From assembly GCA_010909165.1 (NCBI GenBank), contig VJWM01000258.1, positions 62,001 through 126,000 on the forward strand: DNA of 64,000 nt. The letters are read 5' to 3'. Below are positions 1 through 64,000 of the stretch, one piece after another; the first letter of the stretch is position 1, and every line of letters starts with the position of its first letter. The stretch comes from Anthoceros angustus (lineage: Eukaryota; Plantae; Anthocerotophyta). The translations under genes were made by a program, and so were the position numbers. The notes below the pieces were generated by a model, which was not told where the DNA came from, ran no database searches, and saw only the letters and a program-made list of their open reading frames with translations.

Positions 1-386
1 ACCAGCGGGTACACCACAGCCTCGTCCTCGTCGTCCTGCTCCCTCCCGGAGTCGTTCCTCAGAAATGCGGGCGCCCGGAGCCAGGATAGGACCACCAGAG
101 CAAGGAGGAAGGACACCAAGAGCAACCTCTTCCTCCTGACCCGAGCAGCGACAGAACCAAAACCGCCCCCAGCACGCCGAGCCCAGAATTGCCGAGCCCA
201 CAACCGCAGCCCAGGCTGCTGCGGCTGCATCCCGGAAGCCGGAATGTCTATCTGCGTACCGTGCTCCGGAGGAAGCAGCGTGGAATCTCCGCTGCCCGCC
301 AGGAACTCCCATTGCTTCTTGCCGGCCCCCTGGCCCTGCGGGACCGGGACGCTGATGATGAGCACTCCCCTGGGCTCCTGCTCCAT
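1..386 (-). CDS. 5' part of a probable type II membrane aspartyl protease (APCB1-like); runs off the window start
   Basis: Stop-free minus frame from ATG at 386 (absent from the ORF track): MEQEPRGVLIISVPVPQGQGAGKK...RVRRKRLLLVSFLLALVVLSWLRAPAFL...DDEDEAVVYPL. Basic patch plus TM helix. N-terminal and post-TM motifs recall plant APCB1-type A1 proteases, but the catalytic domain lies outside the window. Confidence 0.5.
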   Translation of the reverse strand, partial: MEQEPRGVLIISVPVPQGQGAGKKQWEFLAGSGDSTLLPPEHGTQIDIPASGMQPQQPGLRLWARQFWARRAGGGFGSVAARVRRKRLLLVSFLLALVVLSWLRAPAFLRNDSGREQDDEDEAVVYPL

Positions 387-1196
387 CGCTCCAGCTCCAG
401 CTCCGGCTCCGGCTCCGGCTCCCGCCCGCCCTGGCAGGGAAACGGGGGGCCCGGCCGAATTCCGTGCACGGGCGCCCGAGCTGCCGGCCCCTGGGCTCCG
501 GGATGCCGGGCGAGAGGGAATTGGAACCCACCCGGGCAGGGCGAGAGACGTGGTGACAGCGGAGACGGCGCGATTGGCTTCCGAATCGCACGATTCGCGT
601 CTCGAGCTTGAGCGGGCGGGGGTGAGGGAGCGCTAGCCGGCGCAGCAGCAGGTCATGAGCAGCTGGAAGATGCTCAATATGTCCACGCAGCAGCAGGCTG
701 CGGCGTCGCAGTTGGCGGCCAACTTCTTCCCGGCCTCGCCCGACGCCATCGATCTATCCACACTTCCCAGACGAGCTGGGCGAGACGAAACCAGAAAAAA
801 ATGCCGCAGGCAGCAGGCAGCAGGCTTGAAGGCCCGCCTCGTTCTCACTGACTTTCCGCGCATTTGCTTGCCATGCACTCCAGGTTGGAGGTGCACCATG
901 GCGGAAGTGGCGAAACGGAATCTGATTGCGGGTGGGAACTTGGGAGACGCTGTCTAGTCTTCACTGCTACGCGTCGTACCTGGACAACGACCTTCGCCTG
1001 CTCTTATAGGCGGGATGACGTTGCCTGACCTCTGCCAGCCCGTTCCTATTTTGACTGCCAGCTTCTCCAGCCAGTCTCTCGGCATACAGCCTCCAGCTTC
1101 TCGCGAATGCTTCTCTCACTACATCTGCCTTCAGGGCTTTGGGCTGCTGGTGTCTGTACGTACCGTCTAGCGACGTATGTATAAGGAGCCGTGGCC

Positions 1197-4100
1197 TTAT
1201 TTTGCTTTACTTAGAAATGAATCCATGAAAGGAAGCCCGATTCTAGACAGCGGGGGAAGCACATGGGAGGGACAGTTGAACAGGTCGCCCCATGGCCTGT
1301 TGCCTCCGATCCTCGACACTTCTGCCGTTTCTAAGCGGGCCCTGGGCTTCACCGACTTACCATACATGGCTGTTAAGGCGGAGTTATCTTCATCTTCCGG
1401 CAGCTTCTCTGTCATGGGCGTGTCCTCTGCTTCGATGCTATCTGGCCGCAGAGGGTCCAAGACTACAAACTCCCTCGTTGCAGTGGAGACCAGAAGTTTG
1501 CTTCCCAATCCAGACTCTCCGTTTTGCTGGCTATCTGCCGCTGGCAATAGATGGGGTGGCAGAAAGGCTAAACTCCCTCCTTGAGCCTGCAGGAAAACAA
1601 GGAGACCATCAGCATGATTGCGCCGTGGCGTGGTCAGGAGACGCTTGACAAGTCATCAGCATAACAGGACAGAATGCTCACATTGCGGACGTTCCACACA
1701 GCTACTGGCGAGATTCGTTCCACATTGAAGACAGCTACGACACTGCTGCTGGATGAATCCACGCCACCAGCGGTACTCGGAGGTGAAAGAATCACCGCAA
1801 ACTGTGGGCTGCTTGGGTCCACAGCAAGAGCTGCAAAAAGGAGGCGTTAGCTGGTGCCATCACAGGCCGTAGGCATCCAAGGTTGGCAAGCAAGCTCGGG
1901 ATTTACCTTCCGCCCTGAGACCAATTCTCAGCTGTAACCTAACTGTTTCTAAGTTCCAGACAAGTATCTCCCCCTCCGTTCCATTTGTAAGGGCAACCAC
2001 GTGTTGAGACTTGGGAACGAAGGACAATGAGAAGATTGGCTATATGGAAACCACAACAAACGTATATAGTTACAGGTTTGTTGTGTCGTGATGTCCAAGC
2101 CTACATGCCGCCTAGGAGAGCCATGACATGACAAATTCGATACACAACTTAAAACAGCACAGACCTGAGGAGGAGCAGAGGAGAGTACAGTAACGATCCC
2201 ATTGGTAACAGGATTCCACAGGGTAACAACCTCTTCAGCAGCCACTGCCAGAAGAGAACCATCTGGAGAAAAGGCTGCACTTAAAATGCGCTTCCGCCTG
2301 CACTTCACAGTTCAGCTTGACATTAAAAGTCTAGCCTTCACAACAGTAACCCATAGGAAAAGGAATTAACTAAGCCAGCATTGAAGAAGTCACCTGTAGG
2401 CCCCAACAGATCGGCAGGACCATCGGAACAACTTGCCTTCGTCTTGGAGACCTGCCCTTTTATCTTGAACCCACACCTGGTAAGTGAAACATTCATGCTG
2501 TCAGGAACTCAAGAAAATGTGAACACCGGTACCAAGTCAGAGGCAATGTGAGCTCACCTTGAATTCAGCAGCAAATGGGATGCAGCTGACCACCATGTGC
2601 TTGCTTGGATGATAAGCAAGCGCTGAAATTTCTGCACTGTTTGACACAAATTTGTCACAAACCAAAACGCTCTTGAGAATGCATGACTTACTGCCAGCAA
2701 CAACTGCAACCATCCCAAGACAGAAACAGAAGGACAGGAACGCACCTGTTCTCCTGGGCTACTGTGTTCTCTAAGTACCGCAAGACACCCACTTCTCGGT
2801 CCCAAAACTTGAGATGTGAAGAGCCTCCTAATTCTTCTTCAGACAGCCTTGAATGCACGGTAACCATCACCGTGCCATCCGCTGAGAACGCGACATGGGT
2901 CACCAAAGTCTGATTCAGCAAACGAGTTCAGTCATGGTGCACAGGTTTCTCTTCACATGTTTTTAAAAGCACAGACCCAATCACTAGGAAACTGAAGAAA
3001 CTTGAGAAAGTCCTTCCTGGTTGCACAAAGACATTACCAAGGGAGGTGAGGGCCCTTGTGCCTTGTCAGGAGTTGGAAGGTAGTTTCTGGGATACACTTG
3101 TATCTGCAAGCAAACTTAAGTAAGTCATGTCACACCACAGGCATTGCTGATTTTTCGTCTATCTAAAAAGCACACTTTCGGAGGCGTGAAAGCAACCAAC
3201 CCATGGAAGTCAAGAACTACCTCAGCCACATGCCGGTCCTGGAAGATATCATAAAATTGAACTGAAATATTCTCCGTTGTGAGCGCCATGATTCCTTCTA
3301 CAGGCTCTATCACAACTCCTGACTTCTTCACAAGGCCATATTTGTTTGACTGGATGGCTGGTGGCTGGTAACAAAGCAGCAGAGCAAGTTAGAAGATCCC
3401 TTAACAAAACCTACATCCTGACTCTTTCGCACATACCAAGGGTCACTGGTAGCTAGAGAAATATCTACCTTGATCCCATGAATGCCTCTCTGCACACTTC
3501 TGTTACCAAAGTTGAAAAACATAATTGAGTTGTCTGCACATGATACCTACAAGTTGACATCACTTGTAAAGCTTTTAATTCCCCAAAAAATTGCAATTTT
3601 CTAATAAAAGACATGAGACAGATAGAAGGATACACTCTACGATTCCAGCTTCCAGCATTCATCTGATGGATGGTTGATAACAGCAAGCAAAAGCTACTCA
3701 CTGCAAAGCTAGCAGGATCAGGAGCCTTCGAAATAAACAAGAGGGGCCCTCCTAATCGGGGTAGAAAATCCTTGTTCCCAGTCTCCACATGCCAGATTAC
3801 TAAGACAGCTTCCAATCCACCTGAGCGAGCACCAAGGAGACATGTCAAAATAATGAAACAGCCAAAGAGGCTGCACTACACTACTTAATAAACAGCTTCA
3901 GTATTACCGGACAGTAAATAAACTCCATCAGCAGAAAATGTGAGAAGCTTGACTTCATGAGAATGCCAGTGATAAGTGGTCACTGCTTGCGCATCATCAT
4001 TCTGCCGGGACTCCTCTTGGTGTTCAGCCCTACCATCTCCGAGTTTTCTTTTCAAACCCCTTTTCGTGTCCCCAGAACTAGCAGCTCCACCAAACTTGCC

Positions 4101-5112
4101 CTCCCCTACATTTTGCCAGAGCAGAATTCTGCCAGTTTTATCGCCAGCAGCCACTACTGTGTCTGTTGGATCAAAAGCTAGAACCCGAAGCTCCCTGACA
4201 TGGTGCAACAAAAGGACTTCCACGTCCTTCAATTTAAATTTAACGTTGGGTACTCGCCACACCCAAACCTTGCTCTTGTCAATCATTCCAACCAGACCGC
4301 CAGACTGACTCGCTTCCAACAGCCTGGGAGACTCGGTCTACAAAGCCCAAGAATCTAAGTGAGATACAGCATCAAAAAGACTACACAGATGTCGGTGGCC
4401 AAAGAAGGGAAAGCTTATTTCCTGCTTACCTTTGCCAAGTGGCCTGGTAAGGGACTCAGACTGGTCAAGTTGTACACAAGAACTCGGCCTTGCACTTTCC
4501 CATCCTCAGGCTTAGGTCCGTCCTTTTTGTAACCGACGGACAGAAAGGCTGTCAATGGCTTCGTCTTCTCGGCCGGAGAGAACCACCTCGGTATAACCTA
4601 CGACGAAAGGCACTCCCGGAAATCAGCATGAGCCGGCCCTAATTCCAACACCCTGTGAGCACCCCGTTGCAGAAAATCAGTAGCTACAAAGAAAAGACAT
4701 CACCTACCATGGACCAAACCGGTTGTCCGATGTCCACGGTCTTGATGAGGACACCAATGCCAAAATCCCACAGTCGCAATGTCCCATCCAGAGACGACGT
4801 CCAGGCATGATGCACCACTGACTTGGTCGGCCCCAAATCCTGGACAACAACAACGCTGGTAACCCGATTTTTGTGACCACGCACCTGAGTCACCTGCGAG
4901 CGATCGGAGCGTCAGACAGAGGAAGCTAAGGCGCATTGTTTGGCGGAGGAAGGAATCGAAGATGAGACACGACACCCTTGGGGGACACGCACCAGCAGCC
5001 CAGTGGCAGCACTGAAGACGGACACGGTGCAGCCCGTGCAGACAAGAAGAAGCTTGCCATCTACCGAGAACACGGGACGATAATCGACGAGACTACCGCC
5101 CCCACGAATCAT
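1197..5112 (-). CDS. WDR75: WD40-repeat protein WDR75/UTP17 (SSU processome), multi-exon
   Basis: Starts MIRGGGSLVDYRPVFSVDGKLLLVCTGCTVSVFS. WD motifs GHKNRVTSVVVV...WTSSLDGTLRLWDF, VAAGDKTGRILLW, YHWHSHEVKLLTFSADGVYLLSG and LLSGGLEAVLVIWH. C-terminus LFNCPSHVLPPLSRIGLPFMDSFL is typical of WDR75. Exon fragments are separated by GT-AG introns. Confidence 0.9.
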
Positions 5113-5531
5113 TGTCACACAACCAGCTCCACGATTCAGGCCAAGGGGGAAAGTGAAGCTCTCTTTTCGATCCAACCTGGACAACCGATTCGGTGCAGAC
5201 GACACCAATTGCATCGCCTAGACAACCTGATTATTACATTTACTACATACCCTGATACCTACCTACAGGTACACATATATACCATAGCACGTAAGAAAAT
5301 AAGAAAAAGCATGTACCTACCGAGAACCTACTTACATAGGTAAGTAGTAGCTGCTCCGACCTAATATTTTCAAGGGCATAATGGACCTAACACTCGGATG
5401 ATGTAGGTAGGTACTGAAGTCTGACGGGAGAGTCCGGCAGTTTCGAGCGGAGTGAAGCGTGAACAAAATCCGGGGAAAAGTCTAGAGGCTCGTTTTATGC
5501 AGCCCATCTCACTGCGCATCAATGAGGAGGT

Positions 5532-8441
5532 CTACATGAGGCCTCTGCTTTTTGAAGGACTCAATGCCTTGGGTGGTAAAGCGGGACCTGCAAACACACG
5601 AAATCGTTCAGTCTGATGACTCGTGAGAGGAAGTGATCCTCAGTTGCAGATTTATCACATGCGTACCTGCCCAAGTCCACGGATCTAAGAGACGATGCTT
5701 TCAGCAGATGGTGAAACACATCGTCTGACAGCTTCACACTGTGATGCATGCTCAGGTACCGCAGGCGATGACACATCTGGCACAGGACTCGGACACTGGG
5801 GTTGGATAGATAGCGGCAGCCATCCAGCCTCACTTTCACCAGTCCAGGACATCCATATGCCAAAGAAACTACTCCAGAGTCCGTTATGGAGTCGCAGTAG
5901 CTGACAGATAGGTGACGAAGCCTACGGCAGCTGCGGAAGGAAGAACGAAGGTTAGTTAGGGAGCTTGACAGAGAAAGTATGTGGAAAACAGGTCGTCAAG
6001 GAGAGTGGTTGCGGACCCCTTGGAGATGGCAAACAAACCGGTGTTAGAGATCCGAGAACAGCCATGCAGTCCAAGCTCCTGCAGGTCAGGACAAAGTGCG
6101 ACGGCCGAAACTGCTTTATCCGACAACGACCCGTAGCTTAACACCTGCGGCCGGCGAACAACAACAGAAGAGCATAACTTCACCTACAAATTAAGGCTTT
6201 CTACTACATCTGCTTGGTGGAATGCACCCGAGAGGAGAGAGTGAGAGGCAACATTTTCCACACACAGCGATATCTTGTGATTCGGCGGAGGAAGAAAGTA
6301 CCAAAGTTTTCAAACGTGGATTTCCCCTGCAGATGACCGCAACAGCTGCGTCCGTCACTCCACTGGCTTGGCCTGCATTGATTGCTTCGAGCGAACCACA
6401 TTGCCCTAAAGCCTTAAGTCCTGCTTCAGTCAACTACAAGGGCAACATAAGGAACATGCTTGACTTGATGTAACATACTGACTCCTCATTCCGGCAAAAG
6501 GTACCATGAATGACCAAATAATTTGCCCACACCTTCCTGCAGCCCTTTATGGAAATTGAGACAAGGAACTTGCAGTTAAGTGCAAGGAAGTCCAAGGAAG
6601 CATCGCTGATGGGAGCTCCATCTAGAGCTACATCAACCAGGTTCACGCATCTCTGTGCATAAACAGAAGCTTCAGAATCAGAAACAAACTATTTCGACAA
6701 TAAAGCTACTCTGACATCGACAGATTCTAAGAACAGTACTGCACCTGGATGAGCTCATAAACTGGTGGGTCGGTCAATCGCTTGAAACTACTGAGCTCTA
6801 AGTGGGTAAGGTTGTTGCAAACTGCTGCTACTGCAAATTTCACAAAGTTAATTTCAGTGCTGGTACATCCCATAATTTTAAGGTTCAGACTGATGTCCGT
6901 GGCACTTAACCAAACAAGACCACCAGACTAGGAATTTGCAAGCACACAAAGAAGTGGCGAAATACACAAGTTTTGAAGCCATAACGATTGATCAACCGCA
7001 CATACATTCCATGACAGCCACTCCTGAACACCGCTCTAAACTTGGGGAGGCCAGCTGCAATTTTAGTGTACGTAGTGTAGTCGCTCTCACAGCCAAGGCC
7101 AAGAGGCCAAAGTCCGTGACATCCTGAAATTGTTCCAAAATGTTGTGTTCACCTCTTTTATCTGAATGCAAATGGACAGCACTTGGTAGACAGACAGAAT
7201 CAACACTTACCCCAGAAGCACCCCTGCTGGTTTTGTCAACTAAGTGCAGCTCCTCCAGAAGTGGACACATCCCGACTATCATGAGGAGTGATATGTCAGA
7301 AACAGGAAGGCCACTCTGGTGCCTCCTTTTATGATAGAACCGTCTCAAAGATATCCCACATTCTTGCATGAAGTTCAGGGTATCCTTACAAGACCAGATG
7401 ACCACGTCAAACCATAGTCTTCCAGAAGTTGTTAAGTAGATTGTAAAGCATAGCTAACTTGCTGAAGAACATACCATGGTAAGATCGTATGCGCTTAGCT
7501 GTGTCAGAGCAGGGCAGTTCTTTGCAAAGGCCTGGACAACTCGGTTCACATCTATTGCACAACCACTATCAATCATGAATGTGGCCAGCTTCCTGCAACA
7601 AGCAAGAAGAGATGAAGAGCTGTGAGAACAACGAAGAAAATGGACAACAAGTTTAAACCCAACGACATGGGCAAAGAGGAGTCCTGAACCAACCACACCT
7701 GCATCTGCTTGCGAGGTTCTCGAATCCAGCAGTTGACACTGCCCCACCAAAACCGGACCATGCAAAGAAGCGCAAGTTCTCAAAGTTCGCAACGTGATCA
7801 AGGACGATGTCGCTGTGGTGGTCACAACCACACAAAGCAAGTTCTTCAATGCCTTTTGGAAGATATTGCAACATTTCGTCTGAGAGATGCCAACAGTCCT
7901 GATGCATGATCAGGGTGTGAAATCTTAGAAAATAGAACCAGTACAGATGGCCAATAGCCAGCAATTCACGTTCCAACGGAGAAATTCATCCAAATGAAGA
8001 ACGAACAACGCTGAGACTTGATAGTCACCAATTCAACTCGCTTCAGCGTCGTTCCCAGCCTGGTGCATACACCAAAAAAGCAAGAATCGTCCAGGGCAGC
8101 ACCGGCATTTTTTAGATCCAAGTACTGCAGAGTCCCATAAGCGCTGCAGACAAAAGTATGAGGAAGCTATCGACAGGGCAAACAAACTCCCTGACGCAGA
8201 ATTGAGTAGGTGCAGACTTAAGCTCAACTGGCTTCACCTGTTGCAAGCTGCACGCAAGATCTTGCAAGCTTGCGCCACCCGAGCCCATTCTTGCGGAGGA
8301 AGCAACTCAACAACTCTCGACAAAACCTTGCAAGAACAACATCCATCAGCAGCCCCGCAGAAGCACGGCAGCATGCAGAAAATTCATCTTGGACTTACGC
8401 AGACCCAGTACCTCCACTGGAAGACCAGAAAATGCGGCCAT
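5532..8441 (-). CDS. F-box/LRR-repeat (RNI-like, Cys-containing LRR) protein, multi-exon; boundaries approximate
   Basis: Putative start MAAFSGLPVEVLGL (F-box-like LPxEVL). LRR exons include IEELALCGCDHHSDIVL, CPLLEELHL, CPDLQELGLHGCSRISNTGLFAIS, LEAINAGQASGVTDAAV and CPGLVKVRLDGCRYLSNPSVRVL. Confidence 0.7.
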
Positions 8442-9869
8442 AGCAGCAGCTGCTGCGCTTACGCTCCGTCTGGACAATCACGGTCTGCTCCGACAGAAAC
8501 GAAACCCAGCAGAGCCCGACTGCGGACGGGCCCTACACTGAAACACCCGTGTCACTTCGGACCAACAAGCTCACGGTCCTGCCTTGATAATAGCCATGTT
8601 CAGGCGCTCTCAATAAGACTAGTGACACACATACATAGAACACATCCCGACCCACGACGCGCACGGTGCAGCACCGGCTCGCTTCGCAGCGCCATGCTCT
8701 CCAGACACGCAACCTGAAGAGCTGGTATGCGTACATCCGCATCCCCCGCCATTACATCAGCATGGCATAACAAGCAACGTTGGTAAGCTTGCCGAATTAG
8801 CGCCCATTTGGACGCACGGCAAGTCGGTGCGCATGCCAAACTTGGTTGTAGTGGCAGCCCAACAGGTTTTGCTGTGTTCGTAACTTCATGGATGGAGTCC
8901 AGGAGCGCAACGTTCAGCGGCTTGGCACCGAATTTGGGGCTTGCCTGCACCCTTTCAGCGTGCTTGCATTCTGCATTCAGGGTTTGGCTTTGATTCCATG
9001 CTTAGGTGGGAGGTCGTGGGCAGCGGCTGCCACAGTACAAGCTACTTGAAGTTGATTCCCATCCAACATACAGCAGGGCTTCTCGAGTCGACTGGTACAT
9101 GTATCTTTGGTTGGCCATCATCAGCTGGCATGAAAACGATGCCTGAACCCGCATTCAAGTTGCAGATGGCCCAGTGAGGTGAGCTAGCACCCCTCATGCG
9201 TCTCTACCCAGCTTTCGTGGTAACCAAGGTTGTCGGTACTCTCTGCGGAGAAAACATGCATGCCTGGTACTCTTAAACTGGCACTGTGCAAACGCGAAGG
9301 AGTGTTTCTGATCTGAAAAGCTACTGTCCAGCTTCCCTGTAATGGCAAGCCCTGACTCAACGTCTTTGATGCTCTGCCAAATGGGATCCACTATCTTGCA
9401 AACCCTAAATATGCGAATGTTGTGTGAGCATTTTTGACAGACTTATCAGACAGTACCCTGCTGCTGCTGCAGACCATGAGCAGCTGTGAGTTTACTGGTC
9501 TTAGGGAGACAGCTTTGGGGAGTTTGTCCCAGTTTCTGCTGAGGGAAACTCACGTGTCCTTGGTCCTCTCATATGTATGTCCTTGGTCTTCTTGGAACGA
9601 TAGCAGCCTCTCGCACTTCCACCGACGCTGTTTAGACAGGTGGGCAGTTCGAAGCTACAAGGCGTGCGAAAAAGTCGGCCAAGAGCAGCAGCAATTCACT
9701 GTAAATTTCAAAACTACACTCTATAGAGCTTGCCTAGCTATTCGCCTTCAAGAGCTCTTTTTTCCTCGATTTCTCGTTAACACTTTGTCACTTGGCATTA
9801 GGCAAGGTATCTAGCATTTTTGGTTAACAAGATGAAGTATCCAACAGAAAAAGTAAATCTTGAAATTCA

Positions 9870-10060
9870 TGAGGGTCAAAACCACAAAATCTTGGAATAC
9901 AAGAGGGTGAAAACAACAACTACACACGGAAAATGTTGGAATACAAGAGGGTCAAAACAACTACTACCAACCCAACAAAAATCTTAGAATACAAGTTCAA
10001 GTTTATTGATAACTATGAACAGGAATCTTAGAATATAAGTTCAAGTTTATTGATAATCTT
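9870..10060. repeat. Degenerate AT-rich tandem repeat (AAAATCTTGGAATACAAGAGGGTCAAAAC family)
   Basis: The motif and its variants recur several times at ~40-50 bp spacing. Confidence 0.6.
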
Positions 10061-10429
10061 TTGCGCTGATGAGCACAAGGGAGTCAAAACCACTATTACT
10101 AACAAGGCCCTAATTGTATGGGCCATTAAAGTCTTAACAATGGCAATCACAATTGCTGCTCCACAATATTTGTGAAGCCAAAACCACTATTACTTACCGG
10201 ACCCTCAGTGTATGGCCTACTAAGTTCTTAACAATGACAATCATAATTATTGCTTCTCAATATTTGTGATTGTCACTACATCCTTAGTATCCCACACCTA
10301 TAGTCATGTTAGTGACAATGGTCTATGCCTCCCCAGGTAGAATCTCCTTCTTCTTTTGTGGTTTACATCTCTTTTCTTGATGCGCGGTGATGCGCATTTA
10401 ATGTATGTCTTGACTCCAATAAATTTTTA

Positions 10430-10830
10430 GCTTTATGCCTTGGCATGTTATTTGTTTGAGTTATTCCATCCAAGTGGATTTTATTAGATTTCTTCTATGT
10501 AAGCACAAGTCTCAAATATTGCTTCATGCCTTGGCATGGTATTTGTTTGAGTATTCCCCATGGTCATGAAGCGCAGGTCTCAACCCCAATAACGTTTTAG
10601 CTTCAAGTGTTGGCATGGAATTTGTTTGAGTATATCCCAAAGCTATATAAGCACAAGTCTCGATCCCAATAAAGTTTCAGCTTCATGCGTTAGCATGGTA
10701 TTTATTCGAGTATAAATTTTCAGCTTTGCGACAACGTTTCATCAAATTGCACCCTATCTTGTCTCGACCGCAATAACTTCTTAGCTTCATGCAATGGCGT
10801 GGTACTTGTTTGAGTCCCATAGTTATATAA
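10430..10830. repeat. Degenerate tandem repeat (GCTTCATGCCTTGGCATGGTATTTGTTTGAGT core)
   Basis: Core seen ~5 times, each followed by variants of TATATAAGCACAAGTCTC. Confidence 0.6.
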
Positions 10831-11639
10831 GCACAAACTCATTAATGTATATACATTGAACAGTTAAACGTCATGAACTGTGAGTTAGCTATGATTCAAT
10901 TTATTTGTGAAACCTCATAGTCTATTACATTTTGTATATGAGTACTTTTCAGTCCTAATGATTTTGTTCTTTTGTATCCACTTTGGCTGCCTCGCTCTAG
11001 CTTGCTCTCAGCCTCCGATAATTAACAGTATTTGTGATTTTGAGCGAATCTTGACGTTGAGGATGCCCTTATAGGGTTTTGTACTTTCTGTTTATTTTTA
11101 ATAAAATCCATTCTACACTGGTTTTTAGATATAATTTTTGAAAATGTATGAACCTAATAGGTGAATTAATTTTCTGTGTAAATAAAAATCATTAAAAATA
11201 AACAACAAGTATGAAGCCCTACATGTGCAACTTGAGCCCTCCGACCCTTGGGGTCTAGAGGGCATCAGATAAAATCATGTTTACTCTTAAAGAATGTGTG
11301 GATCTTGACGTTGAAGTTGCCCTTGTAAAGATAATTTTTTTTTGTTTATACAAACAATTAATATATCTATTAGGTACTTACATTTTCAAAATCATATCTA
11401 AAACCTGTCGTCTAGAGGTGCTAACATGGCGTTCTATAACTTTTTACATTGTCCTGTATAAAGCTGCCGTGTATTCATTGGAAGGTGCGAAATGTGAACC
11501 CGTCTTGACACTGCCTGCAGTTTGGTTCCCAATGTCCACCTAATCACCAACAAAAAACTTGCACTGAAAGTGTACCACCTATTCACTACACCCGTGCATC
11601 TCATCCACACTAACCCATCAACCTACGAAGCACCTAACG

Positions 11640-11875
11640 GAAGCTGAATTTGGGCCACCGAGTACGAAACTGGCTAGCTGGTTCAAATGATTTAGGAGAG
11701 GGGAAGATATATTTGGGCCACGAGCATTGAGACTGGCTAGCCAGTTCAAACGGTTTAGGAAAGGGGAAAATAAATTTGGGCCACCAAGCACAGGGACTGG
11801 CTAAGGAAAGAGAAAGGTAAATTTGGGTCACTAAGCACTGAAAACTAGCTAGCCGGTTCAAACGGTTTAGGAAAG
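11640..11875. repeat. ~60-65 bp degenerate tandem repeat (TTTGGGCCAC...ACTGGCTAGC...TTCAAACGGTTTAGGAAAG)
   Basis: About 3.5 copies visible directly. Confidence 0.7.
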
Positions 11876-12550
11876 GTCATAAAAAATGGAATAGCAATAA
11901 CATGGTTAGACAAAGGATTGATAAAATGGAGACTTTATAAAATTTGCAGGAATGAGAAGGCCCATCAAAAGGATTATGGTTTACGGATTATGATGTCGTC
12001 CATAAGTTAGGGCATACTTGACCTCGCTTAGGGTTATGTGGGCCGGACCACATTTATCTTGAATTGGATTGAACAGCAGCCTAGTTCATTTCTCTCTAAA
12101 TATGCGTACAATGGTTTCCAAAACTAAAACGAAAACGTAAAGGAAATCGATACAATGTTTGCAGATCCTACCACTTCGGTGGCAACTTCAACACCAGTTT
12201 CATCGTGCTGCTGTTACAAAACTACATTTGACAGATCCATCATCTAAGTATTATGATTCCTACTACCGATGTGCAGGGACTCCTTCGTTTACATGATGAA
12301 ATTTCAACTATGTACATGGCACAGCCGAGGAGATGCTACCTACCAGAAGGAAAGGGAAGCGGAAATGGTGAGAAATTAGGTCAATTGCAAAAATGATGTG
12401 ATATACAATCATGATTACTGCCTAACAAGATCTAGGGGCCTTGCCTTGGCACAGAGAACATGTAGTATGTGCAAGAACTTCATCCATATCTCTTGCAAAA
12501 ACATGTCACGTCTTGAGAAGAAGTGGACTTGACACCGAAGTCCGAATTCC

Positions 12551-13400
12551 TCATTTGATGTACTGAGAGACCCATTTAAAACCCTCACCATAGCCCATCT
12601 TGCGCACAATACTGCACATAAACAGCTCGATGGGCCGCATGCTGGTATCTACTAGATTAACCTTCCCCTTCCCCGTGGTGTAGCTGGTCAACCCCAGAGC
12701 TGAGCGGAGCTCCTCCTCAGACGCTGCTGTAGGAATGTCGATCTTGTTGCCGAGGATGAGAAAAGGCACCTCAGCAAGCGAGTCGTCCGAGAGCAGGGCC
12801 ACCAGCTCTTTCTTGGACTCCACAAACCTCTCCCTGTCCGCCGAATCAACAACATACACTATGGCATCCACCTGCCATCCAAGTCCCCATACGGGCTCAC
12901 AACCATCAGCATAATCCACGGATCCACCTCCTCATCAAGCCTGCACCTCCCCGCACCCGCCAGTTCAGTAAGCATCCACACAAACACACACACAACCACT
13001 ACCTTAGCGTAGTAGTCCTTCCAAACCCGGCGCGCCATCTGGTGCCCTCCCAGGTCAAACGCTTTGAACTTGATTTTCCCAATGCTCAACTCCTCCGAAG
13101 TCGGATACTGAGTCGGCTGATGCTGCGCCAGCCTCTGCCACACACACCACAACCCGCCACACCGTCAATCAAGCCCTTCCATCAAGCCCTCCCTCAAATG
13201 CATCCATCCAGCATCCCCCCGGGGCCAGCGGGAGCCGCGGCATGCCCCGCATCGGCAGCCGCCCCGCGTACCTCGTCCTTGAGCATGTGCAGCAAGGTAG
13301 TCTTGCCGGCGTTGTCCAACCCCAGGAAGAGGATTTTGGCCTCCTTCTGCCATAGCCCGAGCGTGGCGAGCACGCTGTAGAACCAGTCGAACAAGAACAT
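12551..13400 (-). CDS. SAR1: SAR1 small GTPase (COPII), 3 exons: 13272-13400, 13003-13134, 12551-12871; 193 aa
   Basis: [46 protein letters not shown]-terminal [19 protein letters not shown] junctions checked in frame. Confidence 0.98.
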
Positions 13401-14224
13401 GGTGCCCGCGCGAGCTTGCCCGGCTCCCCGCCCCGGCCCCGGCTGCGGCTGCGCCTGTCCCCACGAGCTTCAGTGCCTCCGCCCGGGAGCTCCCTTGACT
13501 CGGCCGTGGTTTGGTGCACTGCACTCGCCCTTTTGCCCTAAGTACACTGCCTGCTTCCATAATACATACACATGTATAGATGCCACATACGTACATGGAC
13601 GCTTGCCGAATTTTAGCCAATGAGACGCGGCCACCCATCTCGGCGCGGCCTGTGATACGCGGCCGCATTAAAACGATGCCAATTAAAAGCCCCGCCTCGG
13701 GAAAACCGCGTAATGCCACACCATGGGGCATGCGATCCCCATGCCCCTCCGTTCCCGTGGGAAGCCGGACATGAACGCGTGCCACTCCCGGGCCGCGGGC
13801 GACTGGACTGCCAGCCGCCATCGCCTGTCAGCCAGGTGACCGGGTTCATCTTCTTCCGCCATCTCGCCTGCTGCTCTCCACGCCTGCTCTGCTCTGCTCT
13901 GCTCTGGATGTCCCGGGCTAGGGTACATCCAGCGCTCGCTCCCGCTGCTCGCCTTCCAGGGAACTGCTGCGGCTGCCGCCGCCGCTGCAGGAGCGAGCTC
14001 TCTCTCGCTGCGGCTGCTGCCGCTGCCGCTGCCGGTGAGCTAGGGTTTGCGGCATCCGCGTCGGGGGGGCGCGGGAAAGTGTGATTTCTGCATGGTGTGG
14101 TCGTGGTTTGATTGATGCCAAGGGCATCGGGTGGGTGGAATGGAGGAGGCGCTTTTTTGCAAGTATTCTTGAGGGTTTAGTGGACGGGGAGGCTGTGAGT
14201 GAGCTGCCAGCTTCGGGGGCAGGC

Positions 14225-15651
14225 ATGGAGCAGAGCCCGGGAGGGGACGCGGCGGGGAGCAATTTGAAGAAGCGGGCGGCGGCTCGGCAGATATCCAAGG
14301 ACGATGATCTGGACGCGGAGGAGGACGAGGGGCAGGAGGGAGGGGGTAGCGGGACGTTCCAGCGGGCGCCCGACTCGGTGTTGGCTACCAGGCGGATTGT
14401 GAAGGTTCGGAGGACGCCTGGGGCTGCGGCTAGTGCGGCTAGTGCCGGCGGGGAGGTGCTGTAGCGGCTAATCCGTTTGCGGGCATCAGCCTGGTGGCGC
14501 CCGCAGTGGTGGCAGCGCAGGCCACGGCTTCTGCCGTTTCCGTTTCCGTTGCGGCTACGACGTCCGCGGCCGTCGAGGCATTGGGTTCGGCTGCGGTGGA
14601 GGAGAGTGCGGTGGCGACGTCCGGGGCGAGGAGGCGGGGCTGCGGTGGGTACGAGTGGGAAGGAGGAGGAGACGGCGGAGTCTGGAGTTGCTCAGGCGGA
14701 TGCTGGGACGGTGGAGGTTGAGGAATCGGTAGCGAAGGAGAATGGGAGGCGGGGAAGGAGGAGGAGAAGGTGGCGGAGAATGGGAGCAATGGGAACGCCG
14801 GAGGGGAGGGAGGGGAGCAGAAGGAGGTGGTGGGTGGGGGGGCTGCACCGCAGAGCTTTCAGCAGGCTTCCTTGAGTGCCAATGCCTTCGGGTCGTTTGC
14901 TGGGGCGTTGGGGACAGGGTTCTCAGGTAGCGAATTTTCTGGGAATGATTCGGCATCGTCGTTTGCCTTTGGGTCTGTGGGGTTAGGGGCCACTGGCTTC
15001 GGAGGGGGCCGCACGGGGACTGGTGCGTTTCCATCGCTTTCGACAGTGTTCGGGAGAAGCAATGGGGTTCCTCCGTTTCAGTTGTTCGGGGGGTCGAATA
15101 ATGCGTCCTCTGCTGCCGGTGGGTCGTCCACTGCGTGGAGGCCTGTGGCTCTGCCAGAGGTGGCTGTGGAGACGGGGGAGGAGAAGGAGACGTCGGTGTT
15201 CTCTTCAGATGCTTCGCTTTTTGAGTTCTCGAAAGAAGGAGGATGGAAGGAGAGAGGGAAGGGGGAGCTGAAAGTGAACATCTCTCAGGACAGTGCACGC
15301 ACTGCCAGGCTCGTGATGCGGTCCAAGGGCAACTATCGGCTGTTGCTCAATGCTAATCTATTTCCGGACATGAAGCTGACCAGAATGGAGAGCCGGGGGG
15401 GTGTCTCGTTCGCCTGTGTCAACAGTGCTACGGAAGGCAAGGATGGACTGGTCACCTATGCTGTGAAGATGCGGGACAGTGGCTCGGTCGGGGACTTCAT
15501 GGCCGCTGTCGACTCCTACAAGGGCCGGGTTCAGCCCAGCACAGACTTGAAGACACCGGAGAACTCTCCCAAGGCCTCTGACGAACATCCGAAGCCATTT
15601 GAAGAAGCTGCTCCCAACGCAGACTCTGAGAAGACTGGTGCTGAGGTCTGA
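14225..15651 (+). CDS. NUP50: Nucleoporin NUP50-like (N-terminal NUP50 motif + RanBD); three apparent frameshifts in G/A runs
   Basis: KKRAAARQISKDD...TFQRAPDSVLATRRIVKVRR, then ANPFAGI, then RanBP1 domain LPEVAVETGEEKE...WKERGKGELKVN...RLVMRSKGNYRLLLNANLFPDMK. The coding sense switches frame near 14455, 14630 and 14755. Confidence 0.85.
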
Positions 15652-17243
15652 TCTTGGTGTCACATCCTGCTTTGCACAAGTGTGGCATGGAATGTCGTCT
15701 TCACGAGACCCGTGAGGCACAGGACTGTGCTCCGGTCATCACCTTCCAGAACCTTCTGTTCAGAGTGGGCTACTGTTGCTGGAAGGGCTTGGAGCGCGTT
15801 GAACCATAGTTAGTAGATACACATGATGTTGCCGAAGCTATGACTGAGCCGGGATCATCCGCGATAGGATTCGGAGAGGTGTGTCTGGGAGTTAAAAATA
15901 GGACGAGTGGATAACAGTTGCTGCAGGGAGGTAGACCAGAGAGAGCAAGTTTTGGAGGGTATACTGTACGCACGCTGCCACGCTCCGCAAGGGGTATGGA
16001 GAGAAGTTTTGAATTTATTGTCCTTGCTGCGACGTCATCGCGCCCCCTCCTTCTCGTCAGCTGCCAAGCTTGCTTCTGGGAGCAAGCTTGGCAGCCACTG
16101 ATCGAATCCGCAATCCTGGGTGTGGGTGTGTACTGCATACATACATTCGGTACGATGTGGGTCCAAGCTTGCAGGTTGTTGTTAGGAAACTGACACTCTG
16201 GATCTCCGCGTTTCCTTGCCGTCCTGACACACACTTGGTAAGGATACCCGTAAATTCCCCAATCATCAGGTCAATCATCAGCGCAACGCGTTTTTAAGGT
16301 AGACGGTCACCATGTCCATACAATGTTAAAAGAAGTCACATACGGTGATAATCCGACAACGGACGAGGATGCACCAGCGTGCTTCGACTCGTCTTCGAAC
16401 AGGGTGCCGACTCGGCTTGCCAGCCACGTGTGTAACGTCTACCAGCCGTCTACCTGCACATAAACGTGTGTAGCGTACGAGAACCAGATTCCACATTCGA
16501 CGCCTTGTAATCGTTACAATTACTTGCACCAAATTTTCATTGCTTTTCACCACAGAGTGTGCAGCTTGATTCCACAAATCAACTATGCTGGCCAACACAT
16601 CACTTGCAGAAGTCCATCTGAATGATCCCATGCATTTCCTTCCCAGCATCCTGCCACCGAACCCATGGCCCGGAATGACAGCGTGGAACCGGTCTGGAGA
16701 GGTAGAATTAGCACAGTCTCAAGCATGAAAGCACAGCATTCAGCCTATTAGGCACCTGCTTCCTCTTCTCTACGAGCTTGACAAGCAGGGAACTGGGCTT
16801 CGAAGAGGACAGTGATCTGTCTGACTCTAAGCCTGCTTCCCTCTCCATTGACGGCTCTCTCCACGAGCTGATTTGTGAGAAGGTCGTCGTGCATGGATGA
16901 AACACACAGTTACCCTCATTGACGCAACCATGCCATTTTAGCAGTAGATCCATATAATCTGCAGGGATGCCTCCTCATCGAACTGGCCTACCTATTAGAA
17001 CCTAGAACTCGGCTTTTCATGTACTTGTACACATCAAGACTCTACAGCACGTCTGCACTCTCCTACATTGATAGAAGTAGTTTACACTGTTCCCAACGAT
17101 GTTCAGAATTTGCATTCGAAAGGGCTGCTAGTAGCCTGGAACGTCAGCTACAAGTGCACAACCTGCACGACGAGATCTCAGAATATGGGAAGAAAAAGAG
17201 GAAATGCTTGTACTTCATACTTTCTTGTATCACCGTTCCAAAT

Positions 17244-18674
17244 CTACACAGCTGTCGTTTCCTCTTTCTTTGCATCACCGTTCTCCTTGATAGCAGGGGG
17301 CCCCTCCGTTGGCAAGTTCTTCCTCTCTTTGCCTTCCTTGATGGCCCAGTAGCTCCAAACTTGTGATTTGGGAGGCTCCTTTGCTTCGCCTATGGGAGCA
17401 ACCAACCCTGGTTTTCCATCATCAATCACGTGGTCCACAAGTCCATATTCGACAGCCTCCCATGCATTCATGAAGTTGTCGCGGTCAGTGTCTATCTCTA
17501 TCTGCAGGACAACAGATATTATGGTCATGCCGGGACATTGTAGAGGTGAAAAGTTTCAGGGCTGAACGCACAGAACATCGGTAGATGGTGGCAGGTGTCA
17601 GGCAACACGTACCTGCTCCTCTGATTTTCCAGTCAGTCGAGCCATGATCTTAGTTAGCTTGACCTTATGATACATCATCTCCCTCACTTGCAACCCGACG
17701 TCAATGGCCTGCACACAGCCAATTTCACCAAAACCAATGAGACCAAACGAGAATGGACGTCCTTGCAATGGTGCTCAAGATCGATGCTGACTTACACTGC
17801 CACCCGCACCCCCTAGAGGCTGATGAATCATCACTCGAGCATTGGGCATGCAGTAACGCTTCCCCTTCGAACCAGCTGCTAGTAGAAATGCACCCATGGA
17901 TGCAGCAAGACCAAAACAGACCGTTGATATATCCGCTCTACAAAGTTTCATCGCATCATAGATTCCCATTCCTGTTGTCTTTGCAAATTTCGTTTCAATC
18001 AGGTTCTGAAATGAAAGAAATACAGCAAGTCCAGGAGCTAGCAGAGCAGTTGAAAAAAGAGAAGATAAAGCTCACAGCAGAACCCACTTGCTCAGAAGAG
18101 AACTATCCATTCACAATGCGAGAAAATAGCAAGTACCAGCAGTGACAGAACCACCCGGAGAATTGATAAGCAGCTTAATGTCTGTGGTAGGATCTTGTGC
18201 GTCCAGCAGCAACATCTGGCTGATGATCACATCGGCCGAGAAGTCATCCACCTGCGGTGCAAACAACATGGACTAGGTCATTCGCCGAACAAATACAATA
18301 TGTGGCCCAAACGAGGAAAAGAGCAGCAAGCCACGAGTGAGGCACCAAACCTGTGAACCCAGAAAAATCATTCGTTGTTGGAGCAGCACGCTGTTTGGGT
18401 CCAGGTCCTGCAGTCTGGGTAGTCTAGGCTGTGGCGGTGCAAATGGGCTGACTGAATTCCAAGCCTCTGCTGGCCCCGGCAAAGCACAAGAAGCAGGCAT
18501 TCTGTGCTGCCAACCATTTTGACCCAATTGCGGGGAGCTCCTGCTGAACCGTGGATGTACACGGAAGTGACCCACCTGTTGGCCGATGGCAGACGAAGAA
18601 GCGCGGCTGGGAACGCCATGGCTGCGTTGCCAGCAGGAAGACGGCAGCTGGGAAGCTGCCAAAGCTGGAGGCAT
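17244..18674 (-). CDS. CLPP3: Plastid ATP-dependent Clp protease proteolytic subunit ClpP3, multi-exon, with transit peptide
   Basis: [33 protein letters not shown] (catalytic Ser), VMIHQPLGG (His), DTDRDNFM (Asp). The C-terminal [14 protein letters not shown] extension is characteristic of ClpP3. Confidence 0.93.
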
Positions 18675-19011
18675 TTTGTCTCCCCGGAAACCCAAGCGCT
18701 GGGCTCCTCCGGACTCACGACCGACCCCAAGCCAGCGGTCAGCCAGAAGCATTTTAGAAATTGCGCTGGGAGAGTTTGAGTGATTCAGGTAATTTGCATA
18801 AGTCGGTGATTAATTGTGCGTTTTAGGCAGCTATTTCCACCAAAAGGATTAGGTGAACGGGGCTTTATGTATGAAACCAAGATGGGTAGGTAATCCCATC
18901 CACACCGAAATACGCTAGTGTGAAAAGACAGGCCCCTTGACAGGGAAAATTCGGTCCTGAACTATTAATATTTTTGTGATTAAAAATTTAGTAAAAATCT
19001 GGATGCACGAA

Positions 19012-19084
19012 GGGGATGTAGCTCAGATGGTAGAGCGCTCGCTTAGCATGCGAGAGGTACGGGGATCGATACCCCGCATCTCCA
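19012..19084 (+). tRNA. tRNA-Ala (AGC), intronless, 73 nt
   Basis: GGGGATGTAGCTCAGATGGTAGAGCGCTCGCTTAGCATGCGAGAGGTACGGGGATCGATACCCCGCATCTCCA folds into a cloverleaf with anticodon AGC and a G3:U70 Ala identity pair. TTTTT follows ~12 nt downstream. Confidence 0.98.
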
Positions 19085-20779
19085 ATGAATTCGCTTTTTC
19101 ATAAATGTGGATGGCGCTGCTCGGCTACCTACAGTTCGGTATCCTTTCTTTTCTTTCTTTTTCTTTTCTTTCTTCTTTATCCTTTCTTTTCTTTCTTTTT
19201 CTTTTCTTTCTTCTTCCTCTACATGCATAAGAAGAAAAAATCATTGAAGCCTATGATGTTCATCTCCCAACAATTTTTTCTACTCCCCCTTCTATGGCTA
19301 CCTACCTATATACACACTTTGGAATTCTTCCTTCTTTCTCTACTTACAGAAGAAGAGAAAATCATTGAAGCCTATGATGTTTCATCTTCCATCTCCCAAC
19401 AACCAACATTGAAGGCTTATTAGTTCAAGACATAAAAAAAGCTTATACATCTTATCCCACTTTCAACATCAACAAAGTACACAATATTAACTTTACTTAG
19501 ATCACACTATTACCTTAAAACTATCAAATATTTCAAAAAGCCCATTGGGTTGGTTTCCACCATCTCTATGCATGTTAGGTTCCCTTTGTGCAAACTGCCA
19601 TGGCATTGTAATTAATAAAGTAAAGTAAAGATGGTAATAAAAATTAAAAATGATTGAGCAAACCTCATGATGTAAGAAGAAGAAGAATTTTATTTAGGGA
19701 TAAGCAATACCTAGCTACATTTTTAGGCTCTTTTTCTATCCTTTCTATAATATATATATTGTAAAGCCTATTTCTATTTTCTCCCGTGAGTTCTCACCCC
19801 TTCATTTTTTTCTTCTTCTTCTTTCTATACTATATAATTTTGTAGGGTTATTTTATATCCTCCATAGATTCTCTATAATTGTATGTGTAAAACAATTTGA
19901 AAGAGTTGTCTACAATTGTGTGTCCAAATGGCTTAGGCCAAATGGACACACATTTATAAGAACGTCGTGATTAAGCATCCTGCGGCTAGATGGGTACATA
20001 GATGGGTACTTAGATGAGGTGTCTAAAGGGAAGTGAATGCCCTTGATGGAAGTAGCTTAGACACACCATGGTACAAGTTGTTAAGTACCAAGTCCCATGA
20101 CGGAAATACGTTCTTAGTGGACTTAAATAAAATTCTTCTTCTTCTTCTATCTACAGAAGCATTCGAAGAGTTCCTACTTTAGAAATGCTCTGGAAGTGCT
20201 CTAAAGAGTGTTACCCTTGTGAACAGCACGGCTAGCATCGGGCAAAGGGAGACAATATTAGCCATCTAATCCTGCTTTAAGCCATCTAATCCTGTTTACC
20301 TTTTCAAAGAGAAACGAGAAACGTCTACGGCAAAGCCCTTCAACGACCCACTTAAGCTTATCTTTCACTTATCAACCATGGGCCACCTTCTCTTCGTAAG
20401 GGTTCATATTCTGGGGGAGTGCTCTGCTTGTCAATTCGCAAGATGCTTCCCTCTACCGTCCATGTCCTCTGAAAAACTTTCGGCTATTCAAACTTGCATC
20501 AAAGGTTTTCCATGTGGGAGGATGAGACTATGGAAACGTGCACGGGATGGAGCATCTTTTCTCGGTTACGATCCAGGTTTCACAAACGTTTGAACAAACT
20601 CTATGCCGAGAAGATCACAGGACGATGTACATCCTCACAAAAAATGGGAATGGCCACAACCGAGTCCTGTATCTACCATGCCCGAATAGTTCTGCAAACA
20701 GAAAATGAGCTCTCCTATAACGATGCTAACGGGAGGTTACACAAAACAGCCTCCGGTGTCGAGGTTGCGCGGCCGAGAA

Positions 20780-22720
20780 GTTCTTGTTCTGTATGAACAA
20801 ATGGAGCAGGAGGGCCTAATTTGGGCTAACCCTGTTACTTTTGAGAAGCCTTTTGAATAACTGTGCAAGCACTGGTGCCTACAGAAGAGCAGACAGCTGC
20901 ACTCACAGATGGAGAACGTAGCTGGAGAACGTAATGTTGGGCAACTGCCTGGTAGACATGTATGGAAAATGTGGTGAACTGGGAGATGCACGACATGCAT
21001 GAGTGACGGACTACGTACGTGGTCTGAGCAAGGTTGCAGTCATCGTGTTTTTGGCAAGAGCTAGCTAGGCATGCTGCGAGGCTCTAACAGACGGATTAGT
21101 AGTAGTCAGTGGACGCCCCCTATGACATGGAATGCCCTGATATCTCGGTATGCACAGCAAGGGCTCGGGCAGGAGGGGCTTGTTGTGATATGGACAAATG
21201 AAGCAGGAGAGCCTGATTTTGGCAAACCATGTTACTTTTGCGTGCCTTCTGAAGACCTGTGCATGCGCTGGTGCCGTACAGAAGGGCAGGCAGCTGCGTC
21301 CACAGATTGTCGAACGAGGACTGCTGGATAATTGTAGTGTTGAGCAACTGCCTGGTGGACTATATGCAAAATGTGGAGAACTGGAAGATGCACGTCAGGT
21401 TTTCGACAGCATGAACACCAAGGATGTGGTGACGTTGAATGCCCTGATAGCTGGGTATGGGCAAATGGAGCAGGAGGGACCTGTTTTGGCTAACCATGTT
21501 ACTTTTACTTGCCTTCTGAAGGCCACAGCTTTGCAACCACTGGTGCGTTACAGAAGGGCAGGCAGCTGCACTCACAGTTTGTCGAAAGGAGACTGCTGGA
21601 TGACGTAGTGTTGGGCAACTGCCTGGTGGACAGGACGGGTTTAAAATGTGGTTAACTGGACGGGTTTTTGAAAGCTTGGCCACAAAGGACGTGGTGGCTT
21701 GGAATGCTGATATCAGCATGTGCTGATATCTGGGTATGCTGCTTATGATGATGGTCACGGAGCACTGGCTTGTTTTGGGGAGATGTTAGCTGCCGATGTT
21801 CAGCCTGACGGTGCTGCCTTCTATACTGGAAGATGCACGCTGGGTTTTTGAAAGCTTGGCCACAAAGGACGTGGTGACATGGAATGTCCTGATATCTGGG
21901 TATGGTGCTTATGATGATGGTCACAGATCACTGGCTTGTTGGGAGGAGATGGTAGTTGCCGATATTCAGCCTGATGGTGCTACATTTACTTGCCTTCCAG
22001 TAGCATGCAGTTATGAGGGACTGGTCGACGAGGGTCTCAAGCACTTTGATTCCATGGCTGATCAGCATGGCGTCAAATCTGTACTGTGGAGCATTACAAT
22101 GTCATGATTGATCGTCTTGGGCGTGCAGGCCATTTAGATTTGGCAGAGAAGATGATATTATCATGTGAGGGCCAAAGTAATGTTGGGGGCTTGACGTCTT
22201 TGTTGGATGCCTGCAAAAGTCACGGGGATATAGAGAGGGCGATGTGGTGTTTTGAAAGCAATGTTAAGCTGGACCCCCAGGAGGCGCCCGTCTATGTGGT
22301 CATGACCAATGCCTATGCAGATGCAGGTAGGTGGACCGATGTAGACAGGAGTGAAGCACAGAGAATGGTAGCAGAAGCTAACAAGAAACCTGCAACGGCG
22401 ACCATTGAGGTAAATAAGCTGGTAAAGCGATTCCTGGTGGGAGAAACTTGAAGGAGAGAGGATATTGCCCTTAAGGTCTTCACGTGTGAAGCAGGAGGGA
22501 GGCGACGTACCTTACAAAGTTGGTGTTGAAGCCAGTGTGTGAGAAGGAAAAGGAAAGATGCGCTTTGTGGGTATGCGGAGAAGCAAGCTCTGTCGTGTGG
22601 TCTCTTGAATACTCCCGAGTGGTGATGACGAAGAATCTACGCTTGTGCAGTGATTGCCACGGTTCTACGAAGATCATGTCAAGTCTTGAACATCGTTGTA
22701 AGGGAGGGGTCCCTTGTGCC
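20780..22720 (+). pseudogene. Decayed PLS-PPR-E1-E2-DYW:KP RNA-editing-factor gene
   Basis: Frameshifted or stop-interrupted PPR motifs (YAKCGELEDARQVFDSMNTKDVVTLNALIAGY; VTWNVLISGY; TFTCLPVACSYEGLVDEG; MIDRLGRAGHL). KP box NKKPATATIEV. DALCGYAEKQA replaces HAEKLA. KNLRLCSDCHGSTKIMS. Contains an internal ~180-bp duplication (21660-21800 vs 21842-21980). Confidence 0.85.
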
Positions 22721-23008
22721 TCGATTCGCAGCTGGTTCTTCGACCGTGAGAATAATGAAGAACTAGCCACAGTCGAGAGTGCACGCCAGAGTAATGCTTT
22801 TGGGGTGAACGTGCTTGCTTAACTCCATCGCTGTCCAAACTGAGACTTGGAGATGGTTGGCCAGCTCGTTCAATTTGGAGGCTTGCGATCTGGATGGGTC
22901 ACGGATTCGGGCGAGCTCACCCGCAAGGGACGGGCAGCTGTAGGAGATCAGGGATGGGGGGGGTGCAGGCCTGCAATTTGGCTCAGATCCGGTGGAATCC
23001 GGATCAGC

Positions 23009-23064
23009 CTGGCCCCGGCGAAGCACAAGGAGCAAGCATTCTGTGCTGCCAACCATTTTGACCC
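23009..23064. other. 56-bp copy of ClpP3 exon 1 sequence (source 18470-18525), same orientation
   Basis: CTGGCCCCGGCGAAGCACAAGGAGCAAGCATTCTGTGCTGCCAACCATTTTGACCC matches 18470-18525 at 53/56 positions. Confidence 0.85.
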
Positions 23065-23310
23065 GGGCCTTCAATTGCCGTCCGGTCTCCATGGTTTGCC
23101 AAATTTCAAATTCTGCCTGGAACAGGCGGGCATACGGCAGAGATGCTGAATTTTGTGAGCGCGCTCAGTCCCCGGAGATATGCACCCAGGCAGCCATGAG
23201 TGACAACATGAGCTTGGGGCGGGCCCAGGATGCGGAAAAGACTGCCGCGGCGAAGATAGCTTCCTTGGCTGAGAAGGTCTCGTCGGGCGGAACGAGTAGG
23301 CGTGCTTGAT

Positions 23311-23486
23311 TTTTTTTTTTAATTTGGTATTTTGAAAATAAATCAAAACAACCCCGGGGGAGAAATCTTCAGCAAGGGTTCTGATTCCCTATGTTACACA
23401 TCGTATCTTCCTGTTGTGATTCCCCTATGTTACACATCGTATCTTCCTGTTGTGATTCCCCTATGTTACACATCGTAGACTTTACT
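23311..23486 (-). mobile_element. 176-bp retroposed insertion (SINE or 5'-truncated LINE end) with poly(A) tail and 14-bp TSD
   Basis: Direct repeats TAGGCGTGCTTGAT at 23297-23310 and 23487-23500. T10 run at the left edge (poly(A) on minus strand). Internal ~36-bp tandem repeat GATTCCCCTATGTTACACATCGTATCTTCCTGTTGT, ~2.7 copies. Confidence 0.72.
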
Positions 23487-24954
23487 TAGGCGTGCTTGAT
23501 GTGCAGTTTGGGTGCCTCTGATGTAAGCCAACCCTATAGTGCTTAAGCTGATTGTGGCAGACTGGATGACGGTTCAGGCTGAGCAGGAGCTGCATTACCT
23601 CCAGATTTTCAGAGCAGAGAGGTGGGACAAAGCTATTTGACATCAATCTGGACTACCCCTCTTGCCACGGCGCATGGATGCTGGCTGGTGTTGAGCATCA
23701 GACCTGATGTTGTAAGTGGCTGGGCCTACGTACTTCGTTTTCTCCGCCAGCCCAGTTGTTTGCAGCAGTTCGTTGTGGACACCCGACTTGCATCCTGGCG
23801 GGGACAAGTCATGGAACGATGCCCTGAATGCTTCATGATGTACGTTGGGGTTTGTGGGGGCTGTTTTTTCTTAGGTTTGGTTAGGGTGCCCCGGTGTCGT
23901 CGTTCTTGCCCCCCGCATTTAGGGATGAGGTTTTTTTCCGGGGACGTTGTCTCGGCTCGCAGGTGGCCAGCGTCCTCAGCTCTGGTCGTGTTTGCTCGCG
24001 GGGTTGGTCTTCGTTCTCCCCTCCGTGTTCCTCTTGTTGTGAGCTCGCTCTTGTTCTTCCCATTAATAAAACTCAGAGTCTCTTCAAACAAAAGTGACAC
24101 CGGCCGGGTCCAGGACTCCAGGCGTCCAGGCTTGCTTGCCGTATGGATACCTTTGTGTACATATGTACAGTACATGTGTCCAGGGTACAGTAACAAAGTG
24201 ACTGGGGTGAAGTGCCCACCATACGTGAGGACAAGAGCATAGCCGTCCCGTTCGGACACGCCGGTGAATGGCGGAACTCATGTCAAACTCGCAAAATCTA
24301 ATGCCTATTACTAGGTAGCCAGACCGCTAGGTCGACAGTGATCGAGGGGTATATGTAGTATAAAAACAAACGACCCGGATCAGAAGGCGGCCGTGAGGCT
24401 GACTTTGGGGAACAACATGGTTTCTTCTCTTGGCTGGAGCTCGGAGGCCCACGGCCGTGATTAGTGCAACCTGAGATCTGAGGGCTTCGGCTTCGGCTCC
24501 CGCAAGGCTGAGGAGAAATTAGGACGCATTCTGGTATCTACTCTCTCCGAGTCCTGGCCTTGCTGTGTGGTTGATAGGAAGAATTTTGTGCTTTTCAAAG
24601 TTTCTGCAGCAGGCTTCCCCAGTTTTACGAGGGGGAGATCTCGGGACTTTGCTGGCCTCGGGCATCTTGGCTACCCGCACCCTCCTTTCCTCCGTCACTC
24701 CCTCCCTGCACCCTGAGTGAGAGGCAAGGAAGACCGGAAGCGCTGCGAGCGGGCCTAGGCCAGTTTAGGAAGAGCAGCCTGCCGAAACTGTGCTCTTGTG
24801 CGCGGAATGCGCTCCTCTGGACCAGCTTGAAAAATCTCCCACCCGGGTTAGGGTCACTAATCCCAGCCTACTGTCATCTCTGTGTTGTGCGCAGAGTGGA
24901 TTGGTAGCATCTTGACATTCTTGCCAGGGCCAAGCCAAGACGCTGTCCCTTGCC

Positions 24955-25720
24955 ATGGCGAGCACCAGGCTTCCGTCTGTGGACGACATGTTGTCTATTC
25001 TGTGGTCTCCCGACGAGCTTGCCCGCCGAGTCGCCGAGATGGGGAATGCCATATCACACGATTTTGATGGCGAGTCTCTGGCTGTCGTCGGTGTAAGCTC
25101 CTCCTCCTCCTGCTCTACTCTTCCTTAACAATGTCATGCGGGTTGGTCGTTTGGTCTTTCATCACAAAATCCTTCTTGTGTTATAGGTTGCCACGGGAGC
25201 CTATATGTTTCTGGCCGACCTGGTGCGGAAAATAACGCTGCCTATGACAGTTGATTTCATCCGGGTTTCCTCCTACGGAAACAGTACAGAATCAACCGGA
25301 AAGGTCACCTTCTTCACAGACATCCAAACCGATGTGAAGGACAAGCATGTCCTAATAGTAAGCTCTTCCTGCCACACCATCTCTGTCCTGCATACTAAAC
25401 TACAGTAGTATTAACAGGACACGCGTTGCGGTCGTGTCATCCTGCAGGTGGAAGACATCATCGACACTGGCATAACCCTCTCCAAGCTCGTGGACCATCT
25501 CACGGCCAAGGGCCCGGCCTCTGTGTCCGTGTGTGTGCTCTTGGACAAGGAAGCTCGGAGGAAGGTGCCACTGCTGCTGGGGAACGGAGGCAGGCTCTAC
25601 ACCGGGTACAAGTGCCCGGATTCTTTTGTGGTAGGCTACGGGCTGGACTACGCTGAGCAGTACCGCGGACTTCCATACATCGGTGTGCTGAAACCAGAGA
25701 TTTACGAAGCCAACCCCTAA
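24955..25720 (+). CDS. HGPT: Hypoxanthine-guanine phosphoribosyltransferase, 3 exons: 24955-25092, 25187-25357, 25448-25720
   Basis: [27 protein letters not shown]-binding [36 protein letters not shown]. Junctions are GT-AG and in frame. Confidence 0.95.
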
Positions 25721-25785
25721 TGCTTGCAAAGAAAGCTTGCTCAGAGATAACGCTGTTACAACTCCGCCAACCTGTGTGGCGCAGC

Positions 25786-26514
25786 CTAGGAGGAGGAAGG
25801 AGGAGAAGAACGATTCTGAGTGGTCCAGTTCTGGAGGCTGGTGATCTGGCCCTTGTTGAGGCGGACCCGGGGCCGGAGCTGCTTCATTATGTGTTCCCCG
25901 TCCTGCCATGTCTGGGCGAGGCCCAGGGCCATGAGCAGGGCACACATGACGGCCACGCTGCGGCCGTGCCCGAAGGCGCAGTGCACGAACACGGGGCGGC
26001 CCTGCTCGCGCTTCTCAGAGGCCCAGTCCACGGCGGTGCGGATGTCCTGCAGTCGGGGCCCGCGCGAGTCCCAGGTCGGCACGTTGAGGTAGGGCAGCGC
26101 CGAGATGCAGGCGGAGCGCGGAAGCTCGCAGGTGCAATCCACCACTGCAGGAGAGCCCGGCGGGACCTCCTCCCCTCGCAACGGCCAGCCTCCCACGTAC
26201 AGCCCCTCCGTCACCTCCGTGAAGACGGGCTCCCGGTTCTTGAGCCTCCGCAGAAGCACGTATCCTCGCAGCGCGTACAGGTAGGGGTAGAAGAGCAGAT
26301 GCGACCACAGGGGGAACCTGCCCTGCTCGCTCTTGCCGAAGAGCGCCGTGTAGTTGATGGCCGGATGCGAGCACACCGCCGCCGTAAGCCCCACAGCCGA
26401 CGCCTGCAGCAGGGCTGCGCGCACTGCGATCGGAACGCCCGCCTTGTTCTTCACCGACAGGAAGGAGCCGAAGAGCAGCGCGGTCGGCACCAGCACCACC
26501 TTGGTGATGCCCAT
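25786..26514 (-). CDS. Intronless dual-specificity phosphatase-like membrane protein (YnbD-like), 242 aa
   Basis: Hydrophobic N-terminus, EVTEGLYVGGWP, VVDCTCELPR, and an intact CX5R P-loop VHCAFGHGRS. Confidence 0.9.
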   Translation of the reverse strand: MGITKVVLVPTALLFGSFLSVKNKAGVPIAVRAALLQASAVGLTAAVCSHPAINYTALFGKSEQGRFPLWSHLLFYPYLYALRGYVLLRRLKNREPVFTEVTEGLYVGGWPLRGEEVPPGSPAVVDCTCELPRSACISALPYLNVPTWDSRGPRLQDIRTAVDWASEKREQGRPVFVHCAFGHGRSVAVMCALLMALGLAQTWQDGEHIMKQLRPRVRLNKGQITSLQNWTTQNRSSPPSSS

Positions 26515-26960
26515 TCCGCTCCTCCTCCTGCTGCTGCCGGTGCCGGTGCCGCTGATGCTGATGCCGATGCCGCCGCTGCTATTGGTGTCACCGCGTCCTG
26601 TTCATGGCCGCTTCCCACGCTTGTTCTCATCACTCTCCGCCGCACCGGCACCACCAGCCAATGCTTCCAGATCCCTTCCTCCCTGCGAACTGCTCCTTCG
26701 ATCTCCCATGCATGTACCTACGCCAGTGCTGCAAGACCTACCGGACGGCATTGCGTCTCGCTTTGCTGCATTCGGAGAGGCGCCACGTTTGGTTAACACC
26801 GTAAAACAGTGCGCCGTTAACCCTAATATGTCACAGACACGAACGAATTCCTCCGCGGCACTCCCGGTACCACGGTAGATTTGCGTCACAAATCAAGTCT
26901 CTGGCCAGCTCGTCATGCACAGCCTACATATGTATGTACCTAGCTACCGTACTAACTGAT

Positions 26961-28291
26961 TCAACTATCCTCGACTTGGGAGTGGAACACAAAACTGGGG
27001 AAGGATGTTGTGATGTCCCTGCAAGAGCAACAGCACAGGGTGAGGGCTTTGTTAGCGTGCACCATCCATAACATGACGCTAGCCTAGCCAGGCCTAGCTG
27101 TGAGTTGCAGCGGTGCACTTACTTCAGATATGGAAGGTACATGTTCTTCAGCAGTTGCGGGTATTTTATGACAAGACTTTGCCATTCTTCCTTGTCAATT
27201 TTACCGTCGTGTTTCGTGTCGGCTTCTTCAAATGTCTGAGGAGAGGAGAGGAAAGGAACCAACTTTGAGTTTTCTAGATCGTAAGTGTGCACAGAGATTC
27301 TCACAACTCGGTGCAAAGCAGATAAGGGTCGCGCTCCTACCTTATCCAGGATATCCTCAATGACATCATCTGTCAAGTTCACACCAGACTCTGCGAGAGT
27401 CGCCACAACCATCCTCTTAACCTGCAACGAAAGGATAAAACATAGTGAGAGACTCTTCTTACACTAAAGCAACCTTGGACTCTGACATCCCTACTCTTAA
27501 CACACCTCGTCCCGCTCGATGTAGCCGTGGTGCTGAAGGTCGTACAGTCGAAAAGCAACTGCACAGGCCAGGAAGGGGATCAACTTTTCAATCCAGAAGC
27601 ACCAGAACAAGAGGTAGTGCTGCTATCCAAGAGCCAGCCACTCACAGTCTATCTTGTCTTCCACTGCAGCGGACGGGTGGAATACTGAGAGAGCTCGCGC
27701 AAACTCTTCAAACCCTAAAAGGCCAGTGTGCTTGGTATCGAATAGGGCGAAAACCTGCACACACGGTGCCAACCATCATAAGACGAAGCAAAGTGACGCT
27801 CTTTCTCAGACCTATCCAGCAACACAGACGTGGGGCAAACAATGCAGCCGCAGCTCACCCGATCTGCAAATATGCTTTCCTTCTGCTTCTTGAAGAGGGC
27901 AAGTTGGAACTCCTCCTACAACCCGAAAGTAACAAACCAAAATTAGAAATCCTCTCGTCCGAACCAGAGTTGAAATCAAGGCGCGTGTAGTGAAAATGCA
28001 GCACCATGGTGCTCACCTTCTGAATCAGGCCATCATCTACGACAGTACTACTGATCTTCTTGAAGAGCTCATACAACGCCTCAATCTCACTCACCGAAAC
28101 TGCACATCACCAACACCTCCTCCTGCTCCCCTCAGATTGGGGCAGTCAACAACTCAACACACGTAGCAAATCATCCAAATCCGCTGCCTAGGCTGGAGTC
28201 GAAACAACTCACATGCAGTCTGGCGTGCAAGCTCCTGGGGATCATACGGCCTAGCTGACGGCGGAGCCTGCTTTGAGCTGAAACACCCCAT
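26961..28291 (-). CDS. CBL: Calcineurin B-like calcium sensor with N-terminal MGCxxS lipidation motif, multi-exon
   Basis: [82 protein letters not shown]-terminal [18 protein letters not shown] (FPSF motif). Confidence 0.93.
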
Positions 28292-29846
28292 GAGATGTCC
28301 AAGAACATGGTAACTGCACAGAGTGGCAACGTGCTCCAAACACCACATCATATTTCAGACGGTCACTCCCTCCCCCACCTGCGTCAATCGGAGCGACAGC
28401 TTGGCAATCAGGTGAGCTAGCGTGCATCAGCAAGCGCAAACACGGGTGCTTGATTACGCCGGTTGTGAACCCGCTCATGTTCTCAGCAGCCAGCAGATCC
28501 CCCAGACATACACAAAGCCCGCCCCACACACAAACACACACACCAGCTTCCAGCTCGCACACACACAAAGGGCTTCTCAACGACAGCCTAGGTTTTTTTA
28601 CCCTCCCAATACCGCGGACACGGAACAGACAATTCCGGATCCCTCCCAAAAAAAGACGGTGCCCTGGCAACTGCAACTATCGACAACTCTCCTCCTTCTC
28701 GTTCTCTCTCACCGGACGCCGCATCGCATGCCATCGTGCCGAGCCAAGCCACATGCATCGACAGCTGCCCGGCGCCGGGTGCATCTACCTACATACCACC
28801 CCGGCTCCCGAGTCCCGACCCGGACACGATGCTTCCGACCATGCCTCTCGATCACGCGCTCACGAATTCGCATCACTCACGGATGCTTCACTCAACGCCC
28901 GAGCCCGAGGTTTTTTGATGCAATTCCGCCAGGCCGAGAGGCGAGATTGTCCGGGAACGGGAAGAGGGACGGAATTGCAGGCAGGGCAATACGATGCAAG
29001 GCGCGAGGGGCAGCGTGTGAGAGGCAGGGAACAGGGACGCACCGCCACCGCATGCGGCCGGAGTCGCGGAGCCATGGCACCCGGTGGAGGCTACCTTGCT
29101 GGCCGTGGAGCTCCTGTCACAGCCGCGCTGAGCTGAAGACTGAGACTAGAACGAAGGTCTCTCTCTTGCGCCACCCGCAAGCTCCCCGTGACGACTGCAG
29201 CAGATAATGCAACGCACACCAGTCGTCAGGCCGGCTTCATCCCGTGCAGGTGCAAGTGCCAGGCCCAGGCGCGGCTGCTGCTGCTGCTTCCAGTCGGTCA
29301 TCGCCGGCGCGCCCTGTTGCACTCATTGGCAGAGAAAGCAGAGCTCCGGGCTGAGCCGGGTCGGCCCACACCCGCGGCATGGTCCCATTCACGACCCACC
29401 CCCCACGTGCTGGTCGCCTTCCGAGGTACCCACTACTGCTTCTGTAACGACATGTGTACCTCGTATGTATCATGTCCGCCACACGCTCCGGTTATACAGT
29501 AATGGAGATCGGCACCTAATAAGCATCTCCTCTTCGCCATCCCCTTCCTCTTCAGGCTTGGGATTGGTGCAAGTGCAGGGAAGCCAAATTTAACGCAATG
29601 GGTCCGTCTGGCTGGGCCGGCAGATGCAGTGCTTGCGACGGAGTCAGAGCTCACTGTTGGAGGTGTAGCGAGAGTGGCGCCTGTCGGAACTGGAATTGGG
29701 ATTGGGATTGGGATTGGGATTGTTGGATTGTTGCGGGGACGGGCAGAATGTCCAAACCCTACGATATGTGCAAATTTTTCATCCGGCAGGAGCATGTCGG
29801 GGATGTGAGAAAGGATACCGGACATGAATGATGTGTCTAAAATGAG

Positions 29847-32489
29847 ATGCAGCTGCCGGATGTGTCGATGCTGCGGCTGCCGGGCTCGTCGTGCATGGTT
29901 TGCTGCGTTGCTGCGGGAAACCATTCGCCATCCCGGGTGGATCGACGGCCTGGATTGAGGCTCACGGGGGCCAAGGAGCTGAGGTATGGCAGGCAGGGTG
30001 GGGTGGAGTCGGAGGACAGGGGTGTTGGTGGTGATGGCGTGGGAGGAAGAGGAGTCGTGGAGTTTTGGATGTTGCGGAAGCGGTGCGAGCAAGCGGAGCT
30101 CGGTGAGGCTGTGGACGCGTTGGAGCTGCTGGTGGAGGGGGGGTTTCGGGTGAGGTATACGGTCTTCTATCGGGTGCTGAGGAGGTGTATGGAACGGAAA
30201 GATCTTGGTCTTGGGAGGCGTGTGCATTCTCTGGCTCTGAGAAGGGGGTTGGGTAAGAATGCTTTCTTGGCCAATCACGTGATCGGCATGTATGCCTCTC
30301 ATGGGGAGTTGGAAGAGGCGGTGCAGGCGTTCGGAGAAGTGAGGACGCCCAGCGTGCACATGTGGGCTTCCATCATTCTGGCGCATGCCCGGCATGGGGA
30401 GCCCTGGGAGGGGGTTGGCTTGTACCGACGGATGCGGGAGGCGGGAGTTGAGCCGGATAGCAGGATTTTTGTGGCAGCTCTGAAGGCGTGTGCGGCTGCT
30501 GGGGACTTGGGTTTGGGGAAGGAGGTGCATGCTGATGTTCGGGAGAGTTCTGTGGAGGCCGACGTGTTTGTTGGAAATGGCTTGGTGAATATGTATGCTA
30601 AGTGCGGCAGCTTGGATGATGCTCGGAGAGTGTTTGACGGTTTGCCTGAGAGAGATGTGGTCACGTGGAATGCCATGATCGCAGGGTATTCTCAGCAGGG
30701 GCTTGCGGGAGAGGCCCTATCCCTGTATGCTACTATGCAATGTGAGGGCATCACTCCAGGCGATCGCGTCACCTTTCTGTGCCTGCTTCAGGCATGTGCG
30801 AGCTTGGGAGCAATGCAGCAGGGGAAGCAGCTTCACTCCCAGATTCGTGCCCAAGGGCTTGAGGCTGACGTGTTCATTGGCAGCTCCCTGGTCGACATGT
30901 ATGCAAAATGTGGTTGCTTGGACGAGGCTCGCAAAGTGTTTGACAGCTTGCCCAGGAGGGATGTGGTGACATGGACTGCGATGATTGCAGGCTATAGTCA
31001 GCAGGGGCGTGGGCAAGAAGCCCTCGCTCTGTATGCAGATATGCAACAGGAGGGCATCACTCCAGCGAACCGTGTGACGTTTGTGTGCCTTCTTCAGGCT
31101 TGTGCAAGTGCTGGAGCTCTCCAGCCTGGAAAGCACCTGCACTCACAAATTCAGGCCCGAGGCCTTGAAGGTGATTTGTTCATTGGAAGCTCACTGGTAC
31201 ATATGTATGCGAGTTGTGGGAGCTTGGAGGACGCTCGTAATGTGTTTGATGCTGTGCCCAGAGGAGATGTGGTGATCTGGAATGCCATGATTGCAGCATA
31301 TGCGCAGCAGGGGCTGGGGCGGGAAGCTCTTGCCCTCTATGCAAGTATGCAAGTTGACGGTGTCATTGTAGCTGATGACGTTACTTTTGTTTGCATCCTT
31401 CAAGCGTGTGCCAATGTGGGAGCAATTGGTCAAGGGAAGGAGCTTCACTCACAGATTCGCAAACGAGGCCTCGAAGGTGATACAGTCATTGGTAACAGTC
31501 TGGTGAATATGTATGCCAGATGTGGGAGGTTGGAAGAAGCTCGCGAATTCTTTGACAGCATGCCCAGACGAGATGTGGCAACGTGGAATGCTCTTTTGAA
31601 TGGTTATGCTGAACACAGTAAAACTGCCATGGCAATCTGGTGTTTTGAAGACATGGTGCAGCAAGGAGTTCAGCCAGATGAGACGACTTTTATATGTCTC
31701 CTTGTGGCTTGCAGTCATTCAGGTCTGGTGAAAGAAGGCCAGCAGTACTTTAGGATGATGGTGGAGGACTATGGGCTTGTGCCCACTGACTATCACCAGA
31801 GTTGCATGGTTGATCTTCTTGGGCGGTCAGGCCACCTGGAAGAGGCTGAGCATTTGCTGCAAACCACATCATTTGCGAATGACGTAGTAGGTTGGACAGC
31901 TTTGCTCTGTGCATGCAAGACCATTGGTGATGTAGAGCGTGGGCGTCGGTGCTTTGAACATCTGATAACAGTGGCACCCAAGGATGCAAGTTCATATGTG
32001 CTACTAGGGAACATCTACGCAAGTGCAGGCAGGTGGGATGATGTAGGCAGGATAGAAAGCTTGAGAAGGTCGTCAGGTGCTACAAAGAAGGCTGCAAAGG
32101 CGTGCATTGAAGTGAATACCGAGGTGCATGAATTCACAGTTGGGGAAGAGAGGTCTGACATCTCCTCAGAACTGAAAAGCTTGAATATGAGGTTGCAGGA
32201 GGAAGGAGGGCATGTACCACAAACCCATCTGGTGTTGAAGGCGTTATCTGACCAGGAGAAAGTGGATGCCTTATGTGGGCATGCGGAGAAACTGGCCTTG
32301 GCTTATGGCCTGCTCAACACACCAGATGGCACAACTTTGTTGGTCACCAAAAACCTTCGCATGTGCAATGACTGCCACAGCAGCACAAAGATCATGTCAC
32401 GACTCGAGAATAGAGAGATAATTGTGAGAGATGCACACCGTGTCCATCGATTTGTGGAAGGGGCTTGCTCCTGCAGGGATCGGCATTGA
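29847..32489 (+). CDS. Intronless PLS-class PPR protein with E1-E2 and DYW:KP deaminase-like domain ending in DRH (organellar RNA-editing factor)
   Basis: 880-aa ORF (true start may be a later ATG). 17 PLS repeats (L-S-P x4, L-S, P2-L2-S2), then E1 and E2, KKAAKACIEV in place of the PG box, HAEKLA, CNDCH, and C-terminal CSCRDRH. Confidence 0.97.
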   Translation: MQLPDVSMLRLPGSSCMVCCVAAGNHSPSRVDRRPGLRLTGAKELRYGRQGGVESEDRGVGGDGVGGRGVVEFWMLRKRCEQAELGEAVDALELLVEGGFRVRYTVFYRVLRRCMERKDLGLGRRVHSLALRRGLGKNAFLANHVIGMYASHGELEEAVQAFGEVRTPSVHMWASIILAHARHGEPWEGVGLYRRMREAGVEPDSRIFVAALKACAAAGDLGLGKEVHADVRESSVEADVFVGNGLVNMYAKCGSLDDARRVFDGLPERDVVTWNAMIAGYSQQGLAGEALSLYATMQCEGITPGDRVTFLCLLQACASLGAMQQGKQLHSQIRAQGLEADVFIGSSLVDMYAKCGCLDEARKVFDSLPRRDVVTWTAMIAGYSQQGRGQEALALYADMQQEGITPANRVTFVCLLQACASAGALQPGKHLHSQIQARGLEGDLFIGSSLVHMYASCGSLEDARNVFDAVPRGDVVIWNAMIAAYAQQGLGREALALYASMQVDGVIVADDVTFVCILQACANVGAIGQGKELHSQIRKRGLEGDTVIGNSLVNMYARCGRLEEAREFFDSMPRRDVATWNALLNGYAEHSKTAMAIWCFEDMVQQGVQPDETTFICLLVACSHSGLVKEGQQYFRMMVEDYGLVPTDYHQSCMVDLLGRSGHLEEAEHLLQTTSFANDVVGWTALLCACKTIGDVERGRRCFEHLITVAPKDASSYVLLGNIYASAGRWDDVGRIESLRRSSGATKKAAKACIEVNTEVHEFTVGEERSDISSELKSLNMRLQEEGGHVPQTHLVLKALSDQEKVDALCGHAEKLALAYGLLNTPDGTTLLVTKNLRMCNDCHSSTKIMSRLENREIIVRDAHRVHRFVEGACSCRDRH

Positions 32490-33869
32490 CAGCTTTCAGA
32501 GGACCTATGAGCAATTCATCTTCTGCTCCTGGGAAATTCACCTCCTGCTCAAATTCCGTCTCGTGCTCATTGGATAAGGGTTTGGGCCAGGCTTCTCGTG
32601 GCCTACTGTATCGGATGAGAGTTGGGATTCGGCTTACTTTATGACAAGGGCTTGACTGTGCTAGGGCACCCTTCTGATCCACTACAACACAGCTGGAAAA
32701 GACATTGTTGTGCACAACGCTCCAGGAAAACCCAACTGGGCATATATACTTGCCTATGTGCTTATGTCTGCAACTCTTCCACTGTAGAACAATCCAGATA
32801 GAGCAGCAGCTGCTTTGGGGACAACCTCTTTTTCTCCTGTCCTCCAGTCTAGTCAACAGGGTGAACAGAACAAGCGCCTGCTATCCTAACTTCAGGCACA
32901 GATCTCCAGGGAGCACCTGTGGCTCGGCAAGCGCCAGAAGCCCACCTCGGGGACATTGTGGGGCGGCAGCTATTGCAAGCCAGTGGTGTACAGCCAGATA
33001 GCCGGTACGGATTGTGCCTCTGGTGCAGGTTCAAGAGCAAGCCTATGACTACTTCTGTCCGTGAGCGGATGTTGCGAGGAAGCAGAGCTGCAGTTGTCGC
33101 AGTGTTTGATCGTCTGGCGCAGTGAGGATGTCACATGGCTCCATGTTTCATCTGTCTTGAGTACATGTATAGCATACAAGGATCTGGCTTGTGGTAAGTG
33201 CCTTACACTCAAAAACTGGGTCAAGGGCTTACTTTGCCATTCATGTCTTTGGAATGTTCTCCTTTCATGGCTAATGGGAGGATGCGGTGTAGAAGTGCTC
33301 ACACGAGGTCTTCTGTCAGCTCGGCACACATCACAGTTCATTGAGAAATGCCCGAATCAGGTTTTGTTCCAGGCAGCACTTTCAGTGTGTTGTCTGCCTA
33401 GCACCTGGTTAAGGGCAAAGAAGTCCATGCAAACATTCAGGGGAGTGTACATCTAATGAGCTATGTGGCCAGGGAGGGCGCAGCAGGTTAACACGGACGA
33501 GCTTGTCGAAAAAAGAAATGCAGCCTCTTTCTTAAGGCAAATAGACTGCAGTACGTTACAGCTCTGCCTGATACATGAGAAGATAAAGCACTGACAACTG
33601 CATTGTTTTCACAACAAGCACAAAATTGCCAAATGACTGCCGCAAGCTGCCTGGATTTCTGCCACATCTCCAAGCAAACAAAGTATAGCTAAACCTTGGC
33701 GTTTTCTCAGGAATCTCTGCGATCATCCTCCATTGCTAGATTCCATCCTGATCATGACCGTTTTACGTACTAGGCCCCAGCCGCAGTGCACACGATGTTC
33801 CGACAGGAAGTCACGTTACTTGCTGGCTGCACATAATTTTATCTACAAGGCTCCACGACGCTGCTGTCC

Positions 33870-35523
33870 TCACGCTCGAGACAAAACACCCTTGGAGCTG
33901 CAATATAGTTACGTGTCAACTACCATTTGCAGAGTGGACGGGCTTCTTGTTCGAGAGAAATGAGCATGCAACACAGCGGACCTTGGTATGCTGCTCCCTC
34001 TCCTGGAGTCGAACTCAGTTGCCTGTCTGAGAGCTCTCGCAAAAGCCTTAAATGTCGCCTCGATTATGTGATGAGAGTTTTTCCCTGCGAGCTGCCCACC
34101 GCTTTCAACATGATTACGCATACTAGATGGAAATAGTAGAAAGCAGCAATACCAATTCCACCTGCAAATAGCTGGGCTGTGAGGTGGCCAAACACATACC
34201 TGTCGGATATGTAGAGTCATGCCGGAAGTGTTTACAACAGATTGAAAGAAATGCTCAACCAACTGCTCCATCAATAAGAGCCATATATCTCCCCATTAGA
34301 CAACGGCACAACATGTTTGCACTACCACAATCTGCAGACTGTGGTGCCGTCTTGGACCAGGTGTGGTCGTCCTACCTGTGTATCGTACGTGCCTACTCGC
34401 TGTGTTGGAATCTCCACACCATAGCCGAGGTACGGTCTTCCAGACAAGTCCTGCAATCCAGGTTACTCAGGCCAGGGCTTAGAGACATGCTACGTACAAG
34501 CTGATAATGAGAGATGGCTACCGTCATCTGGAGGGAAGAGAATTACGAGGACGACATGAACGAGTGCCTCATCCAGAGGAGCCGAAAAGTCTCCAAATCG
34601 CTGGATTCCCTTTCGATCTCCGAGAGCTTTTAGCAAAGCCTGAGTCACACCTGCACCACAATCAGCTCATGGAGGCAACAAGGCAAGTAGCAGCATCATG
34701 TGGAAATTGCTGACCGTCCCAAGAGCTAGGGCGATGTCTTCGTTGCTGTGGTGGTCGTCAATGTGAATGTCCCCCTTTGCTTGTATATTCAGATCAAACA
34801 GACCGTGTGACGCCAATTGCTACCAACAGAACACGCGGACTCCATCACTTGTCAAGCACAGTCTTGAGAGCAGCGCAATAATACGAGCAAGGCATGTACT
34901 CACATCCAGCATGTGATCCAGAAAGGGAATTCCAGTGTCACATTTGCAAATCCCCGTACCATCCAAATTGATCTCCACTTCAACCTGGGTTTCCTTAGTC
35001 ACTCTCGACACTCTTCCAAAGCGCGCTATGATCAAAGATCAAGATCGCACACACTTCAGCCACATCTCGAAACCACACTGCCAAGGAGCAGATTCCGACC
35101 CAACACACCTGCACCTGCACCAGCATCCGCAAACGCTCCATTGGCGACCTGGTCGGGGACTGCCTTGGCCTGCCACCTCGGTCCGCATGCACGCCCCGAC
35201 GCAGCCACCAAGCCAACACCGACTCTGCGTTTGCTACATGCAGGGGACACCTCCTTCAGGGGCGAGTAGAGCAGGCAGTAGTCCCCGATCATGGACTCCC
35301 CTTCCTGCTCCTCGCTGCCGTCCCAGCCCCCTAGACCTGCTGCAGTGCGCTGCGGCTGGCTGGATAAACCCCATCCTACTCCCAAGCCCTCGCAGGCGTG
35401 CATCCCCAGCTTGCCCGCAGCCGCCATAGCCAGCACGCCCCGTCCATCTGACCTCCCTCCCCTGCCTGCAGAGCATGCCGCCCCACAACACGCCGAAGTC
35501 GCTGCTACGGTCGCCATCGCCAT
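33870..35523 (-). CDS. HISN5: Imidazoleglycerol-phosphate dehydratase (plastid His biosynthesis), multi-exon; start at 35523 or 35292
   Basis: [115 protein letters not shown]. Confidence 0.93.
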
Positions 35524-36940
35524 GGTCTCCTTCACGGATTTGGCACAATTCCAAAGAAACGTCTCCAGGGAGAAGAAAGGGTCGTATGAAACGCAGCGTG
35601 CGCGAGGTCTTTGCCAAGTGATGTGTTTCTCGGAAGCTCCCTGGTGCATATGGATGCTGCATGTGGGAGCTTGGGAAGCTCAAAATGTGTTTGGTTAGGA
35701 AATCTTGGAGATGTAGGTGCTGAAAACATCTCCAGGGCAATCTTGCAAGAAAAGTAGAAGGATGGTGCCAGGTAAGTCTCCAAAGGAAAACTCACAGCTA
35801 GCTAGCTCAGTTGGCTACCGAACTCCCTAGAGAGATTTCTACCGCGTCAGCTCTTCTGCGATCGTAATGATAAATGGTAATGACCGATCTAGAGTACTTG
35901 GCCCGATTCCGGCCAAGCAATTGCGGAAAATCATAGTGTGCGTTTTACAATGTCAAAAAATATAGAAAAATACGGATACGTCTCTTCAGTTCCAATTTAC
36001 CAGACATCAACTAAAATTTGTATAAACTACGTAAACGAGCTTGTATGAAACCCTAAGACCAGAGTTCGGAATTGCAAAATGCTCTCCCGGACAGTTTGGC
36101 ATCTAGATAGGGTGGTGGTCAGACAGCAAACCGTACACAAGAAACAGAGTGTTTGCCCGACACTTCTTCTAGCTATGGCGATAAAAGCAGCCCCTCAGTT
36201 GGGGCCCATCTTGCAAATAGCAGCCGCTATGGCTGCTTGACTTGCCCGGCGTGCCTTCCTAGCAGCTTCTTTTCCAACTGCAACCTGAGCTCTCAATGCC
36301 AACTTTTGTGCAAGAGCTTCCTCCCTCCTAGCCCTTTTGTCTGCAATTTCCAACTCCTTTTTCTGGGTTTTTGCTAATGCTTCCTTTGCTTTCCGTTTTG
36401 CAACTTCAATCTTCTTTCGTTCAATTGCAACTTGCCTTTCTAACCTTTCTACTGCTTTCCTTGCTGCAAATGCCTCCCTTTCAGACATGTAGACTATCTC
36501 CTTTGCTCTCTCTACCAAGATGAGTGCGTCATAATTGCTCGTTGGAAGGCCTTACCTCTTCAACCAGGTTGTGTGCGTGGAGGATGGTGAGAAGTAGTGC
36601 TCGAGATAGCCTCCATACAGGCGGTCATCTCTGCTGGCAAGAGTTCCAAATCATTCGAGCTCTGAAAATAGTACCTCAGATGATTTGATGTGGTGGATCC
36701 AAATCTATCATGACCAAAGATATTTAACTTTATATAGCAATACCTATGGCATAAGGAACGCTAGAGCTTCTTTGAAACCCAATTCTTATGTCCGAGTTTA
36801 AACGCCATGGAGGCCAATTCCGGTTTATGGTCCGTCTGGAATCGGGCCAAGTACTCTACTTCTCCTAGAGAAGGTAAGATCTCTACAAAATGAAAGTCAT
36901 AAATGTGAAGGAAATATAAAGTTCAAAAAAAAGAAGATTA
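35292..36940. repeat. IGPD 5' leader/promoter block, copy 1 of a direct duplication (interrupted by a 965-bp TE)
   Basis: Colinear and strongly similar by eye to 46988-47790 once 35892-36856 is removed, e.g. CCAAGCCCTCGCAGGCGTGCATCCC and GGTAAGATCTCTA.AAAATGAAAGTC. Confidence 0.85.
35892..36856. mobile_element. 965-bp non-autonomous DNA transposon with 19-bp perfect TIRs and TA TSD
   Basis: TIR GAGTACTTGGCCCGATTCC (35892-35910) and GGAATCGGGCCAAGTACTC (36838-36856). TA on both sides; the paralogous empty site at 47709-47710 has a single TA. Internal coiled-coil ORF fragment at 36195-36518. Confidence 0.85.
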
Positions 36941-37384
36941 TATCATAACTAGGTTTTGAGCCAGTAAAGAAGTAGGTACCAAATTAAGCCAACTATTAGC
37001 TAGGGCTCATAGGCGGCCTTCTTCAAGTAACCTAGCTATTAGTTAACAACCCATGGGCTGATTTAAGATTTTCAAGATCGAAGCTAAGAAAAGATGTGAG
37101 GTGGAAGAAGTGAATCAATGCTAGTTTAAGGTTTTGAAGAATGTAAAGGATGATCTGAAGGGACACAAGAGAAAAAGTATATTTTTTTGAGAAGATGAGC
37201 GTTATTAATTTAATAAAAATAATGAACAGATGCATGTGTCTGAGAAAACAAGACAAGTTTGCGATGATCCAGATCAATCGAATGGTTGATCATTACAAAT
37301 ATAGGAAGATAAATATTATTTCAAGAAAACGAGAAACTATATGCGGTGATTGAACCAAGTCTTGATCCAACTACAAGTACTACT

Positions 37385-38215
37385 GGAAGAGTGGTGGTGC
37401 TCCTTCCTGTGGAGATAGATGTTCCTTCCTGTGGAGAGTGGTAGTGTTCCTTCCTGTGGAGAGTGGTGGTGCTCCTTCCTGTGGAGAGTTGTGTTCCTTC
37501 CTGTGTAGGACCTATCTTGGGAGTGGTTTGCTGAGGCGGTGCTCTCTTCGCTCGCGTATCTATATATTCAATCTTGATGTATGTGAGCTCCACTATATTC
37601 AAATATCATATATCCATCACAAAGCTTCTATGCTATGTCATCGAGGGCAATGATCTTGGCTGGGGCTCCTTTATCCTCAAGATGTTAAGCCTTATATATC
37701 AAGGGAGCATATGAACTTATTATTTAAAGTGCCGGATCTTGTGTTGACAAGAACTAGGGGTTGAAACCCTCGATGGAATATGTGCCGTACGTTGAATCAA
37801 TAATAGAGTATTGCTTCTGTGGAGATAGATGTTCCTTCACATGGAGAGTGGTGGTGCTCCTTCACATGGAGTGGTAGTGTTCCTTCACATGGAGAGTGGT
37901 GGTGCTCCTTCCGTGGAGAGTTGTGTTCCTTCCTGTAGTACCTATCTTGGGAGTGGTTTCTTGAGGCGGTGCTCTCTTGCTCGCGTATCTATATATTCAA
38001 TCTTGATGTATGTGAGCTCCACTATATTCAAATATCATATATCCATCACAAAGCTTCTATGCTATGTCATCGAGGGCAATGATCTTGGCTAGGGCTCCTT
38101 TATCCTCAAGATGTTAAGCCTTATATATCAAGGAGCATATGAACTTATTATTTAAAAGGAGCCGGATCTTTGTGTTGACAAGAACTAGGGGTTGAAACCC
38201 TCGGTGGAATATGTG
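37385..38215. repeat. ~430-bp tandem duplication; each unit begins with a ~25-bp minisatellite (TTCCTTCCTGTGGAGAGTGGTGGTG)
   Basis: CCTATCTTGGGAGTGG occurs at ~37511 and ~37940, with near-identical sequence following each through GGGTTGAAACCCTCG. Confidence 0.85.
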
Positions 38216-38485
38216 CCGTCGTTGGCGGATAAATTGAAGATCGAAGGCATAGAACCTTTTGAGGATAAAGTGAAGATTGACAAGGCATGGTACATCTTGG
38301 GTGACATGCGGTTCTTAAGCTATATGGAATGAGCCAATGGTTGGGAAGATATTTTCACATTCGAATCGAGGTGAAGATAAGGGATGTTATCCAATTACAA
38401 GCTCATTATATTGGCGCTTTGAGTGCAGTGCTACTGTGATTACATGTGCGAGTTAATCTTTATATATTGGCTACTTGGAGGCTAG

Positions 38486-38730
38486 GCCCTAGATGTTGCG
38501 GTGAGTGTTATGCCCTAGGTGTTGCGGTGATCTTGGGCCCTAGATGTTGCGTTGATGTTATGCCCTAGATGTTGCGGTTGAGTGTTATGCCCTAGGTGTT
38601 GCGGCTGAATGCTAGGCCCTAGATGTTGCGTTGAGTGTTATGCCCTAGGTGTTGCTGAATGCTAGGCCCTAGATGTTGCGACTGAGTGCTATGCCCTAGG
38701 TGTTGCGGCCGTTGCTAGGCCCTAGATGTT
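38486..38730. repeat. ~25-bp minisatellite (GCCCTAGRTGTTGCG core), ~10 copies
   Basis: Directly visible tandem repeats. Confidence 0.85.
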
Positions 38731-38849
38731 TGCGATTGATTGATGGTTCGGTTGATTGTGTGATTGTTGTGAGCTCTATTACATGTTCGTGAGTCCATTT
38801 TCATCTGATTCTTTGCTTATCGCTTTTCGGTTGGGCTTCTTCCGCCATG

Positions 38850-41830
38850 GGGATCTCCCCGGCTTTGAGTCTTGAGTTACAGGTGTGGGCGTTAGTTTGG
38901 TGGTTGGCAGTGGTCACATGGGTTGCACCCCTCTTGGCTGGGGCCCTTTGGCGGCCTTTTGGGGTTCGCCATACGACTCAAACTCTGTATGTCCGGTCAG
39001 TGGGTCATTTGCCCTCGGTCCCGGTACCTCTTGACCTGTTACCCTTCAAGCGCTTGCAGGCCCTTTTCGTCCCCATCCAATGGGGCGATCCACACCCTCC
39101 GTGTCGAGGACACTCCTTGTCGATCATGCTCAACTCTCTTCGGCGTCAAGGGGTGAAAACTCACCTCGGGCACATGCATAAAGATTTCGACCGGACTACA
39201 GGCTGCCCAAGTGCTGCGACCTCCTCCACGTCCGCCCGGCTTTGGCGCCGAGCTTTCTCCTTGTGGTGCCTCTTTCTTCACAGGAATGGTTGCGGTCGGT
39301 GGATCACATCCTTGGGATGTTGAAACCCGCTTTCCATGTCGCGTATCTTCCGCAGCTTCCTCGGCACCTTCACGATGATGCCGTCGGCATTTCGTCTTCC
39401 CTAGATCGCCTTGCACTCGATCCGGGATGAGTTAGCTTGGTGTCTCCTCCTTCTTCTCCCGATGGTGTCTTGATTGCACTAGGGGAGCCGGGCACCGTGA
39501 AGTTGCTAGCCGTCTTGCGTTTTATGGCGGGCGGCTCTTGAGGAGGAGGCATGCGTCTTTGCCAAGTCCGGGCGGAATCGCTCGCTTGGAGCAGTACCGT
39601 AATGCAACAAACCTACGCGCCGTTGCTTGGCAGGCGGGTGAATATGCCGCTAGGGCTCTTGACCCGTCCCTTTGGCCTCCGCTTGAAGAGACAATTGCGC
39701 CCTCCGTGCCTCCATCCGCCACCTAAGGATGCCATTCCCGGACATATCCGACTATGTCCCGAGGATCCCTTCTCCTGGACCGGCGGCTTTTGCTCGCTCT
39801 CTCCACAACCCTCGCCTTTCATCCGGTTTGTCGGGAATGGTGTTCGAACACCTTAGGGACCTCTTTCTCCCGAAGATCCATCCAGCGGCTTTCCAGAGCT
39901 CTTTTCTCTGGCTGCTGCGGTGGCTCGTGGAGAGATGCCTCACCGGATTTCAGCTGTTCTTGCAGCTAGTAGGCTTGTCGCTATGGACAAACCTGCCCCT
40001 GGCTCGGGCGTGCGCCCACTCGCGGTTGGGGAGGCCTTCATGCGGCTACTCGGCACTCGCCTCTGGTCGCTCCCTTCTCCAGACACTTCAACCCCTTCAA
40101 TTTGGCATTGCCACTCGGCTGTGATGCATGGTGCTAGGGGTGAAAGCTTGCCTTGATACCCACCCGGATTGGGTAGTCTTACAGGTGGATGTCGAGAACG
40201 CCTTCAATACCATTTCCCGGAGCGTCATCTTTGAGGAGCTTAGGGATGCTGGCGGCGTCTAGAGTCTTATACCCTTTGTCCGGTGCTTCTACGGGAGGTC
40301 CTCCAACCTCTACTACCAGCACAAGAACGTCTCTTCAGGTTTCGCCGTCTCCGTCTTGGAATCGGCCACAGGTACCAGGCAAGGCGACCCGCTAGGCGGT
40401 GCTCTCTTCGCTATTGCTCACTATAGGGCCCTGTCTAGGGCCGCCCTCTCCGCGCGCGACTGTGTCTTCCCTTCGTTGGCAGACGATTCTCACATCCTCG
40501 GGCCTGGGGACAAAGTCAAGGAGGCCTTTGAGATATTCTCTTCCGAGCTTTCGTTGGTGGGCTTGAAGGTCAAGATGTCCAAGTGCAGCGTGGTCTCGTC
40601 GGGATCCACGCCTACTCTGCGGTTTCTGCTGGGAGATTGCTCGGCTCTTGATGCAGTTCTTGGGGTCCCCTTTGGTTCCCCGACTTCATTGGGAGCTTCT
40701 GGACAAGGCCCTTGGAGGACCTCTCCCATATTGAAGACCTCCTTTCTTTGGAGGATGCTCGGTGGCCTTTGGAATCCTTTCCTTCTTTTTGCTAGGCGCC
40801 ACAGGTACCTCATCGTCTGCCTCGTCTCGGTCCTTTTGTCCGGCTCGGGGTTTGATCTGAAGATTATGGATACTCTTGGGGACATCTTGGGCTCGGGGCT
40901 TTTGAGTGCCACAGGGGCGACTGGCCAGCAAGCATCCACTGTGCAATTTGGGCGTGGGGTGCTCTCATCGAGGTCTCTTCCCGGCTTTCTTGGGAGTTGG
41001 GCCCTCTGCCTGCCTTGGCTTCCGTTTCATCCTCCATGACAAGCCCTTTCTCGAGGATCTCGTATCAAGTGTGGAGGAGGGAACCTTCTCTCTCAATCGT
41101 CCTTGAGGCGGGCCGGAGACATGTTATCGGCGGATGCTCGGAAGGACTTCCCTCCTTTCTCTACATTTATCAGATGGCTTTAGGGATTGCGAGGCATCTC
41201 GCCGAGAAGCGGCTCGGCCGAGCTTTTGATCATCCTCCGGGACCCCTCCATCTCGAGTCCACTAGGCGGCTCGCTCTTGTTGCAGGAAGGAGGCGGTGCA
41301 GCTCTTGGCCCGCCCATGCATACGGGATTTCACATCGCACCAACCACCTTCACTCTGCGATGCGATTCCGTCTCGGCCTACTCCACTGTGGCTTCTTCGC
41401 TCCTCACTTGTGAGTGCGGCTCTGCTCTTGGCGTCTCGGTGTCCACCTTGCTCGTTGTCCCCACGGGTCATCGATTGCCACTCATGGCGCCATCCGTGGC
41501 GTCATGTTTGCCATTGCTCGCGAAAGTGGCTATATGGCTGGAGGAGGCGGGAGTATACTCTTCTTACAGTCGTTCAATCGGGGCGGACTTATACCTTGTC
41601 CGTGGCGACGAGGTTGTGGTGGCGGATGTAGTGGTTACCGCCGCGTGGCGCCACCTCCGCTCAGTCATCACCTCCAGTGGGCTGCTGCCGTCTGCGGCTC
41701 TCAAGGTCCATAAGTATAGCGGGATGCAAGCGGGCCACCTCTTTATCCGCTTGCTCTAAAGCGTATGGGGCAATGGCGAGGACTTTGACAAATTCATCAA
41801 GTCTTGTGCCAAAGCTTACCATCTTGTGAG
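38850..41830 (+). mobile_element. Degenerate CRE-clade-like non-LTR retrotransposon (RT + CCHC knuckle + restriction-like endonuclease)
   Basis: Frameshifted fragments: ASRLVAMDKPAPGSGVRPLAVGEAFMRL, HPDWVVLQVDVENAFNTISR, GTRQGDPLGGALF, SLADDSHILG, CECG...HLARC.HG..IATHGAIR, ADLYLVRGDEVVVADVVVT, LKVHKY. No AP endonuclease seen. Confidence 0.8.
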
Positions 41831-42262
41831 CATAGTGCGTGTCCCTCTCGTACTTCACATACTTCCGGCGGGTTTCTATTGCTCTTCAGGCGCTCTCAGC
41901 GATTCTCCATAAGGCGGCGGCGGTGGGTGATGCCTTTTCCTCTTCCTCCATGGTTTTGCGGGCCGTTTATTCTACACCGCATATGACATTGTGGGTGCGA
42001 TTGGTCACTTTAGGTAGGGAGCTCGGTTGCTCCTCTTCACTCCGACCCCCGGGTCCCCATTTGTTGTCCCTTCCTAGATGGTCTCTTTCCATCGTTCTTT
42101 CACCTCAATAAATCATCTCCTATGCGGTGGTTAATTCAATCAATGTTTAGTCCTATATTTATAGGACTCTAATCAATAAATGAACAATTACAAGATCGCA
42201 TCACACGTTTTTTAAATCTAGAAATACATGTAAACAACATACAAAACACTCTTTCTATTATA

Positions 42263-43317
42263 TTGCATTAGTAATCCAGCAAAGTACTTGTTGCATGATA
42301 TGCCATGCGCATTACTTTAGACAACGAATACTTTGAAACCAAGAAAAAAAATGCTTATCAACTACAATTTACTGCCTTCACTTCTGAAACCTTGGTCCCC
42401 CAAAAAATAACCAAGCACCACCAATTAGACTAGGTGACCATACTTGATTGGTATACATTTTTCCATTATACTTTTTAGGAACATCATGTGCAATTTTAAC
42501 CCCATTAGCATCATTTACGACAAATCCTTCCTTATCATCCAAGCCTGCAGTATACTGTAAATTGGTTTGATAAGATGTTGTATGAACACCACCGCATATT
42601 GGACCTATAGCATTTACGCCATATCTTCCATTGCCCATTTGCACTTGGGAATCTAAATCATACATAAATACATCTCCTCCCCATTGCACAAAGTTTGCGT
42701 TGTCTTGCAAAAGATCCTTCGTGAATATTGAAGATGGCCAATAACCAATAGGTTTGCTTTCAATTGTCAACCACAAATCTCCATCCGCTTTAAAATTGCA
42801 TTAGTAATCCAAGTACTTGTTGCATGATATGCCATGCATTACTTTAGACAACGAATACTTTGAAACCAAGAAAAAATGCTTATCAACTACAATTTCGCCT
42901 TCACTTCAAACCTTGGTCCCCCAAAAAATAACCAAGCACCACCAATTAGACTAGGTGACCATACTTGATTGGTATACATTTTTCCATTATACTTTTTAGG
43001 AACATCATGTGCAATTTTAACCCCATTAGCATCATTTACGACAAATCCTTCCTTATCATCCAAGCCTGCAGTATACTGTAAATTGGTTTGATAAGATGTT
43101 GTATGAACACCACCGCATATTGGACCTATAGCATTTACGCCATATCTTCCATTGCCCATTTGCACTTGGGAATCTAAATCATACATAAATACATCTCCTC
43201 CCCATTGCACAAAGTTTGCGAAGTTGTCTTGCAAAAGATCCTTCGTGAATATTGAAGATGGCCAATAACCAATAGGTTTGCTTTCAATTGTCAACCACAA
43301 ATCTCCATCCGCTTTAA
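42263..43317. repeat. ~530-bp tandem duplication of the neprosin-like last exon plus 3' flank
   Basis: Units 42263-42795 and 42796-43317 are nearly identical, differing mainly by small indels. ORFs 42378-42776 and 42887-43324 give near-identical peptides. Confidence 0.92.
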
Positions 43318-45061
43318 GCTGCATTACAATAGATCATTATATAAAATGAAGAAATTTTATATTCCAAGTACATACTAGAACTTTGTCAAAAATATATTTG
43401 TAATAAAAATAGATTTTAACTTATATAACTTACCTTATTAATACCAAATAACATGGTTTTGCCAGAATAATCACCAGTAAATGCACCACCCAATACATAT
43501 GTAGGATCCGTTTGCACAAATCCAGCACATGCATGATTATAACAGTCGTTGTCTTCCGTCTGTGTAAAGGGGACAATACTAAGTTAATGATTCATATACA
43601 TTTTAGTAAAACAATCATATTCATGTGTACTACATACCGTCCATCTTATCAACAAATGAGCTGCGATATTATTTTTAAGTAATGATGGATACACCTGCGG
43701 AAGTAAATTTAATAGAGAAGTCAACTAAGATGTCACAAAACTGAGAGACATAAACTTGGCAAAATGAGTGACTAGAAAATGATAACTTACATGCCATCCA
43801 ACTTGAGCTAAATTCGTAGTATCATCCAAATATGAGGAAAATACAACAGACACGTGAGAGTTTGTGTAATCTTCTGATGTTGCATTCACGTATGGTTGCC
43901 AAAAACTAATTCGAGCTCCTCCTCCATTAAATGTTCCTTTGAGATTACCAACTACATACTAGACAATGTAAAACAAAATTTAGTAAAGTAGTAAACTAAA
44001 AAGAAAAAAAATATGGTCTCAAACTGTAATATGTATTATGGTTTAGTGAAAATTTCATGTACATGAGTTAGATCAAAGTTAACATTGCTTTGAATCTTAG
44101 CATCATTTTGAGGATATTCGTATTTTGATAATTGAAAACTTTTGGCCCCATATGCCGTTGTACAGGTATAGTTCCCTGCGGACATGATCCCACTTCTACA
44201 TGATAGAGCTGGCTAGGACGTGTCTCCACACTTTCTGTTTTTTTCAATGTAGACAATTCTGGTGGTGGTTTCTGCAACATATCAATCAAATTGTAGTTGG
44301 ATTTCAATAACTATCATTAACATAAAATGTGAAGAACAAGTGATGTGTGCCAACCAACGTACTTGAATAACGTTGTCTTTAAAAGATGGATGTTGTAAAG
44401 TCGACTGATACTCCATCTTTACACAATCTATTACCGTATCCCAAAGGGTAATTCGACGTTAATTAATTAAAATGAATAAAATTTGAAAATCCAGAAATTA
44501 TTATACTTAAGATGTTGAATAGGTAAAAATTTATGAGTTTATGATGCCGAAAACAAGGAAACTAGGGTTTGTGTGGAAAATTAAGGCATGTTTAGGGGAG
44601 GTCTATACATATCCATTAGTTTTATATATACACCTATGTATTTTAATAAATTTTGAAATTTGATAAAATTATTTTTTGTAAATTTTGAAATTTTGAAAAT
44701 ATAAATATTTATGTTGAACCTTATTTTTTTAGAAAAATAATTATTTCCGCATTATCCTATTGAACCACCCCTCGGGGTACGGTATTGTGCCATCAAGAGA
44801 GCTGGAATACAAACAACATCAACCAAGTAAATATCATACATTGCATATAACATGCTATGGAAAAAGTAGGAACACATTGTGGAGTATAGTAAATACATTA
44901 TGGGATTTCACAAATGGTGTATGAAGATTTAAGTTTGAAGCACCATTTAGGGATGAAGATGAAGTAAAATTGTCTCTAAGAATTTCCCCATGACTAAGAT
45001 TTGAGAAATGCCCAAACATAAGCAACACCAAACCCAACATCAAAATTGCACAGGACTTCAT
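42887..45061 (-). CDS. Secreted neprosin-family (DUF239, peptidase G3) protein, ~7 exons, AT-rich; catalytic Glu positions altered
   Basis: Signal peptide MKSCAILMLGLVLLMFGHFS. Propeptide TVIDCVKMEYQSTLQHPSFK and CPQGTIPVQR. Domain motifs GARISFWQP, LAQVGWH, CYNHACAGFVQT, IGYWPSSIF, QWGGDV, QMGNG. The exon-2 acceptor is unclear. Confidence 0.82.
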
Positions 45062-45489
45062 GTTTATTAGACAAAAGGCAACTGAATGCAAATGAATGTG
45101 ATTGAGGTAATGATACTTTATGTTGTAGTTGAGGAACATATATAGATCCTTTGAAAATATTTTTCTCGATAATTCTATTTTTCCTGCGCTGAAAGTACTA
45201 AGAGATTCGAGACAATGTTTCTGATAATATATATAGTGAAAATTGTGATTCATTTTCAAGGCATTTTGATAAAAATATGCAAGCTCGTTAACTTAACTTG
45301 CCAGATTTAATACTAGAAAATAAAATAATCAGTATTTTTTCTAATTTTTTTTTATTTCTTGCAAGTCACACGCACTTCAACACATCTCAAACCACATTGC
45401 CAAGGGTTGCGACCAAACGCACTTGCACCAGCACCAACATCCAGAACAAAAAGTTGTTTTTGGGGGAAGTTCTAAGGGGTTTTATGAAA

Positions 45490-45630
45490 CACATCGTGCA
45501 CAAGGTTTATCCAGTGATTTGTTTATCGGAAGCTCTATAATGGCAAGTGGATGCCATGTAGTTGCAAGAGCTTTTAGAGGATACTCACAATTAACAGAAG
45601 ATATACCCATAGAAGATGTATACATGTGGT
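45490..45630 (+). pseudogene. Small PLS-PPR relic
   Basis: HRAQGLSSDLFIGSSIM resembles the IRAQGLEADVFIGSSLV L/S junction of the intact PPR gene. Confidence 0.35.
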
Positions 45631-46010
45631 GATCAAGATTAAGATACGGTGATCATGAACATACTTTTGATTAGCAGGCCGAGCTAGGGCCGGAAGCTCT
45701 GGCTCTGAAGATGTATCAAGCGTTAGAGGCAATTTTGCCTTACAGAATGAATGCAAACCCTGCATGAAGCAATGGGGCCCACCATCCAAGCACTCGCCTA
45801 AGACAAGTGCCCTTTAAGAAAGTCACCGGGCATGAACAAAAACCCGTCTACTTTGCAGAAAAATATGCAAAAAAAACCATCTACTTTACTAGCGCAAGTC
45901 TATAATGATGCCATCTAAGATCGAACTCACGTCCATTAGATCACAAATTCACCCACCAGTATACTATAATAGCACACCATCACCATAGCAGCAAGTTTCA
46001 TATAAAAGGA

Positions 46011-46308
46011 GATTTTAAACTTATGAAGGTTTTATGAAGATTTAAACTTATGAAGGTTTTATGAAGATTTAAACTTATGAAGGTTTTATGAAGATTTAAA
46101 CTTATGAAGGTTTTATGAAGATTTAAACTTATGAAGGTTTTATGAAGATTTTAAACTTATGAAGGTTTTATGAAGATTTTAAACTTATGAAGGTTTTATG
46201 AAGATTTTAAACTTATGAAGGTTTTATGAAGATTTTAAACTTATGAAGGTTTTATGAAGATTTTAAACTTATGAAGGTTTTATGAAGATTTAAACTTATG
46301 AAGGTTTT
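46011..46308. repeat. 27/28-bp minisatellite GATTT(T)AAACTTATGAAGGTTTTATGAA, ~11 copies
   Basis: Near-perfect head-to-tail copies with no spacers. Confidence 0.95.
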
Positions 46309-46987
46309 AGTCGTCACATTCTTGTGACCAAGTCAAATCAAATACTTATGAGCTTCTTCCAGTCGCCACACTTTGCATACATGTTTACTGTGGCCAAATA
46401 CATCACTTGAGTCCTCGTTCCTTAATGTGTGCATGGAGCTCCTTACCACAGGCTAAAGCGGGCACCCACACTTGCACATGCAGGAGACTGCAAGTGTGAT
46501 GGAATTGGGTGCCACGATGCCTTCTTCTTGCATAGCCACAGCAAGATGGAGAGCTTCACGCCCCATGCCTGCTGGAATATCACGCTATCATGGCAGTCCA
46601 TGTCACGACATCCTTCTCACGAAGCGAATCAAACACTCGTTGGGCGTCATCCAAGCTACCACATGCACCATGAAGCATGGGAAGAATGCAACGATATGGG
46701 CATGGGGAAGCAGTTATGGAATGGCCTCATTGGCACATAGATACTGGAACCAGAAGGCGCTCGTCTTGGGCGATTCTCGGATGAGGGGCCCCACTGCTTA
46801 GTGGGGCATAGCCTTGAGTTTGTAAGGCTAAATATCCACAGGCATATCAAGTAGCTTGGCATCTCTTCATGTGTACTTTTGTTCGTATCCTTTAATTTTT
46901 GGTTTAATCAAGTTGGTGTTCCAACATTCAAGCATGTGCAATTTGGAAAATATGAATGTCATGTACACACATTCGTATTCATGGTCG

Positions 46988-47790
46988 ATCATGATGGACT
47001 TCTCTTCTTGCTCCTCGCTGCGGTCCCAACCTCCGAGGCTTGCAGCAGCGGGCTCCGGTTGGCTAGATAAACCCCATTATACTTCCAAGCCCTCGCAGGC
47101 GTGCATCCCAGCTTGCCCGCAACCGCCATAGTCAGCAAGCCCCGTCCATCTGACCTCCCTCCCTTGCCTGCAGAGCATGCCGCCCTGCAACACACCGAAG
47201 TCGCTGCTATGGCCGTAATCGCCATGGCCTTCTTCACGGATTTGGCACAATACCAAAGATACATCTCCGGGGAAAAGAAAGGGTCATATGAAACGAATCG
47301 TGCGTGAGGTCTTTGACAAGTGATATTTTCTCGGAAGCTCTTTGGTGCATATGAATGTTGCATGTGGGAGCTTGGGATGCTCACAATGTATTTGGTGCTA
47401 AAGGTTCTCAAATCTTTGTGATGTAGGTGCTAAAAACATCTAGTGACCTACATATCTTGCTCAACTTGGCTTCCCTATATTCGATAACGGAACTCTTACT
47501 CTACCAACTATGTAATGATCAACATATTATATATATTTTATATCTACAAAAAATATCAAATAAATCTTGCAAGAAAATGAGAAGGATGGTGATACGTAAG
47601 TCTCCCAAGAAAAACTCATTCATAGCCTTGCTACCCGCCGATATCCTTAGAGAGAGTTCTACGGCGCGGGCTCTTTTGTGATCATAATGATAATGATAAT
47701 GGTCGACCTACTTCTCGAGGGGTAGGTAAGATCTCTAGAAAATGAAAGTCGTAAATTTGCAGGAAATAAAAAGTTATGAATAAGAAGACT
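46988..47790. repeat. Copy 2 of the IGPD 5' leader/promoter block (orphan, no IGPD coding exons)
   Basis: Translates [29 protein letters not shown], versus [29 protein letters not shown] in copy 1. Similarity stops at the ATGATCG matching the 35292 ATG. Confidence 0.85.
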
Positions 47791-48555
47791 ATATAAAAAT
47801 CTATATTATTATATTATATTATGCATTGTCTCTAGATATTGTAGCAACCAGAGTGGACGTTTTCAGTCCTACCCTTGCTCTTTATTACAACCTTTTAGTC
47901 TTTCTCACTTAGCATGAGTATGTGAACCTTGAGCTAATGCTCAAAGTGACTCGCAGCTAGTTTTTCCCCAAAATGTAGATAAGACCTTAGATGTCAAGGA
48001 TAACATGCCCTCTACCCCTTTATCTCCTTCTTCTTCCTCCCCACCTCCTCCCCCTTCCTCATCCCTGAAGTTGTCCTCCACCTCCCTTGCCACCATATCC
48101 TCCTCCTCCTTCCCTTGGCCCCTCCTCCTCCTCTTGCCCAGGTCACCTACCTCACCCCCTCCAGCTTCTTCCCTATCTCCACCTTCATCACCTTCTTGCC
48201 CCCTTGCCATCCATCGCTCAGCGGCCCCTTAGGTACCCTCCGTTAGCAGTTGTTTATCCTAAACTAATGCAACATATAATGCAAGGAACTTGGACTAACC
48301 AAAAATTGTACGTGGTGATGGGATTACCTGCTCGCACCCAAGATCCTCTTTTACAGGTTCATGAAGTATGGTCTCCACTTGCCCCAAGACTGGTTTTGCT
48401 GTTGCACTCCCAGCTAGAGAAACAGGCGGCGCTTTTTCTTTGGCAACGAGAAGTGGACAACGCGAAGGCGCTCAATTCAAGCAACTTTTAGTTCGTTGAA
48501 GCCCTCTTAGAGGATTCTTAGTAACGATATTCTAATTAATTTTCGACAAGACCTA

Positions 48556-49095
48556 CACTACAAAAAAAAAGACTCTTTTGGCGACCAGGGTTCTTAAGGC
48601 TCTTTACAACACTTGAAAGTACCTGGGACAAAACTATTTACAAGAGTCGAAAGTACCCTGAGACGAAGGTTCTAAAGACTCTTTACAACATGTGTTTACA
48701 ATAGGTTGCCCCGCAGAACTTTAGAGGGCCCGAAGGACTTTACAATAGGTGGCTCAGTAGGGCATAAGAGGGCCCCTAAGGGATTCCAAGGGTTTAGCGC
48801 CGAAAGGCTTTACAACAAGTGCCCCCGTAGAGCATGAAAGGGCCCAACATCTTCTGAGGGCTTTACAACAGATGACCCCGTAGGACATAAAAGGGCGCCC
48901 AAGGTACGGGGACGAGGTCCCTTTCCTTTCCTTCCCCTCACCTTAGGACATGAAAGGTCCCCGAGGTCTTCTAAGAGCTTTACCACAGGTGACCTCATAG
49001 AGCCTCGTCCCCTTCCTTTCCTTCCCCTCACCTTGGGGCATGAAAGGTCCCCGAGGTATTCTAAGAGCTTTACCACAGGTGACCTCATAGAGCAT
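48556..49095 (+). mobile_element. Possible left end of a CACTA element with subterminal repeats
   Basis: CACTACAAAAAAAAAGAC followed by repeated CTTTACAAC/CTTTACAAT motifs and an ~86-bp duplication. No matching right TIR found. Confidence 0.4.
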
Positions 49096-49639
49096 CATAG
49101 GGGGAGGGAGTGGGAGAAGAGAGGGGGGAGGGGCGGGGGGTCGTGTCAGTATTGGGTAAGGGTAACACCCCATCCCAGTGATGTTCTTATCAAAGGTTGC
49201 TTGACTCTGGAGTTATAACAAACTTTTGTCTAAATGTTTCTCCAATATATACTATCCACTAGGTTTAGAATATTTATTTCATAATTTAAGAAATTCAGAA
49301 GAAATTATATAAAATATCCCAAGGCCGTCTTCGGGACTCAGATCTGATCGCTGGTGGAATTCCATCACTGGGATGGTATTCTCAGGAAACAAATCTCTTT
49401 TATTGCTTTGTGCCAAGGTGTTAGATTCGTTCGAGCGCGAATTCGTGCTAGCAGCTGCCTGCGGTACCGATGTCGTAAATCGCTGTTGTCTGTGGTATCG
49501 CTTGTTTCTGTTTACTTCTCAAAGGTGCCCCAAGTGCTGTCTGCCGACGAAAACGATGTTTCGAGATCATGCACTTCCCCTCTAATTTCCTTTCATTTAT
49601 TGCAGGTCTTGTTGAAGGCAGACATCGTGGTTGATTAGG

Positions 49640-51178
49640 ATGTCTGTGTTTCAGTGGTTGTCGGATTCCACGAGTTCCCTGTTCTCCGGTGGGGCGACTT
49701 CGGGGGGGCCCAGCCTTCAAACATCAGGAATGCTGTCAAGAGAGCAGTTGCTTCAGCTCTTTGTGGAGTTTTCTGCAGTCCTTGAGAAGCCTGGTGAGCA
49801 CTCCCCGAACCTGTACTGCAGATACGAACCTTCTTCTTCACGATGGAAGGAATTTTTGAACCTTGAATGCATGTCCATGTTTTGTTCATCTGGCCTGTTC
49901 TGATGCAATTTTGGGTGTGGAAATGCATTGGTTGGACGTGGCGTTCGCCAATCAGATTGAGATGGCAAGAGCTGTTGTGTGCTTGTTGTATTTGAGCAGA
50001 GATTAAAAGCAGGATTTCGGATGCTGTGAAAGCCAAACAGGTGCGTTTGATGGCTCCTAGTTGTTGTAACAGTCCAGCTGAAAAATCATCAAGTGGTTGA
50101 CGTGTTGCACGGAACTGCCTTAGGTAGAAGAATTCTTGCTTCCAACTGATCCAATGAGCGTAGCTGGTATCAGATCTTGTAATAGTGGGGTGTATACGTG
50201 AGCTCGTGCTTAGTAAGCTTTTCTGCAAGGGCGGGCTGAAAGGTTAGGTCAATACTATGAATAGGTGAATACTGTTCATGTGTAGCTTATGAGGCATCGC
50301 TGTCTGAACAGGAGGCAGTATCCGTCACCACTGAGATTCAAGAGGAGCTTCTTAAGAACATGGGTGTTGGTCAGTCTCCTCTATAGGCAATCCAACAACA
50401 TTCCTTTCTTCTGTCATGTGCTGACAAGTCAGACAGAGTAACACTCTTAGTTGTCATGTCACAGAACCTAAGTTTGGCATAACCTGCCTTGCCAAAGTCA
50501 ACTCTGTGTACAAGGATGATCGAGAATTAATGCTCAAATTTTATGAGTTTGTCTCCAGGTTAGCAGGCTCACATCATTCATGCTAACTAGTGTACATTGT
50601 GGCTTGAGAAAACATAACTCTTGTCATGTTTTGGAGACTGATGACGGAATGCTGTTGCTTCCACTCAGGGAAGAGATGGCATGTGATGAGGCAGAGCTAG
50701 GTCCAGAGGCCTTCCAACAAAAGATGCAACAGTTCAAGAAGATTCAGGAACAGGTGAAATAGGTGCTACCCTGAGCAGCACCTAGATTAGTAGCAATGCC
50801 ACAGAGGAAAAGTACTCAGCTAACTTGCTGCATTCATTTTTGCAGCAACTTAGAATGTTACAGCAGGTGCGAGGCCTCCCCGTGGATCAGCAGAGGAGCT
50901 TCATTCAAGGGGTATGTAGGGCTGTTCCGTCATTTCTTTGCCCCCGGATGTTTGTTCACGTTCCACTTTGAAAGAGGTTATGCTTTCTCTGAGACCAGTG
51001 AATGCTCTGTGCAGAAGAAAGATTGTGACCCATTTCTTTTCGTGGTTTGGTTTGGCAGCTGCAGTCGCAAATGCTTGAGTCGAAACATGAGGTTGGAAGT
51101 GCCGTCATGACGCCTCAACAGATTAAAGAGTTTTTTCAGCGGCAGCATCAGTCTGCCTCGGCTGCGCAAAGGAGATAG
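49640..51178 (+). CDS. Conserved plant protein of unknown function, multi-exon
   Basis: Spliced reading: LQTSGMLSREQLLQLF...EIKSRISDAVKAKQ|EAVSVTTEIQEELLKNMGV...KDDRELMLKFYEFVS|REEMACDEAELGPEAFQQKM...QLRMLQQVR...TPQQIKEFFQR*. GT-AG junctions are consistent; it resembles a family I recall from angiosperms. Confidence 0.75.
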
Positions 51179-51698
51179 ATCAGCTTGGCGTTTCCAGCCA
51201 CTTAATCACCGTAGTTGAAGGGGGGATTGGGACGGGATTCCAACTCTTCCACATCAGTTCATCCAGTGAGCCCAAAGCTTCGATACTGGGGTACCAGTTT
51301 GTACACTGTTACTTGGTTCATTTGTCTACTGGTTATCTGACGACATCTTCTTTCCAAGTCACACCCAAAGTTGTCTGGTCAAGCCTATGTGCAAGGTGAC
51401 GTCCAAAACGAACATGTCGCACATGGCTAGCGAACTGGAGGACAAGAGATCAACATCCGGTGGGTCACAAAAATCAGACAAATGCACCTTGATGAGAGAA
51501 GCAAGTGGTCAGGATGACTGCCATTCAGTGCAGTCAAGACTGGAAAAAATATCCCCGAGTGACGAATTTACATGTGATAGTCCAGCACAAGAATTTCTCC
51601 TTCCAACACAAGCCTGTAAACAATACACCTAGATACTTTCTGCTTTTAGTCCTCCTAACGTGATATCTACTAGTACACAACTAGCCCTTGCCCTCCAT

Positions 51699-52873
51699 TC
51701 AGAAACTGGTTCCAAAGGAATCGCCCCAAAAGGAAGGACTGCTTCTGTCGGGCCTGTCAGAGTTTAGCTTCTCTCCTCCAAAGCCAGACTCCCTCCTAGG
51801 GGATGGCTCAGAAATTGATGACGACGCCCTAGGTGAATATCTCAATCTCGATGAACCTGATCCACCTGAGTTGCTCCTGGTGAATGAGCCCAGCAAACGT
51901 GAACTGCTTCCATCTGGGGAAGCAGGATCAGGACTTACTGCAGTGTTGCCCAAAATAAACTTCAAGGCAATTCTACCGGCTGACACAATTTCCGTCTTGG
52001 CTTGCCTCAGCTGTTCATGGAAAAATCCCAAGAGAAGTATTAGCTCATCGTTCTGGAGGGAACGAAGACATTCTGAGAAGGGAAAAGAGGTTGCCCCCAA
52101 ACACATGGGGCAGTGAGACTGGGTAGCAAGAACGGGTGGCAAAACAAAAACAGACCTTATCCATAGTGTTAGCTGCAGCCTCCACAGCTGCATCCCCGGC
52201 TGTTGCAAATCGATTCACCCAGGCTGTAACCATCGCAGACAACAGAGGATCAGGCTCAGGAATGCCATCCCCATAAGACAGGGCATCCGGATGCGAAGTG
52301 ACGGAGAAAGACACAAGACGTCAACATCATCTACTACAAAATGAAAGCATTTACCAGGCAGCTTCTGTGCCCCAAGCCTTTCCAAAAACTCCTCGCAGAA
52401 ATGGTTACAATTCCTGGAAAGCAGATCGTACGTATACCCGGGCCATTCCCTTTTAAGGTGATTCAACACCTCCTCCACTTCATCTGCAGACAACCTGGTT
52501 GCTCCAAGAGAGAGCGTTTCCCTGTATGTATACATGGTATTCCCCTTGGGCACACAGGGGAATACCCCGGTACCGCTATCACAGTACCCGAAAGACCACT
52601 CATACTCATACACCTGCCACACAACACCACGACACGGCAGAATTAGGGCAAAACTCCCCTTCCTCGCCGCTACCCTATATCCCAGCAAATCTCACATCCC
52701 GAACCGGACATGGAACTTCCAGTCTCCCACACCTGAACGGCGCCGTGGAAAATTCCACCGAAAGCCAGCCCGTCCCGCATTAGCTTGTTCAGTTGCACTA
52801 TCGCACTGTTAGCTCTCACCGACATGCTATTCGTGACATCATACACATGCAGCAGCACCTCCGTTTCCGCCAT
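51699..52873 (-). CDS. DeSI-like / PPPDE thiol peptidase, multi-exon
   Basis: VLLHVYDVT, GGIFHGAVQVYEYEWSFG (His), YDLLSRNCNHFCEE (Cys), LPAWVNRFA. Confidence 0.9.
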
Positions 52874-54794
52874 ATCTTCAGTTCCAACCGCCTCCTTCAA
52901 ACGCGCACCGGATGGGATGTCACCCGCGATGCCCTACCCTGTCCGCGGCGCCGCAGCCTGCCACGTCTCTGCATGCGCTCTGCCGCCGATTCCCTCCGCG
53001 CGCATGGCTGCTACCTGCCATTTCCAGGCCCGGAAGCTTCCATCGCACATCACCGCATTGCCGATCTGAGGCTCAGGCTCCACACCATCACATTCCCCTG
53101 AACGGAGCCTCAACGCTGGCCCAAATATGAACACACGCTTTGCAAACTGGCCTGCTATTCAACACGGCCTAACTGCCACTCAGGAAAATTCACATAACGG
53201 CGTCCGCCAACACGGTCATATCGACACATCCGCAGCCAGGCCGATGCCGAAACGTGAGAAACAAGGTTCCAGGGGTGCACTGCTCATGGTGGCGTCCTCA
53301 TCAAGCAGCGTGAGCTTGCCTCCTGCGTTGGGCTCAGGATAGCGGTACCCTGGCCCTGGCCAAAACCAAACCTGGGATGTGGAATGTGATATGGGCTGCG
53401 GATACTGTCGCTAGGACTCTCGCTATGCACAACACACGAAGAGTGGGGTGATGCACTCGCCACCCTGAATCTCCAATCCTAGGAGCTAAGAAGCACAAAC
53501 CCCATGACAAACAACACCAGTGCTCCTCGGAGCTGGGTCGAGCAGTCAAACTAGGAGGACACGGTCACAGCAGGCCTCTCCACGTGGCTGGCGTCTCGTC
53601 GTGGAGAGCAGGTGCAATGCGGCCAGTGGGGCAGGGTTACAGTGAGTTTTGCAGCGATGGCTTGTGTGTTGGGCTTCTACAGGGCCGTTGCGTGTTACCC
53701 TGGACGGGATTTCTACGTCGTTCGAGGGGCTGATAATTACGTCATGGGTGCGGAATTACATGGCCGGTGTCGTGGATGGGGCTAGATTGGAAAGGACGCA
53801 GGCAGGCCAACATGGGGATGCTGTTGGAGCTATGGAGCACGTGCCGGGCTGGTGTGGGAGCCTTACTTAACGCGAAGGTCGTGAAGGAGGGCTTGAAGTT
53901 GTTGTCGGGTTGGTAACGGAACCGTTTGGTGGTGGATCTGTATGGAAGGAAGATTCGGGTGCTTGAAAGGTGCTCGCAGAGTGGTGACATTGGAGCCAAC
54001 CATGTGAAAGAGACTCGTTACGTACGCCAGACATGTGCTGACAAGGACTGCGTTGGTCCCACGGTCTGCTGTAGCACATGGGCCTGGATGACGGGTCCTG
54101 CTGGTGCACCAGAATTGGAGTGCGTCACACTGACCAGTAAGTGTTCCCTCCTTCTTCAAGCATGTGAGTGTCAAAGCGTTGCAGAGGGCATCGTTTTTTG
54201 TAGTCTCGGAAATTCTCGACCAAACTGCAATTTATGAGTGTCTTAGGAGGAGGAGTTGGAGGAGGGTTAATGGCGTGGGCATGCAGATTCAAGAATTGTT
54301 CACGAAACAGAGGCAGCTCAATTGCTTCATCGGTGAGCTGGGGAGAGAGAGAGTCTCGGACTGGGGATGCTGTGCACCTCCATGTTGGTGAGCAAGAAAC
54401 TGGGTTCTAGTCTTTCACTGACTGGACAGCGGGGCAGGTGAAGATGTGCTGTGGTCATGAGCAGGGAGTTCCGGAGTATATGACCCATGTTCTCTAATGA
54501 CAGGTGATTCTGTCTAGCTTGGTTGTGGGATCAAAATCCGGTGCAAGCATGGTTCCATTTTCGTAAGTCAGCACGCCTTCTGTTGAAGTCTGCAGCACTG
54601 CAAGTTGTGCTGCAAGTTGTGATGGCCTTCAGGTTGTGAACACCGAGGGGAGTGCCATTCCCCATTCCTCCCATGAACCTGCTTTAACAATAATAATAGC
54701 CTTGAATATTAGTTTTAGCATATAGATGATGATGCGATGAATCTAGTCCACTTAAGGACGGCATTTCGATGGGACCTGGTACCTAGATAACAAC

Positions 54795-54985
54795 TTGCAC
54801 CATGGGGTGCCCAAGCTACTCGTACCAGGGCACCATACCGAAGTAGCTTGGCTACCAAGTAGCTTGGGTTCACCATGGTGTGTTGAGAAAAGCCAAGTAG
54901 CTTGGGTTCGCCATGGTGAAGAAGCCAAGCAGCTTGGGTTCGCCATGGTGAAGAAGCCAAGCAGCTTGGGTTCGCCATGGTGAAA
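54795..54985. repeat. 32-bp tandem repeat GCCAAGCAGCTTGGGTTCGCCATGGTGAAGAA
   Basis: About 3 near-perfect copies plus degenerate upstream copies. Internal quasi-palindromes CCAAG..CTTGG and CCATGG. Confidence 0.85.
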
Positions 54986-55297
54986 GGCAAGAGGGGTACA
55001 AAAGCGACATATTTGGTCCATGCCATCATCATCATTAACTTGCTAGTCCTTTAGAACTCATGGATATTGCATATTCATATTATTTTATAATATATTGATA
55101 TAATAAGTATCACTTGACCGAGATCTTGTTTACATCTTTTGTATATTATTTTATTAATTTTTTAGTAATTTTTCTTACAAAAATATTCATAGTATGTATG
55201 AAATAGATTTTGGGTCCTAGTTGCATTGTAGATTACACACTAAAGTTTGTAAAGTTCGCCCTATATTGTAGATACCAACCACGACCCTTGGGGCGGG

Positions 55298-55355
55298 GAA
55301 TGTCGTGGTCCGGGATATGAACAAGGGCCCTTTCATATCCCAGACCACGACATTC
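55298..55355. other. 24-bp stem / 10-nt loop inverted repeat (one mismatch)
   Basis: GAATGTCGTGGTCCGGGATATGAA-CAAGGGCCCT-TTCATATCCCAGACCACGACATTC. Confidence 0.85.
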
Positions 55356-55387
55356 TGGGAGTAGTAGGTTTCATGATAAGCGATCGC

Positions 55388-55579
55388 GGGGGCTAGTCCC
55401 CCTTGGCTTGATGCCCTCTTGAGGGTTGTCCCTCTTTGTATTAGGGTAGATGGAATTTCTCATCTCTTTTTTACTTGAAGTTGTGGGGGCTAGTCCCCCT
55501 TGGCTTGATGCCCTCTTGAGGGTTGTCCCTCTTTATCTTGGGATAGATGGAATTTTTCATCTCTTTTTTACTTAAAGTC
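55388..55579. repeat. ~97-bp tandem duplication
   Basis: GGGGGCTAGTCCCCCTTGGCTTGATGCCCTCTTGAGGG at 55388 and 55485. Confidence 0.85.
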
Positions 55580-55919
55580 TCCACGTTCCCCTTAGAAATA
55601 CCATAAATGAGTCAACCTTCACAACAACCAGCTGATGGTAATGTGTTGACTATTTTTTCTTCGGATCAACCCTCTTCATTAAATTGTCCTTGATTCTTTT
55701 CACCAATTGAATGCTCCCTTGTGGCATGCTTTTCTTTTCTTAGGTGTCATTTGGTTGTGGAACAATTTCCTTCTTTTACGCAGTGAATTGTGGGAATCCC
55801 TCAAGCTCATTTGTACCTCACTAAGTTGTGGAATGGCGGGTCACTTGGTCATAGAAGAGTGCTTTCCACACTCTAATGTGCAATACGATATGATAATCGT
55901 AAAGCCCCACTAGCACATC

Positions 55920-56108
55920 TTGCCTTACTTACTTGCCTTGCCTTGCCTTGCCTTGCACTTGCCTTGCTTGCCTTGCCTTGCCTTGCGCCTTGCCTTGCCT
56001 TGCCTTGCCTTGCCTGCCTTGCCTTGCTTGCCTTGCCTTGCCACTTGCTTGCTTGCTTGCCTTGCCTTGCCTTGCCTTGCCCACCTTGCCTTGCCTTGCC
56101 TTGCCTTA
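55920..56108. repeat. (TGCCT)n pentanucleotide microsatellite
   Basis: Imperfect run of ~190 bp. Confidence 0.95.
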
Positions 56109-56989
56109 CTTGTAAAGAAGAATTTTTTATTATTTATTAAGAATTCTGTTCTATTCTACTAAATATATTATAGGTAAGACCAACAGCAAATCACATTCAT
56201 TTATCTTAATTGACATTACCTGCCCCTTCCCCCATCTCCTTTTGCACCAGCCATAGCCATTGCCACTACCTGCAACCGTGTTCACAACTTTGCAATTGAA
56301 GGGATCAAAAATAAAGAAGAGATTGTTAATCTTTTAAATAAATAAATCAGACTCTCTATATATGATACCTTATTATCCATACTCTTTTTAATAATACGAA
56401 AATCAAAAAGCGGGGGATGAGCGAAATCAGGGGGGAAGGTCACCAGCAAAGCACGCTCCTACCAGTTCTGCGAGCATGAGAAGTCGGTTAGAACGTAGGG
56501 TGGGAGTGGAGGGCAAGGGTTTGAGGAAAGAAGGGGGAGAACCCCGTGCTTAGCAACCTGCAGAGCATTGCACTCTGCCAACCTCCCATCTGCGGCCAGT
56601 CATGGCCATGCCCCGGCCCCATTGGAGGGGCCGCGTCCCGGCCTCCTCGCCCACAGCCATGAGGTTATCTGCATCATTGAAGGTCTCGTAACGGACTTCA
56701 CCGACTGTCAGGCCCCAATAGTACCTATCATCACTAGCATGAAGGGTCTTATAAGATATGAGATTCAAGGATTGTGGAACCCCAATAGCACTTGTGATGA
56801 GTGGCATGAAGGGTCTTGAAATGGAATTCAACGATTGTCCAACCCTAATAGCCTGTATCATATGTGGTATAAAGGGTCTTGAAGAGGGATGCCATTATTG
56901 TGGATCTCCGTCTTCGTTCGCATGTAGAAGAAGAAGAAGAATTTTATTTATGTAGGGCTAACCGCCTTGTGGGTCTTCGTGATTGGTTG

Positions 56990-57660
56990 TTTGCTGCCAG
57001 CCGCTTTCTACATTCCCCATACGTGTAGCCAGGGATTTTAGAGTATCCGCACACGGGCCTTCCAAGATGGGTTGTATTGACCTCTGCCTCTGGCCGGGAA
57101 GGTGCCTTAGCCTCTTTGAAATTGTTCACGTGTGTGTCCTCGCCCTCTGAACCTTCTGTCGGTGAGGTATGTGCTTGAGGATGCTTCCCCTGCGAAGGGG
57201 GTATTGAGGAGTTTCCTTCTGGCCTCCTCAGTCAGCATTGCATGGATGACCTTATTAACCGTGAGAGGTTTTACCCCTTGCAAGGATTGTGTTACAACTC
57301 ACCTAGGATTTTGGCAGGGTGGAGAATAAGAGGGTTGTTGAGAGGTCCTCTCTCTCCGTGGCTTGGAATTTACTTGTCCAGCTCCTAAAGTTCATGGCAT
57401 GATGATGTACCTGGTCCCCTTCGAGTTCATGGTATGATGATGTATGTGGTCCCCTTCGCTCATTCGCAGTCAGAAGAAGTTTTTAATTGTGTGCACCGTG
57501 TGCATTATGTATGTAGATGCATATATGTCGTGGAGTTGCTTCCAGGCATCAGCGGTTGAGTCTATCTCCTCGATTTGCTGTACATTGTCTTTTGGCATAT
57601 ATTGTATGATGACGTTTTTGGCTTGTTGGTTCCCACTCGTCCTTTTATTGCTGAGTGGTG
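56990..57660 (-). mobile_element. Ty1/copia gag relic (UBN2 region plus degenerate zinc knuckle)
   Basis: NQQAKNVIIQYMPKDNVQQIEEIDSTADAWKQLHDIY...KNFF*LRMSEGDHI, STLPKS, LTVNKVIHAMLTEEARR, CGYSKIPGYTYGECRK. Confidence 0.75.
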
Positions 57661-58245
57661 TTTTGGCAGGGTCTAGGTATGGGAACTGGTGGAGTGCCAA
57701 GTGAACTCGAAGCAAGAGGTGTAGTCCCTAATCATAAGCTCGAGCCAATATCTGACGACAAGGAAGATGATCTGCATCCTCCTCCCCCGCCAATATCTGA
57801 GACCAGCATCTCCAAGCGATTTGCTTCTCGGTGGTTTGGTTTTTGGTAGCTCTAGGTGCAAACTCTGGTTCCCTTGCTGATGTTTGCTCACCGATTCTTG
57901 GTTTTGCAGGATTAGGATTTTACCAAGTTCTTCTTTTTTGTTTTGTGGCTTTGGTAGTTAGCCAATAAGCCTATTTTGCAGGCTTATAAGTACATGTTTA
58001 AGTGATAAGCCTATTTTGGCGGCTTATCCAAACCCTGAAGCTTATTGCTTCAAAGACTGAGACCTTAGCCGTGACCTAATGTGGCCATGGACAGCTATTT
58101 TGCCTCACAGCGCGACAGCTGTCATGGCATGGACTGACAAGAGACTGTGTACATAATAAAGCTATAGGCTGTGTAGCTAGGATGCATGATGGATGATGCC
58201 ATGGGTGCATGACATGTGTATGTTCATGTGACCGATGTATGGCAT

Positions 58246-59113
58246 CCCTACTAGAAATGGCAGCCCATGTTACAGTCATTGTTGCAATTTTATGTTACAC
58301 TTCCAAATTGCAACAAGCTATGTAGGCTTGGTATTAAGTTTGACACTATTCCCTTCTCATTTTGTCACCATCTTAACACGAACCTGACTCTCTCTCTCAT
58401 CACCTCACCCTCCTAAGTACACCCTCTCTCTCACAAGCATTGTTTATGATTTCAAACATATACTATGCAAACTCGCTTATGTTACAGTCCTTTGTTACAA
58501 TTTCATGTAACACTTTCCATTTGGAACACTCATTAAGTTAGTTGGCTTGGTGTTAAGTTTGTGATACTCTTCTCCACCTTCTCTCACCATCTTAACAACA
58601 TGCAAGTGGTGCATTGACCTTACACCTCACCATTAAGAGCTTAGCATTAAGTTTGTTGGCTTGGTGTTAAGTTTGTGATTTTCTTCTCCACCTTCTCTCA
58701 CCATCTTAACAACCTTTGGTCTCTCCTTTCACCTCACACTCCTAGTTAATGCTCGATGACACCCATTTTATAATTTTTCCCTCTTTGTGTTGCAACATGT
58801 GTTCCCTCTCACACTATTTTATTCTTCCCTCTTGCTTTTCCTACATGACAAGAACTAGAACTCTATCTCTCTCCGTGGTTGTCATTCTCTTTCCATTTTG
58901 CCTCCTTTGCATAGCTATGCATTTATAATCTACCTTCCCTCTTCAATGCACCCTTGTGTCCACATCGGTTTTGTTTTAAGCTCCACATACACAATTGAAA
59001 ACTCTTGTTTTACGATTATGTATAGTAGGATTCTAGATTATTTATATGTCTATCTATATATATGGGCCCACTTGTTGTGTATATATATATATATATATAT
59101 TGAAATACGTATT

Positions 59114-59147
<34 letters not shown>

Positions 59148-62100
59148 CTTGTAACCTAAACATAATATTATTTACCTATGTCTAAGTTCAGGTGCGAGGC
59201 TCACTCTGCGTTCGGAGGCAAGGAGGAGGAGGGAGAGGAGGAGGAGGAAGAGGAGGAGAGGAGGAGGCAAGGAGGAAGGAGAGGGATCGAGGTAGAGGAG
59301 GAGGAGGAGGAGGAGGAGGAGGAGGAGAGGGAGGCGAGAGGAAGGAGGAGGAGGAGGCGAGAGGGAAGGAGGGGAGATTATAAGGAGGAGGGGAGATTAT
59401 AAGGAGGAGGAGGAAGATGGAAAGAAGAGGAGCAAGAGGAGGAGAGGGAAGGAAGAGGAGGGGAGATGGGAAGGAGGAGGAGGGAGAGGAAGGAGGAGGA
59501 GGCCCGTTCCATGCTGTGATTTCCAGTCTCAAATTTTCAATTGCGTAACTAGCTAGTGTGATTTGATGTTGGTGAAGGGATGGTGGCGGGCGGGATCACG
59601 TGTACACCGCAAGCGGATCTTGCTTGCGAGCATTGCAAGGTCAAGCCAAGACTTGTTCCAATCTGATTTCCTCTCAAATTTTCAATTGCGTAACTAGCTA
59701 GTGTGATTTGATGTTAGACAAGGCGATAGGCAAGGAGGAAAAGGGGAGAGGGATCGAGATAGAGGAGGAGGAGGAGGAGGAGGAGGAGGGAGAGAGGAGG
59801 AGAGGAGGAGGAGGAGGAGGAGGCAAGGAGGAGGGGGAGGGATCGAGGTAGAGGAGGAGGAGGAGGAGGAGGAGGAGGAGGAGGAGGAGGAAGGAAGAGG
59901 AGGAGGAGGAGGAGGAGGAGGAGGAGGAGGAGGAGGAGGAGGGAGAGGGATCGAGATAGAGGAGGAGGAGGAGGAGGAGGAGGAGGAGAGGAAGGAGGAG
60001 GAGGCCCGTTCCATGCTGTGATTTCAAGTAGAGACCCGTTCCATGCTGTGATTTCCAGTCTCAAATTTTCAGGTGATGCGTAACTGACTGTTGGTGAAGG
60101 GATGGTGGCGGGATCACGTGTACACCGCAAGCGGATCTTGTACTTGCGAGCATTGCAAGGTCAAGCCAAGACTGTTCCAATCTGATTTCCTCTCAAATTT
60201 TCAATTGCGTAACTAGCTAGTGTGATTTGATGTTAGAAGGCGATAGTAGCATGGCGGGTGTCTCGTGTACATGTACAATTGCAAGTAGTTGCAAGGTCGA
60301 GCCAAGACCCATTCCATCTTTGTGATTTCTACCTCAAAATTTTATTTGATGCGTAACGGACTATGATGTGAAGTTAGGGAAGGCGATGGAAGAATGGCGG
60401 GTCTCATGTACATGTATAGCTGCAAGGTGAGGCCAAGACCCATTCCATCTTTGTGATTTTCTCTACCTCAAAATTTTATTTGATGCGTAACTGTGATGTG
60501 ACATTAGAGAAGGCGATAGGCAAGGAGGAAAAGGGGAGAGGATCGAGGTAGAGGAGAGGAGGAGGAGGAGGAGAGGAGGAGGAGGAGAGGGAGAGGTAGA
60601 GGAGAAGGAGGAGGAGGAGGAGGCAAGGAGGAAAAGGGGAGGGATCGAGATAGAGGAGGAGGAGGAGGAGGAGGAGAGGCAAGGAGGAAGAGGAGGAGAG
60701 ATAGAGGAGGAGGAGGAGGAGGAGGAGGAGGAGGAGAGGAGGAGGAGGGAGAGGAGAGAGGAGGAGGAGGAGAAGGAGGAGGAGGAGGGAGGAGGAGGAG
60801 AGGAGGAGGCCCGTTCCATGCTGTGATTTCAAGTAGAGACCCGTTCCATGCTGTGATTTCCAGTCTCAATTTTTGATGCGTAACCCGATTGTGACGTTGG
60901 TGAAGGGATGGTGGCGGGATCACGTGTACCGCAAGCGGATCTTGTACTTGCGAGCATTGCAAGGTCAAGCCAAGACTGTTCCAATCTGATTTCCTCTCAA
61001 ATTTTCAATTGCGTAACTAGCTAGTGTGATTTGATGTTAGAAGGCGATAGTAGCATGGCGGGTGTCTCGTGTACATGTACAATTGCAAGTAGTTGCAAGG
61101 TCGAGCCAAGACCCATTCCATCTTTGTGATTTCCTCTCAAATTTTCAGGTGATGCGTAACTGCACTATGATGTGAAGTTAGGGAAGGCGATGGAAGAATG
61201 GCGGGTCTCATGTACATGTATAGCTGCAAGGTGAGGCCAAGACCCATTCCATCTTTGTGATTTCCTACCTCAAAATTTTATTTGATGCGTAACTGCACTA
61301 TGATGTGACATTAGAAGGCGATGCTAGTAGGGGTCTTGGGTGAATAGGAGTGACAAGGCCGATGCAGTAGGAGGGACGTGTTTGGAGGGCGGATCCGGGT
61401 CTTGTAGCACAAAGAAGGCGAGTGTCTTGTCACCGGCAAATGAGACATGTGTTGAGTGTGGGAGTGAAAACAACGCAAGGGAAGAGGTGGGTGGCGAGGA
61501 GGATAGGGTGGAGCAACCAGCAGCCATGGTCGGCGAGGGCAAAAGGCGCATGTGGACATGAGGCGGTTGTCTAGGGGAGAGAAGGAGGAGGACTTGGAGC
61601 CAAACAACCCCATGCCTAGATAGCAAACATGGGTCCGCGAGCACAAACTCGTAGGCACAAAAGGCACCGAGTGCTCAAGGACAAAAGCGGTAAGCGTATC
61701 GTGGGCGTGTACAAAGTATGTACGTTATCCGTGGACGATATGCTTATTTTATACAAAATAGAATATGACCGTATATCACGAAATTACCATATAGTATATG
61801 TTGCCATGAACAATACGTATATTTCTGAAGAATGTATTCACATGTATTTATGTATATGTGTATTCATACAGTATCGTTAGAACTACTAAGTAAAACTAGG
61901 TATTCCATAGGGTAATAGTAGTAAAAGGAGGAAGGTAGATGGGAGGAGGTTGGTACCAAGCCTCCAAAGTGTTACAAGACTTTTCTTGTAACACTTTATA
62001 TGTTGCAATCTTGTTGCAATCTTGAGAGAGGACAAAAGCACCTCTCACTTCATCTCAACATAATTGCAACACCATTGCAACATGGTTGCAACAAACGCTC

Positions 62101-62235
62101 GGTTTGGTTTCCAAGCCAAAGTGTAACAAGAGGCCCAAAAAGTGTTACATGACCCCAGAATTGCAACATAAGTGTTACATCCAGGGGTCCAAATCTTAAC
62201 ATAAAGTGTAACATGGGCTGCCATTTCTAGTAGGG
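58246..62235. mobile_element. 3,990-bp non-autonomous CACTA-like (CMC/En-Spm) element with CCCTA termini
   Basis: Perfect 29-bp TIR CCCTACTAGAAATGGCAGCCCATGTTACA (58246-58274; reverse complement at 62207-62235). 3-bp TSD CAT at 58243-58245 and 62236-62238. TGTTACA/TGTAACA/TTGCAA subterminal motifs near both ends. No transposase seen. Confidence 0.82.
59218..61325. repeat. Composite array: ~115-150 bp satellite units interleaved with three ~270-290 bp (GGA)n polypurine tracts
   Basis: GGA tracts at ~59218-59502, ~59735-60003 and ~60520-60808. Unit motifs CCRTTCC, GTGATTTC, CTCAAA(A)TTTT, TGCGTAAC, GAAGG(C/G)AT and GCCAAGAC. Block 60003-60520 recurs at 60808-61325. Confidence 0.9.
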
Positions 62236-62651
62236 CATGTGGCATGTGGATGGGCATGGACATAAGGATTTGTCCATATATATTAATCATAGAATATTAG
62301 GTTAACATACAAAAGGGACAAAGGGATATTCATAGCATAGATATTTAGATATTATCTAGCAGGCTGATATCGAGGTAAAGGAAATATGATAGCGAGATAA
62401 AGGGCAGCCATGGCCTATATATGTAGGGCCTGGGGGCCATTTAGAACTTGGATCAGCAGATGTTATCACTGTCTGATAGATTATCTTATTGATAATAAAG
62501 GCAGACATACTTGTCCCACATCTTTTCCCCTTTCCTTGCATCTTGTTGGGTGTGTTAGCATCCCGGGTGGCTGGGAGCACTTTTCATTATTCGAGGGATT
62601 AGGATTTTACCAACTTCTTCTTTTTTGTTTTGTGGCTTTGGTATTTTACCA

Positions 62652-64000
62652 ATGGATCTAGAAGCTGCAGCGCCTAGCTCTGAGGAAGTGACGATAGCTG
62701 CAGCTGGCAACCCGAGCTCTAAAGGAGCCGCAGCTGCGCAAATTCCCCATCGCCGTCGCGGTCGTCCATTGGGGTGGAGGAAGAAACTTGCACCGGTGGA
62801 TTCCAAAGCTAATCCTGGAGTTGCAGGAGCTGGAACAATTGCAGGTGGATCTCAAGGAGAGGCCAGAGCAGCTGTCGAGCAAGAGAAAGAAGTTTCCCTC
62901 AAGCGTCGGGGGCGCCCCAACAGATCCAAGAACAAGCCCATCAACTTAGAGGACGGAGGTAAGCCAGATGCTGGGCTTCCCAAAGGATCTAAGGACAAGC
63001 CCGCAGAGGTAGGGGATGTTGCCCACCATGATTTGCAGCATCCCATTCCTGAAGCTGAAGTCGACAATGCCCCGCTTGCTGAAAGTACCGGTCCCGAGGA
63101 GCACAAGCGAAGGAGGAAGAATGAGGAGATGGAGGAAGGTGGCGCTTTGCATGGCCAGGTAAGTCCAAGGAGTATAGAAGCTCCTGGAACCGACAACGAA
63201 GGGGACACATGCGCAATGGAGCATACAGATTATGTTTGGGCAAGGAATGAACTTGCTTGCAGAGAATCGGAGATGTTGAATCGCATAGAATGCTACATGA
63301 TGGGTGATGGTGATTTGGAGCTGAGTGATTTGGAGCCGAAAATTACAGGGCACACGGAGCCAGGGCCAGGTTCTTCGCCTTCTTCTGCAGAGCCGGAGAG
63401 CTTGAGCTTGTGTGAAGGTCTTGATGGTGATGGGAATGTGATTCCCCGCTTCTTGGCATCCACAGGTCCAGAAGGGGATGCGACAGCTTCAGCCAACCCG
63501 AGGAATGCAGAAGCCGCGACTAGTGTGACAATGCCCCGGCGCCGCGGTCGACCCAAAGGGTCTAGGAACAGACCCAAGGCACTAGGGGACCCCGCCAGAG
63601 CCACTGGTGATGTCCAAGGCCAGCATTTGGATATCCCCTTGAAGAAGAGCATCATGAGGGGTATCCCCTTGAAGTGGGCTGATCTGGTTCTTGAAGCTCG
63701 GAAATGTAGTATGCAGGATGGCGTTCAGGGTAATGAGAGGCCATTCAGCAAGCATGCGGCTGTTTTTAACCAACAGGTCATTCAAGAGGATGTCAACTGG
63801 GTTGGGAATGAGGGAATTAATCCTGATCAAGGTCTTCAGGACGAGGATAATCGGAATCAGGATAACCTTGAAGCCGATCTGAATTTAACAACGTCGGTCA
63901 CGGGTTCAGCTGTCAACTTGAATTCCACTGCTGTGCTATTTCTTGAAGCTCGGAACCTTAGGAAACAGGGTGGCGTTCAGGGTTATGAAGGATCATGCGG
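62652..64000 (+). CDS. Long acidic/low-complexity ORF with three AT-hook motifs; open at the window end (>=449 codons)
   Basis: No stop from ATG 62652 to 64000 (checked codon by codon; absent from the ORF track). Motifs RRRGRPLGWRK, KRRGRPNRSKNK and RRRGRPKGSRNR. Confidence 0.7.
   Translation, partial: MDLEAAAPSSEEVTIAAAGNPSSKGAAAAQIPHRRRGRPLGWRKKLAPVDSKANPGVAGAGTIAGGSQGEARAAVEQEKEVSLKRRGRPNRSKNKPINLEDGGKPDAGLPKGSKDKPAEVGDVAHHDLQHPIPEAEVDNAPLAESTGPEEHKRRRKNEEMEEGGALHGQVSPRSIEAPGTDNEGDTCAMEHTDYVWARNELACRESEMLNRIECYMMGDGDLELSDLEPKITGHTEPGPGSSPSSAEPESLSLCEGLDGDGNVIPRFLASTGPEGDATASANPRNAEAATSVTMPRRRGRPKGSRNRPKALGDPARATGDVQGQHLDIPLKKSIMRGIPLKWADLVLEARKCSMQDGVQGNERPFSKHAAVFNQQVIQEDVNWVGNEGINPDQGLQDEDNRNQDNLEADLNLTTSVTGSAVNLNSTAVLFLEARNLRKQGGVQGYEGSC

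Follow-up and report, generated by a model that had tools for sequence, protein, structure and literature searches.

DYW:KP proteins are confined to hornworts, lycophytes and ferns (PMC9478123), and Ichinose et al. reported that their PPR codes match U-to-C editing sites (PMC9478123). The class was described in 2020. Two hornwort subgroups, DRH and GRP, were named by Ichinose et al. after the last three residues of the proteins, and the DRH/GRP branch was described as hornwort-specific (PMC9478123); the DRH-type hornwort class goes back to Gerke et al. 2020 and Gutmann et al. 2020, according to the summary of these studies given in PMC9478123. The hallmarks of the KP domain are an alanine instead of a serine before the catalytic glutamate, a deletion of 3-4 residues around the PG box, and the sequence KP itself (PMC11332814).

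Published U-to-C activity is limited to consensus-designed domains of the GRP type and the fern type (PMC9478123). Three of the seven consensus designs were U-to-C active in E. coli, namely KP2 and KP3 (GRP type) and KP6 (fern type), and the DRH-based design KP1 was outside this active set; C-to-U activity of KP1 was likewise absent in that E. coli system (PMC9478123). The designer KP proteins finish crosslinked to RNA, and it was proposed that a lysine of the enzyme attacks C4 of uridine (Hayes et al. 2024, PMC11332814). In these proteins Lys88 is essential both for U-to-C editing and for RNA crosslinking, and its replacement converts them to C-to-U enzymes (Ichinose et al. 2025, PMC11845758). 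The balance of KP6 is shifted to U-to-C by the substitutions L6C, V17T, D116A and I119V, and to C-to-U by E64G, L113V and F133H (PMC11845758). None of the native U-to-C enzymes has been studied, as was stressed by Hayes et al. 2024 (PMC11332814).

Since a native U-to-C enzyme is uncharacterised, the designs stall at the crosslink and the DRH design failed, every native DRH gene that is intact and has a clear PPR code can serve as a test object. Here we describe such a gene from Anthoceros. Judged by its ORF, the order of its domains, its catalytic and zinc-binding residues, its fold and its place in the KP/DRH branch, the gene is intact and belongs genuinely to the DRH subgroup. Within a known and very large family it is clean but otherwise unremarkable, and its value is practical, consisting of a clean construct together with a specific target prediction, and not conceptual.

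Gene structure and domain organization

The gene was identified in a window of 64,000 nucleotides, by which we mean the whole stretch of Anthoceros DNA that was analyzed. According to the ORF listing and Pfam, it is a complete intronless ORF located at 29847..32489 (+) and encoding a PLS-class PPR-E1-E2-DYW:KP (DRH) protein; it starts with ATG, continues uninterrupted for 880 codons plus stop and has the terminus ...CSCRDRH*. In-frame stops are present just upstream of the ATG, thus the frame could not be extended without an intron. Pfam searches returned matches far above the chance level to several PPR families (PF01535, E = 1.6e-79), to E_motif (PF20431, E = 4.7e-14) and, at residues 788-878, to DYW_deaminase (PF14432, E = 7.5e-35). 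We also found that residues 272-878 (607 residues) were collinear with the synthetic PPR-DYW protein 9kfx (E = 1.9e-208), and that the C-terminus could be aligned with the DYW domains of OTP86 (7o4e, E = 4e-31) and DYW1 (7w86, E = 7e-30).

The protein begins with an extension of 69 residues rich in Arg, Gly and Ser (MQLPDVSMLRLPGSS...; 29847..30053, +), which, judged by composition only, is presumed to be an organelle-targeting presequence. It is followed by a degenerate P-like PPR motif and by an array of 17 PPR motifs, both discussed below, and then by E1 (residues 680-713) and E2 (residues 714-746), which together span 31884..32084 (+) and were delimited by the PF20431 match and the motif parse. 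The alternating P, L and S motifs, the terminal P2-L2-S2 set and the E1 and E2 motifs behind it, as seen in the motif parse, in Pfam and in the alignment to 9kfx, place the protein in the PLS class. The remaining part is the DYW:KP domain of the DRH type (32085..32486, +), which was recognized from the PF14432 and OTP86 matches, the tree, the alignment and the structural model.

Hallmarks of the DYW:KP domain

For the description of the domain we used the DYW:KP numbering in which K748 is position 1, which gives a length of 133 residues (134 when K747 is counted). With this numbering Lys88 corresponds to K835 and Met92 to M839, in agreement with PMC9478123, where V95 of PG domains equals M92, and with PMC11845758. 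The first-pass annotation had listed several deviations from a canonical domain, and all of them were recovered in our alignment. The canonical PG box (KxPGxSWIEV) is replaced by KKAAKACIEV (residues 747-756, nt 32085-32114), HSEKLA is replaced by HAEKLA (residues 812-817), and the segment after the KP box, noted as shortened and lacking SHP, contains a gap of 4 residues at the SHP position relative to PG-type domains. CxxCH is intact in the form of CNDCH (residues 840-844), and the protein ends in DRH instead of DYW, as both the ORF translation and the alignment indicate (32478..32486, +).

The residues expected of a DYW deaminase, i.e. H812, E814, C840, C843 and the C-terminal CSC, all fall in invariant columns of the alignment. 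By the roles given in PMC9478123 and PMC11332814, the HAE triplet (32280..32288, +) comprises the zinc-binding His (H812), the KP-typical Ala (A813) and the catalytic Glu (E814). The CxxC(H) zinc ligands are provided by CNDCH (C840-H844; 32364..32378, +), directly preceded by Met839 (Met92). Lys835, which is Lys88 of PMC11845758, is encoded at 32349..32351 (+). In the alignment of 30 KP and PG sequences, the Anthoceros domain kept all 22 invariant columns, including the Lys of T-K-N-L-R-M-C. The traits of the KP class were found as well: the Ala in HAE, the deletion of 4 residues, the length of 133 residues, Lys88 and Met92.

The name-giving box itself deviates. In KKAAKAC (32085..32105, +) the Lys of 'KP' is present and the Pro is changed to Ala; among about 39 KP-type relatives that were sampled, 8 likewise had a residue other than Pro at this position, and one of the relatives, P0004, has the identical KKAAKAC box. 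The alignment revealed three further deviations: His794 replaces the Glu or Asp of relatives, Val806 replaces their Glu, and Arg877 replaces the Gly found in most of them. Neither the Ala of the box nor these three residues involve any known catalytic residue.

Relationships and fold of the domain

To collect relatives, a word search was carried out with the last 201 residues, which returned 92 proteins. The best matches were proteins from Logan assemblies, the domains of which were up to 74% identical to that of Anthoceros; they contained KKPAKACIEV, HAEKLA and CxDCH, and they ended in GDRH. Next in order came proteins ending in GRP, followed by ferns (Adiantum and Ceratopteris; ~50%) and finally by canonical DYW proteins of seed plants (~40%). 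The closest proteins from named species were those of ferns, at about 50% identity.

In a tree of 90 domains, obtained by a quick maximum-likelihood search and poorly resolved at its inner forks, a branch with 97% aLRT separated the PG-type from the KP-type rows. The Anthoceros domain was placed among the DRH rows, adjoining the GRP group, and its terminal branch had a length of 0.13 as compared with a median of 0.25. With the 30-sequence alignment as input, AlphaFold gave a model of the domain with a pLDDT of 90.4 and a pTM of 0.84. When this model was compared with known structures by Foldseek, 9kfx, the solved structure of a synthetic PPR-DYW protein with RNA, was matched in its DYW domain with a TM of 0.91 and an rmsd of 1.3 A, and OTP86 (7o4e) with a TM of 0.77; cytidine-deaminase toxins were much further behind. 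The sequence features, the tree and the confident AlphaFold model support the view that the protein belongs to the DRH/GRP branch of DYW:KP proteins. The initial assignment to the DYW:KP 'DRH' class was thus upheld by the grouping with DRH/GRP at 97% aLRT, by the retention of the invariant columns and by the DYW deaminase fold.

Compared with the hornwort DRH-type DYW:KP proteins, the Anthoceros protein shares the PLS array with P2-L2-S2-E1-E2, the 133-residue domain, a box of the K-x-A-x-A type, HAE, Lys88, Met92, CxxCH and the DRH end, and it groups with the DRH rows. It differs from them in the Ala for Pro of 'KP' and in His794, Val806 and Arg877. With the canonical DYW:PG proteins (OTP86 7o4e/7o4f, DYW1 7w86 and 9kfx) it has in common the fold (TM 0.77-0.91), the zinc ligands, the catalytic Glu and the architecture of the array, and the identity in the domain is 44-51%. 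In contrast to them, the Anthoceros domain lacks the PGxSW box, is 4 residues shorter after the box, and has HAE for HSE, Met for Val before CxxC and DRH for DYW.

Probable function and direction of editing

On the basis of its sequence, the protein is most likely a site-specific organellar editing factor. We infer its targeting, its target sequence, its expression and the direction of its reaction. The N-terminal extension would carry the protein into plastids or mitochondria, where the PLS array, according to the PPR code, would bind single-stranded RNA with one nucleotide per motif and with S2 over position -4. The zinc-dependent, deaminase-like domain at the C-terminus could then act on the pyrimidine at position 0. 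There, Lys835 (Lys88), aided by Glu814 and zinc, may attack C4 of uridine in the way proposed for the designer KP proteins. For an editor of this kind, U-to-C appears to be the best-supported direction, to which we assign a probability of about 0.6.

The residues known to shift the balance of KP6 were examined in the Anthoceros domain, and both kinds were found to be native to it: Cys6, Thr17, Ala116 and Val119 from the U-to-C side, and Gly64, Val113 and His133 from the C-to-U side. Since both sets are present together, these seven sites do not reveal in which direction a DRH protein edits. The first-pass annotation had cautioned that the direction of editing by DRH proteins is uncertain, and rightly so: the activity published so far is that of GRP and fern designs, and KP1 is not among the active ones. 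The protein could therefore also be a site-specific editor that works from C to U, or in both directions, by ordinary hydrolytic deamination with zinc and glutamate despite its KP-type domain. The residues of canonical deamination (HxE and CxxC) are complete, and KP6 is able to edit from C to U, both in human cells and in vitro (PMC11332814, PMC11845758). Gly64, Val113 and His133, by which KP6 is made a C-to-U enzyme, occur naturally in the Anthoceros domain, and in E. coli the DRH-based KP1 did not convert U to C (PMC9478123). However, KP1 was without C-to-U activity as well, and domains of the KP type are restricted to lineages that have U-to-C editing, with codes that were reported to match U-to-C sites (PMC9478123). 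Lys88 is also retained, and the residues that favour U-to-C, Cys6, Thr17, Ala116 and Val119, are just as native to the domain as the other three. We consider C-to-U or bidirectional editing less likely, but a serious rival.

Non-editing roles are common among PPR proteins and are known for many of them. The Anthoceros protein might accordingly bind its RNA without converting any base, serving to stabilise or process the RNA or to control its translation, or crosslinking to its target a single time and thereby blocking it. The last of these has a parallel in the designer KP proteins, whose covalent attachment to RNA persists and which block translation in human cells as well as in bacteria (PMC11332814, PMC11845758). 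In ferns, however, U-to-C edited RNAs were not crosslinked in planta (PMC11332814), and the Anthoceros protein has kept a full and well conserved catalytic domain at its C-terminus, so that a purely RNA-binding role seems highly improbable.

Returning to U-to-C editing, the Anthoceros protein is of the same domain class as the designers KP2 and KP3 (hornwort GRP type), KP6 (fern type) and KP1 (DRH-based), with which it shares HAE, Lys88 and CxxC. The designers, however, are consensus domains placed on synthetic PPR arrays, whereas the Anthoceros protein is native and has its own array; among the designers, activity was demonstrated for the GRP and fern designs and not for the DRH design. One may speculate, with considerable doubt, that the native DRH protein, in contrast to the DRH design that lacked activity, would carry out the whole U-to-C reaction and release free cytidine at one identifiable organellar site. 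If true, this would provide the first native pair of enzyme and site for reverse editing, and a template free of the stuck crosslink of the designer proteins.

PPR array and predicted RNA target

The 17 PPR motifs occupy residues 104-679 (30156..31883, +) and follow the order L-S-(P-L-S)x4-P2-L2-S2, as established by the motif parse and by the alignment to the synthetic PLS protein 9kfx. The motifs were cut by register against consensus PLS motifs, and their fifth and last residues, from the N- to the C-terminus, were YN, NS, AD, VD, ND, ND, LD, SD, TN, VD, SD, ND, VD, ND, ND, IT and SD. This independent segmentation yielded pairs identical to the 17 listed earlier. The array is preceded by the degenerate P-like motif, recognized in the motif parse at residues 70-103 (30054..30155, +) with W/R as its fifth and last residues; it was missing from the earlier list. 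Several P motifs had also been described as 36 residues long, and we observed three of this length (residues 271-306, 373-408 and 475-510), the extra residue of which corresponds to a one-column gap against 9kfx. Protein identity among the three central P-L-S triplets is 66-74%, a similarity that points to internal duplication or to strong consensus pressure.

The target was predicted with the code ND = U, NS = C, SD = G and TN = A, with the L motifs left open and S2 set over -4. Read in this way, the P and S motifs would specify roughly 5'-nC(R)nUUnGAnGUnUUnG-nnn-[target], so that the motif proposed in the first-pass annotation follows again from the re-derived residues. The informative P and S motifs number 11 and are read as C, R, U, U, G, A, G, U, U, U and G at positions -19, -18, -16, -15, -13, -12, -10, -9, -7, -6 and -4. 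The weakest base call is that of the AD motif. In a simple composition model, the numbers of chance matches expected per 100,000 candidate bases were ~0.05 for perfect matches, ~2 with at most one mismatch and ~25 with at most two mismatches. Only a nearly perfect match of the true site would make the predicted code informative, and for natural editing factors such a match is often absent.

Relatives and genomic surroundings

The exact protein of 880 aa was not found in the public protein collection searched. The search with the PPR array was dominated by long, repeat-rich PPR proteins. When all retrieved proteins were compared by local BLAST, the best full-length relative was the GRP-type P0017, with 871 residues and 58.5% identity. 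Of the 18 fifth/last pairs, at most 7 were shared by any retrieved relative, and an ortholog with the same PPR code was not found among them; in this respect, too, the protein differs from the hornwort DRH-type proteins, its PPR code being unlike that of any retrieved relative. The loci of P0017 and P0001 are located on contigs from Logan SRR33208241/2, and beyond the gene itself their flanks did not resemble the window. We regard both as relatives and not as positional orthologs.

A second KP-type PPR-DYW locus is present in the window at about 20.8-22.75 kb (+). It contains in-frame stops and at least 5 frame changes, and its HAE site is replaced by unrelated residues, for which reasons we consider it a pseudogene. 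A short PPR fragment with stops was also found at 46320-46684 (-). This raises the question whether the intact gene itself is idle, that is, a young paralog which is unexpressed or unneeded and in which a stop codon has yet to arise. The family is huge and its turnover is fast, and the gene has the decayed KP-type copy 7 kb upstream and the PPR fragment 14 kb downstream of it; in addition, an ortholog with a similar code was not found among the retrieved relatives, and four usually conserved DYW positions deviate. On the other hand, the 880 codons are open, every invariant catalytic or structural column is retained, the terminal branch is below the median length and the structural model is confident. 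We consider it quite unlikely that the gene is idle.

Other candidate features of the locus were discarded. An ORF of 365 aa, which runs antisense to the gene at 29433..30530 (-), was judged to be a by-product of the G+C-rich and strand-skewed coding sequence. Predictions of bacterial promoters and terminators for the locus were set aside, the gene being eukaryotic and nuclear. The intact ORF of 880 codons contrasts with the KP-type copy riddled with stops and frameshifts that lies in the same 64,000 nucleotides.

Within the intact DYW:KP gene, the three central P-L-S triplets (window 30657-31574, + strand; residues 271-576) share 66-74% pairwise identity (70-76% at the DNA level), whereas they are only 43-45% identical to the first triplet and 28-31% identical to P2-L2-S2, the last triplet before E1. 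Since the central triplets are far closer to each other than to either of these, the repeat comparison suggests that they arose by internal triplet duplication.

About 7 kb upstream of this gene we located a second PPR-DYW:KP locus (window 20860-22750, + strand), which retained the KP box KKPATATIEV and the TKNLRLCSDCH segment. Its reading frame was interrupted by in-frame stops and at least five frame changes, and unrelated residues were found in place of the HAEKLA active site; the locus is a decayed paralog. A short PPR fragment (...VVTWTAMIA...), corresponding to approximately one P-L-S triplet and broken up by stops, was found at window 46320-46684 (- strand). It was surrounded by a low-G+C stretch.

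A 365-aa antisense ORF (window 29433-30530, - strand) overlapped the 5' part of the intact gene. Its presence most likely just reflects the base composition of the coding strand, which was G+C-rich and strongly G-skewed (GC skew +0.29 over 30-32 kb of the window). A called ORF of 52 codons overlapped the stop of the PPR gene for P0017, the GRP-type relative, in this relative's contigs (L001, 3686-3844; L002, 3292-3450), and was probably a gene-calling artefact. We also noticed a short (GGGATT)n-like microsatellite (window 29690-29725, + strand), which precedes the intact gene's start codon by approximately 130 bp.
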